From an uncultured Bacilli bacterium (GTDB lineage Bacteria; Bacillota_I; Bacilli_A; RF39; UBA660), in contig CAJTZW010000003.1 of assembly GCA_910584305.1 (NCBI GenBank), forward strand, positions 10,378 through 74,377: 64,000 nucleotides of DNA. The letters are read 5' to 3'. This document shows, piece by piece, positions 1-64,000 of the stretch. Positions within the stretch are counted from its first letter, which is position 1. Every line of letters starts with the position of its first letter. A model generated the notes under the pieces. That model had not been told where the DNA came from, did no database searches, and was given only the letters and a program-made list of their open reading frames with translations. A program made the translations under genes and the position numbers.

Positions 1-1524
1 AGCATTTTGAATCTCTTTTAGAATATTTTCGATTGTTCCCAAAGTAGTCAAAGAAAGAAAATCCATTTTAAGAAGACCTAACTCCTCTAAATAATTCATA
101 GAATACCCTGTTAAATACATATTCTCATGTTTATATAATGGAACTACTTCATCAATATCATAATTACACATTACAACTCCAGCTGCATGTACTGAAGTAT
201 GCCTCTTTAATCCCTCTAATTTCAAACTTACTTTATATAAAGTCTGTAAGGAATCATTGCCTTCCAAAAATACCTTAATTTTTGGATTCCGTTGGTAATT
301 TTCCGTCAAAGAAAGCCTCGCATCAATCATACGGCACAAAAAATCAATTTGCGCAAGTGGTGTATCCATAACTCTTCCTACATCACGAACTACTTGTTTT
401 GCTCCTAGTGTTCCAAAAGTGATAATTTCAGCAACTCTTTTTTTGCCATATTTATTCACACAGTATTGAATTACCTCATCTCTTCTTGTATCTTCAAAAT
501 CCATATCAATATCAGGCATAGTAATACGCTCTGGATTTAGAAAACGTTCAAAAAATAAATTATATTGGATTGGATCAATATCAGTAATAAAAAGACAGTA
601 AGCCACCAAAGACCCTGCAGCACTTCCCCTTCCTGGGCCAACCAAAATACCATTTTCTTTAGCAAATTTTACATAATCCCAAACAACTAAAAAGTAATTA
701 CAAAATCCCATTGTTCGAATTACATCAAGCTCATACTGAAGTCTTTCAATATATTTTTTACTTACTGTAGCACCAAAACGTTTTTTTAAACCCTCTTTAC
801 ATAAGTGCCGTAAATAAGAATCACTAGAATATCCCTCCGGGCAATCGTATACTGGAAGTAAATCCTTTGAAAACTCTATCTCCAAATCACATAAGGAAAG
901 AATTTCACTATTGCAATTCCTTTCATAAGGTATTTCTGACAAAAATTCTAAATAATAATCCTCAGTTATTATCGGAATCTCTTTTAAGACCTTTCCAGAG
1001 GCAATGGCACGTAAATAACGTAAAAATCCTTTTTCTCCTTTTTTTAAATAAAGAATTTCCTTCATATATACAATATTAGCATATTCTTTTTTCAAATTCT
1101 CATATTCTTCCTTTGTAGAATACCCAAAATAAAGATTCTCATAAGAAGGTAATCGTTCTATAATATCCTTAGAAGAAAAGGGAACAATACAAATTATATC
1201 CGAAACAAAACCTCCCAAATCCTCTATTTCTAATACCTTTTCAGATTGAATCGTAGATAACTTTAATAAATTCTTATATCCCAAAAAATGCTTAGCATAC
1301 AAAATAATCTTACTATCCTGTATAGTACACTCTAACCCAATAATCGGCTGGATTCCATTTTCTTTACATAATTTATAAAACTCCATTGCACCAAATAGAT
1401 TAGCGTCAGTAATTGTCAGAGCAGGAAGTCCCATTTTCTTAGCATATTCCACAAGTTCTGAAACACGAATTGTACTCTGCAACAAAGAATTTTCTGTTTT
1501 TATATATAAGGGAACATATGTCAT
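1..1524 (-). CDS. dnaE: DNA polymerase III alpha subunit DnaE (N-terminal ~508 aa; gene continues past window start)
   Basis: Minus-strand translation from the ATG at 1524 (SD GGAGGT upstream) gives MTYVPLYIKTENSLLQS...GLPALTITD...IQPIIGLE, which is PHP-domain-like. Further in are ...KENGILVGPGRGSAAGSLVAYCLFITDIDP..ERFLNPERITMPDIDMDF...HAAGVV...LGLLKMDFLSL, hallmark Pol III alpha motifs. polC is separately present at 51256-56025, so this is the DnaE-type paralog. The ORF is not in the track because it runs off the window. Confidence 0.85.
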   Translation of the reverse strand, partial: MTYVPLYIKTENSLLQSTIRVSELVEYAKKMGLPALTITDANLFGAMEFYKLCKENGIQPIIGLECTIQDSKIILYAKHFLGYKNLLKLSTIQSEKVLEIEDLGGFVSDIICIVPFSSKDIIERLPSYENLYFGYSTKEEYENLKKEYANIVYMKEILYLKKGEKGFLRYLRAIASGKVLKEIPIITEDYYLEFLSEIPYERNCNSEILSLCDLEIEFSKDLLPVYDCPEGYSSDSYLRHLCKEGLKKRFGATVSKKYIERLQYELDVIRTMGFCNYFLVVWDYVKFAKENGILVGPGRGSAAGSLVAYCLFITDIDPIQYNLFFERFLNPERITMPDIDMDFEDTRRDEVIQYCVNKYGKKRVAEIITFGTLGAKQVVRDVGRVMDTPLAQIDFLCRMIDARLSLTENYQRNPKIKVFLEGNDSLQTLYKVSLKLEGLKRHTSVHAAGVVMCNYDIDEVVPLYKHENMYLTGYSMNYLEELGLLKMDFLSLTTLGTIENILKEIQNA

Positions 1525-1656
1525 AAAACTACCTCCATTGAATCTAATTTTACTATATTTTTCTTTTTTTTTAAAGAAATTCAATCATAAATATTTGACT
1601 TTATCATAATATTATGGTAAAGTTATAAGGCATAGGACGAATTTATATTAAGGAGG

Positions 1657-1872
1657 ATGTATATGGCAACTAAATTAACAAGAAAAAAACCATTATTTGG
1701 AAATAGAAGATCCCACTCATTAAGGGCAACTAGACATGCACAAAAACCAAATTTACAACAAATTCGTTTAGAAGATGGAACGAAAGTAATAATGAGTGCT
1801 AGAGAACTTAGAACTTTAAGAAAAGCATCAAGAAAAGAAGTTAATGCAGAAATTACAGAAGTCGCAGCATAA
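1657..1872 (+). CDS. rpmB: 50S ribosomal protein L28 (bL28)
   Basis: 71 aa basic protein MATKLTRKKPLFGNRRSHSLRATRHAQKPNLQQIRL...; conserved GN.vSHS..kT.R.f.PNLQ pattern of bL28. SD AAGGAGG 7 nt upstream. Confidence 0.8.
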   Translation: MYMATKLTRKKPLFGNRRSHSLRATRHAQKPNLQQIRLEDGTKVIMSARELRTLRKASRKEVNAEITEVAA

Positions 1873-2181
1873 TTTACAAGATATAGAAATATATCTTTTT
1901 TTATTACTTAAATCACAACCAACACTTAATCTTTACATCGCCATCCTTGCCTATATACTATTTTAGCAAACATACGTTTGTTATTCAATACTTTTATCAC
2001 AATTTATAACAAAGAAAAGCGATTTTAAAAATCGCTTTTCTATAAAAGATGTGAAAAGGAGAGTATTACCAAAATCATAATACTTGTTAGTTCACAGTAA
2101 AACTACGCCATGTACTATTAAAGTAGCCTGCTAAGATATATGCGGTAATAAAACATATATCCAATATTTAATTTGTATCAA

Positions 2182-3015
2182 TTACAAAATTTTATGCTCT
2201 TCTTCTCCATCTAATCCATAATAACTTGTATTAATAGCAATTCCAAGTACAAAAACATAAGCAATCAAATAAATCCAAATCATTAACATAGCAATGCTAG
2301 ATAGCCCACCATAAAATCGATCATAATTTGCAATATTATTCGCATAAAATGCATACAAAGCAGTAACTACTAACCATCCAGCTGTCGTAAATAATGATCC
2401 CTTATTTACATATTTACTAGATATCTTTTTATCAGGTGCCATCGTATACAACGCTTTTACCAATAAGAAAATAACAATAAATGCTGTTGGCCATTTTAAT
2501 AAAATAAATAAAGAATAAATATCAATTGAAATATAATGAAATATTTCTAAACTCAAAATAAATTTTAAAATAATATTTCCAAAAGCAAGAACGACCAGTG
2601 CAAAAACAAACATCAACATCAAAATGATTGTGAGAAAAAATGCCTTTACCCTACGAAAAATATAATTAGCGTCTTCTGTTTTATATAAAGCATTTGAAGC
2701 CAAAATAATCGCATGAGCTCCATTAGAGGCTACAATAAATCCAATGATCAATAACACAATCATATGAGGAGTTTCTGAACTTACCGTAAAAAAAGGTTCT
2801 AATAAGGAAACAATCCCCTTCGGTAAAAGACCATTAACCATTGTTGTCACATCTAATATAGATACAGATAATAAAGAGCAAATAACCCCAACCAAAGTAA
2901 TTAAAGGCATAATAGAAAGCACTAAAAAGAAAGCTAAATTCCCAGGTAAAATTCGCATTTCATGTTTCGATATAATCTGAAAAAATCGTTCAAGATAACT
3001 TTTTATCCTTTGCAT
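2182..3015 (-). CDS. YihY/BrkB (ribonuclease BN-like) family inner-membrane protein
   Basis: Polytopic membrane protein. N-terminus MQRIKSYLERFFQIISKHEMRILPGNLAFFLVLSIMPLI is typical of the YihY/BrkB family. Start moved to M9, which has SD AGGTGA at -5. Confidence 0.65.
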   Translation of the reverse strand: MQRIKSYLERFFQIISKHEMRILPGNLAFFLVLSIMPLITLVGVICSLLSVSILDVTTMVNGLLPKGIVSLLEPFFTVSSETPHMIVLLIIGFIVASNGAHAIILASNALYKTEDANYIFRRVKAFFLTIILMLMFVFALVVLAFGNIILKFILSLEIFHYISIDIYSLFILLKWPTAFIVIFLLVKALYTMAPDKKISSKYVNKGSLFTTAGWLVVTALYAFYANNIANYDRFYGGLSSIAMLMIWIYLIAYVFVLGIAINTSYYGLDGEEEHKIL

Positions 3016-3053
3016 AGTATCACCTCTTAAAAGGAGCAAAGACTATCTTTGCT

Positions 3054-5096
3054 CTAATTACTTATCTCCTCTTTATTGCTACGCATGTCTAATGTCGCTT
3101 CATTGATTGCATCATCAATTGTTTTAATACCATCTTGAATCATGCTATATCCTATAGCAGCTCCAAAGCCATGAGATAATTCTTTAAAATCTTTACTCAA
3201 TTTTCGAATATAAGAAACAACCTGTTTTTCCTCATATTCAACCATATAGATTAAAAATTCATTCCCATTTGTACGAATAATTTCTGTATTTTCTACTTGT
3301 GCTTGAATTAAAATATTAGCTGCCTCTGTAATAACCTTATCCCCTTCTTCATGTCCATAATTATCATTAATATAAGCAACATTATTTAAATCAACAATAA
3401 TAATACATTGTGGATAAATCTCACTACTATCCCACTTGGCAATAGAATCATTCAAATAATTTCGATTTTTCAAAGAAGTTAACATATCAATATAACGCAA
3501 TTTACTATCTTTACTAATACTTGTATTCTTCTTTCTATTTGTTTCCTTACTTTTCATCAATATGATAAACATAACTATCAAAATAAGAACACCTGCAAGT
3601 AGCATATAAAAAGCCATACTATTTGTTAAATCTTCAGAGAACATCTTGTAAGTAACTTTATTTTGAATTGATTTCTCATTCATAAAACTCAAATAAAAAT
3701 TAAAATAAGAATTGAATAATTGATTAGCTTCAATATCTCGAGCAATAAAATCATAATCATACAACAAATCCGTCACATAATCTACTTTGTAATCCTTTAA
3801 CTTAGTTTTAGAATAAATATCATAAACGGCAGAATCAACTACTAAAATCGTATTTTTATCTAAAGAAGATAAAATATCATCCAATGTATCATACTCTTTT
3901 ACAGTAATACCATATGTCTGCAATAATGATGAAATTTTAGAATTTCTAATGGTTGAAACCACTCTTCCTTTTAAGGAAAAAAGAGAATTAATTGTCAAAT
4001 TATTTGAAATGGAAGAAATTACTGCCAACTTTTCATCATAGATAGAAACAGTCCCTACAGCATCCATATCAAAGGAATCTGTATCACCAAGTCCAAACAT
4101 AAAATCAACTTTATTCTCGTTAAATGCTTTCGTTAAATCCTCAATACTATCATACTCTATATATTTAACATCAACATCCGCCGTTTTAGCAAAAGCACGT
4201 ATTACCTCTTTATTAATTCCAACCAAATGCTGATTTATAGTTTGATCATATGGTGCATAGTTAACAAATCCATATACATAACTTTTACTTCTAAATTGAG
4301 TCTTTTCCTGCTCTGTAATATTATTAAATAAGAAATACATTTCAGAAAAATGGGTAATATAAGAATGTTCTAAAGACTCTGAATTCCATTTCTTAAAATA
4401 CTTTGTAATAATACTATTTAATTTCGAATTGGTTCCTAGATGTAATACTAGGCTTTGTCCCATTTCAGTAATATTATACGCATTATATAAAGAATCATGT
4501 GTCGATAGTTCTTCAAAATACAAAATTTGAGGTAAAACAATACCAGAAACTTCTCCATTTTGAAGAGCCGAAATCAACTCTCTTGTATTCTTATAACTTT
4601 TATATTGTAACCCACTGTTTGCTTGCAAATAGTAATTTATATCAGCCATATCATCAGATAAGACACCCAGCGTCATAGCGGGAATTTTATCTAAAGATCC
4701 ATATTTCACATTTTGACTTACAAAAATCGCATAATGATCTTGATAAAAAACAATATCGCCTTCACTAGGAGTGCTCACAAATTCAAAAGCATATTCAGTA
4801 GGAACCTCTTTTCCGATTGCATAAGGCAATTTATTAAACTCTAGTCCTGTATTCTCCTCGATATCCTGAACAAAATCAAATAAAACCCCCGAGCCACCAT
4901 AACTAAACACTGGAATATCATTTAAAATACCCAAATCAATTACAGTATTCTTATTATCCTCAATCCATCTTTTATCCATTAATGTAAGCGTTGAATTCTT
5001 ATCCTGCTTTATAAAAAGAAAATATCCAGTCAAGCTGAGTGCAAGAATTACAACAAAAGCAACGATACCCCCAATTATAATCTTTTTCTTATTCAT
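3054..5096 (-). CDS. membrane-anchored sensor with two periplasmic SBP_bac_3-like solute-binding domains and a C-terminal degenerate GGDEF domain
   Basis: N-terminal TM, about 470 aa extracytoplasmic region with amino-acid-SBP-like segments, a second TM, then a GGDEF-fold: ...IIIVDLNNVAYINDNYGHEEGDKVI...IIRTNGNEFLIYM. The signature reads NGNEF, not GG(D/E)EF, and there is no RxxD I-site. Start set to ATG 5096 (MNKKKIII) with AGGTGG SD; the track's GTG start at 5105 is less likely. Confidence 0.6.
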   Translation of the reverse strand: MNKKKIIIGGIVAFVVILALSLTGYFLFIKQDKNSTLTLMDKRWIEDNKNTVIDLGILNDIPVFSYGGSGVLFDFVQDIEENTGLEFNKLPYAIGKEVPTEYAFEFVSTPSEGDIVFYQDHYAIFVSQNVKYGSLDKIPAMTLGVLSDDMADINYYLQANSGLQYKSYKNTRELISALQNGEVSGIVLPQILYFEELSTHDSLYNAYNITEMGQSLVLHLGTNSKLNSIITKYFKKWNSESLEHSYITHFSEMYFLFNNITEQEKTQFRSKSYVYGFVNYAPYDQTINQHLVGINKEVIRAFAKTADVDVKYIEYDSIEDLTKAFNENKVDFMFGLGDTDSFDMDAVGTVSIYDEKLAVISSISNNLTINSLFSLKGRVVSTIRNSKISSLLQTYGITVKEYDTLDDILSSLDKNTILVVDSAVYDIYSKTKLKDYKVDYVTDLLYDYDFIARDIEANQLFNSYFNFYLSFMNEKSIQNKVTYKMFSEDLTNSMAFYMLLAGVLILIVMFIILMKSKETNRKKNTSISKDSKLRYIDMLTSLKNRNYLNDSIAKWDSSEIYPQCIIIVDLNNVAYINDNYGHEEGDKVITEAANILIQAQVENTEIIRTNGNEFLIYMVEYEEKQVVSYIRKLSKDFKELSHGFGAAIGYSMIQDGIKTIDDAINEATLDMRSNKEEISN

Positions 5097-5109
5097 ACAT
5101 ACCACCTAA

Positions 5110-5571
5110 CTAATTGTTACTCCATACAAGCACTTCACTTGTTTTATGCTTATACCCAATGATTGGGTACTTTTCACTATTTTCGTTATCTGAAGTAAGC
5201 ATCACTTCAGCATCATAATATCCTTTTTCTTCATCAGAAAAATATGTAAGTGCTTGATCTGCATAACCTTTAGCAACATCACGTTCTAAACCATCTTCTA
5301 CACGAATCACAATATCAATAAGCTTTCCTTCTAAGATATACTCAACAGAAGTTACACCTTCTAGCTTACCTATTACATCCTTCATTTCACTTACCTTAGT
5401 ATCGTCAATTTTGTAACTACTAATACCACTTAAACGGTTCCCATATAAATCACCACCATAATTTGGAATTAGGAAACGGAAAATCGCAAAAGCCAAAATA
5501 ATAATAATTAATAAAACAGAAATTGTACAAGTTGTAAATTTATGCTTACGAATAAACTCCATCAATTTCAT
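5110..5571 (-). CDS. hypothetical N-terminally membrane-anchored protein (start uncertain)
   Basis: ORF with one TM (ISVLLIIIILAFAIF) followed by a soluble domain. A likely -10 (TATAAT) and GGAG lie inside the longest ORF, so the true start is probably M30-M33 (5571 or 5562). It is 4 nt upstream of the GGDEF-like gene, so probably co-transcribed. Confidence 0.4.
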   Translation of the reverse strand: MKLMEFIRKHKFTTCTISVLLIIIILAFAIFRFLIPNYGGDLYGNRLSGISSYKIDDTKVSEMKDVIGKLEGVTSVEYILEGKLIDIVIRVEDGLERDVAKGYADQALTYFSDEEKGYYDAEVMLTSDNENSEKYPIIGYKHKTSEVLVWSNN

Positions 5572-6057
5572 CTCCATTCGTGAATACATTATACTATAAA
5601 ACAAATGTTTTTTCAAATTTTTGTAATTAACATATTTGAATTTACATACAATTGACAATTACACAAAACAAAGGACATTAATATTTCAAATGCATCTCCA
5701 CTAATAATAATATTCTTTATTAACAGAAAAAATTTCCTTATAAAAAAGTACTTAATAGTATCTCATAACTATCTTAACACTATTTCACTATTTTACATAT
5801 TATATTACCTCGACAACATTTATTTTTATACAGATCCGTCATTCATTTATAAATTAGGAAAACTAGTCACTTTATATTAGTTTAACATTTAGTTGTAATA
5901 ACCTACAGCCAATGAATAAAATTATATGAACATTTTTCAAATCTATCACATATAATATGATAGATATAAATTATTCTATGAAACAAGCAATTGATTATAT
6001 ATAAACCCAAGCCCTATCCTATGCCACCAATAATTTTACAAAAATTAAAAGAAATAG

Positions 6058-6086
6058 TTGACAACCATATTTCAATCTAGTATAAT
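6058..6086 (+). promoter_or_regulatory. sigma-A type promoter (TTGACA-17-TATAAT) for tRNA-Gly
   Basis: ttgacaaccatatttcaatctagtataat: perfect -35 and -10 hexamers with a 17-nt spacer, ending about 20 nt before the tRNA 5' end. Confidence 0.6.
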
Positions 6087-6105
6087 TTAAAATGCCTACT
6101 GAAAT

Positions 6106-6179
6106 GCGGATGTAGTTTAATGGTAGAACCTCAGCCTTCCAAGCTGACTACGGGAGTTCGATTCTCCTCATCCGCTCCA
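6106..6179 (+). tRNA. tRNA-Gly (anticodon UCC)
   Basis: GCGGATG acceptor stem pairing with CATCCGC; D arm GTTT/GAAC; anticodon stem TCAGC/GCTGA with loop CTTCCAA (anticodon TCC); T arm GGGAG-TTCGATT-CTCCT; encoded CCA 3' end. Confidence 0.9.
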
Positions 6180-6188
6180 TTGAGGTCC

Positions 6189-6225
6189 AAACTCGCATAC
6201 TAGAAATAGTAAAGCGAGTTTTTAA
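6189..6225 (+). terminator. rho-independent terminator after tRNA-Gly
   Basis: aaactcgc-(16 nt loop)-gcgagttt followed by a T-run. Confidence 0.55.
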
Positions 6226-6416
6226 ATATACTTTATAGGACAAAAAAATTTCATTTTACATTTGATAAATACTAGGTATAAATGGGCTTCCTGATAATAT
6301 AAAATAAAGTATAATTATAGAAAAAAATTAATCATATTGCTTATCTGGTCTAGTGGAAATGAACCCCAAACTGTTTCCTAATTGACAGGTTGTTTCTTCA
6401 AAATCGTTCGAACTAG

Positions 6417-6444
6417 TTGCAACAAATTGTAATCATTCTATAAT
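6417..6444 (+). promoter_or_regulatory. candidate promoter (TTGCAA-16-TATAAT) for the 6524-7132 orphan gene; a second extended -10 (TGaTATAAT) lies at 6489-6497
   Basis: Read directly from the sequence. It leaves a long leader of about 80-290 nt before the TTG start. Confidence 0.4.
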
Positions 6445-6523
6445 AGATGACATAGAAATCAAAAATTGTATATAGTGTAGGCAAAATATGATATAATACT
6501 TAATACAAAAGGAGTGATTAGAA

Positions 6524-7132
6524 TTGGATTTAAAAGAAAAATTAGCAAAGCTGAAAATGAGTCTTTTAGATTCATCTTCATTAGATAATAGAGACTACGA
6601 ATTTGAGGCCGAATTAGAAGATCATCCACTTGGTAACCAAAATATTTATCGATTACATTATATTAATTATCATAGAATTGGTGAAAGTTATGGACAACGA
6701 GGTAATAATGTAGGGGTTATTGATTGGCCATTTAAACCCTTTGTATTACCAAATGGAATGAGTAGAGAAGATTCTTTTAAAGTTTTATCATATTTGACAG
6801 ATTTTATAGAAACCCAATTAAATTTAGAACCTTGTTCACATAAAAGTGTTTCCATATTAGATAATGTATTAAATTTAGAAAGACTAGGTTTCAAAAAATT
6901 AAATATATCTTTAGACATTGCTTCTACTAATGTTATTGATTTATTTACAGTATCTGGAAGATTACAACTATTTAAAAACAGTAATCACTACCAAAGATAT
7001 TTTGAATGGTATACTGAAGGTATTACATTTGATGAAGTAAATAATATTTACAATAAGTGTGGAATTCAGTTTTATGATTTAGTTGATATAAGTGATTCTT
7101 TCCAAAATCTACAACTAATAAAGAAAACATAA
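6524..7132 (+). CDS. hypothetical protein (orphan, 202 aa; TTG start)
   Basis: Clean ORF with AAGGAG SD 9 nt before a TTG at 6524. No motif I recognise. It is flanked by its own promoter and a strong terminator, immediately 3' of tRNA-Gly. Confidence 0.5.
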   Translation: MDLKEKLAKLKMSLLDSSSLDNRDYEFEAELEDHPLGNQNIYRLHYINYHRIGESYGQRGNNVGVIDWPFKPFVLPNGMSREDSFKVLSYLTDFIETQLNLEPCSHKSVSILDNVLNLERLGFKKLNISLDIASTNVIDLFTVSGRLQLFKNSNHYQRYFEWYTEGITFDEVNNIYNKCGIQFYDLVDISDSFQNLQLIKKT

Positions 7133-7156
7133 AATTTATTTTTCATTCTTACTTTT

Positions 7157-7196
7157 AAAAAGAAATTAGATATAGATAGTTCTAATTTCTTTTTCT
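7157..7196 (+). terminator. rho-independent terminator (13-bp perfect stem)
   Basis: aaaagaaattaga-tatagatagt-tctaatttctttt followed by a T-rich tract. Confidence 0.6.
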
Positions 7197-7357
7197 ATTC
7201 AACATTTGATATATACTATTTTTCAGCCCTAATGATAAAATTATATCTAATTTATCAATATGGGCTTTTCTTGTTCTAAACTATGTGCCAATGTCCTATT
7301 GGAATTGATTCTGTATTCAAAATTAATTATATCTAGTATTTTAAAATAATACGGTAT

Positions 7358-7513
7358 ATGTGTTCCGCAAGAGTAAGCATGGAAGAGCAGGCCCGTGAAG
7401 GGTTTAGTCTCGAAAGCATAAAAAGATTATGTGATTATAAGAAGTATAAGATTTACAAAGTTTATCGTGAAGAAGGAGTTTCAACTAAAAATATGAAACA
7501 CCATAGATTTTAG
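7358..7513 (+). pseudogene. remnant N-terminal fragment (52 codons) of a serine recombinase/integrase
   Basis: Translation ..RYMCSARVSMEEQAREGFSLESIKRLCDYKKYKIYKVYREEGVSTKNMKHHRF* matches the catalytic N-terminus of serine recombinases (..RVSteeQ..GfSL..Q.. with active-site Ser, then ..EGiSg). It stops after about 50 aa, so it is truncated. Confidence 0.55.
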
Positions 7514-7547
7514 AAAATGATTCAAACAAGATAAATAATTTCCTGAC

Positions 7548-8102
7548 TTAAAAATTAGGATTATTTTCTTTTAGTACTTTTAATATTACATATTTAACAT
7601 GTTCTTTTGAATTATCATTACTAGTTGAGTAAAAATGGATTAATTTAATACCCACGGTTTTGCATATATTTATTACCTTTTGGTCTCTTTCTTTTCTATC
7701 TTTTCGCAAATGAGTTCTATCATTTATTTCTACTAATAAAAGTAGCTCTCTATAATCTTCTGTAAAAAAGGCAAAATCTATGTTTCTAAAGAGGGCATTA
7801 TTAGTTCTCGATTTTTGTAAATTTGATTTTGGCTTTTCTATAATAGAAGCTAAATTTAATTGTGGGTGTACAATCAAATTATTTTCTGTAGCTATCTCTT
7901 TAAAAATATTATAAAAATATCTTTCATAATTACTTATAAAGTACTCTTTAGGATTATATATATCATATTTAAAGCGTGTATCTTTTTCATTTCCTTCAAA
8001 TGCATTTTTATCATTTTTTTGCGTTTTTCCATTTCCACCTATTAATGCAACAATAGTGATTATAAATATTAAAAATAGTCCAACTAATAGAAAACCTAAC
8101 AT
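7548..8102 (-). CDS. DUF2726-domain protein (PD-(D/E)XK nuclease-fold family) with N-terminal TM anchor
   Basis: N-terminal hydrophobic helix, then ..KEYFISNYERYFYNIFKEIA...VHPQLNLASII...NIDFAFFTEDYRELLLLVEINDRTHLRKDRKERDQKVINICKTVGIKLIHF, which is the DUF2726 pattern. Confidence 0.5.
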   Translation of the reverse strand: MLGFLLVGLFLIFIITIVALIGGNGKTQKNDKNAFEGNEKDTRFKYDIYNPKEYFISNYERYFYNIFKEIATENNLIVHPQLNLASIIEKPKSNLQKSRTNNALFRNIDFAFFTEDYRELLLLVEINDRTHLRKDRKERDQKVINICKTVGIKLIHFYSTSNDNSKEHVKYVILKVLKENNPNF

Positions 8103-8303
8103 TTAAACATCCCTAACTTTCTAGAAACAGTATAACAAAAAAATGGCTAAATAGCCATAGATTATTAAAATAACAGGTCTTTTACTTATTAGAAATCATA
8201 GCGCCATTAAAAATGTCTTGCTTGAGCATTAAAGTATTTATTATTAATCTTAGTTATTCCCTCTTCAATTAAATTTTAGATTATAGAAAAGCAGCACTGT
8301 TAT

Positions 8304-8864
8304 TTATTTAATAAACTCTACTCCATCTTGAAGTGTCTTTTTGATTGTTCGAGATTCTAACAAATCTAATACAGCATATAAAATCAAAAAACCACCAATA
8401 ATCTGTGTAATTACAATAGCACCTTTAAATGGATTTAATATAAGAACAATTCCAAGTAAAATATTAAGACTTGAAATCACAGCACTACGAGACCACGAAG
8501 CATTCTGATAATTTCTAAGATTCATAGAAAATTGTAACTTTACTACACCATTAACTAAAATCCATACCCCTAAAATTAGCGGAATAATGGAAGCAATCAT
8601 ATTAGGCTGTGAAATAAAAATAACTGCAACCACAACACCCATAATTCCAAAGATAAATCCAAAATCAAATAAATCACCTGTTCCACGATTTGAAAAATAA
8701 CGAATCAAATTCATAATCCCATTAACAAGAATAATAATTCCTAAAATATAGGATATTAACGACAATGTAGTTTCAGGTTTAATGATTAAAAATATTCCTA
8801 CCAAAATAAATATAATAGATGTAATCGTTGAAATTTGTGATAATTTCCTTATATATTTTTCCAT
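8304..8864 (-). CDS. DUF308 (HdeD-like) membrane protein
   Basis: Six-helix small membrane protein; LIIKPETTLSLISYILGIIILVNGIMNLIRYF... is typical of DUF308. Confidence 0.5.
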   Translation of the reverse strand: MEKYIRKLSQISTITSIIFILVGIFLIIKPETTLSLISYILGIIILVNGIMNLIRYFSNRGTGDLFDFGFIFGIMGVVVAVIFISQPNMIASIIPLILGVWILVNGVVKLQFSMNLRNYQNASWSRSAVISSLNILLGIVLILNPFKGAIVITQIIGGFLILYAVLDLLESRTIKKTLQDGVEFIK

Positions 8865-8869
8865 AATTA

Positions 8870-9952
8870 CTACACCTTACTCTCCCTTTCCTTTTTGCTA
8901 TTTTCTTTTATATCTTCAATTTTATCACTAATATCTTCCTTAAAATACCCTATTGTTGTTAGAATAATGATAGCCAGCGGAAGCGATATAACAATTCCAA
9001 GAATACCAAATAGAATACCCCCTGCAAAAACTGACATAATCACTACAAGAGGTGGAACCTTATTTGTCTTACCATAAACCAGTGGATTAATTACATATCC
9101 GTCAACTGCTGACAGGACAACAAAAGCAATCACAGTTCGAATAAATAAGGAAGGACTAACTACTATAGCTGTAATAGCTGCTAAAATATTTGTAATAATA
9201 CCCCCAAAATACGGAATTAAATTTGATAACAGTGCTAAAAACCCTAAAAGAATCGCATTCGGATGTCCAATAACAGTGTAAACAAAAGTATATTCAATTA
9301 AAGAAATAAACATAATTTTGACAAAACCAGATAAATAATTTTTCATCTCGCGATCTAATAATGACACAAATCGGTAAGCACGCTTAGACCTTTTCTTCAA
9401 AAATATCTTAAAGTTCTTACGAATACTTTCCATATCAAGTAAGAAATATATTGAAATAGAAAATACAATAAAAATAAGAGTTAGATATTGTATAGATACT
9501 CCAATTACATTTACAGCTCCATTGGACACATACTTTCCAAGATTTACAATGATATCATTAAATGCATCAGATAAAGAAGTTTGCAAGTTTCCTATATTCA
9601 AATCATAATTCAATGATATATCCTTTAAAAATGTAATAATTGCACTAAATAAATTCGTAAGTTGCGAAAATAAAAGTGGAAAAACGGTAATACCAAAAAA
9701 TACAACAATACATAATACAAGAGTGATAATAATGGCTACCCCAATCCCTTTTGGAACCTTATGATCCGTAAAAAACTTTAGCAATGGATACAATGCATAA
9801 GAAACCACAAATGAAACAAATAAAGGAGCCAAAATTGTGATTAACTTATTAAAAATTCCAATCCATAAGTTCCCTGTTTGATACATCAGAAAAACAATTA
9901 AAATAAGAAGTGCTGTATTAATCAGCTTAAAATCAATTTTATTTTTAATCAT
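8870..9952 (-). CDS. AI-2E family transporter (PerM/YdiK-like permease)
   Basis: 360 aa polytopic protein; ..SFVVSYALYPLLKFFTDHKVPKGIGVAIIIT.. and the C-terminal half match the AI-2E family pattern. Confidence 0.7.
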   Translation of the reverse strand: MIKNKIDFKLINTALLILIVFLMYQTGNLWIGIFNKLITILAPLFVSFVVSYALYPLLKFFTDHKVPKGIGVAIIITLVLCIVVFFGITVFPLLFSQLTNLFSAIITFLKDISLNYDLNIGNLQTSLSDAFNDIIVNLGKYVSNGAVNVIGVSIQYLTLIFIVFSISIYFLLDMESIRKNFKIFLKKRSKRAYRFVSLLDREMKNYLSGFVKIMFISLIEYTFVYTVIGHPNAILLGFLALLSNLIPYFGGIITNILAAITAIVVSPSLFIRTVIAFVVLSAVDGYVINPLVYGKTNKVPPLVVIMSVFAGGILFGILGIVISLPLAIIILTTIGYFKEDISDKIEDIKENSKKERESKV

Positions 9953-9955
9953 ACT

Positions 9956-10393
9956 TTACCTACTTTCTAAAACAATAGTAACAGGTCCATCATTACATAT
10001 AGAGACTTTCATATCAGCTCCAAATATTCCCTTCTCTACATGTATATGCTTTGCAAGTTTTTCATTAAACTTTCGATACAAAGTTTCAGCTTGGTTTGAC
10101 GACATTGCATCAACATAACTAGGACGATTCCCATGCCTCACATCTCCATACAAGGTAAATTGTGAAATACTAAGAATACTTCCTCCCATTTCCAATATTG
10201 AATGATTCATTTTTCCATTTACATCATCAAAGATACGAAGATTCAGTACTTTATGAACCATATAATCAATATCCTCTTCAGTATCCTGATGTGTAAATCC
10301 TACAAGCAAAACCATACCTGTGTCAATATGCCCAACAATATTATTATCAACGCAGACAGACGATTCTAAACTCCTTTGTACTATAATTTTCAC
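9956..10393 (-). CDS. dtd: D-aminoacyl-tRNA deacylase
   Basis: 145 aa; MKIIVQRS..VGHIDTGMVLLVGF..LRIFDD.NGKMNHSI...SQFTLYGD..GNRPSY..A..LY..F...GIFGADMKV.NDGPVT is the canonical Dtd signature. Sits immediately downstream of relA, a conserved arrangement. Confidence 0.85.
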   Translation of the reverse strand: MKIIVQRSLESSVCVDNNIVGHIDTGMVLLVGFTHQDTEEDIDYMVHKVLNLRIFDDVNGKMNHSILEMGGSILSISQFTLYGDVRHGNRPSYVDAMSSNQAETLYRKFNEKLAKHIHVEKGIFGADMKVSICNDGPVTIVLESR

Positions 10394-12561
10394 TATTTAA
10401 AAATCCTTTCTACTTCTAATACGGCTGGATTTGATTCAATATCTCGAACAAACTTTTCCAAATCTTCCTTATTTTTAACCAAAATAGTTATATCATATGT
10501 TACATCATCATGATGCATAAAAGTACTTACATTTTGTACCAAAATATTTTGATTGGATGTTTTTGATACAATATCCAATAACATATTCTCAATCTTCTGT
10601 GCGTGTATCAAAAGAGTTGTAGGATACTTCTTTTCCGTAACCTCATTCCAATGTACACCAATCGTTCTTTCATCTATATCCTTGACATTAGGGCACATTG
10701 ACCTATGAACTGTAATTCCGTATCCTTTTGTAATATACCCTATAATTGTATCACCTGGAACTGGTTTACAACAAGAAGCAACATTTACCTTGATATGATC
10801 AATACCCTCTACTAAAATATCATCCTTTATCTCAGACAAATCTACATTCTTTGCCTGTTTCTTACGAAGTAATATATCTTCTTTAGAAGAATCATCTAAA
10901 ATCAAATGAAACAAAGAACCAACAGTTAATCGATTACTTCCTAAATTCATATATAATTCTTCTATATTTTTATACTTATATTCCTCTAATATCTTTTCAA
11001 TATTCTCACTTGATAGAAATTCATTAAATACAATCTTACGTTTACGGAGTTCTTTAAGAAGAAGTTCCTCTCCATGTTTCTGATATTCTTCTTTATCAAT
11101 TTTATTAAAAAATGACTTTATCTTATTACGAGCCCCAGTTGTCTTGGCCATTGTAATCCATTCACGACTAGGCCCAGCAGAGTTTTTATTTGTATTAATC
11201 TTTACAATGTCATTATCATGTAACTCATAATCCAAAGGAACAATATTTCCATTCACAATTGCACCAACCATTTGATCACCCACTTTAGAGTGAACACGAT
11301 AAGCAAAGTCAATTGGATTTGCACCACTTGGAAGTTCAATAACATCTCCATTGGGTGTAAATACATAAATAGTATTCTTAAACACATCTTCTGTAACTGA
11401 TTTTACAAAAGCCTCATCACTTGCTTCTTCATTATTAAGTTCCATAATAGAACGGAAAAATTGCAATTTAGACTCCATACTATTTTGAATCGCAGGTTTA
11501 CCACTTCCACCATTTTCCTTATAAGACCAGTGAGAAGCTATACCACGTTCAGCCACTTCATCCATCTCATAAGTACGGATTTGAATTTCAAATAAATAAC
11601 CATCAAATCCAAAAACAGTTGTATGCAAACTTTGATACATATTTGTTTTAGGCATTGCAATATAATCCTTAAAACGCTTAGGCAAAGGTCGATACTTAGA
11701 GTGGATTACCCCAAGTGCTTGGTAACATTCTTGTTCTGTATTTACAAACACACGTAAAGCCAGTAAATCATAAATATCACTAAATTTCTTACCTTTATCC
11801 AATTTTTTGTAAATACTATAAATACTTTTCGCACGGCCCTTTATTTCATGTGTAATTCCATTTGTATTCAAAAGGGTAGAAACACGATGTTTCATCTCCT
11901 CTACAACAGAATCCCTCTCTACCTTGGATTGATTTAATTGTTCAACAATACCAAAATAAACATCTGGTTTAGAATAACGAAGACATAAATCCTCAAGTTC
12001 ACTTTTCCACAAATTCATACCAAGGCGATGCGCTATTGGAACCAAAATATCTAAAGTTTCTTTTGCTTTCTCCTTTTGTTTGTGTTCAGGATGAACCCAA
12101 AGTGTACGTATATTATGTAATCGATCTGCAAGTTTGATAAAAATAACTCGTACATCATTACATAGCCCCACTAAAATCTTTCTCTGTGTTGCTATTTGAG
12201 AAGCATTCTCTGCAGAATCAAAATTAAGTTTATTAATTTTTGTAACTCCATCTACAAGATCCGCAATCACTTTGCTAAAATCACGCTCCAACTCCTCTTT
12301 AGTTGTTGGAGAATCTTCAATTACATCATGCAGAAGTCCTGCACATAGCGTTTCATAATCAGCTTGTATATCTGTTAAAATATAAGCAACATGTAAAGGA
12401 TGTTCAATATAATCTTCCCCTGTTAATCTATAGGTTCCAAAATGAACATTGGCAGCAAAATCATATGCCTTTCGAATCAGAGAAAGCTGCTCCTCCTCCT
12501 TAATATATGTAGATACCTTTTCTATCAAATCATCAAACGTAATTTTGATATTTTTTGCCAT
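10393..12561 (-). CDS. relA: bifunctional (p)ppGpp synthetase/hydrolase RelA/SpoT (Rel)
   Basis: 722 aa with HD hydrolase motifs (HPLHVAYIL..GLLHDVIED), RelA_SpoT synthetase region (..YQSLHTTV..), TGS and C-terminal ACT-like regions. Confidence 0.9.
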   Translation of the reverse strand: MAKNIKITFDDLIEKVSTYIKEEEQLSLIRKAYDFAANVHFGTYRLTGEDYIEHPLHVAYILTDIQADYETLCAGLLHDVIEDSPTTKEELERDFSKVIADLVDGVTKINKLNFDSAENASQIATQRKILVGLCNDVRVIFIKLADRLHNIRTLWVHPEHKQKEKAKETLDILVPIAHRLGMNLWKSELEDLCLRYSKPDVYFGIVEQLNQSKVERDSVVEEMKHRVSTLLNTNGITHEIKGRAKSIYSIYKKLDKGKKFSDIYDLLALRVFVNTEQECYQALGVIHSKYRPLPKRFKDYIAMPKTNMYQSLHTTVFGFDGYLFEIQIRTYEMDEVAERGIASHWSYKENGGSGKPAIQNSMESKLQFFRSIMELNNEEASDEAFVKSVTEDVFKNTIYVFTPNGDVIELPSGANPIDFAYRVHSKVGDQMVGAIVNGNIVPLDYELHDNDIVKINTNKNSAGPSREWITMAKTTGARNKIKSFFNKIDKEEYQKHGEELLLKELRKRKIVFNEFLSSENIEKILEEYKYKNIEELYMNLGSNRLTVGSLFHLILDDSSKEDILLRKKQAKNVDLSEIKDDILVEGIDHIKVNVASCCKPVPGDTIIGYITKGYGITVHRSMCPNVKDIDERTIGVHWNEVTEKKYPTTLLIHAQKIENMLLDIVSKTSNQNILVQNVSTFMHHDDVTYDITILVKNKEDLEKFVRDIESNPAVLEVERIFK

Positions 12562-12592
12562 ATTATCACTCCTTTACAAAGCCTTCAATATT

Positions 12593-14842
12593 TTAGGAAT
12601 TAATACCTTTTACTTTTAATTCTTCTGTTTCCTTCTCTTCATACCATTTTTTCTTTGCAGGCTTTCCAATATTATGTTTTTCAATAAAAATCCAAAGTTG
12701 ACTCGCTATAAAAATCGATGAATAAGATCCTGCAATTAAACCAATTAATAATGCCACATTAAAATAGAAAATCTCATGTGATCCTAGGAAAATAAGCGCA
12801 AAAACAGGGAACAATGTTGTAATGGTTGTAATTAAACTTCTGCCTATTGTTTGACATAAACTTACATTTACAACACCTTTTAAATCATCTAGATTCTTAA
12901 CACTTTTGCCTTTTAAATTTTCACGAATACGGTCAAATGTAACAATTGTATCATTAATAGAATATCCAATAATAGATAAGATCGCAGCTATAAAAATTGT
13001 AGAAACTTCAAATTTAAATAAACTAAAGATAGCTACAATCATTCCAACATCATGGAATAAAGCAACAAGCCCGCTAATTGCATAACTAAACGTAAAACGA
13101 AGAGAAATATAAATGATAATACCTATACATGCAATCACTAACGAATAAATAGCATTTTTAATAAGTTCACGCTTTACAACATTGGATACAACACCAATAT
13201 CCGTTTTCGCTTGATACTTTTCAACAAAATACGTCTCCGTTTTAGTAACCTCATCTTGTTCTAAAGAATTATCGACAACGATACTTACATTTGTATCATC
13301 AATATATTCAATAGATTCTAAAGTAAACCCTAACGTTTTAATATCTTCTTTTAATGTATCCTCTGTAATATTCTCTTTAAGTTGTAAGGTAATAGAGGAT
13401 CCACCTTTAAAGTCAATACCTAAATTCATACCCTGCATACCAATCGAAACAATGCCCGCTATAAGTATAACAATACTAATTGTGACAAAGATTTTACTCT
13501 TCTCTACAAAATTAATTTCCTTAATTCTCTGATTTTTCTTTTCATTTCTATCTTTTCTAAATCCAATAAAGAAATTTTGCTTTTGATCAAACTTTCCAGT
13601 CTGTACAAATTTATTTAATAAGAAACGTACAAGCACTACCATTACAATCATTGTAACAACAATACTAATCATAAGCATTGTAGCAAATCCTTTAATACTA
13701 CTTTCACCAAAAATAAACAAGATAATAGCTACAATAAATGTTGTAATATTAGAATCAACAATACTTGCAAGAGACTCCTTATTTCCAAGCGAACATGCAT
13801 TCTTAAATGATTTACCATGCCCAAGTTCATCTTTAATACGAGCAAAATTGATTACATTAGCATCCACTGCCATTCCAATACCAATTACAGCAGCTGCAAT
13901 TCCAGGAAGTGTAAGTACTCCTCCAACTACCCAGAAAGTCGCAAATGTTAAAAATGTGTATAAAACAAGTCCAACAGAGGCAACAAATCCTGCAAAATGA
14001 TATACAACAATCATAAACAAGATAATCAAACAAATTCCAACAACACCAGCAACAAATGTTTTTTGAAGAGCATCTGCCCCAAAACTAGCTCCAACTGTTT
14101 TTGAAGAAATCTCTGTTAGTTTTGTTGGAAGACTACCAGAATTAATCAAATCGACTAAATCCTCTACTTCCTCCATAGTAAAATTTCCTTGAATAATGAC
14201 ATCGCTAGCAAAACCTTGCGAAACCGTAGCAGCTGATAAACATCCTGAAGAAGAAGCAGCCCCACAAGTAGTGGTAGAATAACTATCTACACCCTCATCA
14301 AAATCAAGCCATACAACCATTGTGTTATCATCAGACTCACTCAATTTTTTAGTCACTTTATAAAATGTATCTTTATCTTTTACAGAAAGTGATACAGCAG
14401 GTTTTCCACTAGCATCTTGTCCTACTTTAGCCCCACCACTTTTCAAAACATCACTATTCATAAGTAAATTATCACTTGTATCACGGAAAGTTAAATTTGC
14501 AGCACTACTAAGCAACTTTCTAGCATCTTCTGAGTTCGTTACTCCAGCAAGTTGCACACGAATATGATTGCTTCCCTCAACCGTAATTACGGGTTCTGAT
14601 ACTCCTAAAGTATCAATTCTTCTTAACATCGTTTTATATGTACTTGTCACCATATCAGATGTCACATCTCTACCATCAATCGATGATACATCATATAAAA
14701 CTTCAAATCCGCCTTGTAAATCAAGACCAAATTTTAAACTTTTAAATAACCAAGGCATACAACCTAAACTAACGATAAGTGTAATTAAAACATACACAAT
14801 AGGTCGAAGCACACCCTTTTTCTGTATTTCCTTTTTTGTCAT
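12593..14842 (-). CDS. secDF: protein translocase subunit SecDF (fused)
   Basis: About 750 aa with a large periplasmic loop and two 6-TM SecD/SecF halves. Start set at MTKKEIQ (GGAGGA SD) rather than the longest ORF. Confidence 0.9.
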   Translation of the reverse strand: MTKKEIQKKGVLRPIVYVLITLIVSLGCMPWLFKSLKFGLDLQGGFEVLYDVSSIDGRDVTSDMVTSTYKTMLRRIDTLGVSEPVITVEGSNHIRVQLAGVTNSEDARKLLSSAANLTFRDTSDNLLMNSDVLKSGGAKVGQDASGKPAVSLSVKDKDTFYKVTKKLSESDDNTMVVWLDFDEGVDSYSTTTCGAASSSGCLSAATVSQGFASDVIIQGNFTMEEVEDLVDLINSGSLPTKLTEISSKTVGASFGADALQKTFVAGVVGICLIILFMIVVYHFAGFVASVGLVLYTFLTFATFWVVGGVLTLPGIAAAVIGIGMAVDANVINFARIKDELGHGKSFKNACSLGNKESLASIVDSNITTFIVAIILFIFGESSIKGFATMLMISIVVTMIVMVVLVRFLLNKFVQTGKFDQKQNFFIGFRKDRNEKKNQRIKEINFVEKSKIFVTISIVILIAGIVSIGMQGMNLGIDFKGGSSITLQLKENITEDTLKEDIKTLGFTLESIEYIDDTNVSIVVDNSLEQDEVTKTETYFVEKYQAKTDIGVVSNVVKRELIKNAIYSLVIACIGIIIYISLRFTFSYAISGLVALFHDVGMIVAIFSLFKFEVSTIFIAAILSIIGYSINDTIVTFDRIRENLKGKSVKNLDDLKGVVNVSLCQTIGRSLITTITTLFPVFALIFLGSHEIFYFNVALLIGLIAGSYSSIFIASQLWIFIEKHNIGKPAKKKWYEEKETEELKVKGINS

Positions 14843-14855
14843 AATATATCCTCCA

Positions 14856-15131
14856 CTATTCTTCATTGAAATAAACACTTCTTGTATTTAGATTCAATTT
14901 ATGGCGTAAATAACTATCTATATACGCATCCCCTGTATTTAACACATCACTAACCATTTCAGCCAAAGAGAGTCCCTTTGATTTTACCCATTTTATCTCT
15001 TTTAAATAGTTCCATATATCAGCTTCCTTAATATAACTATACCCATTTCTTCTCATTTCCTCTTTTTTTGTACGAAGAGCAGGTGCAAGTCTATCATACA
15101 ACTCTTTTTCTGATGTAAAAGTAATGTCCAT
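14856..15131 (-). CDS. ComN-like post-transcriptional regulator (YrzD-like)
   Basis: 91 aa; ..LYDRLAPALRTKKEEMRRNGYSYIKEADIWNYLKEIKWVKSKGLSLAEMVSDVL... Position immediately upstream of secDF mirrors yrzD/comN-secDF in Bacillus. Family assignment from memory of the motif, moderate. Confidence 0.45.
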   Translation of the reverse strand: MDITFTSEKELYDRLAPALRTKKEEMRRNGYSYIKEADIWNYLKEIKWVKSKGLSLAEMVSDVLNTGDAYIDSYLRHKLNLNTRSVYFNEE

Positions 15132-15212
15132 ATTACATCCTCCTTATAATAAATGTGTAAATACTCACATATACATTATATATGATATACAAACATTTTT
15201 AAAGGAGAATTT

Positions 15213-16505
15213 ATGAAAAAAAGTAAATTTATTCAATCCACAATTATTCTGATTATTGGCGGATTTCTAACAAAAGCTCTAGGAATGATAATTAAAATTA
15301 TCACATCAAGACTTCTTGGAACAGAAGGAATTGGAATTCACATGCTACTGATGCCCACCATGAGTCTATTTATTGCCATTGCACAACTAGGATTTCCAAT
15401 CGCAATCAGTAAACTCGTAGCAGAAGATACAAAGAACAATAAAAATCTTGTGTTCTCTATTATTCCAATTTCTTTGATAATTAATATCTTAATATTTCTA
15501 GGAATTTTCTTATCAGCAGATTTTATTGCAAATACACTCCTCCATGAACCCAGAACCAAATTAGCAATTCTTTGTATTGGATTTGTACTTCCCTTCGTCT
15601 CTATATCATCGATTATTAGAGGATACTTTTTTGGAAAAGAAAAAATGTTTCCACATGTCATCTCAAATGTAGTAGAAGATATAGTAAGAATTATCATTCT
15701 CATACTCGGAATACCCATCTTCTTACAATATGGATTAGAATTTGCCGTTGCATTTTTAGTCATATCCAATGTAGTTAGTGAACTTACATCCATCTTAATT
15801 CTATTCTTTTTTCTTCCAAAAAACTTTAAACTTCAAAAAAAAGATTTCGTTCCAAACAAACGAAATTTAAAAGAAATATTCAGCATCAGCATCCCTACAA
15901 CGGGAAGTAGACTCATTGGAAACATAGGGTATTTCTTCGAACCAATTATACTTACCAGTACCCTACTTTGGATTGGATATGACAATAATTTTATCGTAAA
16001 TGAATATGGAATTATCAGTGGGTATGTAATACCCTTACTATTACTCCCTTCTTTCTTTACAATGGCGATATCACAAGCACTCATTCCTATTATCAGTAAA
16101 TCAACAGCACATAAACAATATGAATACGCAAAGAAGAAATTAAAACAAGCTATTTTCTTCTCCCTACTTATTGGTATTCCTATGACAATACTTTTTGAAA
16201 TCATCCCAGAATTGCCATTAAAGCTTATTTATAATACAACGGAAGGAATTAACTACATACGTGTACTTGCTCCTATTTGTTTACTTCATTACATCCAGTC
16301 TCCTCTATCTAGTACATTACAGGCAATGGGAAAAGCAAAAGATGCCATGAAAGGAACACTGATTGGAATCCTCCTTAGAACGTCTGCCCTATTTATATTC
16401 TCAGCAATTCATATAGGAATGTGGGGACTTGTCATTGCAACCAGTGTCAATATCATCTATGTCACATTATATGATGCAAGTAGAATTAAAAAATATTTAA
16501 ACTGA
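15213..16505 (+). CDS. MOP-superfamily polysaccharide/lipid-II flippase-like protein (SpoVB/MurJ-like)
   Basis: 430 aa, about 12 TM, polysaccharide biosynthesis protein pattern. Divergent from comN/secDF as spoVB is in Bacillus. AAAGGAG SD. Confidence 0.6.
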   Translation: MKKSKFIQSTIILIIGGFLTKALGMIIKIITSRLLGTEGIGIHMLLMPTMSLFIAIAQLGFPIAISKLVAEDTKNNKNLVFSIIPISLIINILIFLGIFLSADFIANTLLHEPRTKLAILCIGFVLPFVSISSIIRGYFFGKEKMFPHVISNVVEDIVRIIILILGIPIFLQYGLEFAVAFLVISNVVSELTSILILFFFLPKNFKLQKKDFVPNKRNLKEIFSISIPTTGSRLIGNIGYFFEPIILTSTLLWIGYDNNFIVNEYGIISGYVIPLLLLPSFFTMAISQALIPIISKSTAHKQYEYAKKKLKQAIFFSLLIGIPMTILFEIIPELPLKLIYNTTEGINYIRVLAPICLLHYIQSPLSSTLQAMGKAKDAMKGTLIGILLRTSALFIFSAIHIGMWGLVIATSVNIIYVTLYDASRIKKYLN

Positions 16506-16527
16506 AATCCGTAACCAACAGGAAAAG

Positions 16528-16560
16528 AAAAAACACCTATTCTAAATAAGTGTTTTCATT
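16528..16560. terminator. bidirectional rho-independent terminator between convergent genes
   Basis: aaaacac-(14 nt)-gtgtttt flanked by A-run and T-run. Confidence 0.5.
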
Positions 16561-16631
16561 TTATTTATTATTTATATATCCATGAATATTTATAAAGATT
16601 GCAAATAAAGTAAGAAGCCCAATAACTGCCA

Positions 16632-19220
16632 TTAAATATTCTCCTCTCGAATTGCCTCTAAAATATTTTCATGTTTAATCTTACTTGATGCATACATCAT
16701 TGTAATAAATACAATAATAAACACACCAACTGTAGCAACCAATATACTATCCCATGGAATTACAAAGACACCACTATCCGCTATACCACCGAATGATTTA
16801 TATAATAAATATACAACACCAATCGATACTGGAAGGCCATATAATAAAGACTTAACCCCCACAAATAAACTCTCAAATGCTAAAATTTTATTAAATCCTT
16901 TTGGCGTAAGTCCCATACTACGTAACATAGCAAACTCTTTACGACGTAAGTTAATACTTGTATGAATTGTATTGAATACAGAAGTAACTCCAATGAGTGT
17001 AACCAAACTAATGAATCCATATAACAATATTTTAACAACAAGAATCATATTCTTATATACTTTTAATTCTTCGTCAATATTATAGTAGTGAAAAGAAATT
17101 AAAGTTGAATCTTCTTCTAACTTATCTAAATAAGTATTCAATCCATCATATTTATCAGCCTGAATATAAACACTATAATCAGGACTTATTTCCTCTCCAA
17201 TATAAGAAGAATACATCTCATGATTTACAAGTATAATCATCTCATTTTGATAGCCTAATTCTTCCTCTAAACCAAGAACATTTTCTTTTACTAACACAGC
17301 ATCATTAATTTCAATATTACATTCAAAACTTTCCTCTTCTGTATAGTCATCATATGTCACTTCACAAAGACGAATTGCACTTGGTATTTCTTTATATTTT
17401 GCAATATCATAACTCTTTCGATCGCTACCACTATAAATGGTTCCCTTAAATCGATTTAAAACAAATGGTACATCTTCTGTGATATTCGCGCTCTTTTTTA
17501 GTTTTGCATATGTAGCATCATCAACCCCATACAATGCAACTCCTATACTATTGTCATATTTAAAATTCATTTTTTTAACAAAATCACTATCGAACATTTC
17601 CCTAGATAAGGATTCTGTCATAAAATAAGAAGATTGTAAAATCGTATAATTATCTATTTCTTCGTGACTGACGATTTCATGAATTTGATTCTGAATAATC
17701 TTTTCATCCTCACCATACATATTAATGGTTATATTATACTCAGGTAAATTAAATACATCCACAGTACTTGTAAATCCATAATATAAAATACCACTAAATG
17801 AAACAAAAAGTACAATACTAATGAAAAGAGATAAAATCGTAATACGATATTTCTTTTTATTTCGTTTCATATTTTTAAGAGCAATTTCACCTTCTACCCC
17901 AAAGATAGAAGAAATCCACTTTGGAGTTCGAATCTTTTTGCCTTTTATTTTTATATCATCATTTTGACGAATGGCTTCAATTGGTGTAATACGACTAGCA
18001 CGAACCGCAGGTAAATACGCTGATAAAATAATAACCACAATCATAAATACAACTGGGATAATAATAAATGTTGGATACACTGCAAGTACAAGTGGAAAAC
18101 TAAATACATCTGGAAGCAATGCATTAACAATCGTAAGTACTATTCCAATCCCAATAAATCCACCTAAGATTCCAAGAGGGATTCCTATAATTCCAACGAT
18201 AAATGCTTCAAAAAATACAGTTTTACGAAGTTGTCTTTTCGTAGCTCCAATACTTGAAAATAAGCCAAACTGCTTTTTCCTTTCCATTACAGAAATTGCA
18301 AATGAATTATAAATGACAACAATACAACCAATCGATATTAACACAAGTATAATCACAATTGTTGTATAAATAGAACTCATAAAGTTATCATATCGACTTA
18401 CCCCACTCATAGAAAGAAGAGAATCATTATACTCTAGTTCATCATATATAGCAAAATCTAAAGACGAAATATTTTTATATCCTAATGATTCTGCAATATC
18501 ATTTCCGTACGCATATGCTTTCTTTATATTTTTAAAGGTAAGTAACATAGTATAAGAAGAATCTTCATTAATATCACTTACATATGTAAATATACTATAT
18601 CCTGGAGCTGAATAAGATTCAATATAACTTCTCTCGACAATTCCTACAATGTTGTAAGTAACCTCCCCTTCTTCTTTAAATTCCTCATATCCCTCTTCTT
18701 CATCCGCATAATAATAATCATTTACTACAAGCTCTTCTCCATTTAAATAACGTTTACCAATAGATAAAGTAATCGTATCCCCAACATGTAAATCAATACC
18801 ACCATTACTTTTGATATGATCCGAAATCACTATTTCCCTATCATTTTTAGGAAGTCTCCCTTCTTTTAAAGAAAGTAGTTTTAAAAATGAATCAGAAGAA
18901 CCTACAATATGATAGTATGGTTTATACTCATTCTCACTCTCTATTTTCGCATAACCAAGACTTGTATAATAAGAAGAAGACGCAACATGAATATTCTTCT
19001 CTATTGCGGGCATATCACTTCCACGAATAGATGAAATGATTACATGTTGACTTCCATTTTTATAAATAATTTCCTTTACAGAATTATCTCGAATAGAAGA
19101 AAACAATAATCCAATACCAATCATAAGCGCTGTAGAAAGTATAACACCTATAATCGTTACAATGGTTCTTTTTTTATTCATTGAAAGATGTTTAATTGTT
19201 AATTTATTTAATATATTCAT
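16632..19220 (-). CDS. ABC transporter permease, FtsX/MacB-type (two FtsX domains, large extracellular domains)
   Basis: 862 aa; N-terminal TM plus about 250 aa extracytoplasmic domain plus 3 TM, then a second extracytoplasmic domain plus 4 TM. Start overlaps the stop of the ATPase gene (translational coupling). Confidence 0.8.
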   Translation of the reverse strand: MNILNKLTIKHLSMNKKRTIVTIIGVILSTALMIGIGLLFSSIRDNSVKEIIYKNGSQHVIISSIRGSDMPAIEKNIHVASSSYYTSLGYAKIESENEYKPYYHIVGSSDSFLKLLSLKEGRLPKNDREIVISDHIKSNGGIDLHVGDTITLSIGKRYLNGEELVVNDYYYADEEEGYEEFKEEGEVTYNIVGIVERSYIESYSAPGYSIFTYVSDINEDSSYTMLLTFKNIKKAYAYGNDIAESLGYKNISSLDFAIYDELEYNDSLLSMSGVSRYDNFMSSIYTTIVIILVLISIGCIVVIYNSFAISVMERKKQFGLFSSIGATKRQLRKTVFFEAFIVGIIGIPLGILGGFIGIGIVLTIVNALLPDVFSFPLVLAVYPTFIIIPVVFMIVVIILSAYLPAVRASRITPIEAIRQNDDIKIKGKKIRTPKWISSIFGVEGEIALKNMKRNKKKYRITILSLFISIVLFVSFSGILYYGFTSTVDVFNLPEYNITINMYGEDEKIIQNQIHEIVSHEEIDNYTILQSSYFMTESLSREMFDSDFVKKMNFKYDNSIGVALYGVDDATYAKLKKSANITEDVPFVLNRFKGTIYSGSDRKSYDIAKYKEIPSAIRLCEVTYDDYTEEESFECNIEINDAVLVKENVLGLEEELGYQNEMIILVNHEMYSSYIGEEISPDYSVYIQADKYDGLNTYLDKLEEDSTLISFHYYNIDEELKVYKNMILVVKILLYGFISLVTLIGVTSVFNTIHTSINLRRKEFAMLRSMGLTPKGFNKILAFESLFVGVKSLLYGLPVSIGVVYLLYKSFGGIADSGVFVIPWDSILVATVGVFIIVFITMMYASSKIKHENILEAIREENI

Positions 19221-19900
19221 GCTTTTACCAACTCATCTGATACAATTTTTCCATCTTCCAATGTAATAATACGATTCGCATGAAGTGCCAGACTATGATC
19301 ATGTGTAATCATAATAATAGTCTGTTTATATTTTTCATTTGATAATTTTAACAATTCAATGATTTCCTTACTAGATTTACTATCCAAGTTACCTGTCGGT
19401 TCATCAGCAAGTAATAAAGCAGGATGATTCATTAAAGCCCTACCAATTGAAACGCGTTGCTGTTGACCACCAGAAAGCTCATTTGGTAAATGCGCAACAC
19501 GCTTTTCCAAACCTAAAGTCTCTATTAGCTCATCCAAATATTCTGTATCAGGTTTCTTATTATCTAACAGCAATGGTAATGTCATATTCTCCTTCACATT
19601 TAAAATAGGAATTAAATTATAAAACTGATAAATAAGTCCCACTTGTCTTCTTCGAAATACAGCCAAATTAGTTTCATTCAATTTATAAACATCTTCTCCT
19701 CCAACATATACTTTACCACTCGTAGGTCGGTCCACCCCTCCCAAAATATGAAGCAATGTACTCTTCCCACTACCACTTGCTCCAACAATCGCAACAAACT
19801 CTCCCTTTTCTACAGAGAAACTTATATGATCTAGTGCCTTCACCAAAGTTTCTCCTTTTCCATAGGTTTTACACAAATTATCTACTTTCAGTATTTCCAT
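19217..19900 (-). CDS. ABC transporter ATP-binding protein (MacB/LolD/FtsE-like)
   Basis: Walker A GASGSGKST, signature LSGGQQQRV, Walker B LLLADEPTGNLD, H-loop ITHD. Confidence 0.85.
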   Translation of the reverse strand: MEILKVDNLCKTYGKGETLVKALDHISFSVEKGEFVAIVGASGSGKSTLLHILGGVDRPTSGKVYVGGEDVYKLNETNLAVFRRRQVGLIYQFYNLIPILNVKENMTLPLLLDNKKPDTEYLDELIETLGLEKRVAHLPNELSGGQQQRVSIGRALMNHPALLLADEPTGNLDSKSSKEIIELLKLSNEKYKQTIIMITHDHSLALHANRIITLEDGKIVSDELVKA

Positions 19901-20197
19901 AAATACCCTCCTTCAAACAATACCATTATAGTAAATATATATGACACTCCAGTGACTCTAACTATGACAATTTTGTCACAAATATTATCCATAATTATCT
20001 TATCATATATTGGTACAGATAAAATAAAAATCCAAACTATAAAGTTCGAATTCTCTATTAAACAAAATCATAACATATATCTTATTATTCTGCTTTAAAT
20101 TGTAACAACTTTGTATTCATATATTTTTAAATAGCATCCTAGGATTAATATTTGAAAAAAAGTAATACAATTTAATTGCATTGCTACTAATATCATT

Positions 20198-21079
20198 TCA
20201 CCTTTTATTATATGCTAAATGAAAAGCATTTCGATTCATATCAACCTCATTACCTAATGAATACATGCTAGGATAAAGTTCAATTTCTTCCCCTGTAATC
20301 TGATGCAGGTTACAAAGTGCTTCTTGATGTTGTTCATAAGTAAAATAATTCAGTCTTTCTCCTGTTGAAAAAGCATATAGCTTAATAAATATTCTTTTCT
20401 CTATATCAAAGAAATACTTATAATAAGAAATATTGCAATCATTAAATACATCTTTCAATAATTCATTAATAAAAGTTACTCCACTCACAAACCCAACATT
20501 TGGTCTATCAAAATTCATAATTCTCTCGATCATTTTAAAAGTGAAGTAATTATATTTTTCTAAAGGTAATCCACTTTTTATAAATTGACACTCACGGTGC
20601 ATCTGTAATAACACTTCTTCCAATTTAATTTTTTTTGTATAGATATTTTGATCGATTTGACAGAATGAATACTCCTTTGCAGAGATTTGATAGAAATTCT
20701 TTATTTCCATACCAAATTTAATTCTAGTTATATCTTGATTGCGACTTGTTAAATCAGCAATAAAATTTCTCCCATCAATTTCTATAATAACTCCAGCATG
20801 CATATCATTTTGAATTACTTTAGCGGGAATATTAAATGCAGATAACAAATCTACATACATGTACGCCCAAGAGTAACATATGATATTAAAACCTTGAACA
20901 TTTTCTATGTCAACATGCCAATTCTTTAAAATCTCCCTTTCCTTTTCTCCTACAAAGATATACACAGGATCATAATTAAAAAGCTCCCCAGTCCTTATAT
21001 AAATATATCTAGCAATTGTATACGGATTATTAATTTTCAATTGTCTAATTTCTGTTCTTAATCTTTCTAATAAATTCAT
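20198..21079 (-). CDS. hypothetical protein with transglutaminase-like (Cys-His-Asp) core, paralog B
   Basis: 293 aa; ..FNIICYSWAYMYVDLLSAFNIPAKVIQNDMHAGVIIEIDGRNFIADLT.. fits the transglutaminase-core pattern C..........(G)IPAR.......HAW.E......D.T. Paralogous to 21119-22066. Confidence 0.45.
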   Translation of the reverse strand: MNLLERLRTEIRQLKINNPYTIARYIYIRTGELFNYDPVYIFVGEKEREILKNWHVDIENVQGFNIICYSWAYMYVDLLSAFNIPAKVIQNDMHAGVIIEIDGRNFIADLTSRNQDITRIKFGMEIKNFYQISAKEYSFCQIDQNIYTKKIKLEEVLLQMHRECQFIKSGLPLEKYNYFTFKMIERIMNFDRPNVGFVSGVTFINELLKDVFNDCNISYYKYFFDIEKRIFIKLYAFSTGERLNYFTYEQHQEALCNLHQITGEEIELYPSMYSLGNEVDMNRNAFHLAYNKR

Positions 21080-21118
21080 AAAAATTCTCCTGTCTATACC
21101 AAAATATCATGTACTCTT

Positions 21119-22066
21119 TTATAATTTTCTTTGCGTCTCATAGCTTTCTCTATCTATACATATAGACCTTGATGAATTTTCTTTTACATATGTTTTTGGT
21201 ACCTTTCTACCCAGAGATAAATTATAAGCTCTCATCGAGGAATAATTTGATACATAAAATTCTACTTCCTCTTTTGAAATTTCCTTTAACTCATATAAAT
21301 TATCTTCATTTTGTTTATATACAAAATAACATATATCTTCTTTTCTAGCTATAGCATAAACTTCTATAAAAATTTTTTTGTCATTATGGAAAAAATGAAC
21401 ATTAGAAGGTCTATAATCCTCTGATATAAAAGTCTGTAATAAATCATAAATGAATTTTAATCCCTCTACATACCCTATATTAGATTTTGAAAAATTACCA
21501 TTCATAAAAGTTTCTATTGTTTTGAAAACTAAATAAACATATTCTTCCAAGTCAGATTTAACTCTTAAAAAGTCTAATTTAGTTTTAATTTGATTTAATA
21601 CCTCTTTTGTTTCATAATTCACATTATTGCTTTCTGCATTACACTCATCTGCTATCAATCGATTATGTGTCTTTTGAAAATTATAACAAGTTTCCATGCC
21701 AAATTTAATTCTTTTAATATCCTGATATTTTATCATTAAATCACTAATATAAGTCTCTCCATTAATATAAGATTCTACCAAAGCATGATCTTGTGTTTTT
21801 ATAACTCTTGCAGGAATACAAAAAGCAAGCAATAAATCTACAAACATATAAGACCACGAATAACAAGTAGCATTAAAATCCGTAATATTTTCTATATCAA
21901 AGCGTTTGTTTCTAAGTTCTTCCCTGCCACTTTCATCTACAAAAGCCCAAAGTGGGTCATAATTAAATAACATACCAGTTCTATAATATAAATAATCTTT
22001 AATTTTCACTTTATCTGTTAACTGTAACTGCTGAACTTCCTCCTTAAGTACCGCCAATAAATTCAT
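21119..22066 (-). CDS. hypothetical protein with transglutaminase-like (Cys-His-Asp) core, paralog A
   Basis: 315 aa; ..FNATCYSWSYMFVDLLLAFCIPARVIKTQDHALVESYINGETYISDLM..; same architecture and N-terminus (MNLL..L..E..QL) as its neighbour. Confidence 0.45.
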   Translation of the reverse strand: MNLLAVLKEEVQQLQLTDKVKIKDYLYYRTGMLFNYDPLWAFVDESGREELRNKRFDIENITDFNATCYSWSYMFVDLLLAFCIPARVIKTQDHALVESYINGETYISDLMIKYQDIKRIKFGMETCYNFQKTHNRLIADECNAESNNVNYETKEVLNQIKTKLDFLRVKSDLEEYVYLVFKTIETFMNGNFSKSNIGYVEGLKFIYDLLQTFISEDYRPSNVHFFHNDKKIFIEVYAIARKEDICYFVYKQNEDNLYELKEISKEEVEFYVSNYSSMRAYNLSLGRKVPKTYVKENSSRSICIDRESYETQRKL

Positions 22067-22178
22067 AAAAAACCATCCCCTTTTAATGCTGTATTATAAC
22101 GCATTCCATTTTATCTGTCAAATTCTTAATAAATTATGAAATCACTTTATAAACAACACAATTTTATCTTAGCAAACG

Positions 22179-22655
22179 CTATTTTAATTTTTTATTGTAA
22201 TACGTAGAATATTCAATAAAATCATTCTTTTTATAAAAAGAAATTGCTTGCCTATTATTATGAAATGCAAGTAATCGAATATATGAAGCTCCTTTTTCTT
22301 TAGCTGTTCTTTCAAATTTCTTTAATAACAATGTGGCAATTCCCTTTCTTCTACATCCCTCATCTACGCATATATGCTGTAAATAAGCCACAGTATCTTT
22401 GTACCACCACTCATCATTAGGTATATTTCCATCCACAAAACCAACAATTTTATCCTCTTTATCTACAGCAACATAAAAAATATTATTACTATCGCTAATT
22501 CTATTTTTTAGTTTTTCTTTTCCTCTATTTGTTTGATAACATCTTTTCTTTAAATTATCATCAAAGTGGTTCTCTGTAGCTTCTAACTGAAGCTGTAAAC
22601 TGAGTATTTCATTAAAATCCTCTTCAGTTACCAATCTAATATCCATTTTTATCAC
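22179..22655 (-). CDS. GNAT family N-acetyltransferase
   Basis: 158 aa; acetyl-CoA binding motif ..HICVDEGCRRKGIATLLLKKFE... Confidence 0.7.
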   Translation of the reverse strand: MIKMDIRLVTEEDFNEILSLQLQLEATENHFDDNLKKRCYQTNRGKEKLKNRISDSNNIFYVAVDKEDKIVGFVDGNIPNDEWWYKDTVAYLQHICVDEGCRRKGIATLLLKKFERTAKEKGASYIRLLAFHNNRQAISFYKKNDFIEYSTYYNKKLK

Positions 22656-22692
22656 CTTACTTTAAATATAAAACTATAATAAATTATCTTGC

Positions 22693-23067
22693 CTATTTAA
22701 TTTCTTCATACTCTATACTATCACAAACAACATAAAAGAATGGATCATTTTCATCACTAGCAAAACATATAAGTTCTTTATTATTTAATGTAATATATTT
22801 CAGAAACGCATCATTTATATAATCCCAAGAAAATATCTCTCTATTATTTACTTTTTCAATGCCATTCAAAACCATTTTTAACTTTGTCTTATTTGTATCA
22901 TACGTACCATCTTCTTTTATGATTGGCTTTCCTGCCCACAATACATCTATAATAATAACCATCTGTGATTTATAGATATCATAATGAATATTTGTAATAT
23001 AACTATCATGAAAGTCATGGTAATAAGCAATAAAAGTATCTATATTACTCTTTGTTATCTTATTCAT
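22693..23067 (-). CDS. hypothetical protein (124 aa)
   Basis: ORF with no recognisable motif. Function unknown. Confidence 0.35.
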   Translation of the reverse strand: MNKITKSNIDTFIAYYHDFHDSYITNIHYDIYKSQMVIIIDVLWAGKPIIKEDGTYDTNKTKLKMVLNGIEKVNNREIFSWDYINDAFLKYITLNNKELICFASDENDPFFYVVCDSIEYEEIK

Positions 23068-23193
23068 TATATCCCACCCCTTATATATAATTATTATACT
23101 ATATCTTTTACCCTTAAATTATAACACTTTCAATATTTTTTTCTTTTAAATCACATCTATTTTACTATTCCTATATAGCTAGTGATTCCCACT

Positions 23194-24480
23194 TTAAATC
23201 TTATATGCTCCGCATCCATTATAAGCTGTTGTTTTAACATATCTTTTGATTTTCTCATGAGAAAGGCTTCCCAAATCCAGTTCTCTAAAGCGATTGCTTT
23301 TACTTAACAAACGACAGTTACTACCATCCTCAAAAATATAATAGCCCTTTGAATTACCAATTAAAATCATTTCTTCTTCTATTCCAACCCTATCACTAAA
23401 TATATTATAATTATTTTGATTTAAAGCATTTTTTAAATACTTAGTATGCTCTCTTTTTACTTTTTCAGGTAACTGTTCATATAGATTAGAAGGAATATAA
23501 GGGGAATTACAATACTCACATATATATGAACAAACAATTTTTCTTTCTTTAAGATATTCTATTGTATAATCTAAATCATCCTGTGTTTCAGTAGGAAACC
23601 CACTCATTAAAATGGTATGTATATTTTTCCCGGCTTCTTGCAACTTTGCAATATAAAAATCATACTCTTCTAAGTTATGCCCTCTACCCATCTTCTTAAG
23701 TAGTCTATCTGAAGCGGTTTCTAGTTGCATACTAACTTGTTGCACCTTAGGACTATGCATTAATTCCTCTAATAATTCTGGGTACATATTCCTAGTAGTT
23801 AATTCCAAAACAGCCAACTTCCATAAACCCTCTTCCAAAGACAAATCATGTATTAATTGATGTAACATTGGTTTATTATACAAATCAATCCCATATAAAG
23901 TAGAGTTATCACCACCTAAAGTGATACATCTAGTTCCCTTGTGAATCAGTTTCCTTAAATAGGATAATAACATATCATATGGTACAGACTCAACCTTTGA
24001 ATTATTATAATTCGTTTTACAAAAAGTACATCGATTACTACAACCATCCTCAATAAAAAATTGAATAGAAGCATTATTGTTATACATATACCTTGTTCGA
24101 TTTTCTAATCTAGTCTTATAACTATTCCTTTGATTCATCCCATAAATATAATTGTATAACGGTACTATCCAGTCTTTATTTTGAATAATTTTAATTGCTC
24201 GATCATCATGAAAATTCCTTAATATATCATTCATTCTTGTTAAGCACCCAACAATTATCAATGTAGCGCCATCTTTTTTCAAACGATTCACATCATATAA
24301 TTCATTTAAACATTTTGTAATGGTATCCTCAACACCGCCACAAGTTATATAAACAATGTAATCGGCTTCTTTTAAATTGTCAGTAAAATTTAACATTTCA
24401 TCTTCTTGAATGGAATTAATTAACTTTGCAACTAATGGATATTCTCGAATACATCCGTTTAGAAAAATATCTATCTTCAT
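23194..24480 (-). CDS. MiaB/RimO/MtaB-family radical SAM methylthiotransferase
   Basis: 428 aa. MTTase N-domain cysteines at about C10, C47, C79 (NGC, ITCGG, VGCL). Radical SAM CSNRCTFC (CX3CX2C). C-terminal TRAM-like ..DRVGIEEEMILIGNSKGYYIFEDGSNCRLL.. A second CSYICEYC motif is also present (see findings). Confidence 0.7.
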   Translation of the reverse strand: MKIDIFLNGCIREYPLVAKLINSIQEDEMLNFTDNLKEADYIVYITCGGVEDTITKCLNELYDVNRLKKDGATLIIVGCLTRMNDILRNFHDDRAIKIIQNKDWIVPLYNYIYGMNQRNSYKTRLENRTRYMYNNNASIQFFIEDGCSNRCTFCKTNYNNSKVESVPYDMLLSYLRKLIHKGTRCITLGGDNSTLYGIDLYNKPMLHQLIHDLSLEEGLWKLAVLELTTRNMYPELLEELMHSPKVQQVSMQLETASDRLLKKMGRGHNLEEYDFYIAKLQEAGKNIHTILMSGFPTETQDDLDYTIEYLKERKIVCSYICEYCNSPYIPSNLYEQLPEKVKREHTKYLKNALNQNNYNIFSDRVGIEEEMILIGNSKGYYIFEDGSNCRLLSKSNRFRELDLGSLSHEKIKRYVKTTAYNGCGAYKI

Positions 24481-24545
24481 AAACTTTCCCCCTAAAATTA
24501 TTTCTTATTATACAAAAAAGAAAATAATAAAGCAAATCTAACCAT

Positions 24546-24571
24546 AAAAAAAACACTACAGTAAACTGTAG
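24546..24571 (-). terminator. rho-independent terminator downstream of the GH3 gene
   Basis: On the minus strand, ctacagt-tt-actgtag followed by gtgttttttttat. Confidence 0.55.
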
Positions 24572-24578
24572 CATCCTT

Positions 24579-25946
24579 CTATTTAGATTCAAACATCATT
24601 CCTTTATAGTATTTCCAAGTAAGAACCCTAAATGCAAGTTTATCAATCATTGGTTCACAAAGAACCCCTGTTTCTAATGCCTCTTTAATCGCCACAACAT
24701 CTGCTTCATAATCGGTTGTAATGATTAAATCATTTCCTGCCAAAATCGCCTTTACAGCAGCATTATCTATAGAAGAAGTAGCTCCCATTGACAAATCATC
24801 TGTCATAATAATTCCTGTAAAATCAAGTTGATTTCTCAAAATATTATGAACACTTGCTGATAAAGAAGCAGGCATACTTGGATCAATATTGTTTACTGTA
24901 TTATGACTAACTAAAACTGCTTCAGCACCAGCCTCGATTCCCGCTTTAAAAGGAGGCAAATCATTCTTTACAATATCATCATAAGATCTTGTATCGATAA
25001 CTGATCCTGTATGAGTATCACTATTATTTCCATACCCTGGAAAATGCTTTAGTGTATAGGAAACTCCTGTCCCTTTACTTGCTTCAATAACTGTTTTCGC
25101 ATATGTCGATGTAAGATTTGTATCTTTTCCAAAAGATCTTTCATACATATAATCACTTGGATTTGTCGATACATCCACAACAGGAGCTAAATTCAAATTA
25201 AGCCCTAAATTAGATAATATTTTACTTTTATTGATAGTATCATCCTTGATAAGAGAAAATCCACCCTCTGTATATAAATCTTGTGATGATTTAAATTTAG
25301 AATCTGCAAGATTTGAATTACTACTAACACGTACTACTTTCCCACCCTCTTCATCTACTGCTGTTAAAAGAGGAATTTTTGAATTAGATTGTAAGTTTTT
25401 AATCATATCCTGTACTTCTGTTTTTGTTTTTCCTCGAAAATCCTTTTCAAAAAACACAAACCCACTAAATTTATATTTTTTTAAATCTTCAACTGCACCT
25501 ACATCTGGATAACGTACTAATAGAATCTGCCCTATAACCTCATCCAATGTAAGTGTTTTTAATTTATTAAATGCCAAAGTATAATACTCACTAAAAATAC
25601 CATTATCTAACCAATCTGTTGGAATATTAACCATATCATAAGCAACTGGAATCACTTCATAATCTATAACCGAAACTTCCTGTTTTTCACTATTTTTATC
25701 TAATAACCCAGTATACGAAATTACAACAGTATCTCCTGCTTCCGCATTAATATCGGCAACTTCCATTGTATAAATTCCCTGATGACTATCTTGTACTGTA
25801 ATAGTAGAATCTGTTGTATAAAGAACTGTTGCCTCTAACGTATTCTTATCTTTCTCATAGTCTTTAGAACGTAAAAACAAGGATAACACTCCGACAAATA
25901 AAACTATTAAAAATAATATTGCTCCAATAATCGATTTTTTATTCAT
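24579..25946 (-). CDS. glycoside hydrolase family 3 N-terminal domain protein (beta-N-acetylhexosaminidase NagZ-like), membrane-anchored
   Basis: N-terminal TM, then a GH3 catalytic region: ..KHFPGYGNNSDTHTGSVIDTRSYDDIVKNDLPPFKAGIEAGAEAVLVSHNTVNNIDP.. Start moved to MNKKS (GGGTGG SD). Confidence 0.75.
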   Translation of the reverse strand: MNKKSIIGAILFLIVLFVGVLSLFLRSKDYEKDKNTLEATVLYTTDSTITVQDSHQGIYTMEVADINAEAGDTVVISYTGLLDKNSEKQEVSVIDYEVIPVAYDMVNIPTDWLDNGIFSEYYTLAFNKLKTLTLDEVIGQILLVRYPDVGAVEDLKKYKFSGFVFFEKDFRGKTKTEVQDMIKNLQSNSKIPLLTAVDEEGGKVVRVSSNSNLADSKFKSSQDLYTEGGFSLIKDDTINKSKILSNLGLNLNLAPVVDVSTNPSDYMYERSFGKDTNLTSTYAKTVIEASKGTGVSYTLKHFPGYGNNSDTHTGSVIDTRSYDDIVKNDLPPFKAGIEAGAEAVLVSHNTVNNIDPSMPASLSASVHNILRNQLDFTGIIMTDDLSMGATSSIDNAAVKAILAGNDLIITTDYEADVVAIKEALETGVLCEPMIDKLAFRVLTWKYYKGMMFESK

Positions 25947-26138
25947 ATAACCACCCATTACAATTATATACCCTTAAAAAAAAAAATATGAACATATATT
26001 TAAAGCGCCTAAAATTAGACGCTACACAAATAAGGATAACACTTAACCAACATTAAGTGTCCCTTTTAGAATATGCATAAATATAAAATCTATACTCTAA
26101 ATTTATAAACTATATTTAACTTTTATTAACATTAAACA

Positions 26139-27887
26139 TTACCTTATATACCTCTTTACAAAATCAGGCTCTGTTTCCGCAATTTTACGTAACGTATCTT
26201 GTTCATTTAAATGGTGTAGAATTTCCTCTATATTTTGCTCTACATAATTTAAATCTTTCTCTTTGAAATTTACAACCCCATTTTGATGTAAGAAAAAAGC
26301 CAGATTAATATTAGACACAAATTTTCTAAGTGGAGTTGCTGAGTGTGTATATGGATCATTTATAAAATTCCTTGTATACTTTGCATCCTGCCTATAAATA
26401 GCAAACTCTGCTTCATGACCTATATAGTAGTTGACTAATATAGAAGGTAATGCCACCAATCCATGAACAGAACCACCTAATTTCTTTAAATGTTCATCGT
26501 TTGTCTTATAAAAAATACTACGATATACCTTTCCATAATTTCTCAGATCATTCTGTATTCCAACAGCTTCTTCTCTTGAATTTAGAACCTGTTCTACCTC
26601 ACTTGTGCTGAATTTATGAGTAATTTGAATTTGCTTTCTACTTATATCTTTAGAATATATTTGACCATTTTTACCTACTACAAAAGTAAATACAATCGCA
26701 TTGTTGCAAGATTCTACATTAAAAGAAAAGTATTTATCTGACAAAGATTTAGGAAACATAGGAATCATTTTATTTGCGCCTTTAATACGATTTCCCCTTC
26801 GATAAACTTCTTTACATAATTCTCTATTTCCCTTTAAAAACGTTGGAACATCTGTAATATAGGCCTTTAACACATATATATCATCAAATTTTTGAATACT
26901 GAAAGCCTGTTCCAAAGTATTAGAACTAGGAAAATCTATTGTAATAATACGAGGTGCTGAATCCTTTTCTAAATTATCAAAGGAAGTTTTTATAGAAGAA
27001 ATTACTGTGCTAGGAAAATCTTTTACAAGAACAATCTTCCCAGACATGAGTTTCTTTTTCACATCATAATCTGATTTTACCAAATTCATAAGTTCATCAT
27101 AAATCGAATAAGCCTTATTTTGAAGATTTAAAAAATTCTTTACATCATCTATCTTCAATCGAAGATATTGATTCTCTACAAAATACTCTAAAGCATCTTT
27201 TAATAATGCAAAATTATCAGCAGATATATCAGATGAAAGAGAATGCTGCATCTTCATTAAATATTTATCCAAAGTCTTATAAGAAACTTTCTTCTTATCT
27301 AATTCCTCCATAAATTGTTGAACTATTTTATAAATTGGAATCTCTTTCATATCATATCTCATATAATCAATCATATCATTCATCTGTATTTTTTCTTTTC
27401 TGGTAAAATCTGAATAATCATAACTACTCAACAGCATCACTAAATCACCTTTAGAATTAGACTTACTAAAATACTCCTTTAACAAGCTCTCTATCATCGA
27501 CACGGAAAGACAAGATGATGCATGCTCCAAAAGAAGTTTCATGTAATCATAATATTCTGTATCAGTCAAACCTTTTTTCTTTTTATAGTTTAATTTCTTA
27601 ATCTTGCTATAGTTATCTGTACCATATAATCGATCTTGTGAAATGAATAATAAATTCTGTAGCTCTTTCAAAATTGTATTTTGTACTTTCCCATCATTTG
27701 AAAACTTTCTCTTTACAAAGCGACTTAAATGACAAACCTTATCCATCTCTTCTTTCGTAAAAAATCTAGATGTACCAATTCGGGTTTTTAAGTAATAATT
27801 AATTTCATCAGACAACACACTCTCTGAAAGATTAGACACCTTACAAAATTCTACCATTTCCGCCATACTTAAACTTATAAGTTCCAT
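26139..27887 (-). CDS. RNB-fold (RNase II/R-like) protein with degenerate catalytic motifs
   Basis: C-terminal half aligns to RNB motifs: ..RIITIDFPSSNTLEQAFS.. (versus TIDp..akDlDDAls), AYITDVP (versus VHIADVS), PMFP (versus PMLP), HSATPLRKF (versus HFTSPIRRY). The catalytic Asp cluster is replaced. The N-terminal 280 aa are unrecognised, and there are no CSD/S1 domains. Confidence 0.5.
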   Translation of the reverse strand: MELISLSMAEMVEFCKVSNLSESVLSDEINYYLKTRIGTSRFFTKEEMDKVCHLSRFVKRKFSNDGKVQNTILKELQNLLFISQDRLYGTDNYSKIKKLNYKKKKGLTDTEYYDYMKLLLEHASSCLSVSMIESLLKEYFSKSNSKGDLVMLLSSYDYSDFTRKEKIQMNDMIDYMRYDMKEIPIYKIVQQFMEELDKKKVSYKTLDKYLMKMQHSLSSDISADNFALLKDALEYFVENQYLRLKIDDVKNFLNLQNKAYSIYDELMNLVKSDYDVKKKLMSGKIVLVKDFPSTVISSIKTSFDNLEKDSAPRIITIDFPSSNTLEQAFSIQKFDDIYVLKAYITDVPTFLKGNRELCKEVYRRGNRIKGANKMIPMFPKSLSDKYFSFNVESCNNAIVFTFVVGKNGQIYSKDISRKQIQITHKFSTSEVEQVLNSREEAVGIQNDLRNYGKVYRSIFYKTNDEHLKKLGGSVHGLVALPSILVNYYIGHEAEFAIYRQDAKYTRNFINDPYTHSATPLRKFVSNINLAFFLHQNGVVNFKEKDLNYVEQNIEEILHHLNEQDTLRKIAETEPDFVKRYIR

Positions 27888-27974
27888 AAAACCTTCTTTC
27901 TACTACTCTACGCTGTAAATACACTATCAGTGTAATAAATATTACTAGTTAAAACCATTTTTATGAAAATAATA

Positions 27975-28754
27975 TTAAATATTACCACACTTTTCCATAT
28001 TCAATATAGATTCATCTAAATCGATAAAGCCATTTCTACTCCATAACCACAAAGCGGTATGAATATCAATTGGTTTATATTTAGTGCCTTCAAACAACTT
28101 ATTCCACCTATCAATTACAAGCAGTTGAACATTAGAACTTTCTAATTCTTCATCAGTAATTAATCCCAATCGATGCGTTGCTTTAATAACATGTGTATCT
28201 GGTGCTACTGTTAAATGTCCTATATTTGTGTACTCTAATCCTGTATACTGCCAAAGCACATATAACCAATAATTACAAATCTTCGTTCCTGATAAATAAG
28301 GAAATCTAGCTTTATTTTTCTTTTGAACAAAGTCTCGTATCCTATCCACATCATAATCAAATTCTTCAAATAACTTTCGTATATCTCCACCATAAAATTC
28401 TACAAATGTATTACATAATTTAATCCATATCTCTGTTTGTTTATTTTTCTGAAGAGCTACTTTATATTTGGTTAGTGCATATTGTACTTCTTCAAAAGAA
28501 TGTTGTAATACCGCATTAGGATCAAACACAAACCGAGTTGTATCATCTTGATATGTTCTATTTGCACTTTCCCATAAAGTATAAGAATTTCTCTGATAAT
28601 TTAACGCCATTGGTAGCGTAAAATACAAATAATTTTCTAAGGAATCTTTCTCTAAATGAGGATTCTCATCCTCAGGCATAAACTCTCCCCCAAGTCTACC
28701 CTGTTTCCACATCATAAATAGAATATCAATTTTTCTTAATATTTCATCTTTCAT
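27975..28754 (-). CDS. HhH-GPD superfamily-like protein (putative DNA glycosylase fold)
   Basis: ..FPYLSGTKICNYWLYVLWQY...LTVAPDTHVIKATHRLGLI.. resembles the helix-hairpin-helix plus Gly/Pro-rich loop plus catalytic Asp of EndoIII/AGOG-type glycosylases (LpGiG.ktA..il....VDTHv.Rv..RlGl). Assignment by eye only. Start set at MKDEIL (AGGTGG SD). Confidence 0.4.
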   Translation of the reverse strand: MKDEILRKIDILFMMWKQGRLGGEFMPEDENPHLEKDSLENYLYFTLPMALNYQRNSYTLWESANRTYQDDTTRFVFDPNAVLQHSFEEVQYALTKYKVALQKNKQTEIWIKLCNTFVEFYGGDIRKLFEEFDYDVDRIRDFVQKKNKARFPYLSGTKICNYWLYVLWQYTGLEYTNIGHLTVAPDTHVIKATHRLGLITDEELESSNVQLLVIDRWNKLFEGTKYKPIDIHTALWLWSRNGFIDLDESILNMEKCGNI

Positions 28755-28888
28755 ACAACCCACCTAACTACATAATAACACTATTTGTTATCATTAGCAA
28801 TCGTAAAACCTTAATATTCTAAATGAAAAAACTATATTCATAGAATTGAATTTTTAATTCCAAGAATATAGTTTATTAACTTCAATAT

Positions 28889-29281
28889 TTATTCTTTATA
28901 ATCATAATCCCACAAACTAAGTTTTCCATTCACTGGTATTGGTTCTATCCGTATTACATTTTCTAATTTAAATCCATAACCATCCCATTCTATATGTTTT
29001 ATTATACTAGAATATACGAAAGAATTTTTTTGTTTTAACATTTCTCTTGCATCATCATCTATTTTTATACAATCTGTAATCGTAGCCTTTGCTATGATAC
29101 ATCCTAAAGGATACTTTAAATTTAAATGACGATAACGCTCCATAGCCTTTTTATCGATACCCTTTCCAGCATGAATTAAGATTTCTCCTCTATACTTTGT
29201 TCTCCATGTTCTAAATTCATATTCTTTTAAACCCTCTGCGATTAAAGTAGCAAAAGGCTGTTTGATTGTGATAACTTTCAT
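28889..29281 (-). CDS. ASCH (PUA-like) domain protein
   Basis: 130 aa; MKVITIKQPFATLIAEGLKEYEFRTWRTKYRGEILIHAGK.. is the canonical ASCH N-terminus (MK.i.IkqPwa.li..G.K..E.R.w.t.yrG..lIHA). Confidence 0.65.
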   Translation of the reverse strand: MKVITIKQPFATLIAEGLKEYEFRTWRTKYRGEILIHAGKGIDKKAMERYRHLNLKYPLGCIIAKATITDCIKIDDDAREMLKQKNSFVYSSIIKHIEWDGYGFKLENVIRIEPIPVNGKLSLWDYDYKE

Positions 29282-29305
29282 AAATCAACCCCTTAATATC
29301 AAAAT

Positions 29306-29980
29306 TTATTTTTTATGATTTAATTGATAAACGAAGCTGTCATTGATTGCATCAATATCCTTTTTATCAGTAAAAACATCATTTTCATACATTTGTAACC
29401 TATTCAATAAACTTCTAAATCTATTTAATATTTCTATCTGCTTTCTATCAGTATTGCCCCCTACAATCATCTCCTGCTGTAATTCACAATCTAATTTCTC
29501 ACTATACCATTGTATTCCAATGTTCTCCAGCAATTCAATTCTTTCTTCACTTATTTTATGGTCACGGCCTCCTTTCCCTTTATAAGCTGCCCTCTGGGTG
29601 TTAATCCATTCCCCTAACTTTACACCTTTCTCATTCTTTTCATATCCATTTACTGTTTTAAAATTGAATGGTATATTTAAATTGCCATGATGCTCATAGT
29701 ATGCTTTAGCTAATTCATACATATCATTCCACTTACTATCAAAAATATTCCATGCCATTCCAATTTTTTCTAGTAATTGAATTCTTACTTTATTAATCTT
29801 ATGATTTTTATAATTTGTTCTTTGCGTACTAATCCATTTTCCTAACAATACACCTTCATCATTCTCTTCATACCCATTCACTGTTTTAAAATTGAATGGT
29901 ATATTTAAATTGCCATGATGCTCATAGTATGCTTTAGCTAACATATACATATCTGGCCATGTCATAGTTAATCTATTCAT
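29306..29980 (-). CDS. helicase-associated (HA) domain protein, two tandem HA repeats, no helicase core
   Basis: The unit W.DMY.LAKAYYEHHGNLNIPFNFKTVNGYE.N..GV.LG.WI.TQR..YK occurs twice, matching the HA domain that usually follows helicases. Start set at MNRLTMTW (GGGAGG SD). 24-bp gap to the ASCH gene, so probably co-transcribed. Confidence 0.6.
   Translation of the reverse strand: MNRLTMTWPDMYMLAKAYYEHHGNLNIPFNFKTVNGYEENDEGVLLGKWISTQRTNYKNHKINKVRIQLLEKIGMAWNIFDSKWNDMYELAKAYYEHHGNLNIPFNFKTVNGYEKNEKGVKLGEWINTQRAAYKGKGGRDHKISEERIELLENIGIQWYSEKLDCELQQEMIVGGNTDRKQIEILNRFRSLLNRLQMYENDVFTDKKDIDAINDSFVYQLNHKK
29649..29710. repeat. 62-bp perfect direct repeat, copy 1 (intragenic, HA-domain gene); copy 2 at 29882-29943
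   Basis: actgttttaaaattgaatggtatatttaaattgccatgatgctcatagtatgctttagctaa occurs identically twice, 233 bp apart, within more extended roughly 85% similar repeats that encode the two HA domains. Confidence 0.8.
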
Positions 29981-30220
29981 AATTAACCTCCCTAAAAATC
30001 TTTGTTCTCTGCAAAGAATCAAATAGAGTTATTCTACTTACAATTGTATACTTAATAACTCCTTCAAATTTCATATATGTGATACGCACTATAATAACAT
30101 AAAAGTCTATCTATGACAAGCCCTAGAATGCTTACCAATATAGTTTTAGTAACCTCTTATTAAATAGTAAATTACATCTTTTAAAAGTTTGTTAACTTAT
30201 ATAATACATCAAATAATGTC

Positions 30221-30244
30221 AATAAAATGCGCATAAAGCGCATT
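30221..30244 (-). terminator. rho-independent terminator after DUF2207 paralog 1
   Basis: aatgcgc-ataaa-gcgcatt with a T-run on the minus strand. Confidence 0.6.
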
Positions 30245-30276
30245 TCAACGATATAGTTTATACCAAATGGTAATAG

Positions 30277-32631
30277 TTAGAAGCGGCCACCACCTCCGCC
30301 ACCACCAAACGAACCACCGCCAGAAGAAAATCCGCCACCAGAACCAGACCCAGAGGAAAATCCTCCATCACTACTAGACGAATGTGCGGCAGTATAGGCA
30401 CTTTGAGCAGAACTATAGGACTTTGTTATAGCTCGTGATATATATCGATTCATAGTATACAAATCAAGATATATATTGAAAGAATCATTTGGTGCATTTA
30501 CCATCTCTACTTTCATAGCTTCTATGACCTTTTTTGCGCAACCAAATACAGTCGCATACACCAGATATTTTTCCCACAAAGCAACTTCTATCACTTCTTT
30601 ATCATAAAATCTTCCAAAATCATTTAAAAAGTTTCTAAAAGCTTTCCATTTTCTATAGTCTTCAGCACCTTTTTCTGTTCTTTTATTTGAATAGAACATA
30701 CAAGGCATGAGTCCAATTGATAGCACTAAAGTAGTAACATAAATAATCACAGATTGACGATAAAATTTCTGGTCACAGATAAGTATAATCTGAACAATTG
30801 AAATAATTATACAAGCAAATAACGCAATACCAAAAATCGCCTTATCTTTAGAGCTCGAAAATATAGATACCGATTTAACAACTGCCAAAACAATTACAAA
30901 TAATAAAAATGGAATCACTAGCAATGGAACAATTGATATCGCTAGTATTATAAAGAAAATTATAAGAAAGGATGTAGGCTTACCATTTTTCTTCTGTTTC
31001 TCATCAGATTCAAAAAACATATATTTTCTCGCATTAGAAAGCGCCTTCCTTTGATAAGAATTCCATCGTCTGATAAACCCATCATAGTCCCCTTTCGCAG
31101 CAGTTTTCATATGCTTAGTTTCTATACTAGATTCGCCATTAAAAATCAAATCCAACAGTTTTGATTCTAAATCCGTTACTAGTATTTCACCACTCTCATT
31201 CAATGTTAATCGATAGTTTTTAGAAGTCAATTTCTCAGCAATAATAATTTTTCTATGAATTAAATCAAGTAAAGTCGCAGTCATTGCACTATCTTTAATT
31301 TTTTTATGAAATAGATAAGATACTGTCTCAGGAGAATAATCGCTAGGAACTTCTCTCCAATATTTCTGACTAAACTCTGTCTTTGGATCCTTTACATACT
31401 TTTTATAAATAGAATATCCAATAAACAATATAATGGCTAATAAGATAAAACCGAAAATATAATTTATCCTCTCTCGAGCTAACTCTGATTCTCTAACAAC
31501 ATTCTCAACGATAACAAGCTGATTCAATAATTCATTTTTAACATCCAAATTATCAAGTATCTCGATTTTCTCCTTCGCATTTTTATATGAAAGATATGTC
31601 GGATACTCTAAAGCAACTGCTAATTCTTCTCTTGCCTCAGCTTCCTCTATCCCATCAAGAATTAATTTAAGATTTGAAATTTTTTCTAAATATTCATTTT
31701 TTATATCAGAATCAGGAAGCTTATCTACATATCTGAGTGCAGATTCATAATTACCCCTTGTCGGATCAATCTCAAATTGATTTACATGTGTAATCGCATC
31801 TTGTAATTGCATTTTCTCTTGATTTTCTCTTTCATAATTTGCCTTTGCTGCAGCATCCTCTTCATATAATAAAATCTTATCCAATGCATTTACATTCGTT
31901 TCTTTCTTACTATCTTTTATAACATCTAAATCAAAAGTAGCTCTAACATCAATTGCCCTATAACTACTTAAATTTTGAATAGATGCATATACAGTTTCTG
32001 AATTCATAATTTGAACAGAACCATTTAATGGTCCATGCCCCCAAACTCTGATATTGGTATTCCCTGGAAAATGAAGATACCCTTTTAAATTACCAACCGA
32101 TTCTGTAAGCGCATTACCAACAATATTCCATCCAATTTCACCAACATCATTATGGCGAATTGCCATATTTAAAATACGATATTTGATATAAAATGCTTTA
32201 TGATAACTAGATGGATTATACATTAAAATACGATTCCCATAATTTTCATCATCCACTGTATAAACACCATAATCACCTTTAGAAGCACTGTATACTTTTT
32301 CGAATATATCCCCACCAATATTTGAAAAATCAAAACTAGAAGTAACTGGAACCGCCCTTATCTCAAGAATCTCAAGTCCTGTTCCATTATGAATAGAACT
32401 ACCACCAAAAGAAGCCATAGCAGGATCAAATTCATATACACTAGTATTCGCATATTCTATAATTCTTTCAAATCCATTAAAATCTCCCGTTAAATTAAAA
32501 TATTCCTGCACCAAAAGATCCCCACTAGATTCAACCGTCGCATCAATATAATAGTTTTCAATTCCATACGCCTTAACACAAAAAGGAAAAAACATAATAA
32601 AAGTGAAAAAAAGAATTTTTAATTTATTCAT
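30277..32631 (-). CDS. DUF2207-family membrane protein (paralog 1, 784 aa) with C-terminal Gly-rich tail
   Basis: Signal/TM, N-terminal extracytoplasmic domain, coiled-coil linker, TM bundle, ..WEKYLVYATVFGC.. and GGGFSSGGGSFGGGGGGGRF tail, as in DUF2207 predicted membrane proteins. The first 253 aa are identical to the downstream paralog. Confidence 0.6.
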   Translation of the reverse strand: MNKLKILFFTFIMFFPFCVKAYGIENYYIDATVESSGDLLVQEYFNLTGDFNGFERIIEYANTSVYEFDPAMASFGGSSIHNGTGLEILEIRAVPVTSSFDFSNIGGDIFEKVYSASKGDYGVYTVDDENYGNRILMYNPSSYHKAFYIKYRILNMAIRHNDVGEIGWNIVGNALTESVGNLKGYLHFPGNTNIRVWGHGPLNGSVQIMNSETVYASIQNLSSYRAIDVRATFDLDVIKDSKKETNVNALDKILLYEEDAAAKANYERENQEKMQLQDAITHVNQFEIDPTRGNYESALRYVDKLPDSDIKNEYLEKISNLKLILDGIEEAEAREELAVALEYPTYLSYKNAKEKIEILDNLDVKNELLNQLVIVENVVRESELARERINYIFGFILLAIILFIGYSIYKKYVKDPKTEFSQKYWREVPSDYSPETVSYLFHKKIKDSAMTATLLDLIHRKIIIAEKLTSKNYRLTLNESGEILVTDLESKLLDLIFNGESSIETKHMKTAAKGDYDGFIRRWNSYQRKALSNARKYMFFESDEKQKKNGKPTSFLIIFFIILAISIVPLLVIPFLLFVIVLAVVKSVSIFSSSKDKAIFGIALFACIIISIVQIILICDQKFYRQSVIIYVTTLVLSIGLMPCMFYSNKRTEKGAEDYRKWKAFRNFLNDFGRFYDKEVIEVALWEKYLVYATVFGCAKKVIEAMKVEMVNAPNDSFNIYLDLYTMNRYISRAITKSYSSAQSAYTAAHSSSSDGGFSSGSGSGGGFSSGGGSFGGGGGGGRF

Positions 32632-32680
32632 TACTCGTACACCTTACCTTTAGTTAATTATACCATAAAATAATACGAAT
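31873..32680. repeat. about 808-bp near-identical direct repeat, copy 1 (5' end plus 5'UTR of DUF2207 gene); copy 2 at 34006-34812
   Basis: First 759 coding nt and about 50 nt upstream are essentially identical between the two tandem genes. Their 3' ends and terminators (30218-30330 versus 32697-32800) are also about 85% similar. Confidence 0.8.
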
Positions 32681-32699
32681 GATTATAAAAAATTGAAAA

Positions 32700-32723
32700 A
32701 TAAAAATGCGCATAAAGCACATT
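32700..32723 (-). terminator. rho-independent terminator after DUF2207 paralog 2 (one mismatch in stem)
   Basis: aatgcgc-ataaa-gcacatt with a T-run; a duplicated copy of the 30221 element. Confidence 0.5.
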
Positions 32724-32748
32724 TCAACGATATACCAGATGGCAGTAG

Positions 32749-34764
32749 TTAGAAACGGCCACCACCTCCACCACCACCAAACGAACCACCGCCAGAGGAA
32801 AAGTCTCCACCAGAACCAGATGATGAACTTCGACCAGAAGACAAACCATATGACCTACTTGAAACTCTATATACAGAATAAATAGAGTCTGTAATACATT
32901 TAGAAAATTGTAAATCACAATACATATCCCCTGAAATAGAAGAATAGTCATCTATTGATTTTAATCTCATAGCTTTTAAAATTCTCTTCGAACATCCAAA
33001 TAAAGTCGCATATACTAAATATTTTTCCCAAAGTGTAACTTCCATCACTTCTTTATCCTGAAAGGATCCAAAATCATTTAAAAATCTTTTAATAGCTTTC
33101 CACTTTTTATATTCTAAAATTCCTTTTTCTGTTCTTTTATGAGTTTTACGTAAAATAATCAGTGATGCAATAGCGCCAATTAAAATCATAAAATATATCC
33201 ATATATAAACATTTGAAATTGCCATATCCTGTAATTTATATATACAAAAAAGAATTATATCACCATAGATTATGCCAAAAACAAGCTTTTTTAAATCATT
33301 CGTTGGAGAACCTAATATCAACTCTATAATACATATATAAAAAAGTACAAGAAAAATAAACCCTACATTTAATGAATATATAAGTATCAACAACAAAGGA
33401 ATTAAAAATGAGAAAAGAAGGAGAAGAAGTATATCACCTTTTTTTGATTTAGATTTAGATTCACTATCTTTGCCATTATCAATTCTCTTCTTTTTAGACT
33501 TTTCTATATCTTGTTCATAAAATTCATATTGTTTTGCAATTTCTAAACATTGATTATAATAATTACTATAATTCATGTGATAAGATTGCCTAGCTTTCTT
33601 TGCATATTTTTTAATATCTTTAGTCTCAATACTACTTCTTTTATTAAAGATAAACTTTATAAGTTTTTCATAGACAGGGGGAATTGTATCATTATATTCC
33701 TTATTCAATATAAGCTTATAATTATTTTTCCCTTTCTTTTCGACCATAACTATTTTTCTTTCAATTAAATCAAGCACTGAGGCAGATAATGCACGCTTAT
33801 TTATTTTCTTATAAAATAAATAGGAAATAGTTGTCGGAATATAATCATCATCTATATTTCTATAATATTCATGATTAAAGAAAAGCTTAGAATAATATCG
33901 TCTATACACCAATATTCCTAAAACAAGTAAAATTATGATACATAGAACAACTTCCACCCATTGTATCAATCTGTTACGATTTGCAAGATTAATCTCATAA
34001 AGAATAATCTTATCCAATGCATTTACATTCGTTTCTTTCTTACTATCTTTTATAACATCTAAATCAAAAGTAGCTCTAACATCAATTGCCCTATAACTAC
34101 TTAAATTTTGAATAGATGCATATACAGTTTCTGAATTCATAATTTGAACAGAACCATTTAATGGTCCATGCCCCCAAACTCTGATATTGGTATTCCCTGG
34201 AAAATGAAGATACCCTTTTAAATTACCAACCGATTCTGTAAGCGCATTACCAACAATATTCCATCCAATTTCACCAACATCATTATGGCGAATTGCCATA
34301 TTTAAAATACGATATTTGATATAAAATGCTTTATGATAACTAGATGGATTATACATTAAAATACGATTCCCATAATTTTCATCATCCACTGTATAAACAC
34401 CATAATCACCTTTAGAAGCACTGTATACTTTTTCGAATATATCCCCACCAATATTTGAAAAATCAAAACTAGAAGTAACTGGAACCGCCCTTATCTCAAG
34501 AATCTCAAGTCCTGTTCCATTATGAATAGAACTACCACCAAAAGAAGCCATAGCAGGATCAAATTCATATACACTAGTATTCGCATATTCTATAATTCTT
34601 TCAAATCCATTAAAATCTCCCGTTAAATTAAAATATTCCTGCACCAAAAGATCCCCACTAGATTCAACCGTCGCATCAATATAATAGTTTTCAATTCCAT
34701 ACGCCTTAACACAAAAAGGAAAAAACATAATAAAAGTGAAAAAAAGAATTTTTAATTTATTCAT
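32749..34764 (-). CDS. DUF2207-family membrane protein (paralog 2, 671 aa)
   Basis: Identical N-terminal 253 aa, divergent middle (lacks the long coiled-coil of paralog 1), similar C-terminal ..WEKYLVYATLFGC.. and Gly-rich tail. Confidence 0.6.
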   Translation of the reverse strand: MNKLKILFFTFIMFFPFCVKAYGIENYYIDATVESSGDLLVQEYFNLTGDFNGFERIIEYANTSVYEFDPAMASFGGSSIHNGTGLEILEIRAVPVTSSFDFSNIGGDIFEKVYSASKGDYGVYTVDDENYGNRILMYNPSSYHKAFYIKYRILNMAIRHNDVGEIGWNIVGNALTESVGNLKGYLHFPGNTNIRVWGHGPLNGSVQIMNSETVYASIQNLSSYRAIDVRATFDLDVIKDSKKETNVNALDKIILYEINLANRNRLIQWVEVVLCIIILLVLGILVYRRYYSKLFFNHEYYRNIDDDYIPTTISYLFYKKINKRALSASVLDLIERKIVMVEKKGKNNYKLILNKEYNDTIPPVYEKLIKFIFNKRSSIETKDIKKYAKKARQSYHMNYSNYYNQCLEIAKQYEFYEQDIEKSKKKRIDNGKDSESKSKSKKGDILLLLLFSFLIPLLLILIYSLNVGFIFLVLFYICIIELILGSPTNDLKKLVFGIIYGDIILFCIYKLQDMAISNVYIWIYFMILIGAIASLIILRKTHKRTEKGILEYKKWKAIKRFLNDFGSFQDKEVMEVTLWEKYLVYATLFGCSKRILKAMRLKSIDDYSSISGDMYCDLQFSKCITDSIYSVYRVSSRSYGLSSGRSSSSGSGGDFSSGGGSFGGGGGGGRF

Positions 34765-34815
34765 TATTCGTACACCTTACCTTTAGTTAATTATACCATA
34801 AAATAATACAGACTA

Positions 34816-36036
34816 TTATAAAATATTTTTATAAAATTGAAGAATAAATGTCGTTCCAACTTTCTTTTGGGATTCTACTTTAATATAGCCATTTTGTTTT
34901 TCAATAATGCTCTTTGCCATATTAAGACCAATCCCAATACTCTCCTTATTTGTATTCCCATGATAAAATCTCTCAAATATGTGAGGTAAATCTTTACTGG
35001 AGATTCCTTCACCAGTATCCTGAATCTTAATTTCAGTGTAAATAGGATTCTCTGTATAGGAGATAGTAATCGTTCCAGCCACAGGTGTATGTTCATATGC
35101 ATTTTTTATAATATTAACTAGCGCTTCAACGGTCCACTTTTCATCCACAGAAATACAAATATTGTTATCCCCTTCTATAATAATATTCTGCTCCTTTAAC
35201 TCTATTGGGATTCGAAGAGGAGAAATTGCCCTCTCAAGCAATTCATATACAAAAACATTCTCTTGTTTCAGTGTAACCATTCCACTATCTAACCTAGATA
35301 ATTTTAAAAGAGATGTTACAAGCCACTCAATTCGTTCTAATTGTGCACGATTTTTACTAAGCATTTCTTTCTTTTTCTCATAATCAATATCATCATTCTC
35401 TAAAATATCATTAATCACATACATACTAGTCAGTGGTGTTTTTAACTGATGTGAAATATCTGACAAAACAGAAGCTAAGTGCTTTTTTTCATGACTAGAA
35501 TAATTTTCTTTCTCCTTTAACAAATTCGTAACTTTATAAATATCATTTTTAAGAGAACTAAACTCACTCTCTTTATATTCACGAATATCAATAGAATAAT
35601 CTCCTTTTAAAACCCTATTAAAATAATCCTGAATCTGTTCTATTCTTAGATATTCCTTTCTCTTGTCATATAAATAAATAAAAAGCAAAACGAAAATAAA
35701 TACAATCCCTATTAAAAGAGTATGATAAACCATCTGCCATTTTAAGTCTTTCAAAGTTCCCATATATTCATAGCCATCAATATCATTAAGTCCATACTTC
35801 TGTAAAATACGCTCCCCATCTTCTGTAGAAATTGGATGAATTAATGAATCCATAACATCTTCTTCTAAATCAGGATACTTGTTAAAAATAGAGGATACAA
35901 TCGAATTATAATTATCATACAATATCTCTTTATAAGAACGATACAACATGTAATTAGATACAATAGAAACACCCAAAAATAATGAACTTATTATAATAAA
36001 AATCTTTATATATCGTTTTGTACTTGTATGAAACAT
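34816..36036 (-). CDS. sensor histidine kinase (two TM, HisKA plus HATPase_c)
   Basis: H-box ..SDISHQLKTPLTS.., N-box ..NIIKNAYEHT.., G-boxes ..DTGEGIS.. and ..GIGLNMAK.. Start abuts the response-regulator stop. Confidence 0.8.
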   Translation of the reverse strand: MFHTSTKRYIKIFIIISSLFLGVSIVSNYMLYRSYKEILYDNYNSIVSSIFNKYPDLEEDVMDSLIHPISTEDGERILQKYGLNDIDGYEYMGTLKDLKWQMVYHTLLIGIVFIFVLLFIYLYDKRKEYLRIEQIQDYFNRVLKGDYSIDIREYKESEFSSLKNDIYKVTNLLKEKENYSSHEKKHLASVLSDISHQLKTPLTSMYVINDILENDDIDYEKKKEMLSKNRAQLERIEWLVTSLLKLSRLDSGMVTLKQENVFVYELLERAISPLRIPIELKEQNIIIEGDNNICISVDEKWTVEALVNIIKNAYEHTPVAGTITISYTENPIYTEIKIQDTGEGISSKDLPHIFERFYHGNTNKESIGIGLNMAKSIIEKQNGYIKVESQKKVGTTFILQFYKNIL

Positions 36037-36711
36037 TTACACACCTACTTTATACCCTATACCACGAACCGTAATAATAATTTTGGGAGAATTTGGATCA
36101 TCCTCTATTTTCTCTCGAATTCTTTTTACATATACAGTTAATGTATTGTCATTTACAAAAGCTTCATTCACATCCCATATATCAGCAAGAATCTTTTCAC
36201 GACTAAATACTGTATTAGGATTTAAAGCAAGAATTAACAAAATCTTATACTCTAAAGCTGTCAGCATAACATCAATTCCATTTTTAAATACTTTGGCTTG
36301 TTTCATATCAATTACAACATCATGTAACTCTATAACATTGGAATCATTTTTCCCCTTCGTTCTTCGTAAAACATTCTTAATACGAGATACAAGTTCCCTT
36401 GCTTTAAATGGTTTTGTAACATAATCATCTGCTCCCATATCAAGGCCCATAACAACAGATACTTCCAAATCATTTGCGGTCAAAAAGATAATAGGAACAT
36501 CTCGAACCTGTTTCATCTCTTTAAATAAATCAAAGCCACTTCCATCCGGTAAGTTTACATCAAGTAAAATCAAGGCAATAGAATCATCAAAACATTTCCT
36601 TGCACACTCCATACTATCTGCTTCAACTACAGTAAATCCTTCTTGTTCTAAATAATACTTAAGCCCAAGACGAATCGAACTATCATCCTCTATCACCAAA
36701 ATTTTAGACAT
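36037..36711 (-). CDS. OmpR-family response regulator
   Basis: Receiver domain (..ILVIEDD..D..LPDGSG..K..) plus winged-helix trans_reg_C (..TVRGIGYKV). Start set at MSKILVIEDD (GGTGA SD). Confidence 0.85.
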   Translation of the reverse strand: MSKILVIEDDSSIRLGLKYYLEQEGFTVVEADSMECARKCFDDSIALILLDVNLPDGSGFDLFKEMKQVRDVPIIFLTANDLEVSVVMGLDMGADDYVTKPFKARELVSRIKNVLRRTKGKNDSNVIELHDVVIDMKQAKVFKNGIDVMLTALEYKILLILALNPNTVFSREKILADIWDVNEAFVNDNTLTVYVKRIREKIEDDPNSPKIIITVRGIGYKVGV

Positions 36712-36771
36712 ATGTATCACCAAATCCATTATACTATAAAAATTCAATCTATGAATGACTTTTTTGTAACA

Positions 36772-37458
36772 TTAAAATAAAGATAAAATGAATGGAGAAA
36801 GCAAAATAGATGTAATATTTACAACAATATGAAAAACCATAGAAAGTCGAATATCATGATACTTTTGATATATAAAGGTAAGAAAATATCCTATAAAGCA
36901 AGCGAATACAATCTGGAATATACCCCCTGTATGAAATAAAGCAAAGATAAGAACGGATAGATAGAAAGCAACTTTCCCACGAAATACTATTGAAAGACGT
37001 CCATATACAATTCCACGAAATAATAGCTCTTCTAATATAGGACCCAAAATACCAGTTGCCACAATAACAGTGATTGTAATAGAAGTTGGGACCATTTCAA
37101 CCTGTAAAAAATGTTTACTCATGATAATTAAAAAATTAAGAACAAACGACAATAAAAATGATACTACACATAATAAAATAATCTTCTTAATAGAGACAGG
37201 CACTCTTGCTACGCGATATTTTTTATATATGAAATAAAAAAGGGGTATAAATATAAGACACTCAATTCCTACAATAAATAAAGTTTGACCATCCATATAA
37301 TTTAGTAAAATCCCATTCGAACTAGCGTCATCCCAATTGACACCAGAATTCTGTACCATATAAACAAGCATAAATACGCCACAAATAAAAACTTGACCAA
37401 TTCCAAACAGAATTGGCCAAAGTAATACCTTAACAACTTCTAAAAATTTAGAAATCAA
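36772..37458 (-). CDS. CPBP family intramembrane glutamic endopeptidase (CAAX protease-like)
   Basis: Motifs ..EELLFRG.. and ..FALFH.. in a polytopic protein. Confidence 0.7.
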   Translation of the reverse strand: MISKFLEVVKVLLWPILFGIGQVFICGVFMLVYMVQNSGVNWDDASSNGILLNYMDGQTLFIVGIECLIFIPLFYFIYKKYRVARVPVSIKKIILLCVVSFLLSFVLNFLIIMSKHFLQVEMVPTSITITVIVATGILGPILEELLFRGIVYGRLSIVFRGKVAFYLSVLIFALFHTGGIFQIVFACFIGYFLTFIYQKYHDIRLSMVFHIVVNITSILLSPFILSLF

Positions 37459-37460
37459 GA

Positions 37461-38354
37461 TTATTTTCCTTTAGGTTCCTTAAACATCTCTGAAACAGTT
37501 GTTCCAAGTGCTGCAATATTTTGAAGTTCAGATGGAATAATAATTTTTGTGGCTTGACCATTGGCTACATTCGATAATGCTTCAAAACTCTTTAAAGTAA
37601 GCACAGATGTATCCGCTTTTGCATCCTTTAATAAACGAATTCCTTCAGCTTCTGCTTGTTTTAATTTCAGCATTGCCTCAGCTTCACCCTCTGCAATACG
37701 AATTTGTGACTCTTTATTTGCTTCAGCACGTAAAATCGCACTCTCTTTCTCACCTTCAGCAATTAGAATGCTAGATTTCTTTTCACCCTCTGCTTGTAAG
37801 ATTTTCTCACGTCTTTCACGCTCTGCACGCATTTGTTTTTCCATAGCCTCTTGTATATCACGAGGTGGAATAATATTCTTAACCTCTACACGGTTTACCT
37901 TAATACCCCATGGATCAGTTGCCTCATCCAAAATAGAACGCATTTTAGAATTGATAATATCCCTCGATGTAAGTGTTTGATCAAGTTCTAACTCTCCAAT
38001 TAAATTACGAAGTGTTGTTGCAGTTAAATTCTCAATAGCGCTAATAGGATGTTCCACTCCATATGTATAAAGCTTAGCATCCGTAATTTGATAATACACC
38101 ACTGTATCAATTTGCATCGTTACATTATCTTTCGTAATAACCGGCTGTGGAGCAAAATCCTTTACAATCTCTTTTAAAGTTACTACATTTGATACACGAT
38201 CTAAAAAAGGTAACTTAAAATGTAATCCATTCTTCCAAGTCGTATAATAAGACCCAACTCTCTCAATTACATATACTTTTGCCTGCGGTACAACTTTAAC
38301 ACTTGGAATAATTAATACCACAACCAAGATTAGTAAAATTATAAAAATATCCAT
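37461..38354 (-). CDS. SPFH/band-7 (stomatin/prohibitin-like) protein
   Basis: N-terminal TM plus SPFH core plus C-terminal coiled coil with EAE/AEG repeats. Start set at MDIFII (GGGAGG SD), which removes the overlap with nfeD. Confidence 0.8.
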   Translation of the reverse strand: MDIFIILLILVVVLIIPSVKVVPQAKVYVIERVGSYYTTWKNGLHFKLPFLDRVSNVVTLKEIVKDFAPQPVITKDNVTMQIDTVVYYQITDAKLYTYGVEHPISAIENLTATTLRNLIGELELDQTLTSRDIINSKMRSILDEATDPWGIKVNRVEVKNIIPPRDIQEAMEKQMRAERERREKILQAEGEKKSSILIAEGEKESAILRAEANKESQIRIAEGEAEAMLKLKQAEAEGIRLLKDAKADTSVLTLKSFEALSNVANGQATKIIIPSELQNIAALGTTVSEMFKEPKGK

Positions 38355-38356
38355 AC

Positions 38357-38785
38357 TTAATCCTCCCATTTCCCTACTTTTAATTTTACACCATCTATCT
38401 CAAGTATTTTAACAATACTATCGACCTTAAATTCTTCATTAGAAATCGCTGTCCAACGCTTCCCATCAACCTTGACTTCACCAGAATTGTTTAAAGAAAT
38501 ATTCTCTGTAACAATCCCCTTCATACCAATAATTCTATCTGCATTTGTTCTCACATCATTCTTGCGAAAAAACTTAGAAAGCAAAGGCCTTGTCGTTATC
38601 AATAAGACAATTCCTAAAATTACAAACACAGCAAGTTGAATAAAGAAATTATCAGTTACAAATGACAACAATAAAGAAACAATTCCACTTGCAACAAACC
38701 AAATTGTTGTCAAATTAATTGTCATAACCTCCACTGCAGCAAGTAAAATAACAATCATTAACCAAATATAAAACATATGAATCAC
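38357..38785 (-). CDS. NfeD-family membrane protein (partner of SPFH)
   Basis: 142 aa; N-terminal TM helices plus C-terminal OB-fold segment. Conserved NfeD-SPFH operon arrangement. Confidence 0.65.
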   Translation of the reverse strand: MIHMFYIWLMIVILLAAVEVMTINLTTIWFVASGIVSLLLSFVTDNFFIQLAVFVILGIVLLITTRPLLSKFFRKNDVRTNADRIIGMKGIVTENISLNNSGEVKVDGKRWTAISNEEFKVDSIVKILEIDGVKLKVGKWED

Positions 38786-38865
38786 CTACTACCAGTATAC
38801 TATTAAACTTTAGAAAATACAACAAAAAACGACGATTAGTCGTTTGCTATATATTAAATTTCCAA

Positions 38866-40365
38866 TCACTTTTGATATGTATACGCTTGTTCTTCTTGAG
38901 TAGATGCTATTGTATTATTTTGTACCGATGTAATTATTTCCTGAAGTTTGGCATTATACTGATTAAATTGTTGTGCCACTTTGTCTGTTTCTTCCTTTGC
39001 GCGTTTAGCAGCTACTTCAGCTTTTTGCCTCTCAACAGCTTCAGCATACAATTTCTTTTTCAAGTCTTCTATTTGTGCTTCTAACTCTGCTATCGAAGAA
39101 TCTTTTTCTCCCACTTCGGTAGTTAGTTCATCTATCGTAGTTTGTTGAGATTTTATCGTATCATCCTTTTCTGATACCTTTTTGGTATAAACATTTACTT
39201 GACAAGTCAATGAGCTTTTATCCAATTGAAGTTTCTGATTCTCATCCTTAAGTGCTTTATTTTCTGTTCTTACATCATTTAAAGTATTATTCGTAGCATT
39301 TAATTCTTCTTGCTTTTGAGACAAAGCTAATATAGCACTCTTTTGCATATCAGTCATGGCTATTTTAAATGCATTTGTCATTTGTTGCATAGCAATACCC
39401 ATATTCTGATTAAATGTATTTGTAATTGTGCTGAATTGATTATTCAAGTTTTCCACATCTTTAGTTTCATCATCAATAACAACTTTTTGGTCAGGGTGCA
39501 CATTTTCCGATGTTACATTACCATTCGAAGTTTGCATATTATCGGAAGAATTCTGCTTACCATCATTTACATTAAATTCAATTGTTGGATCTTGATCTTG
39601 ATTTTGCACTATATCTTCCCCTTCCTCTTGCTTCATAATTTCACGTACATTCTTACCTATCACATCTCGTATTGCTAAATTGTTATCTACTTCTGGCACC
39701 TTTGAATCAAGTGCTGCAATACTTAACTTTTTAGGGGCCTTGTTCACTTCTTTTTGTGATATACTTTGTGACTCCCCTAGATTGCTATTTGTAGTATTCA
39801 TATTTGATACCCATTCATCAAATTCAGAAGATATTTGTTCATCCCCAGCAGGAAATATTGGAGCGTCTATTTCTTCTTCAACATGTTTTTCTCCTGGTTG
39901 TCCTAATTCAAAAGGAACAGTATTTAAATCTTGTTGGTCATTAAAAGATACTGGCTCCACAGTTTCACTAGGTTCAGCAGATTTCTGACGTTCTTCTTCT
40001 TGTTGTACGCGCAATTCTGTAAGCTCTTGCAATTTTTCTTCTTTTTTCCTTTGTATATCTTCTAGTTTATTCTGATAAACAGCTTCAGCAAAGCCACCTT
40101 TACTTTGTTTTACTAATGTATTATTTTCTCTTTCAGTAAGTTTATTTACATCTTTTTCTAATTTACTAACTTCTTTGTCTAAATTTTCATTTTTGGTAAA
40201 CTTTGCTCTACATTTTCTAATAGCAGTCAAAAATTTATCTTTAAATTTGATTTTTTTAGCATCATAAGTATCTAATTCCATATCAGTTGAATGCAAATCC
40301 ATAGAACTTAAGATCTTAAACATATCCTTAACTGATTTATCTTTTAGTTGGTTTTCATCTTTCAT
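38866..40365 (-). CDS. hypothetical coiled-coil protein (499 aa, E/K/Q-rich)
   Basis: Long heptad-like charged segments and low complexity; no enzymatic motif seen. Confidence 0.4.
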   Translation of the reverse strand: MKDENQLKDKSVKDMFKILSSMDLHSTDMELDTYDAKKIKFKDKFLTAIRKCRAKFTKNENLDKEVSKLEKDVNKLTERENNTLVKQSKGGFAEAVYQNKLEDIQRKKEEKLQELTELRVQQEEERQKSAEPSETVEPVSFNDQQDLNTVPFELGQPGEKHVEEEIDAPIFPAGDEQISSEFDEWVSNMNTTNSNLGESQSISQKEVNKAPKKLSIAALDSKVPEVDNNLAIRDVIGKNVREIMKQEEGEDIVQNQDQDPTIEFNVNDGKQNSSDNMQTSNGNVTSENVHPDQKVVIDDETKDVENLNNQFSTITNTFNQNMGIAMQQMTNAFKIAMTDMQKSAILALSQKQEELNATNNTLNDVRTENKALKDENQKLQLDKSSLTCQVNVYTKKVSEKDDTIKSQQTTIDELTTEVGEKDSSIAELEAQIEDLKKKLYAEAVERQKAEVAAKRAKEETDKVAQQFNQYNAKLQEIITSVQNNTIASTQEEQAYTYQK

Positions 40366-40367
40366 AT

Positions 40368-40661
40368 CTATTCATCTCCCCCACTTTTAATGGTCTGTCT
40401 CATTACTTCTTTTATTTCTTCCCATTCTTGTTCTGTTTCAATAGAACTTAAATGATAACCATCTTCCTTTTGGGTAACAGTAGACGCATAAACAGTGACC
40501 ATACCATTCTTATCTTTCTCATTATATGTATACACTAAATACTTTTTATGTGTAGAATTAAGTTCAAAGAAGATTAAAACTTCACATTCTACTTCGTCCC
40601 CATCAGGTGTAATTAAAGTAATAAGCTCTCTTTCCACATTTTCATCTATTTTACCAGGCAT
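40368..40661 (-). CDS. DUF1292-family small protein
   Basis: 97 aa; ..ITLITPDGDEVECEVLIFFELNSTHKKYLVYT.. is the DUF1292 pattern. Confidence 0.5.
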   Translation of the reverse strand: MPGKIDENVERELITLITPDGDEVECEVLIFFELNSTHKKYLVYTYNEKDKNGMVTVYASTVTQKEDGYHLSSIETEQEWEEIKEVMRQTIKSGGDE

Positions 40662-40754
40662 ACACTAACCTCCTCTATATTCTTACTTTAGTCATTATAT
40701 CATAAATGAAAAAGCATAGCAACAAAATAAAACAAAAAAATATAAAATCCTGTT

Positions 40755-41615
40755 TTATGAAACAGGATTCACATGAATGGTAATATACTGATACCGCTCG
40801 TCTAAATCATGGATTTGCATTTCTATATCATCCGCGATTTTATGAGAATCACGAAGTGATAAATCTCCATCCATAGAAAGTTCACAAATAATACTACAAG
40901 AATACCCAAACTTTAATACATTTAACCTATCTATATTTACAATTTCTTCATTAGACAATATAATATCTCTTATTTTCTGTAAATTATTCTCATCCGTTTC
41001 CTGTTCCCCGATAATAACACTCACATTTTCTTTAATTAGACAAAAACCTGTATGTACAATAAAGATACCAACAATAACACTAGCTACTATATCCGCATAT
41101 TTAAATAGGGAGAAAACAGATTGCAGTTGCATACAAATACCCGCTACTAAAACTACAATAGAACTCACTACATCCGCACTACTCTCTTTTCCACTGGCAA
41201 GTAAAATCGCATTATCATACTTTTTACCAGAATGAATCAAATAACTAGATAGGGCATACTTGGCTAGAATTGTAAACAGACTCACAAAAATAACATAAAC
41301 ACTTGGAATTATCAAATCACGATGCATACTATTTGCAATCAAAGATAACCCTATAAAAAGTACAACCACACCAATAATTAAACTTGTTAAATACTCTAAT
41401 TTACCATGCCCAAAAGGATGTTTCTCATCAGCTGGTTTACTCGCAAATTTACTACCAAAAAAAGCCACAATATCCGTAGATAAATCACTAAAAGAATGTA
41501 CACCATCTGAAAAAAGAGCACTAGACCTTCCTATAATTCCAAATACAAACTTAAATAAAGCTAAAAAGAAATTAGTTATCATACTAATTCTTATAATATG
41601 TGTAATATGTTTCAT
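40755..41615 (-). CDS. cation diffusion facilitator (CDF) family transporter
   Basis: 286 aa; six TM with ..ALFSDGVHSFSDL.. signature, plus C-terminal cytoplasmic domain. Confidence 0.8.
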   Translation of the reverse strand: MKHITHIIRISMITNFFLALFKFVFGIIGRSSALFSDGVHSFSDLSTDIVAFFGSKFASKPADEKHPFGHGKLEYLTSLIIGVVVLFIGLSLIANSMHRDLIIPSVYVIFVSLFTILAKYALSSYLIHSGKKYDNAILLASGKESSADVVSSIVVLVAGICMQLQSVFSLFKYADIVASVIVGIFIVHTGFCLIKENVSVIIGEQETDENNLQKIRDIILSNEEIVNIDRLNVLKFGYSCSIICELSMDGDLSLRDSHKIADDIEMQIHDLDERYQYITIHVNPVS

Positions 41616-41648
41616 AACAACCTACCTTTTGTATAAAATATATGATTT

Positions 41649-44240
41649 CTACTTTGCCTCATACCAATTATATCCATAATTAATATCCACATTTAATGGA
41701 ACTTTTAAATCACAAACATGCTCCATTGCATCTGTTACAATTTCAATTACTTTATCTTTTTCATCTATCAATGTATCGAAAACAAGTTCATCATGCACTT
41801 GAATCACCATTTTTGACTTTAAATTCTCTTCCTTAAAACGTCTAGCAATATCTACCATAGCCTTTTTAATAATATCCGCACTAGTTCCTTGAATTGGTGT
41901 ATTAAGAGCAATCCTCTCTCCACTCGCACGAATAATATGGTTTTTATTTTGTAACTCTTTAATATAGCGCTTGCGATGCATAAGCGTTGTCACATACCCA
42001 TCCTGATAAGCCTTCTCAATCACACCATTCATATAACTTTGAATTCCAGGATATGTCTCCAAATATGTATCAATAAATTTTTTAGCTTCACGTGTTCCAA
42101 TCTCTAAATTTTCTGCCAAGCCAAAGCTACTAATCCCATAGATAATTCCAAAATTAACAGCTTTAGCAATACGACGCATATTAGAAGTCACTGCCTCTGT
42201 TGGTACACTAAAAATATCACCTGCTGTTTTGGTATGAATATCAATTCCTTCTTCAAATGTCTTAATTAGTGATTCAATTCCTGCCATTCCTGCCAAAATA
42301 CGAAGCTCAATTTGTGAATAATCCCCACCCACAATAATAGAATTTTCACTTGGTATAAAGGCTTTACGAATCAAACGTCCCTCTTCATAACGAATCGGAA
42401 TATTCTGTAAATTTGGTTCAATAGAAGAGAGCCTTCCAGTTCTAGTTAAAGTTTGTGTGTAAATCGTATGAATTCTACCATCTTCTAAAATAAAATTTTT
42501 AAGCCCCTCAATATACGTTGTATATAATTTTGTAAGTGTTCTGTATTCTAATATCTTCTCTACAATAGGATGATCTCCTCTAATTTTATTTAAAATATCT
42601 GCAGATGTAGAATAACCACTTCGATTTTTCTTACCATGGGAAAGTCCCAACTTATCAAATAATATTTCCCCAAGTTGTTTTGGAGAAGAAATATTAAATT
42701 CAGTTCCTGCATAATTATAAATTTCCTTTTCAACAACCTCAATCTTAATTTTAAATTCTTCACCCATGACATCAAGAGCATGCCTATCTACCAAAACACC
42801 ATCAATTTCCATTTTAGAAAGAACTGAAGCAAGTGGAAGTTCAATATCTTGAAACAAAGAATCCATCTCTTCTACATGTAATTTTTCTTCTAGCATTGCC
42901 TTTGTATCATATAAAAACTTAGCTTTCATAACAACAGCATGCATCATAATAGTTTCTTCTGGAACGACTAGGGTATTTTTTCCATATAGATTTTCGTAAA
43001 AAGGGATTTCATAATTCATAGAATTTGCTAAATAAGCAATATCATCCTTTACATTATAATCAAGTAAATACGCCGCAATCATAGTATCAAAGCAACTCTC
43101 TTCAAAGGATATTCCCATCCAATGTAAAGAAACAATTAGCTTTTTTAAATCATATGTACAACAAATAAATGGTAATAATTTAGGTAGACAATCCTTTATC
43201 AAATCTTTAGGAATAAAATAACTTACCTTGTCATTATAAATCCCCATTCCAAGTACCGTTGCGGTATGGTAATTCAATCCCAAATTTTCTAAATACACAG
43301 CTACAGGAGAATCAACTTTAAGAGTATCTACATCCTGAACCACCACATAATCTGATTCTTTGATAGACGGTTCTACTTCAAATGCATCTTTTTTCAAAAA
43401 AGAATAAAACTCCAAATCCTCATATAAAGAATTTAAGGTAGCATGATCACATTTTTTATATGAAATATCTTCTAAAGTAATCTCCATTGGTACATTTCTA
43501 ACAATCGTAGCCAAGTCATAACTCTTATACGCATTTTCTTTATCATTCAAAAGTTTATCATGAACAGAACCTTTAATAGCATCTAAATGTTCATAAATTC
43601 CATCCAAGCTTCCATATTGTTGTAATAATTTTAATGCTGTCTTCTCACCAATTCCCTTAACACCTGGAATATTATCAGAAGCATCGCCCATAAGAGACTT
43701 TAAATCAATCACACGGATTGGATCAATTCCATATTCCTCCTTAAAACTATCTTTATTATAACGAATATAATCCTTTTGCTTTAAAAGTTTAATATCTACA
43801 TCAGTACTAATTAGTTGTAACAAATCCTTATCACTACTAATAATTGTTCCAATAAAATTAGGCTCCTCATCACAATAACGAGCAAAAGTACCTATAATAT
43901 CATCTGCTTCATAGTTATCACATTCATAATATGTAATTCCCATTGCAGTAAGAAGTTGTTTGGCAATGGGGAACTGCATTTTAAGTTCCTCTGGTGTTTC
44001 CATTCTACCGCCCTTATAATCCGCATACTTCTCGTGACGGAACGTTTTACCTTTATCAAATGCCACAATAATATATGTAGGCTTCTCTTCTAAAATAATC
44101 TTATTCATCATATTGGTAAAGCCAAATAATGCGTTAGTTGGAAATCCCTTACTATTTTTCATAAAATTTCCGTTATATGCAGTCGCATAATAACTACGGA
44201 ACAATAAATTATTCCCATCTACTAAAATGATTTTCTCCAT
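41649..44240 (-). CDS. polA: DNA polymerase I
   Basis: 5'-3' exonuclease N-domain, 3'-5' exo-like middle, polymerase motifs ..RRIAKAVNFGIIYGIS.. and ..QVHDELVF.. Start set at MEKIILVDG. Confidence 0.9.
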   Translation of the reverse strand: MEKIILVDGNNLLFRSYYATAYNGNFMKNSKGFPTNALFGFTNMMNKIILEEKPTYIIVAFDKGKTFRHEKYADYKGGRMETPEELKMQFPIAKQLLTAMGITYYECDNYEADDIIGTFARYCDEEPNFIGTIISSDKDLLQLISTDVDIKLLKQKDYIRYNKDSFKEEYGIDPIRVIDLKSLMGDASDNIPGVKGIGEKTALKLLQQYGSLDGIYEHLDAIKGSVHDKLLNDKENAYKSYDLATIVRNVPMEITLEDISYKKCDHATLNSLYEDLEFYSFLKKDAFEVEPSIKESDYVVVQDVDTLKVDSPVAVYLENLGLNYHTATVLGMGIYNDKVSYFIPKDLIKDCLPKLLPFICCTYDLKKLIVSLHWMGISFEESCFDTMIAAYLLDYNVKDDIAYLANSMNYEIPFYENLYGKNTLVVPEETIMMHAVVMKAKFLYDTKAMLEEKLHVEEMDSLFQDIELPLASVLSKMEIDGVLVDRHALDVMGEEFKIKIEVVEKEIYNYAGTEFNISSPKQLGEILFDKLGLSHGKKNRSGYSTSADILNKIRGDHPIVEKILEYRTLTKLYTTYIEGLKNFILEDGRIHTIYTQTLTRTGRLSSIEPNLQNIPIRYEEGRLIRKAFIPSENSIIVGGDYSQIELRILAGMAGIESLIKTFEEGIDIHTKTAGDIFSVPTEAVTSNMRRIAKAVNFGIIYGISSFGLAENLEIGTREAKKFIDTYLETYPGIQSYMNGVIEKAYQDGYVTTLMHRKRYIKELQNKNHIIRASGERIALNTPIQGTSADIIKKAMVDIARRFKEENLKSKMVIQVHDELVFDTLIDEKDKVIEIVTDAMEHVCDLKVPLNVDINYGYNWYEAK

Positions 44241-44393
44241 ACTACCATATCCTCTCAATATTTGTATTATATCATATATTTAAAAAATATTTTATGGATA
44301 AATAAAATACATAATTCCATCTATATAGAAATGTGAAAATTTTGTGAAAATATTATCAAAATTGTGATATACTTATATTACAAGGAGGTAATT

Positions 44394-44849
44394 ATGAGAA
44401 AATTATTAGTAGCAGTAATGTGCGCTGGAATTGTTTTGCTAACTGGATGTGGAGCCAAAGAAGAAAAAACAATGACATGTACACGTACTATTAATCAGTC
44501 TGGTATCAAAATGAACCTATCGTATAATGTTACTTATAAAGGTGATTATGTAACAACTGTAAAAAGCGAAGAAAAAATTACAGCAAGTAGTGAAGAAGTA
44601 CTTGAGACATACAAAGAACAACTTGAAAAAACCACTGCTTCATTTAAAGATATTGAGTACTATGATCACGATATCAAAATCGATGGCGATACTCTAACAA
44701 GCACAATCAATATTGATTATGAAAAAATTGATACTGACAAATTGATTGAAATGGATTCATCTATGAAACAATTAATTAAAAATGGAAAAGTATCTGTAGA
44801 TGACATTGAATCTGTATACAATCAGCTTGGAATTACTTGTGAGAAATAA
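44394..44849 (+). CDS. lipoprotein, DUF1307 (YehR-like)
   Basis: Lipobox LLTGC at the N-terminus; AAGGAGG SD before ATG 44394. The track's longer ORF start is unlikely. Confidence 0.55.
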   Translation: MRKLLVAVMCAGIVLLTGCGAKEEKTMTCTRTINQSGIKMNLSYNVTYKGDYVTTVKSEEKITASSEEVLETYKEQLEKTTASFKDIEYYDHDIKIDGDTLTSTINIDYEKIDTDKLIEMDSSMKQLIKNGKVSVDDIESVYNQLGITCEK

Positions 44850-44850
44850 T

Positions 44851-44876
44851 AAAAAGTGTTTAAAAAACACTTTTTA
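44851..44876. terminator. bidirectional rho-independent terminator (11-bp perfect stem)
   Basis: aaaaagtgttt-aaa-aaacacttttt between convergent stops. Confidence 0.65.
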
Positions 44877-45584
44877 TTATCCCCAAGGAATCTCGCTTGG
44901 AGGGGTTCTATACTCATTTTTTATTTCTTCTATAATTTTACCACTATTCATTTTTATCACTCGATCTCCTATGAAAGCGATTCCAGGATTATGTGTTACA
45001 ATAATCATTGTCGTTTTTAGTTTTTCATTCGCTTCAATTAAAGACTCCAAAACAACTTTCCCAGTTTTCTCATCAAGGGCTCCCGTTGGTTCATCACAAA
45101 ACATAACCTTTGGATGTTTAGCAAGTGCTCTTGCAATTGATATACGTTGTTGCTCCCCACCAGAAAGTTGATACATATACTTTTTTTTATGCCTCGTAAG
45201 ACCTACTGTATCAATAATTTGATCAATATCAGATTTTGATTTACCTAGCTTAGCTCCCACTAAAACATTCTCATACACATTCAAGTGTTCTAACAAATTA
45301 TAAGTTTGAAAAATAAAACCTAAATTCTTTTTACGAAACCTTGTCATTCTATGATCTCCATATCTGGAAATATCTTTTCCTTCATACAAGATTTTACCTT
45401 TTGAAATACGATCTAACCCAGATATTACATTTAACAAAGTTGTTTTTCCACTACCACTGGGTCCCAAAATAACAACAATTTCCCCTGCATTTATAGAAAG
45501 TGAAATATCATGTAAAGCATGACTATCCACTTTCCCAAGTGTATATGTTTTATATACATGTTTTAATTCTATCATCTTTTCCAT
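44877..45584 (-). CDS. ABC transporter ATP-binding protein (second ATPase of the rSAM-ABC operon)
   Basis: Walker A GPSGSGKTT, LSGGEQQRI, MFCDEPTGALD. Confidence 0.85.
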   Translation of the reverse strand: MEKMIELKHVYKTYTLGKVDSHALHDISLSINAGEIVVILGPSGSGKTTLLNVISGLDRISKGKILYEGKDISRYGDHRMTRFRKKNLGFIFQTYNLLEHLNVYENVLVGAKLGKSKSDIDQIIDTVGLTRHKKKYMYQLSGGEQQRISIARALAKHPKVMFCDEPTGALDEKTGKVVLESLIEANEKLKTTMIIVTHNPGIAFIGDRVIKMNSGKIIEEIKNEYRTPPSEIPWG

Positions 45585-45592
45585 ATATTCAC

Positions 45593-48178
45593 CTACTCTC
45601 TTTTTAAAGCAATCGATAATGGGACACGCTTTAAAACTCTTTTAGACAAAGCAATTGCGATATAATACGCTATCAAAAGGCCCACTAAACCAATAATAAT
45701 CTGCATTGGTGTGATTGTAATTGGTATCGTCATTTCAATATCACCAACCAGTGCCTTTACAATCATCTTTAAAATTTGAATCATAACTGGGATAGAAAGT
45801 AAATAGGCAACAATTATAAATGGTGTATAAATATTTAAAATAATACTACTAATTTTCTTATCTTTATAACCCATCACCTTCATAAGTGATATCGTTTTCT
45901 TATTCTCTTCTACAACAATATTGGCTATTACCGCAATAATAATCAAGGCCATAAGAGACGCGAACGCTACTACCAGATAAATACTTCCATTAAAACGATC
46001 CATTTGTTTTGCAATATTTTGTTTTAAATCTTCTACACTTAAAACATTCGCAATTTTGGTAGCATCCTCTTTTGAAAGTTTATCTAAATTCTGATACATA
46101 TCATCATTCGAATACATTGACGTATAAATAGAATTACTAAATCCAAGACTAGCACTTAATGTATCCCTATCTACATATGCCCCATACCCCATATATTCAC
46201 TACTAAAACCAACAATCTGATATGTAAATTCAATACTTTCATGAGAGAATGTTAATTCATCACCAATCTCAAGTCCAAGGAGTTCCTTGGCATTTTCATT
46301 TACAACCATACAATTGTCCTCTATTAAAAGGGAATTCAGCTCTTTTTCTTTTGTATTTAAAATACGCACAAATTTCGCATCCTGATCTACACCCGTAAAT
46401 GAAAAACTTACATCCTCTTTTGCAATAGGTTTCTCTACCCCATTTTTATCTATAATCTTAGAAAGAGGTAAACTTGCAGATAAAACATAATCGGTCAAAG
46501 AAGTATCCCCAATTTCTTCATTCATAGGTCCACTTACACTTACCATATACTTATAATCAATTCCAGCAAATGATTCATCAATGACTTTATTAAATAAATT
46601 CATTCCAATTAAAGTAAGAACAATTAAAAGCCCTGTACAAAATGAAGTAAGTGTCACAATGAGTAATTTTCCTAAAGAACGAAATGCCAAAGAATACTTA
46701 AAGCGAGATTGAAAAGGTAAAAAAGAAGTCAACTTATTACAAATACGACTAAATATATTTACCTTTAAATTACTTCCTTCCTTTAGTAAAGAAAGAGGTT
46801 TCTTACGAAGCATAAAAAGAGCAATCAAATAACTTAAAATAGAAAGCATACACATTGGGACAAAAATAGATGTTTTCAAATACCCAAATGATATTTGAAA
46901 ATGATCCAGAGGTACGCAATAATAACTAACTAGCATATTAGCAATTGGTCTATGAACAAAAATTCCTATCATAAATCCAAGAACTCCACCAATTAAAGAA
47001 CCGAAAATTGGATATACCAAATAACTTGTTGCAATACTCAAACGATTATACCCAAGTGACTTTAATACGCCAATTTGAAGCCTCTCATCATCAATACGCT
47101 TCTTTGTAATAATTACAATAATAACAACCGATACAGCAAGTAATAAGTATAAAAAATATTCTGCAAATAATCGATCACTAGCAAATTCTAGTTGCAATGC
47201 ACTGATCCTACCAATACGTGTCACCGTATTTACATCCATAAAGATTCGCCCATCTTCAAAAATTGCCATAAATGGATCCGTTGTTTCTGTAGTATCGTCT
47301 TCTTCTGAAGTACTAACACTTATTTCAAATTTTCGTGGAACATCAAAATTGTATACAAGTGAGAAAACATTGTCACGAATTCCGTTAAAGGAATGAAACG
47401 CATTTTCTGTCATATGAACAATATTATTTTTATTCTCATCAAATATCGGCATACTAAATGAAATTAATGGATAAATATAATCTGGAGCATAAGCAAAACC
47501 AACCACTTCATAAGTAGCATCACCAATCTCCATGAAATCTCCTATTTTAATATTATGTGTCTTCGCATATCCAGGAAGAATAGCAATCTCATTATCTTCT
47601 TCAGGTTCTCTACCCTCTACTAGATAGGTTTGATTAATACCATCTGTGGCAAATGGCAAAACCTTTAATAAAGTATCTCCCTCTTTACTCGTTTTAGATT
47701 TTTCAAGCTCATACGTAAAATCATACTTTTCCTGAATAGAATCTAACACTTTAGATTGTAAATACTCCTTAGCACCATATTTGGTAAAAATCGTATCAAG
47801 TGTATATTCAAATTCAAGACTGTCAAACGGATTCGAAATAAATTCTATCAAACAAGTATCCATATCAAGTGCACAAACATAAGAGTTTATAATATTACGC
47901 TCATCATCCGTTATAGAGGAAAGTTGGTTTTCAAGTAGATAATTTATATCCTCCTTTGATACCTCACTATAGTCAACATCAACAGAAACACTCAAATCTT
48001 CAACATTCTGTTCCTCCAAATAATCATAATACTGATTCTCTAAACGATCAATCGCACTATTCATTCCTACATAAACAGCTGTCGATAGCATAACCATGAC
48101 AACAATTCCAAACATTTGAATTTTCTTCTTTTTAAGACCTTTAAATGCATTTAAAAATAATAATCCCATTATGCCCAC
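45593..48178 (-). CDS. ABC transporter permease, FtsX/MacB-type (861 aa)
   Basis: Same 8-TM two-FtsX-domain architecture as 16632-19220. Its start overlaps the upstream ATPase stop by 10 nt. Confidence 0.8.
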   Translation of the reverse strand: MGIMGLLFLNAFKGLKKKKIQMFGIVVMVMLSTAVYVGMNSAIDRLENQYYDYLEEQNVEDLSVSVDVDYSEVSKEDINYLLENQLSSITDDERNIINSYVCALDMDTCLIEFISNPFDSLEFEYTLDTIFTKYGAKEYLQSKVLDSIQEKYDFTYELEKSKTSKEGDTLLKVLPFATDGINQTYLVEGREPEEDNEIAILPGYAKTHNIKIGDFMEIGDATYEVVGFAYAPDYIYPLISFSMPIFDENKNNIVHMTENAFHSFNGIRDNVFSLVYNFDVPRKFEISVSTSEEDDTTETTDPFMAIFEDGRIFMDVNTVTRIGRISALQLEFASDRLFAEYFLYLLLAVSVVIIVIITKKRIDDERLQIGVLKSLGYNRLSIATSYLVYPIFGSLIGGVLGFMIGIFVHRPIANMLVSYYCVPLDHFQISFGYLKTSIFVPMCMLSILSYLIALFMLRKKPLSLLKEGSNLKVNIFSRICNKLTSFLPFQSRFKYSLAFRSLGKLLIVTLTSFCTGLLIVLTLIGMNLFNKVIDESFAGIDYKYMVSVSGPMNEEIGDTSLTDYVLSASLPLSKIIDKNGVEKPIAKEDVSFSFTGVDQDAKFVRILNTKEKELNSLLIEDNCMVVNENAKELLGLEIGDELTFSHESIEFTYQIVGFSSEYMGYGAYVDRDTLSASLGFSNSIYTSMYSNDDMYQNLDKLSKEDATKIANVLSVEDLKQNIAKQMDRFNGSIYLVVAFASLMALIIIAVIANIVVEENKKTISLMKVMGYKDKKISSIILNIYTPFIIVAYLLSIPVMIQILKMIVKALVGDIEMTIPITITPMQIIIGLVGLLIAYYIAIALSKRVLKRVPLSIALKRE

Positions 48179-48873
48179 CTCAAGCTTTCTGCAGATGCTA
48201 CAGTTTCATTATGAATAATTTCAACAATATGCCCACTATTCATACGAATCACAGTATTGGCCATAAGAGCGATTGATGGATTGTGCGTAACAATAATCAT
48301 CGTTGTATGATACTTCTTATGGATATCCTCTAATGTTTTTAGAATTTTCTTACCCGTTTTTTCATCTAGAGCCCCTGTTGGCTCATCGCAAAAAAGTACC
48401 TCTGGATTTTTTACAAGAGCCCTTGCAATCGCAACTCTCTGCATCTGCCCACCAGACAGTTGAAACGGATATTTATGTGCATGAGAATCTAGCCCTACTG
48501 CACGAATCATCTCTGCAATGGAAAGTGGTGATTCTGACAAATGCTCTCCAAGCTCTATATTCTCCTTTACCGTCAAATTCGCAATCAAATTATAACTTTG
48601 AAAAATAAAGCCAAGATAATTCTTTCGGTACTCTGTAAGTTCCTCATCAGTCATTTGGTTCAGTTCAGTATCATTAAAGTATACTTTTCCTTTACTAGGA
48701 ATATCAATACCCGATAATAAATTTAATAAGGTAGATTTCCCACTACCACTAGGGCCTAGTATAACAACTATCTCTCCTTTTTCAATTTCTAAATCAATTT
48801 GTTCTAGTGCATAACTTTTCTGATTTTGATTTTGATAAATTTTAGAAACATTCTCTAATTTATATAAGCTCAT
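48169..48873 (-). CDS. ABC transporter ATP-binding protein (first ATPase)
   Basis: Walker A GPSGSGKST, LSGGQMQRV, LFCDEPTGALD. Start set at MSLYKLENV (AGGAGG SD). Confidence 0.85.
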   Translation of the reverse strand: MSLYKLENVSKIYQNQNQKSYALEQIDLEIEKGEIVVILGPSGSGKSTLLNLLSGIDIPSKGKVYFNDTELNQMTDEELTEYRKNYLGFIFQSYNLIANLTVKENIELGEHLSESPLSIAEMIRAVGLDSHAHKYPFQLSGGQMQRVAIARALVKNPEVLFCDEPTGALDEKTGKKILKTLEDIHKKYHTTMIIVTHNPSIALMANTVIRMNSGHIVEIIHNETVASAESLRWA

Positions 48874-48953
48874 ATATCCTCCTTTTTGATTACTTAAAGT
48901 ATACCACAAAAATTACTTCTACAAAATATATACAAAAAAACTCTATTAAAATC

Positions 48954-49757
48954 CTATGTATCAATAAAAGAACAATGACGACAAAGTTCTTCACATTTCT
49001 CCCTACGCCTAAATCCATCCCTCATTTTTAGTGCGCGATTACTTTGTAGAACACTATCAATAGAACTCTCAAATATATTTCCAAGAGCAATATCCCCTTT
49101 ACTATCTAAACAACATGGGACAATCGTACCATCTACCAAAATACCAATATGATCACGAAGTGCATAACAAGACCCCTTCACTACATAATATTCATTTTCT
49201 AAATCGGGCCAAATAAACTCATGAAAAGAATTAATAAATACAGTAGGAGAAAGTGTAACATTCCCTTCAATATCAGAAGCCTTAATAGATGTATGATAGT
49301 GTTCATTTAAGATATCTAGAATCTTCTCTGTATATTGATTCTTAACCCATAAACGATAAGAAATATATGTATTAGGAAGCGCATCAACAACTGTAAAAAT
49401 AGACTGTAAATAATCATCAAGTGAAATATGATATCTTTCATCATAACTATGTAAAGAAATGTTAAGTTGACGTAAATTAGAAACACCATGTATCTTGGAT
49501 ATTAAATATCCATTCGTCGTTATATTCACAAAAAATCCAGATTCATGGGCCATCTTTATAAATGTACGAATCTGTGGATGCAAAAGTGGTTCACCTAAAA
49601 TATGAAAATATAAATATTTTGTATGCCCTTTCAATTTATCCAAAATTTTACAAAAATCACCTTCGACCATAAACTTTTTATCTCGCTTATTTTGAATACA
49701 AAAATCACATTGTAAATTGCAAGAATTGGTAAGCTCTATATATACTTTTTTTAACAC
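48954..49757 (-). CDS. compact radical SAM/SPASM(twitch)-domain protein (267 aa)
   Basis: CNLQCDFC (CX3CX2C) at residues 13-20; C-terminal Cys-rich ..CYALRDHIGILVDGTIVPCC...GNIF...KCEELCRHC.. auxiliary-cluster motif. No N-terminal extension (no RRE). First gene of the operon with the ABC genes. Confidence 0.7.
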   Translation of the reverse strand: MLKKVYIELTNSCNLQCDFCIQNKRDKKFMVEGDFCKILDKLKGHTKYLYFHILGEPLLHPQIRTFIKMAHESGFFVNITTNGYLISKIHGVSNLRQLNISLHSYDERYHISLDDYLQSIFTVVDALPNTYISYRLWVKNQYTEKILDILNEHYHTSIKASDIEGNVTLSPTVFINSFHEFIWPDLENEYYVVKGSCYALRDHIGILVDGTIVPCCLDSKGDIALGNIFESSIDSVLQSNRALKMRDGFRRREKCEELCRHCSFIDT

Positions 49758-50057
49758 ATTATCACCTAGACCTATTATAGCATATCAACAAATATAATAG
49801 AGCAAATCATTTAATAAAGATTCATTTTCAATTCGGTTAATTGCAAAACACTTTTGTCCTAAATCTTTAAAAAAAGCACCACAATGATATAAAACTTTCT
49901 ACTGTGAATAATTTCAAGGTTATCATACTATTTTTCATACCTCTCTATATCATATTTATTATAATCACTTGTAACTATCATATATTTCTCCTATCTAAGT
50001 AATTTTGCAAACGTGTCTGCAAAATTATAATTACAACTTGATATTGGTTTACCAATA

Positions 50058-50189
50058 TCATAGTTTGTTTACCATATTGCCATTACACCTGGTAACAGAT
50101 ACATCACTATCAATCATTACTTGTTTTCCTCTTACTTCATAAATTAAATTTTCAATCTTTACGTTTTCATCACTTGTTAATTCATTCAT
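50058..50189 (-). pseudogene. remnant of an ORF6N-domain (phage-associated) gene, 43 codons
   Basis: MNELTSDENVKIENLIYEVRGKQVMIDSDVSV.. matches the characteristic ORF6N N-terminus (..IY.iRGq.VMlDsDLA..) and then terminates. Adjacent frames hold further decayed pieces. Confidence 0.3.
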
Positions 50190-50299
50190 TTTCTATCAAC
50201 TGTCTTTTACTGATTTTATTTTCAATATATTCTAAATTTTTAATAGAGTTATTTCTCCTTAATAATTCCATTTGTTTTTTAGCAATATCATTTAATCAA

Positions 50300-51061
50300 T
50301 TAATCTTCAGATTGCGGTATTCCCATTTTAATTAGTTCAGAATTAATATTTTCTAAATTACTTAATATTACTAAATGAAGTAAGTCTGTGTAATCTCTCA
50401 TATTTCCTTCTTCTGCTAATTGTGGATTATTATCTCTCCATTCTTTAGCAGTTATACCGAATAATGCGACATTTAAAACTTCTGCTTCTTCTGCATATGC
50501 AAATTTCTTTTGTTTTTCTGTTAACGTAGGAACAATCATACTTTTTATAGCATCAGTATGAACTATATAACTAACTTTAGCTAAGATTCTATTAGCATGC
50601 CAATCTATTTTATTTTGATATGCTTCATTTTTCTTTAGTCTTTGAAACTCTTGAATTACATATAGCTTAAATTCCGGACTTAACCAACTTGCAAATTCTA
50701 ACGCAATATCACTTCTTACAAACGTTCCACCATTATTACCAGACTTTGAAATCATTCCAATTGCATTTGTTTCCTTAATCCACTTTTGCGGAGAAATTTT
50801 AAATTTATTACTACCAGCTTCGTTTTTAAACGTGTCGAATTCGACACCTTTGAAATTTTCATTATGAATGCTTTCCCATAATCCTAAGTATGAAATCACA
50901 TCTTTATTTCTCATCCAATTTTGTATAGGATATCTTGGATCATAGCTATCGGCATATCTTGCCAAATCTGTTAAAGAAATATATTCCTTATTATCTATTC
51001 TTATTGCATTAATAATTTGTTCTTTTACTACCATTTGGATTTTTACATTATCTTTATCCAT
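50300..51061 (-). CDS. KilA-N domain protein (phage antirepressor-like)
   Basis: ..ISLTDLARYAD...NWMRNKDVISYLGLWESIHNENFKGVEFDTFKNEAGSNKFKISPQKWIKETNAIGMISKSG..GTFVRSDIALEFASWLSPEFKLYVIQEFQRL.. is the KilA-N/APSES-like domain of Firmicutes/Bacteroidetes prophage proteins. Confidence 0.55.
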   Translation of the reverse strand: MDKDNVKIQMVVKEQIINAIRIDNKEYISLTDLARYADSYDPRYPIQNWMRNKDVISYLGLWESIHNENFKGVEFDTFKNEAGSNKFKISPQKWIKETNAIGMISKSGNNGGTFVRSDIALEFASWLSPEFKLYVIQEFQRLKKNEAYQNKIDWHANRILAKVSYIVHTDAIKSMIVPTLTEKQKKFAYAEEAEVLNVALFGITAKEWRDNNPQLAEEGNMRDYTDLLHLVILSNLENINSELIKMGIPQSED

Positions 51062-51255
51062 AATTCACAATCCTTTCGTGTCATTTGGTTACGAATATTT
51101 CACTATCCAACATAACTTGCTTTCCATACACTTCATATATATATATTCTCAATTTCCATTTCAGTAACGATATTATTCATAGTGTCCTCCTTTATCATAT
51201 CATTCTATATAAATAACAACAAAACCTAAAAAAAATCCTACAAATAGTAGAATTT

Positions 51256-54200
51256 TTAAAATAATGTTAATTGACTAGATTCATCCATTCCATCTAAAAT
51301 TCCCATCATACGCATTTTATCAATAAGTGTTTGTGATATTTTAGCTCTTTTTTGTAAATCTTCAATACTGATAAATTCGCCTTTTTCACGTTCTGCAACT
51401 ATATTTTGCGCAACAGCCTCTCCTAGACCATCAATCGCATTAAAGGGAGGCAATACTTCTGTATCACTAACAGCTTTCCATACCATCGCCTCACTTTGAT
51501 ACAAATCAATATTTAAAAACTTCATATTTCTTGCCGTCGCTTCCAAAGCAATCTTTAAACTTTCAAGCTGACCATTTTCTTTGTTCGTAGCTTCATATCC
51601 TTTATTTTGAATTTCAATAATTCTCGTTTTTATCGCATCATATCCATGAATCATTGCTTCAACGTCTACATCTGTTGCTTTTGATGAGTACCAAGAAGCG
51701 TAGAAATAAACTGGCATATGCACTTTATACCATGCAATACGGAAGGCACTGATGACATAAGCAGCCGCGTGTGCCTTAGGGAACATGTACTTAATCTTTT
51801 GACAAGAGCCAATAAACCAATCTGGAATATTGGCGTCTTCCATTATTTTCTTATGTTCTTTCCAGGTTTCAGGATCTTTACTGGCCTTTCCTTTACGAAC
51901 AAACTCCATAATTTTAAATGCCTTAATTGGTTTAACACCCTTATACATTAGATACACCATAATATCATCACGACAGCCAATCGTCTCCTTAAACGGAACA
52001 ACATTATTTTGAATCAGCTCTTGTGCATTCCCAAGCCAAACATCAGTACCATGTGAAAGACCTGAGATTTTGACAAGCTCTGCGAATGTTGTAGGTTTTG
52101 TATCTTCAACAAGTTTAATCGTAAAAGGGGTACCAAATTCTGGAATACCAAGCGTTCCTGTGTTACACATAATTTGTTCTTTGGTAACACCTAACGCATC
52201 GGTAGAAGTAAATATACTCATCGTATCTTTGTCATCCATTGGCACTTTCATAATATCCGTACCAGATTGTAATTGGATTAGACGGAGTTGTGTTGGATCA
52301 GAATGGCCTAGAATATCTAGTTTTAAAACACATTCTTCAATAGAGTGATAATCAAAGTGTGTTGTTCTCCATGCAGAAGTTGGGTCCTCTGCTGGAAATT
52401 GAAATGGTGTAAAATCAAAGCAATCCATATAATCAGGAATAACGACAATTCCCCCAGGGTGCTGTCCTGTCGTTCTTTTAACGCCTGTACATCCTTGTGC
52501 TAAACGCTCCACTTCAGCAGTTCGCATCACAATATTTTTTTCTTCACAATACCCTTTAACAAATCCAAAGGCTGTCTTATCAGCCACAGTACCAATGGTC
52601 CCCGCTCTATATACATTATCCGCACCAAACAGTACCTTCGTATACGCATGCGTACTTGCTTGATTCAAATCAGAGAAATTAAGATCAATATCTGGAACCT
52701 TATCAGCATTAAATCCAAGAAAAGTCGCAAACGGCATATCCTGACCATCTTTTAATAAAGGAATATTGCAGTGTGGACACATTTTATCCGGCAAATCAAA
52801 CCCAGAAGAATAGGTAGCTCCTAGTGAAGTTCCATTCTCATCTTCAAAGATACTCATTTTACACTTACTACAACGATAATGTGCAGATAACGGGTTAACC
52901 TCTGTAATTCCCATCATTGTTGCCACAAAACTTGAACCTACAGAACCACGAGATCCAACGAGGAAACCCTCATCATTGGAGTGTTTTACAAGCCTTTGTG
53001 CAATCAGATAAATAGGATCAAAACCCGCTCCGATGACACCACCAAGTGATTTCTTTAATTTCTTATCTAACTCCTCTTCACTTAAAGTCTCTTCTGATGT
53101 TTCTTTTAAATACTCACGTACAAGTGATTTTACGGCATCACTACCCTCTAAAATAACTTCATGAAGTCTCTTAAATGCTTCCTTTTGAAGAGTCTCTCCA
53201 TTTAAATCAGTAAGCTTACTCTTAATAGAATTTAATACAATATCTCCATATAATTCAGTTGCAATTCTCTCTTCAATTGAATATGGTAGAGGTTCTCCAT
53301 ACCAATCCTTTGCCTTATCATATACAAGGTCTGTAACCACCCTTGGGCAATCTAGATAACTTCCTCCATCATCGCTTTTTACCCTTGGGGAAAACGGTGT
53401 CCCACCAGTATCTGGAATTACCTCAATCTCATCTACCATATCAAGGACCTTATTGGTATTTGTAACTACAATCTCATATGCCAAATCAGTACCTAAAAAA
53501 GCAAAATCATTTAACATTTCCCTAGTCGTTCTAAAATGTTGTGATGGTATATTTTTAATATCCTTTTTCGCAAGAGGGTGTCTTCCGCCCCCAGGAACTT
53601 TTTGATTGACAATAATTTCCCTATAGATTTTATCTTCTCTAGTAAAGTGATGAACATCCCCCGTTGCAACAATAATCTTTCCTGCAGATATTGTTGCATC
53701 AACAATTTTTTTAAGATGACTTTCAAGTTCTCCCTTATCCTTAAAATCTCCAAGTTGTAATAAATGATCATATACCTCTGGTGGCTGTACCTCTACATAA
53801 TCATAAAAGTTAATAATATTGGTTAATTCTTCTCCCTCTTTACTCCTAGCTTCAGTAAAGACTTCAGACTCGTAACATCCACTACCAATAATAAGGCCTT
53901 CTCTAAGTTCCTCTAGTTTACTACGAAGAATTCTAGGAGTCTTATATAAATACACCGTATTAGCAAGAGAAATAATCGTAAATAAATTCTTAAGCCCTGT
54001 TTTATTAAGTGCAATAGCATTAAAGTGAAACGTACGACCAAACTTATAAATTTCATCCTTAGAAATAAGTTTATCCAAATCGCTGATTTTCTCATATTTT
54101 TGTGCTTCTAATTTCTTTAACATCTTGTGAAAAACAAGTGCTGTTCCTTCAGCATCATAGTCTGCCCTATGATGAGCATCCTCATCCCATGGTACATTAT

Positions 54201-56025
54201 AACGTTTTACCAATGCAGAAAGTCCATGTCTCGCATATCCTTGATCAAGTGTACGAGAAAGTTCAAGCGTATCAATCACAGTATTTTGAAAAGTTCCAAG
54301 ATTATATTTTTTCATTGCCATTTCAATAAACGAAATATCAAATTTGGCATTATGCGCAACCATTGGTGCATCCGAAGCCCATGATAAAAATCTTTTTGTA
54401 ACTTCTTCTTCATTATCTTTTCCTTGAACCATTTCATCTGTAATACAGGTAAGTTCTGTAATCTTATCTGGAATATGTCTCCCTGGATCAATCAATTCAT
54501 CAAAACGGTCAATAATATCCCCATTTTGGATTTTAACAGCACCAATCTCAATCATCTGATCAGCCCCACCTGCATTAAAACCAGTAGTTTCTGTATCAAA
54601 TACAACATAAGTACTATCCATAAGTGGTGCATCCGTAGGACGTACAACAATATTTACAGTATCATCTACAAGGGTAAGCTCTGTTCCATACAATCCCTTA
54701 AAAATAGGAGGATTTTTTTGCAATTCCCTCTGTTGATCTAGTTCACGTTGTAATTCTGTCTTAACACCATCATCATCTTCTTCCGCTATCTTACTTTCTA
54801 ACTCCTCTATTTTAGCCTGTATATCTTTACGAATCTTTTTATTATAAGACTTTATAATTCCAAACGAGATAGGAAATGCTTGACAGCCACTATGATCTGT
54901 AATTGCAACTCCCCTATATCCCATTTCAATTGTTTTTTCCACAAGTTCACAAGTATGTTTTCCCAAATCCAATTTGGTAACTCCATCCATACCACTCATC
55001 ATTGTATGGGCATGAAGTTCTACTCTTTTTATAGGAGCATCATCAATAATCTTTTGTTCAAAAGACTTTTCTAAAGTATTAATATCCCGAATCGTAAGAC
55101 TAATATCTTGATTATATTGGTCTTTATCTTTTACAGTAGCACGTATTTTATGCCATGTTTTCTTTTTTATCTTTTTAGCGATAATATTGAATTCATCATC
55201 ATCATGTACAAAAAGTGTCCCATAAATACTATCAGTAAAATCTGTTATTTTTAAAGAAATAATATGAAGGCCTGTTTTAGTTTCACGGAAATCTGGATCT
55301 GCAAATATATATCCCTCAATGGTAACAGTCCCTCCAGGGCTTACTACGGTATCAAGTCGAACAGGAGTATCATCAATTTCTCTACCAACAATAATCTTTT
55401 GATTTTCTGGATCACTAATTAAAGGTGACCGCTTATAATCCTTTGGAATAAAGCGCTTCTTGCCTTCATTCACTGAAGGAGTTTCCTCACTTACTTCTGG
55501 TATAATTACAGGAGCCTCTAGTTCCTTATGAATTTCTTCAATAGTTTCTAAATCCCTCTCTGCATCAATCATAGTTTCAATCTGATATGAAAAACCACAT
55601 GTGTGCAAATCCTTTTCAAGGGACAGCTGAATACTATCAAATTTCATTTTCTCTGCTAAATTATTTAATACAATATGAAGTTTTTCCTTTACATAAATAG
55701 GCTTATCCAAAAACATTTGTAATAAAGGAGAATTTTTACTATATAAATCAATAAAATAACGATAATACTCCGCAATTAAATCCTGATTAATACACTTTAC
55801 CTCTATAGAAATATTCACAGAAAAATTAGAATATGTAGACGTAAGCAATTCTAAAAAATGCGTATATAAAGAAACTGGTAAATTAGTTGGCAACTCTATG
55901 AAAAATACATAAGTATCCTTTGCTCGATTCCCAACTATTTTAGAAAGAACACCCTTTTCAAAATAAGAATAAAATTGTTCCTCTATACCAATTTGACGTA
56001 ATAATAATTCTAATTTCTCATTCAT
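51256..56025 (-). CDS. polC: DNA polymerase III PolC-type (about 1589 aa)
   Basis: OB domain, split PHP, DEDD exonuclease (..VVFDTETTG..; ..HRADYDAEGT..), Zn-finger CX2C..CX2C, polymerase core GSRGSVGSSFVA.., tandem HhH. Start set at MNEKLEL (GGTGGAAG SD). Confidence 0.9.
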   Translation of the reverse strand: MNEKLELLLRQIGIEEQFYSYFEKGVLSKIVGNRAKDTYVFFIELPTNLPVSLYTHFLELLTSTYSNFSVNISIEVKCINQDLIAEYYRYFIDLYSKNSPLLQMFLDKPIYVKEKLHIVLNNLAEKMKFDSIQLSLEKDLHTCGFSYQIETMIDAERDLETIEEIHKELEAPVIIPEVSEETPSVNEGKKRFIPKDYKRSPLISDPENQKIIVGREIDDTPVRLDTVVSPGGTVTIEGYIFADPDFRETKTGLHIISLKITDFTDSIYGTLFVHDDDEFNIIAKKIKKKTWHKIRATVKDKDQYNQDISLTIRDINTLEKSFEQKIIDDAPIKRVELHAHTMMSGMDGVTKLDLGKHTCELVEKTIEMGYRGVAITDHSGCQAFPISFGIIKSYNKKIRKDIQAKIEELESKIAEEDDDGVKTELQRELDQQRELQKNPPIFKGLYGTELTLVDDTVNIVVRPTDAPLMDSTYVVFDTETTGFNAGGADQMIEIGAVKIQNGDIIDRFDELIDPGRHIPDKITELTCITDEMVQGKDNEEEVTKRFLSWASDAPMVAHNAKFDISFIEMAMKKYNLGTFQNTVIDTLELSRTLDQGYARHGLSALVKRYNVPWDEDAHHRADYDAEGTALVFHKMLKKLEAQKYEKISDLDKLISKDEIYKFGRTFHFNAIALNKTGLKNLFTIISLANTVYLYKTPRILRSKLEELREGLIIGSGCYESEVFTEARSKEGEELTNIINFYDYVEVQPPEVYDHLLQLGDFKDKGELESHLKKIVDATISAGKIIVATGDVHHFTREDKIYREIIVNQKVPGGGRHPLAKKDIKNIPSQHFRTTREMLNDFAFLGTDLAYEIVVTNTNKVLDMVDEIEVIPDTGGTPFSPRVKSDDGGSYLDCPRVVTDLVYDKAKDWYGEPLPYSIEERIATELYGDIVLNSIKSKLTDLNGETLQKEAFKRLHEVILEGSDAVKSLVREYLKETSEETLSEEELDKKLKKSLGGVIGAGFDPIYLIAQRLVKHSNDEGFLVGSRGSVGSSFVATMMGITEVNPLSAHYRCSKCKMSIFEDENGTSLGATYSSGFDLPDKMCPHCNIPLLKDGQDMPFATFLGFNADKVPDIDLNFSDLNQASTHAYTKVLFGADNVYRAGTIGTVADKTAFGFVKGYCEEKNIVMRTAEVERLAQGCTGVKRTTGQHPGGIVVIPDYMDCFDFTPFQFPAEDPTSAWRTTHFDYHSIEECVLKLDILGHSDPTQLRLIQLQSGTDIMKVPMDDKDTMSIFTSTDALGVTKEQIMCNTGTLGIPEFGTPFTIKLVEDTKPTTFAELVKISGLSHGTDVWLGNAQELIQNNVVPFKETIGCRDDIMVYLMYKGVKPIKAFKIMEFVRKGKASKDPETWKEHKKIMEDANIPDWFIGSCQKIKYMFPKAHAAAYVISAFRIAWYKVHMPVYFYASWYSSKATDVDVEAMIHGYDAIKTRIIEIQNKGYEATNKENGQLESLKIALEATARNMKFLNIDLYQSEAMVWKAVSDTEVLPPFNAIDGLGEAVAQNIVAEREKGEFISIEDLQKRAKISQTLIDKMRMMGILDGMDESSQLTLF

Positions 56026-56094
56026 AACTTCCACCAATATCATTATAGCAAAATTCATTTAAAGAATAAATAACTTTTACGAAAAAGACACCTA

Positions 56095-57624
56095 TCAAAG
56101 GGTGTCCAAATTAAATGCATCCGTAATTTCATAAATCCAATATGATTCTGAATTCAAACCTACAGGACTTGTATAAATGAGTTCAATCCAACCCTGGTCA
56201 AGTAATTCATCCATATATGAATCATATTCAAATAAAAAATATCTACTATATAAAATATAAACATTATCATGTCGTTTCACATAATATCGTATTCCATCTA
56301 CAAAATCATCATACGTTACATATTTTCTCCAATATTCATCCCAAGGAACAAATGTAAAATTATCATAACGTATATTACTCCAGAAAATATTACGATGAAT
56401 ATAACCCGTAACAGAAGTCGCAACATAATCCACTGGACAAATAAATGAAGCACTCTCTAAATTCTCTTCAATATATAAAGAAGTATCTAAAGCTCCCGAA
56501 ACAGGATTCTCTATATCATACTTCAAAGTTTTATAACCATAAGGAATTGATATAAAACAAAAAATAACCAAAATAACTTCCCATACATAAAATACCCTAA
56601 ATGATGTCTTTCCTTTTTCACAATAATCATGATATAAAATCCAAGCAGCAAACATTATGTAAAAAAGAATCATTAACGTTCTTGGTGGTAATGAAAACCA
56701 TATAAATGTATGTACACAGAACAAAAATAGATAAGAAACAAAAACAATCAAGGTATACTTAAATGAAAATATAAGTCCAACTAGTAAAATAAGGAAAAAT
56801 ACTCCTAATATAATATATAATTTAGAAAACTCCATAATATATACACCAATAAACGAATTCACCTCATTCATAAATCCATATAAAAGTGTATAAAGGAAAT
56901 TTTGAAATGAATTTTCAGAATAATACCCACTATCATCCATAATACCCGTTACAATTGAGTTATTCCACAAACTATGACTAATTTGTAAATAACATACCAA
57001 AACACCAGCCAGAATAATTAAAATAGGAACAATATACTTTTTCTTATTAAAATCATGCCTCTTACTACAAATAGTCTCTATAAAAAATAACAACGACATA
57101 ATACCAACGAAGATAGACATTATAATATGCGAGTTGACAAGTAAAGCCAAAATGAATGCATATAAACACGGTCTCTCTAGTCGTTTTGAATAAGTCAGAC
57201 ATAAAAGACTCAATAAAAATGGGATAATAGCATACACCCTACTATTCACACTGAAAAAATACAAAAACGGAGAAGAAAAAACAATGGCTATTTTAACAGG
57301 TAAGTGAAATGGAGATTTAAATAAGATAATAGCTGCAGTCGCCAACATAAATCCAAAACTAACAAATCCCATAGTAATTGGGGGAAAACCTAGTTTAGCA
57401 AATGGCATTAAGATTATGTGCCACAAACAAGGATGACCTTCCCACTGCATCTGCTTTATAATATCAATAAAAGACAAATCTCTAGCAATATTCCATGCCT
57501 GAAATTCATCACGCCAAAATTCATGATAAAAAATAGAATATATCATAATACTAGAATATAATAAAAGAATAATACCATAAATAATGTACTGATACTTCAA
57601 CTTCTTCTCATTCAACATCCACAT
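56095..57624 (-). CDS. polytopic membrane protein, putative GT-C-fold glycosyltransferase (paralog of 62356-63876)
   Basis: About 12 TM plus about 130 aa C-terminal extracytoplasmic domain. Conserved acidic motif in the first loop (..FWRDEFQAWNIARDL...EGHPCLWH..) is shared with the paralog (..FRDEVQAWDIARDL...EGHPCLWH..), suggesting a GT-C-like lipid-linked-sugar transferase. Inferred only. Confidence 0.4.
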   Translation of the reverse strand: MWMLNEKKLKYQYIIYGIILLLYSSIMIYSIFYHEFWRDEFQAWNIARDLSFIDIIKQMQWEGHPCLWHIILMPFAKLGFPPITMGFVSFGFMLATAAIILFKSPFHLPVKIAIVFSSPFLYFFSVNSRVYAIIPFLLSLLCLTYSKRLERPCLYAFILALLVNSHIIMSIFVGIMSLLFFIETICSKRHDFNKKKYIVPILIILAGVLVCYLQISHSLWNNSIVTGIMDDSGYYSENSFQNFLYTLLYGFMNEVNSFIGVYIMEFSKLYIILGVFFLILLVGLIFSFKYTLIVFVSYLFLFCVHTFIWFSLPPRTLMILFYIMFAAWILYHDYCEKGKTSFRVFYVWEVILVIFCFISIPYGYKTLKYDIENPVSGALDTSLYIEENLESASFICPVDYVATSVTGYIHRNIFWSNIRYDNFTFVPWDEYWRKYVTYDDFVDGIRYYVKRHDNVYILYSRYFLFEYDSYMDELLDQGWIELIYTSPVGLNSESYWIYEITDAFNLDTL

Positions 57625-57710
57625 TCACAATTCCTTCCATTATAATAATCTTAAAAAGGCAATACAATATAATTAACGACTTAACTATACCATATTGCCC
57701 TAACAAATTA

Positions 57711-58133
57711 CTATTTTATAACACTATACTCGATAGATGTTGCACCACTTAAATCAATATCTACTGAACTAGAGATAACCCTAGTTTCACCATTTGGTAT
57801 TACATCTCCTACAAATCCAGAAAGTGTATACATAATACTTCCATCCGCTGCTTTTACAGCAATTGAAAATTCAACCAAATCATAATCTGCACCTGTATTA
57901 TTTGTAACCTCAGTTACTAATGTTGAAACACCATTGGTAACAGTAAGAGCTGTATTTCTCATCTGTAATCCATCGAATTCTTGATCCTTAATAACGTCTT
58001 CTGCTGTATTAATCACTGTCCCTGTATTAACTTCTGGATTCGTTGAATTACCATCTTCGCCTTTTTTACTACATCCACAACCTGTTGCCAATAAAGTTAA
58101 TCCAACAAGCCCTATTGCTAAAACCCTTTTCAT
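57711..58133 (-). CDS. small lipoprotein
   Basis: Signal plus lipobox LLATGC; T/S/V-rich beta-type domain. Confidence 0.55.
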   Translation of the reverse strand: MKRVLAIGLVGLTLLATGCGCSKKGEDGNSTNPEVNTGTVINTAEDVIKDQEFDGLQMRNTALTVTNGVSTLVTEVTNNTGADYDLVEFSIAVKAADGSIMYTLSGFVGDVIPNGETRVISSSVDIDLSGATSIEYSVIK

Positions 58134-58849
58134 TTTATTTATTCCCTCCTACCTTACTAAATATATTCTACACTATATCATAAAATTTATCAAGATATTT
58201 TGACTTTTTCACATTTTTATTTAATAAAATGTACTGCAATTATTACTCTAATTAGAATCCCATTCATATATTTTCAAATTGAATATACCACATTACCTAC
58301 TATAGTAAAACTTTATATGATTCACCCAAATATTGTATATGGAGAGACAAATATTTTCATAATCCAAGCACCTCCAGCATCATAAACTTTTGTTACTATA
58401 TAGTACCCTTCTTAAACTCTGTAGAGTAACACAAGTAGGATATGAGCAAGTATAATTTATAGGAAAATAAAATATATTCCCACTTCCCATACTAATTTAA
58501 AACTCAATATCACCATTCCACCTCTAGAATAAGCAAAATTAGTAGTCTGAGATGGAGGCATCTTTTAATTCTATAGCCTTTGTAACAGTATTTAAACCCA
58601 GTTCAAAAGCTCCCCTTCTAACCTTCCCTATCTATATCGAGTACCATTGGTACTGCAATAAACGCTATAATTGCTAATATAATAATTCGTACGAGTAATT
58701 CTATCAGTGCAAATCTTTTTTCATATAAAATATATCTATTGTTCTAGATGTATTGTATCATAGACTCCCATAGAATATAACTTATACCAAAAATCATTAC
58801 ATTTTTTTATCATAGTATAAAGTTAATGTTAATAACTTTTGTTTACTAT

Positions 58850-59473
58850 TTATTCTAGGAATTCTTTTTTTATATAGCTAAATTTCTTTTCAATTTGATG
58901 ATATGATAATTTTGCAATTTCTTCCCCTCTAAATATTTTACTAATTGATTCTTTAGAAGAGTATAAAGCATTTGATGCAATATCTAATACCTGATTACCC
59001 TTTTCTAAATAAGCATGATAGTTCCCACCACAGAAGAAATTGGGCATATAAGATAAAATAACTTGATAATCCTTGTTTTCTTTAACAAAATCATAGGTTC
59101 TTTCATAACATTTCCCCATTAATTTCCTATCAAAAATATACCTAGAATTTATAGTTGAAAATTGCTCACTCGCTTTGTATACCTCAATTTCTCCCATAAT
59201 TGTTTTCAAAACATATTTTGAATCAATTATATGTATCTCATACACACCTGGCCATTTTAAAGGATTAATACAATTGGTATATTCATTCTTCGTTGCCAAT
59301 AAATAGTATATGGCATTATGAATCGACATAGAATAATTAAACTTATATAAATTTAACAGCTCATTAAATTCCATCTCATATTCTGTACCTTTTAAATAAA
59401 AGTAATTATATAATAAGGATTCACTAAATTGTTCTATAATAGGATATGGTAAATCTTTTTTTGATAATTTCAA
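58850..59473 (-). CDS. hypothetical protein (207 aa)
   Basis: ORF with no recognisable motif. Confidence 0.35.
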   Translation of the reverse strand: MKLSKKDLPYPIIEQFSESLLYNYFYLKGTEYEMEFNELLNLYKFNYSMSIHNAIYYLLATKNEYTNCINPLKWPGVYEIHIIDSKYVLKTIMGEIEVYKASEQFSTINSRYIFDRKLMGKCYERTYDFVKENKDYQVILSYMPNFFCGGNYHAYLEKGNQVLDIASNALYSSKESISKIFRGEEIAKLSYHQIEKKFSYIKKEFLE

Positions 59474-59790
59474 AAGAACCTTTTTAACAATTAGTTCATT
59501 TTTTAAATTTGGCTTTTTCTCACGTAATTGTACTTATCTATAAAAATCTTCATATTTCATAATTTTTCTCCTAAAATTAGTTTTTAGTTACAACAAGATA
59601 TAGGAATACTCCACGAAACAATAAAGGACTTATAAAATAAGGATTTCTATTACTTATAGGTACACCAATAACTACTTTTGTACTTGCCAAAACCACTATA
59701 TCAATCTACTTTTTAGTTATGGACCCCATTGTACCCCATTTATCAATGGGGAGGTGGGTATATGTCAATAAACAAATTATTTTTACAATT

Positions 59791-60632
59791 TTATAGTTCT
59801 TCTATCTCTTCTTTAGATAGTCCTGTCGCTTTCACTATATCCTCAATAGGTGTTCCTATATTTTTTAGATTTCTTGCTATGAATATAGTCTGTTGCTCAA
59901 TTCCTTGTTCTAGCCCTTGTTCTAATGCATATTCAAGTCTACTATTCATCTCTTTCCTTGCAACTGCTTCTGCATCATATAATCCTATAATATTCTTATC
60001 TTGACACAATCTCTTAATTTCATCTATTGCATCATTCATATAATTTTCTCCCCTCAATACTTCTAGTTCACATTCACTCTTGGCTGTGAATATTTTTAAT
60101 ATATTGATTAATTCTTCATTTGCATCATTAGTATAACATTTTCGCCTTACACTGTCTAGATTGATATTATATTTTTATAGTTTTCATCATCTATAAAATG
60201 ATCCACTGTTTCCATCATTTGAAACCTATAAATTAGCTTATTCCTTTTATATTGATCATAACAATCAAAATTTAATTGTATAATCATTCGATCATCATAT
60301 GTTTCTCCTGTTTCATAAGATTCTCCTGCTACCTTTTTTAGATACTGAGCATTCTTCTTTGGTAACCCAGGATAATATGCCTGGTTCATTTCAATCGATA
60401 ATAGATGTTTATCGATTTTTACTATCACATCTGTTTTATAGACTTTACTTTCTTTATGGGGTACTGGAAGTTCTATACTTTGATAGTCCGCATTCTTTAA
60501 TAATTCTTCATCAAGCCCTGTAATTAAGTGAATCATTCTTGCTTTGCATATATTTGTTTTTTCACTCATCATAAATGCTTTGAATACAGTATCTGATGTT
60601 AATTCTAGTATTTTTAGTTCTTTTATTTTCAT
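59791..60632 (-). pseudogene. Rpn-family (YhgA-like, PD-(D/E)XK) recombination-promoting nuclease/putative transposase, disrupted
   Basis: ORF 60156-60632 gives MKIKELKILELTSDTVFKAFM.., the N-terminal nuclease domain (GAGGTG SD). ORF 59791-60057 in a different frame gives ..EQGLEQGIEQQTIFIARNLKNIGTPIEDIVKATGLSKEEIEEL, the characteristic Rpn C-terminus. Stops and a frame change lie in between. Confidence 0.55.
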
Positions 60633-60679
60633 CCTACACCTCAATAGTAACATACGAGGTTTTATTACCATTTCCTTCT

Positions 60680-60715
60680 CATATAAAAAATACATCCACT
60701 ATTCTAGATGTATTT
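60680..60715 (-). terminator. rho-independent terminator downstream of the flavoenzyme gene
   Basis: aaatacatc-(10 nt)-gatgtattt with a T-run on the minus strand. Confidence 0.5.
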
Positions 60716-60768
60716 TGTTATATGTACCCTCTCATTGACAATAATTAGTGAGTAAGATATCCAAAAGA

Positions 60769-62343
60769 CTACTTCTTTTCTTCATGATATGACTTATCTG
60801 TATTAACACTCCAAATAGAACTTTTATCATTACTTCCATCTACAATCACACTTGCAACTTCCATACCAGTGAGCATTGAATGATCCATATTATTGTATTT
60901 ATGTTGGCCATTTCTACCAATACAATATAGATTTGAATAAGTGTTTAAATACTTTATAATATTAGGCATTTCACTATAAGTATCAAAGTATGCTGGATAA
61001 GCTTTTGGAACTTTAATACGAATGCTATGTTTTATTTGACTGAAGTCATTTAAAAGACCAATTTGAATCGCTTCTCCTACAGCAAAACGAACAAATTTCT
61101 CATCAGACATATTCCAATATTGATCATCTTCATCACAGAAATATTCAAAAGTAACAAGCTCTTCTTTCTCCATCTTTTTCTTATCTGGAAAAAGATATGG
61201 AGACCAATTGTTAAAAAATTGAACTCGTCCCATTTTAACTTCAGGTTCTTGCATATAAATCCAATGATCTGGGATTACATTCGCAAGTGTAGGAATTTTA
61301 GTTTGATTTCGCAAATTAATTTTATCAACAACAACCCCAACAGCCATAAAAGAACGATATGGTAAATGAACTGCTGCATTATATACCTTCTTTGGTATTT
61401 TTTCTCCATCAAGTCCTAAAAATAAATCTCGAACTGGCATAGAGGAAATAAAATAATCACACTTCATATTTTTGATTTTACTATTCATACAACAATCCAC
61501 TGCATATATCTGCTTATTTTTAGAATATACTTTTGTCACTTTATGATTTAGCAAAATCGTTCCACCCAAAGTTTCTACCTTTTCTGCTAAAACCTCCCAC
61601 ATTTGCCCTGCTCCTAATTTTGGATAATAAAATTGGTCAATGAGAGAAGTCTCTCCATTTTTTGTATCTTTCTTTCCGATTTTGCTTAAAAAAGCGTCCT
61701 TCAAAACAGCCTTAATCGAGACTCCTTTAACACGTTGACTACCCCAATCCGCTGATATATTATTAGGGCTTCTACCCCAAACTTTCTCTGTGTAATCTTT
61801 AAAAAACATACCATATAGTTTCTCACCAAATCGATTAATATAGAAATTCTCCAGTGAATCTTCCTTTCTCTTTACAATGCAAGATTTCAAATAACTAAAT
61901 CCAGAAACAAAAGTAATCTTTACTCCCATATTGACAATTGTATCTTTATTCAAAGTGACTGGATAATTAAAAAACTTTTTCATATAATAGATACGTGTTA
62001 AACGATTACGAATCAAAAATACATTTTCATCTTTTTCCGGATTGGGTCCACCTTTTACAAGAGGCTTCGAAATATGCAACTTCCTATCCTCATAAGAAGA
62101 CGCTCCCTGTACAGGAAGAAGTGACTGCCACAAATCATTTACACGATCATCCTTTGAAAAAAAGCGATGAATTCCTGTATCCAAACGATACCCATCAAAA
62201 GATACAGACTTTGAAATCCCACCTACTACATCATCTGCCTCCAAAATAGTAACATCATATTCATCACTCGCTTTTAACAATGTATAGGCAGCCGTCAGTC
62301 CTGCTGGACCTGCACCTACAATAACTACTTTTTTCTTTTTCAT
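60769..62343 (-). CDS. FAD-dependent oxidoreductase, UDP-galactopyranose-mutase-like / amine-oxidase superfamily
   Basis: N-terminal Rossmann VVIVGAGPAGLTAAYTL.., then ..GGISKSVSFDGYRLDTGIHRFF.. and ..FFKDYTEKVWG.. The Y(T)EK.WG element and the GxH.F element resemble UGM/Glf-type flavoenzymes. Confidence 0.55.
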   Translation of the reverse strand: MKKKKVVIVGAGPAGLTAAYTLLKASDEYDVTILEADDVVGGISKSVSFDGYRLDTGIHRFFSKDDRVNDLWQSLLPVQGASSYEDRKLHISKPLVKGGPNPEKDENVFLIRNRLTRIYYMKKFFNYPVTLNKDTIVNMGVKITFVSGFSYLKSCIVKRKEDSLENFYINRFGEKLYGMFFKDYTEKVWGRSPNNISADWGSQRVKGVSIKAVLKDAFLSKIGKKDTKNGETSLIDQFYYPKLGAGQMWEVLAEKVETLGGTILLNHKVTKVYSKNKQIYAVDCCMNSKIKNMKCDYFISSMPVRDLFLGLDGEKIPKKVYNAAVHLPYRSFMAVGVVVDKINLRNQTKIPTLANVIPDHWIYMQEPEVKMGRVQFFNNWSPYLFPDKKKMEKEELVTFEYFCDEDDQYWNMSDEKFVRFAVGEAIQIGLLNDFSQIKHSIRIKVPKAYPAYFDTYSEMPNIIKYLNTYSNLYCIGRNGQHKYNNMDHSMLTGMEVASVIVDGSNDKSSIWSVNTDKSYHEEKK

Positions 62344-62355
62344 ATAACATTCTCC

Positions 62356-63876
62356 TTACCACAATAATTTATATAATTTAAATTTAACAAATTCCTGATT
62401 AGAATTCCAGTAAAAGAACTCTGAAGCACTCTCATATACCAATTCTAATCTTCCAGATTCTTCAAGATTTTGTATTGTATCATCTGTTCCCCCACTAATA
62501 TTAGGGACATACAAAACATAAGCCGAGGAAGAGGTGTTAGCAACTGCAACATCAAAGTCACTTGAAAAAAGATCGGTATTCAAACTCTTATCCCAGGTTA
62601 CAAAAGAAAAGTACCTTTGGTTCTCTACACTATAAAACTTTCTATTTTTCAAATATCCCTGAATCACTCCAGTCATATTCTCATTTGTGGATAAAATTAT
62701 AGCATCACTTTCAATATGTTCCTCAATAAATGCAGCTATGAACGGAGCATCTGTCATTGTATGCTGAATGTCATTATAAGCCGCCTTTATCCCGTAAGGA
62801 ATCGAAAGCATACAAAATAAAAGCAATAATCCCTGTAAAGCATATTCACAGATAGAATATTTTTTTATAATAGAAAATATTCGCCCCTTACTTGGTGTTA
62901 TCTCCTCTTCCTTACAAATCCATGCAACAAACATTAATAAAAATATAATAATAATAGCCCTTGGGGTAATGCTATAAAAGAGCACCACACTCACAAATAA
63001 ATAAAAGGCATAAGAAATAACGAATAAAATTGTATCCTTTGGATGTATAAACATGTTCACACATAAAATAAGAAGAAGAAATCCTACAATAATGTAAAAA
63101 TATTCCCATGCAAAATTATACCCAGTAATATAATAAAATTCCATATTATAGCCACTCATAAAAAGATTACAAAATTCTAAAAAAGTAAAAGGCCCATAAT
63201 TACTAGTTCCAATACTTTGCACCAAAGAATTATCAGAATAACTACCTACCAGTTGTAAACATAAAACAATACCACCCAAAAACCCAATTAAACAGCCAAT
63301 TCCATGTTTCCAAGAAATTCTCCGATTCTTAATACAGTTTATAAAAGTCTCTAGTATAAAGAAAAATAACAAAATACTAGCCATACCAGCCATCATAACA
63401 TGTGTATTAAATAAGAGAAATAATAACACCCCATAAAGTAAAGGTCGTTCACTACGTTTTTGATACAATAAACAAATACATGTAATACAAAAAGCAATCA
63501 AACAATAATTCCTAGAGATTACAGAATAATAATAGATAAATGGTGAACTAAAAACAAGAACTGTTCTTACCAATTTAGAAAAAGGTGCTTTAAATAAAAT
63601 TAAAAAAGCTGTAACCATCATAATAAAGTAACTAATCCAAGAAACTACATAAATAGGGCATCCTAACTTTGCAAAAGGAAATAAAATGAAATGCCACAAA
63701 CAGGGATGTCCCTCAAAATGCATCTGTTTAAAAATATCAAAAGCGGATAAATCCCTAGCAATATCCCATGCTTGTACCTCATCACGGAATGGTTCATGAT
63801 ACATAAGAATGAATCCTGTAATTAAACAAAGAATAATAAATATGGTCCAATTATATATTTTATCTAACCTTTTCAA
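62356..63876 (-). CDS. polytopic membrane protein, putative GT-C-fold glycosyltransferase (paralog of 56095-57624)
   Basis: Same architecture and loop-1 motif as 56095-57624; roughly one third identity by eye. Confidence 0.4.
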   Translation of the reverse strand: MKRLDKIYNWTIFIILCLITGFILMYHEPFRDEVQAWDIARDLSAFDIFKQMHFEGHPCLWHFILFPFAKLGCPIYVVSWISYFIMMVTAFLILFKAPFSKLVRTVLVFSSPFIYYYSVISRNYCLIAFCITCICLLYQKRSERPLLYGVLLFLLFNTHVMMAGMASILLFFFILETFINCIKNRRISWKHGIGCLIGFLGGIVLCLQLVGSYSDNSLVQSIGTSNYGPFTFLEFCNLFMSGYNMEFYYITGYNFAWEYFYIIVGFLLLILCVNMFIHPKDTILFVISYAFYLFVSVVLFYSITPRAIIIIFLLMFVAWICKEEEITPSKGRIFSIIKKYSICEYALQGLLLLFCMLSIPYGIKAAYNDIQHTMTDAPFIAAFIEEHIESDAIILSTNENMTGVIQGYLKNRKFYSVENQRYFSFVTWDKSLNTDLFSSDFDVAVANTSSSAYVLYVPNISGGTDDTIQNLEESGRLELVYESASEFFYWNSNQEFVKFKLYKLLW

Positions 63877-64000
63877 AATCCCACTCCTCTGTTATAACCC
63901 TATTTATCCTACTCTCATTATAACATGAACCAATCAAAACGTAAAAGGTCATGGGTTTATTTCACCGAAAATGACATCATTTTAGTATACAAACAAGATA

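Follow-up and report, generated by a model that had tools for sequence, protein, structure and literature searches.

In bacteria, segmental gene conversion and concerted evolution between paralogues are exemplified by tufA and tufB in the enterobacteria, and homology-facilitated illegitimate recombination and the merging of alleles are known at surface-protein loci. Gene conversion between paralogues has been surveyed throughout the prokaryotes (PMC6053082) and is described at PE/PPE and antigen loci in M. tuberculosis (PMC12046097, PMC13061034). The DUF2207 family is represented by SMU.243 of S. mutans. Cells that lose it tolerate acid and oxidative stress less well and are impaired in biofilm formation (PMC10457818), a phenotype that points to an envelope or stress role. 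We describe here two adjacent DUF2207 genes, A and B, in a 64-kb stretch of DNA from an uncultured, gut-type Bacilli bacterium (the window). We consider it likely that the locus is a mosaic pair, two intact envelope-protein genes of different ancestry that were made mosaic by general, RecA-type homologous recombination (gene conversion).

Table 1. Coordinates of the features at the DUF2207 locus, numbered along the window.
Feature	Position	Strand	Description
Gene A	30277..32631	minus	DUF2207 protein, 784 aa, widespread long form
Gene B	32749..34764	minus	DUF2207 protein, 671 aa; N-domain joined straight to TM1
5' module ahead of gene A (R_A)	31873..32676	minus	Identity to R_B at an offset of 2133
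HK-proximal 5' module (R_B)	34006..34809	minus	45-nt leader and codons 1-253 of B (signal peptide and whole extracytoplasmic DUF2207 N-domain)
Extended -10-like box in R_A	32657-32665	minus	Putative; same box as in R_B, then SD-like AAGGTG
Extended -10-like box in R_B	34790..34798	minus	Putative; TGgTATAAT, consensus match
A-specific helical stalk (predicted)	31447..31872	minus	About codons 254-395, between N-domain and TM1; ~140 aa
B body	32821..34005	minus	TM1, cytoplasmic domain, TM bundle, conserved C-terminal helices; orphan; GC 25.5%
3' arm of A	30224..30348	minus	Last 24 codons (Gly-rich tail), 3'UTR, terminator hairpin
3' arm of B	32703..32820	minus	Terminator-like hairpin at 32703-32725
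Spacer, B terminator to R_A	32677..32702	minus	Includes TTTTATAAT, which lines up in register with the sequence around the HK stop codon ahead of R_B
Strain-variable unit	32677..34809	minus	2,133 bp: R_B, B body, 3' arm, spacer; missing from L001 and L045-L050
OmpR/PhoB-class two-component system	34816..36747 (HK 34816..36036, RR 36037..36747)	minus	51 nt upstream of B

Both proteins are members of the DUF2207 family, exceeding the gathering thresholds for PF09972 (the N-domain, matched over aa 24-233; A 62.7 bits, B 63.1 bits, cut-off 24.4) and PF20990 (DUF2207_C; A 151.8 bits, B 128.2 bits, cut-off 33). A hydropathy scan and AF2 models (pLDDT 83.8 for the B protein) give each a signal peptide or N-terminal anchor, an extracytoplasmic N-domain and several TM segments, and the near-invariant columns W/D/F/LWEKYLVYA and the Gly-rich tail are kept in both. 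Gene A has full-length orthologues at 35-60% identity. Its product is longer than that of B by 113 aa, and the extra segment that had been remarked on in it (about aa 254-395) is a predicted helical stalk (helices at 250-413 in the AF2 model), conserved among long-form orthologues and absent from B. By fold only, the modelled ectodomain resembles the luminal domain of ribophorin I/OST1 and the N-terminal beta-domain of the M1 aminopeptidases; the identity is 6-12%, neither a catalytic M1 domain nor OST partners are found here, and the resemblance suggests nothing firm about function.

The two genes open with a direct repeat that is far beyond chance: 804 nt at an offset of 2133 nt with one mismatch, made up of 45 nt of leader and 759 nt of coding sequence, including a stretch of 761 nt of exact identity. 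These measurements are close to those of the earlier note, which had described an 808-bp module of 759 coding nt and about 50 nt of UTR. The mismatch (32634/34767) lies in the 5'UTR, 3 nt ahead of the ATG; this is module position 43, where every one of the four two-gene assemblies has G in R_A and A in R_B. The extended -10-like boxes in the leaders are putative promoter elements, picked out by their match to the consensus. At the module edge (31872/31873) identity falls from 100% to about 45% within a few nucleotides.

The bodies that follow were previously held to differ completely, but they are 36% identical in amino acids over about 350 aa (E = 1e-54), with about 50% nucleotide identity, and share the DUF2207_C domain. 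Between A and B, dS rises from 0 in the module to 1.30 in the body and drops back to 0.31 in the 3' arm; the bodies are close to saturated at synonymous sites (pS 0.62, dS ~1.3), and dS between sister lineages is only 0.014-0.053. The B body is closer to long-form proteins of other species (43-45%) than it is to A (36%), has no relative above ~40-45% identity in an exhaustive HMMER search of 1.84 billion representatives, and has a GC content of 25.5% against 30-31% elsewhere. In neighbour-joining (NJ) trees drawn without bootstrap support, A and B have identical N-domains that nest among long-form orthologues; the A body groups with P0002/4/6/11 and the B body sits on a long branch beside P0026/19/17/20. 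The N-domain and body histories are thus incongruent, as judged from these unbootstrapped NJ trees and from BLAST identities. The excess of N-domain over C-terminal identity averages 15 points (sd 9) across 10,573 family pairs, and this pair is the only one in which it exceeds 60.

Similarity returns at the 3' end of the genes, where the Gly-rich C-termini and terminators are indeed alike: identity climbs sharply from ~42% to ~92% at about 30348, and the 3' arms are ~92% identical, non-coding bases included, with one 7-nt indel. Between the B terminator and R_A, the spacer matches the HK stop-codon region in register at 10 of 14 bases, including a 9-mer. The 3' end of HK has probably left a decayed remnant here, although the match is no more than suggestive, the sequence being AT-rich. 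The head-to-tail tandem arrangement, the leader, tail and terminator held in common and this possible HK-tail remnant ahead of the second copy suggest that the unit as a whole once underwent duplication. The earlier note went further and read the locus as a recent tandem duplication, after which the middle of one copy would have diverged quickly in place while selection held the N-domain constant. That history is highly improbable, given that divergence is not uniformly low: the bodies are near saturation, yet the 3'UTRs differ by only ~8% and the modules by at most 0.9%; the B body lies nearer to the proteins of other species than to A; and protein-level selection offers no means of preserving identity at 156 synonymous sites and along a 45-nt leader.

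The B unit varies between strains. The tandem two-gene layout recurs in the independent assemblies L002, L043/L051, L044 and L052. Assembly L001 matches the window except that precisely one 2133-bp period is missing, with flanks that are 99.95-100% identical, as anticipated by the suggestion that the repeats would permit deletion; its retained module has the HK-proximal state (A) at position 43. L001 could also reflect an assembler skipping the loop and not a true deletion. In the sister lineage, six Logan contigs from six samples have the order RR-HK-R-A without B, and the B unit is confined to one near-clonal group. R_A and R_B are 99.9% identical (at least 99.1% allowing for collapsed variants) and the sister-lineage orthologue is 98.1-98.3% identical, so that paralogues within the genome are more alike than orthologues between lineages, by a small and assembly-dependent margin. 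Among the near-clonal strains the 804-nt module has 5 variable sites, whereas the flanks and A body have none over 17,434 nt (Fisher p = 1.6e-7). Within each assembly both copies of the module carry identical variants, and four clustered non-synonymous changes fall in an exposed loop at codons 63-71. Only two bodies occur, each of them invariant across strains.

All of the sequences compared are short-read metagenome assemblies. A loop-resolving assembler would reuse a single repeat edge and so force the interiors of repeats to be identical, and position 43, the sole copy-specific difference retained, sits within a typical k-mer of the repeat boundary. For these reasons assembly may account in part for the 100% identity and for the sharing of SNPs by the two copies; a figure for module identity that is robust to this is at least 99.1%, or no more than 7 differing sites in 804. 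To the proposal that the tandem itself is an artefact, arising from mis-joined strains or alleles (HK-R-A with HK-R-B) or from mis-resolution of a repeat, we give almost no credence. Short-read assembly throughout, the identical interiors that loop resolution yields, the presence of one-gene and two-gene forms within the same study (L001 and L052) and a closed loop contig of 2133+30 nt (L053) would all accord with it. Nevertheless, the junction running from the 3' end of B through the terminator and spacer into the module is found in at least five assemblies from three pipelines (NCBI MAGs, ENA and Logan), and L052 spans HK-R-B-spacer together with 170 nt of the second module. An allele of the form HK-R-B-Y would show Y, not the module, past the B terminator, and a 2.1-kb circle without a replication gene is an implausible replicon. 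An assembly artefact, which the earlier note had named as its own refutation, thus fails for the tandem layout but may account for the exact 100% identity of the repeat interiors.

Gene conversion or recombination, already raised in the earlier note as a class of explanation, fits an identical 5' module beside divergent bodies. We count as observed the mosaic profile of identity, the incongruence of N-domain and body, the saturation of the bodies and the fact that some assemblies have the B unit and others lack it; the recombination mechanism is what we infer. Conversion would have copied the 804-nt tract from one gene onto the other, so that the promoter-like extended -10 box, leader and SD travelled together with the signal peptide and the complete extracytoplasmic beta-sandwich domain. 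Because of this copying, A and B would present the same external domain, A on its ~140-aa helical stalk and B directly on the membrane. Homology runs out at the A-specific stalk in one direction and at the upstream flank in the other, and there the tracts stop; the ~92% identical 3' arm may be a trace of an earlier exchange or of common ancestry. Since it is flanked by 804-nt direct repeats, the 2,133-bp B unit would be unstable, and crossing-over between the repeats would delete B to leave RR-HK-R-A. Two clues to the direction of copying were considered: the module tracks A-type orthologues slightly better, and the possible HK-tail remnant ahead of A opposes this. Conversion may still be ongoing. 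It counts against this reading that paralogues with ~50% nucleotide identity would need seeding homology for the first tract. As to the B body, we lean slightly towards import or merging, in which an allele that had diverged in an unsampled lineage would have entered an ancestral RR-HK-A locus; a long-resident paralogue that the sister lineage has since lost is nearly as probable. No donor lineage for the B body was found in sequence searches, and for that reason allele merging stays a model of its origin and not a demonstrated event.

Constant 5' and 3' arms that bracket a variable body also bring to mind a programmed system, in which the arms would be sites for regulated swapping or on/off switching of bodies (cf. 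pilE/pilS and the shufflon), perhaps with excision and re-integration of a 2,133-bp circle. The presence or absence of the B unit among near-identical strains, the closed-loop contig of exactly one period and the clustered changes in the exposed loop are in keeping with such a device. We judge it very unlikely all the same, and the cassette-like variation of the middle that had been envisaged does not hold: the variation consists of the whole B unit and a few module SNPs, while the two bodies are invariant in all strains. No silent cassettes or further DUF2207 sequences are found within the window, no viral or JGI copies were found, and neither a recombinase, transposase, integrase or RT (by neighbouring genes and Pfam) nor meaningful inverted repeats are present nearby. 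A tandem repeat should give just such a loop contig in a de Bruijn assembly. Deletion via an 804-nt repeat calls for no special machinery and, where there is no donor, cannot be reversed.

A different emphasis would make the shared ectodomain a fast-evolving, selected surface target (of phage, bacteriocin or host antibody, for example), with new variants copied quickly to both paralogues and the B unit a gain-and-loss cassette moved by recombination between modules, possibly as a 2,133-bp circle. Its basis is that the module SNPs, present in both copies, are the only polymorphisms in genomes that are otherwise clonal, with 0 differences in ~17 kb, and that four non-synonymous changes cluster in the loop patch. 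This proposal is unlikely; if true, it would represent an unusually fast, domain-restricted concerted evolution that couples two receptors on different signalling bodies beside a dedicated two-component system.

Such a system does lie directly upstream on the same strand, as had been reported. The histidine kinase (HK) has HisKA and HATPase_c domains and two TM segments and the response regulator (RR) has REC and Trans_reg_C domains, making this an OmpR/PhoB-class pair, for which no NCBIfam equivalog was matched at its cut-off. No terminator was seen in the 51-nt gap between HK and gene B. In L042, an HK/RR pair (RR 72% and HK 49% identical to those here) is found beside another DUF2207 gene. 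The adjacent two-component system may regulate the DUF2207 genes.

The locus is a well-defined, if unremarkable, instance of probable gene conversion in bacteria and represents no new kind of biology. It indicates that bacterial recombination can act at the level of the protein domain, homogenising an ectodomain and its expression signals between genes whose membrane and cytoplasmic parts are anciently different, and that the same repeat then generates presence/absence variation between strains. It also urges caution in the comparative genomics of MAGs, where repeats longer than the insert size emerge artificially identical and alleles can collapse. For the widespread DUF2207 family there is now a model, predicted with confidence, whose ectodomain is ribophorin-I/M1-N-like; a stalk-bearing long-form subgroup and a recurrent link to OmpR-type two-component systems have also emerged. 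Like SMU.243 and other DUF2207 proteins, A and B have both the N and the C Pfam domain in full, and each combines a large extracytoplasmic N-terminus with several TM segments and a cytoplasmic C-terminus that ends in a Gly/Ser-rich tail; unlike SMU.243 they form a tandem pair after a two-component system and not beside uppP, and A belongs to the long-form subgroup with the ~140-aa predicted stalk. The locus resembles cases of allele merging in having a divergent B body between homologous arms, a foreign-like GC content (25.5% against 31%), a possible HK-tail remnant at the inner junction and a distribution limited to one near-clonal group. With known bacterial gene conversion it shares paralogues that are more alike within the genome than are orthologues between lineages over a defined tract, sharp tract edges, incongruent trees for the tract and the rest, and direct repeats that also mediate deletion. 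It differs from those systems in being known from short-read assemblies, in having bodies no closer to each other than orthologues of distant taxa are, one of them an orphan, and in a tract that coincides exactly with a single structural module of a two-module membrane protein, namely the promoter-leader, the signal peptide and the whole ectodomain.

Genes A and B, which encode tandem DUF2207 membrane proteins, lie on the minus strand, the strand being one point on which an earlier note is not confirmed. Each opens with a direct repeat, the module, that consists of a 45-nt 5' leader and codons 1-253; the two copies, at an offset of 2133 nt, match across 804 nt with one mismatch, in the leader (32634/34767), and their longest exact identity is 761 nt. 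The 3' arms, comprising Gly-rich tails, 3' UTRs and terminator hairpins, are ~92% identical with one 7-nt indel. Thus the repeat is as that note described it, with an identical 5' part and similar Gly-rich tails and terminators. Its statement that the middles differ completely fails, because the bodies, the parts beyond codon 253, align with 36% identity across ~350 aa (E = 1e-54). The window contains no further DUF2207 sequence.

Features of the DUF2207 locus and their coordinates in the window
Feature	Position	Strand	Remark
Response regulator (RR)	36037..36747	minus	genes B and A come after it
Histidine kinase (HK)	34816..36036	minus	genes B and A come after it
Module, copy opening gene B	34006-34809		
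Gene B	32749..34764	minus	intact ORF, 671 aa
3' arm of gene B	32703-32820		
Module, copy opening gene A	31873-32676		
Gene A	30277..32631	minus	intact ORF, 784 aa
3' arm of gene A	30224-30348		

Both proteins match PF09972 (the DUF2207 N-domain, aa 24-233) and PF20990 (DUF2207_C) well over threshold, and AlphaFold predicts both with confidence (pLDDT 83.8 for B, 82.0 for A). The models predict a signal peptide followed by a beta-rich extracytoplasmic domain of ~230 aa that is the same in both proteins. A helical stalk predicted only in A (helices 250-413) then runs into TM1, whereas in the B model the extracytoplasmic domain meets TM1 directly; the rest of each model is an alpha/beta cytoplasmic domain, a TM-helix bundle, a conserved helical C-terminal region and the Gly-rich tail. 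A sequence search of the PDB returned spurious Gly-linker matches only.

On the evidence of sequence comparison, gene B is best read as a chimera whose A-type arms enclose a body with a distinct and far older origin; this reading draws on the identity profile, synonymous divergence, affinities, trees, orphan status and GC content of B and on the uniqueness of the pair. Nucleotide identity between the A and B units falls from ~100% (804 nt) to ~50% and rises to ~92% in the last 125 nt, with sharp changes at 31872/31873 and ~30348; within the ~50% stretch a single island of 70-83% corresponds to the conserved C-terminal motif. By the Nei-Gojobori method, dS between A and B is 0 in the module, 1.30 in the body (pS 0.62, near saturation) and 0.31 in the 24-codon 3' arm, while between the two lineages of this species it is just 0.014-0.053. 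Stalk-bearing long-form orthologues (full length ~785-810 aa) are widespread, the nearest beyond the species having ~60% identity. The N-module of A and B is 63-72% identical to long-form N-domains and the A body 55-59% identical to its nearest orthologues; the B body is 36-37% identical to A, yet 43-45% identical to other long-form proteins. In neighbour-joining trees the N-domains of A and B group together and the bodies separate, that of B sitting on a long branch. When 1.84 billion cluster representatives were searched exhaustively with HMMER, the closest match of the B body outside its own cluster stood at ~40-45% identity; this search superseded a word-indexed protein search that was insensitive at mid-range and had missed the 43-45% proteins. 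A scan of genome contigs with the family alignment as back-translated patterns, which were too generic, gave relatives that, among the matches listed, were all distant, with 34% identity or less. The B body has 25.5% GC, whereas the window, the module and the A body have 30-31%. Of 10,573 family pairs compared, this one alone has an N-identity that exceeds its C-identity by more than 60 points, and a screen of ~290 family members found the same chimeric signature in none outside this species. The recent tandem duplication proposed earlier is not borne out, given a body dS near saturation and a B body that is nearer to other long-form proteins than to A.

The module starts with GTATTATTTTATGGTATAAT, which holds a perfect extended -10 consensus (TGgTATAAT) and then an SD-like AAGGTG. 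Since both copies have these sites, genes A and B each appear to bear the same putative promoter and leader, as judged from the consensus match. A terminator-like hairpin follows gene B and there is no terminator between HK and gene B. The sequence TTTTATAAT occurs in register at -14 to -6 upstream of both module copies and, at the B copy, the HK stop codon lies inside it; this is suggestive of the spacer before A, in AT-rich sequence, being a degraded relic of the HK 3' end.

Could the tandem layout be an assembly artefact? The junction that runs from the B terminator through the spacer to the module start is found in at least five assemblies from three pipelines. A single-gene B allele would carry other sequence downstream, whereas the observed junction leads into a module. 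On this comparison of assemblies, we consider the layout to be real. One of the assemblies, the 2,163-nt Logan contig L053 (from ERR3199538), corresponds to window 32647-34809 and consists of exactly one 2,133-nt period with a 30-nt self-overlap (its first 30 nt are its last 30) and joins G at module position 43 to the B body. Such a loop contig is expected of a tandem repeat in an assembly graph; an excised circle or amplification of the unit would also give one, and the contig does not prove circles.

The locus was retrieved from other samples by exact-protein look-ups. The two-gene form is present in L002 (GCA_948711815.1), L043/L051 (GCA_948655915.1), L044 (GCA_948856905.1) and L052 (ENA ERZ17760137, run ERR3199567), the last of which ends 170 nt into the second module. 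The near-clonal L001 (ENA ERZ17762391, run ERR3199597, an 81.6-kb contig) has flanks that are 99.95-100% identical and is the two-gene locus minus exactly one 2,133-nt period, leaving RR-HK-module-A body, so the proneness of the repeats to deletion that had been suggested holds. Its module has A at position 43, as does the HK-proximal copy, which is what a crossover within the repeat would predict. A sister lineage, represented by six Logan contigs that stem from six samples, has RR-HK-module-A without B in all of them; relative to the window its flanks are 99.2-99.9% identical, its module 98.1-98.3% and its A body 98.6%. We infer that B is truly absent from this lineage because the contigs are uninterrupted and Logan uses a de Bruijn assembler, which is not known to resolve loops. 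In L038, the contig of the nearest other species, the order is Rce1-like protease, A-type gene and ASCH, with neither the two-component system (TCS) nor B.

Across the near-clonal assemblies there are five variable sites in the 804-nt module versus no differences in 17,434 nt of flanks and A body (Fisher p = 1.6e-7). Four non-synonymous changes (T63A, S64N, E67G and A71T) fall within 25 nt in codons 63-71 and are always linked, with G184V elsewhere; the patch occupies a predicted coil of the ectodomain model between strands 53-59 and 85-95. All four combinations of the protein variants are seen, in A and in B alike, and the copies within one assembly carry the same variants, differing solely at leader position 43. 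The window and L002 differ at only two bases in 22 kb, these being G/A at module position 324, once per copy. Read literally, these data are a textbook case of concerted evolution; the same pattern of identical copies would, however, come from a path-based short-read assembler, which traverses one collapsed repeat edge twice and pops internal bubbles, and the only copy-specific difference to survive is 43 nt from the repeat boundary, inside a typical k-mer. The robust upper bound on divergence between the copies is 7 sites out of 804 (an identity of at least 99.1%). Three of the six near-clonal variable sites (256, 324 and 596, the others being 232, 236 and 245) carry the states of the sister lineage, which suggests that inter-strain recombination may have taken place. 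The codon 63-71 patch may have arrived as a micro-import from a different strain, or it may be an epitope-like patch under selection. A DGR/mutagenic origin for it was rejected: the changes (A>G, G>A, A>G, G>A) are not adenine-specific and there is no reverse transcriptase nearby.

The TCS of the window is of the generic OmpR/PhoB class, with no equivalog above cut-off. A pair on the unrelated contig L042 (7415-11796 versus window 34816-36747; RR 72% and HK 49% identical) also adjoins a DUF2207 gene, although in a different order, with the distant DUF2207 protein P0120 (611 aa) encoded between LemA and RR-HK; the recurrence of this adjacency hints at a possible functional link. L038 and L042 had prompted the idea that RR-HK-B was a separately acquired three-gene module. 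It is contradicted by the sister lineage, in which RR-HK is directly before A with no B, and by the B body, which belongs to the long-form clade and not to the short LemA-linked forms. An NfeD, SPFH/Band7 and Rce1-like CAAX-protease cluster (36772-38785, minus strand) is directly upstream of the TCS. In L038 (378-3474) the Rce1-like gene immediately precedes the A-type gene without a TCS between them, so the protease-DUF2207 adjacency looks older than the TCS insertion.

Just downstream of A, an HA-domain gene (29306-30022, minus strand) has an internal 228-nt direct repeat that is 81% identical (29579-29750/29807-29978). In L044 (11639-12085) this gene is shorter by exactly one 228-nt period (148 aa versus 224 aa), so that either the assembler collapsed the repeat or a further deletion mediated by repeats has occurred beside the locus. 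The sister lineage (L045 and L047, both 12465-13841) has a 458-aa adh_short short-chain dehydrogenase gene in its place (window 29306-30190), with only ~86 nt past the A stop and ~45 nt ahead of ASCH in common; this swap marks the downstream stretch as an apparent hotspot of structural variation in its own right. In L045 (18775-20061 versus window 23194-24480) two ORFs (215 and 197 aa) take the place of a single radical-SAM (UPF0004-type) gene and a nearby acetyltransferase is truncated, these being likely pseudogenes or assembly errors. Gene A (window 30277-32676 versus L047) evolves faster between lineages than its neighbours, with a dS of 0.036-0.053 that is above that of RR and HK (0.014-0.025); its between-lineage dN/dS of ~0.2 indicates purifying selection, apparently within a stretch that is locally more diverged or recombined.

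The surroundings of the locus hold no gene for a recombinase, transposase or reverse transcriptase and no meaningful inverted repeat, and scanning JGI metagenomes and IMG/VR for exact 42-mers gave no match, adding neither assemblies nor a phage link. General homologous recombination is the simplest mechanism. The 5' module would have been homogenised by gene conversion, and the 3' arm likewise at an earlier time; the conversion tract would end where homology stops, bounded at one end by the stalk insertion and at the other by the upstream flank, which is unrelated, and crossing-over between modules would remove the B unit, the 2,133-bp repeat period holding gene B. The gene conversion and deletion-proneness envisaged in the earlier note are retained, and its cassette shuffling is set aside along with the recent duplication. 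For the origin of B we favour an ancestral RR-HK-A locus that received it by import or allele merging, because the B body is an orphan, low in GC, not sister to A and confined to one near-clonal group; it is nearly as likely that B is a resident paralogue of greater age, which the sister lineage has since lost. The affinities of the module track A slightly better, whereas the putative HK-tail remnant before A would point to copying from the HK-proximal position.

The host is a low-GC (30%) member of the Bacillota known from metagenomes only. Bacterial paralogues are well known to undergo segmental gene conversion, and deletion mediated by repeats is equally familiar (for example PMC6053082, PMC12046097, PMC13061034); this locus is a tidy fresh instance in an uncharacterised family.
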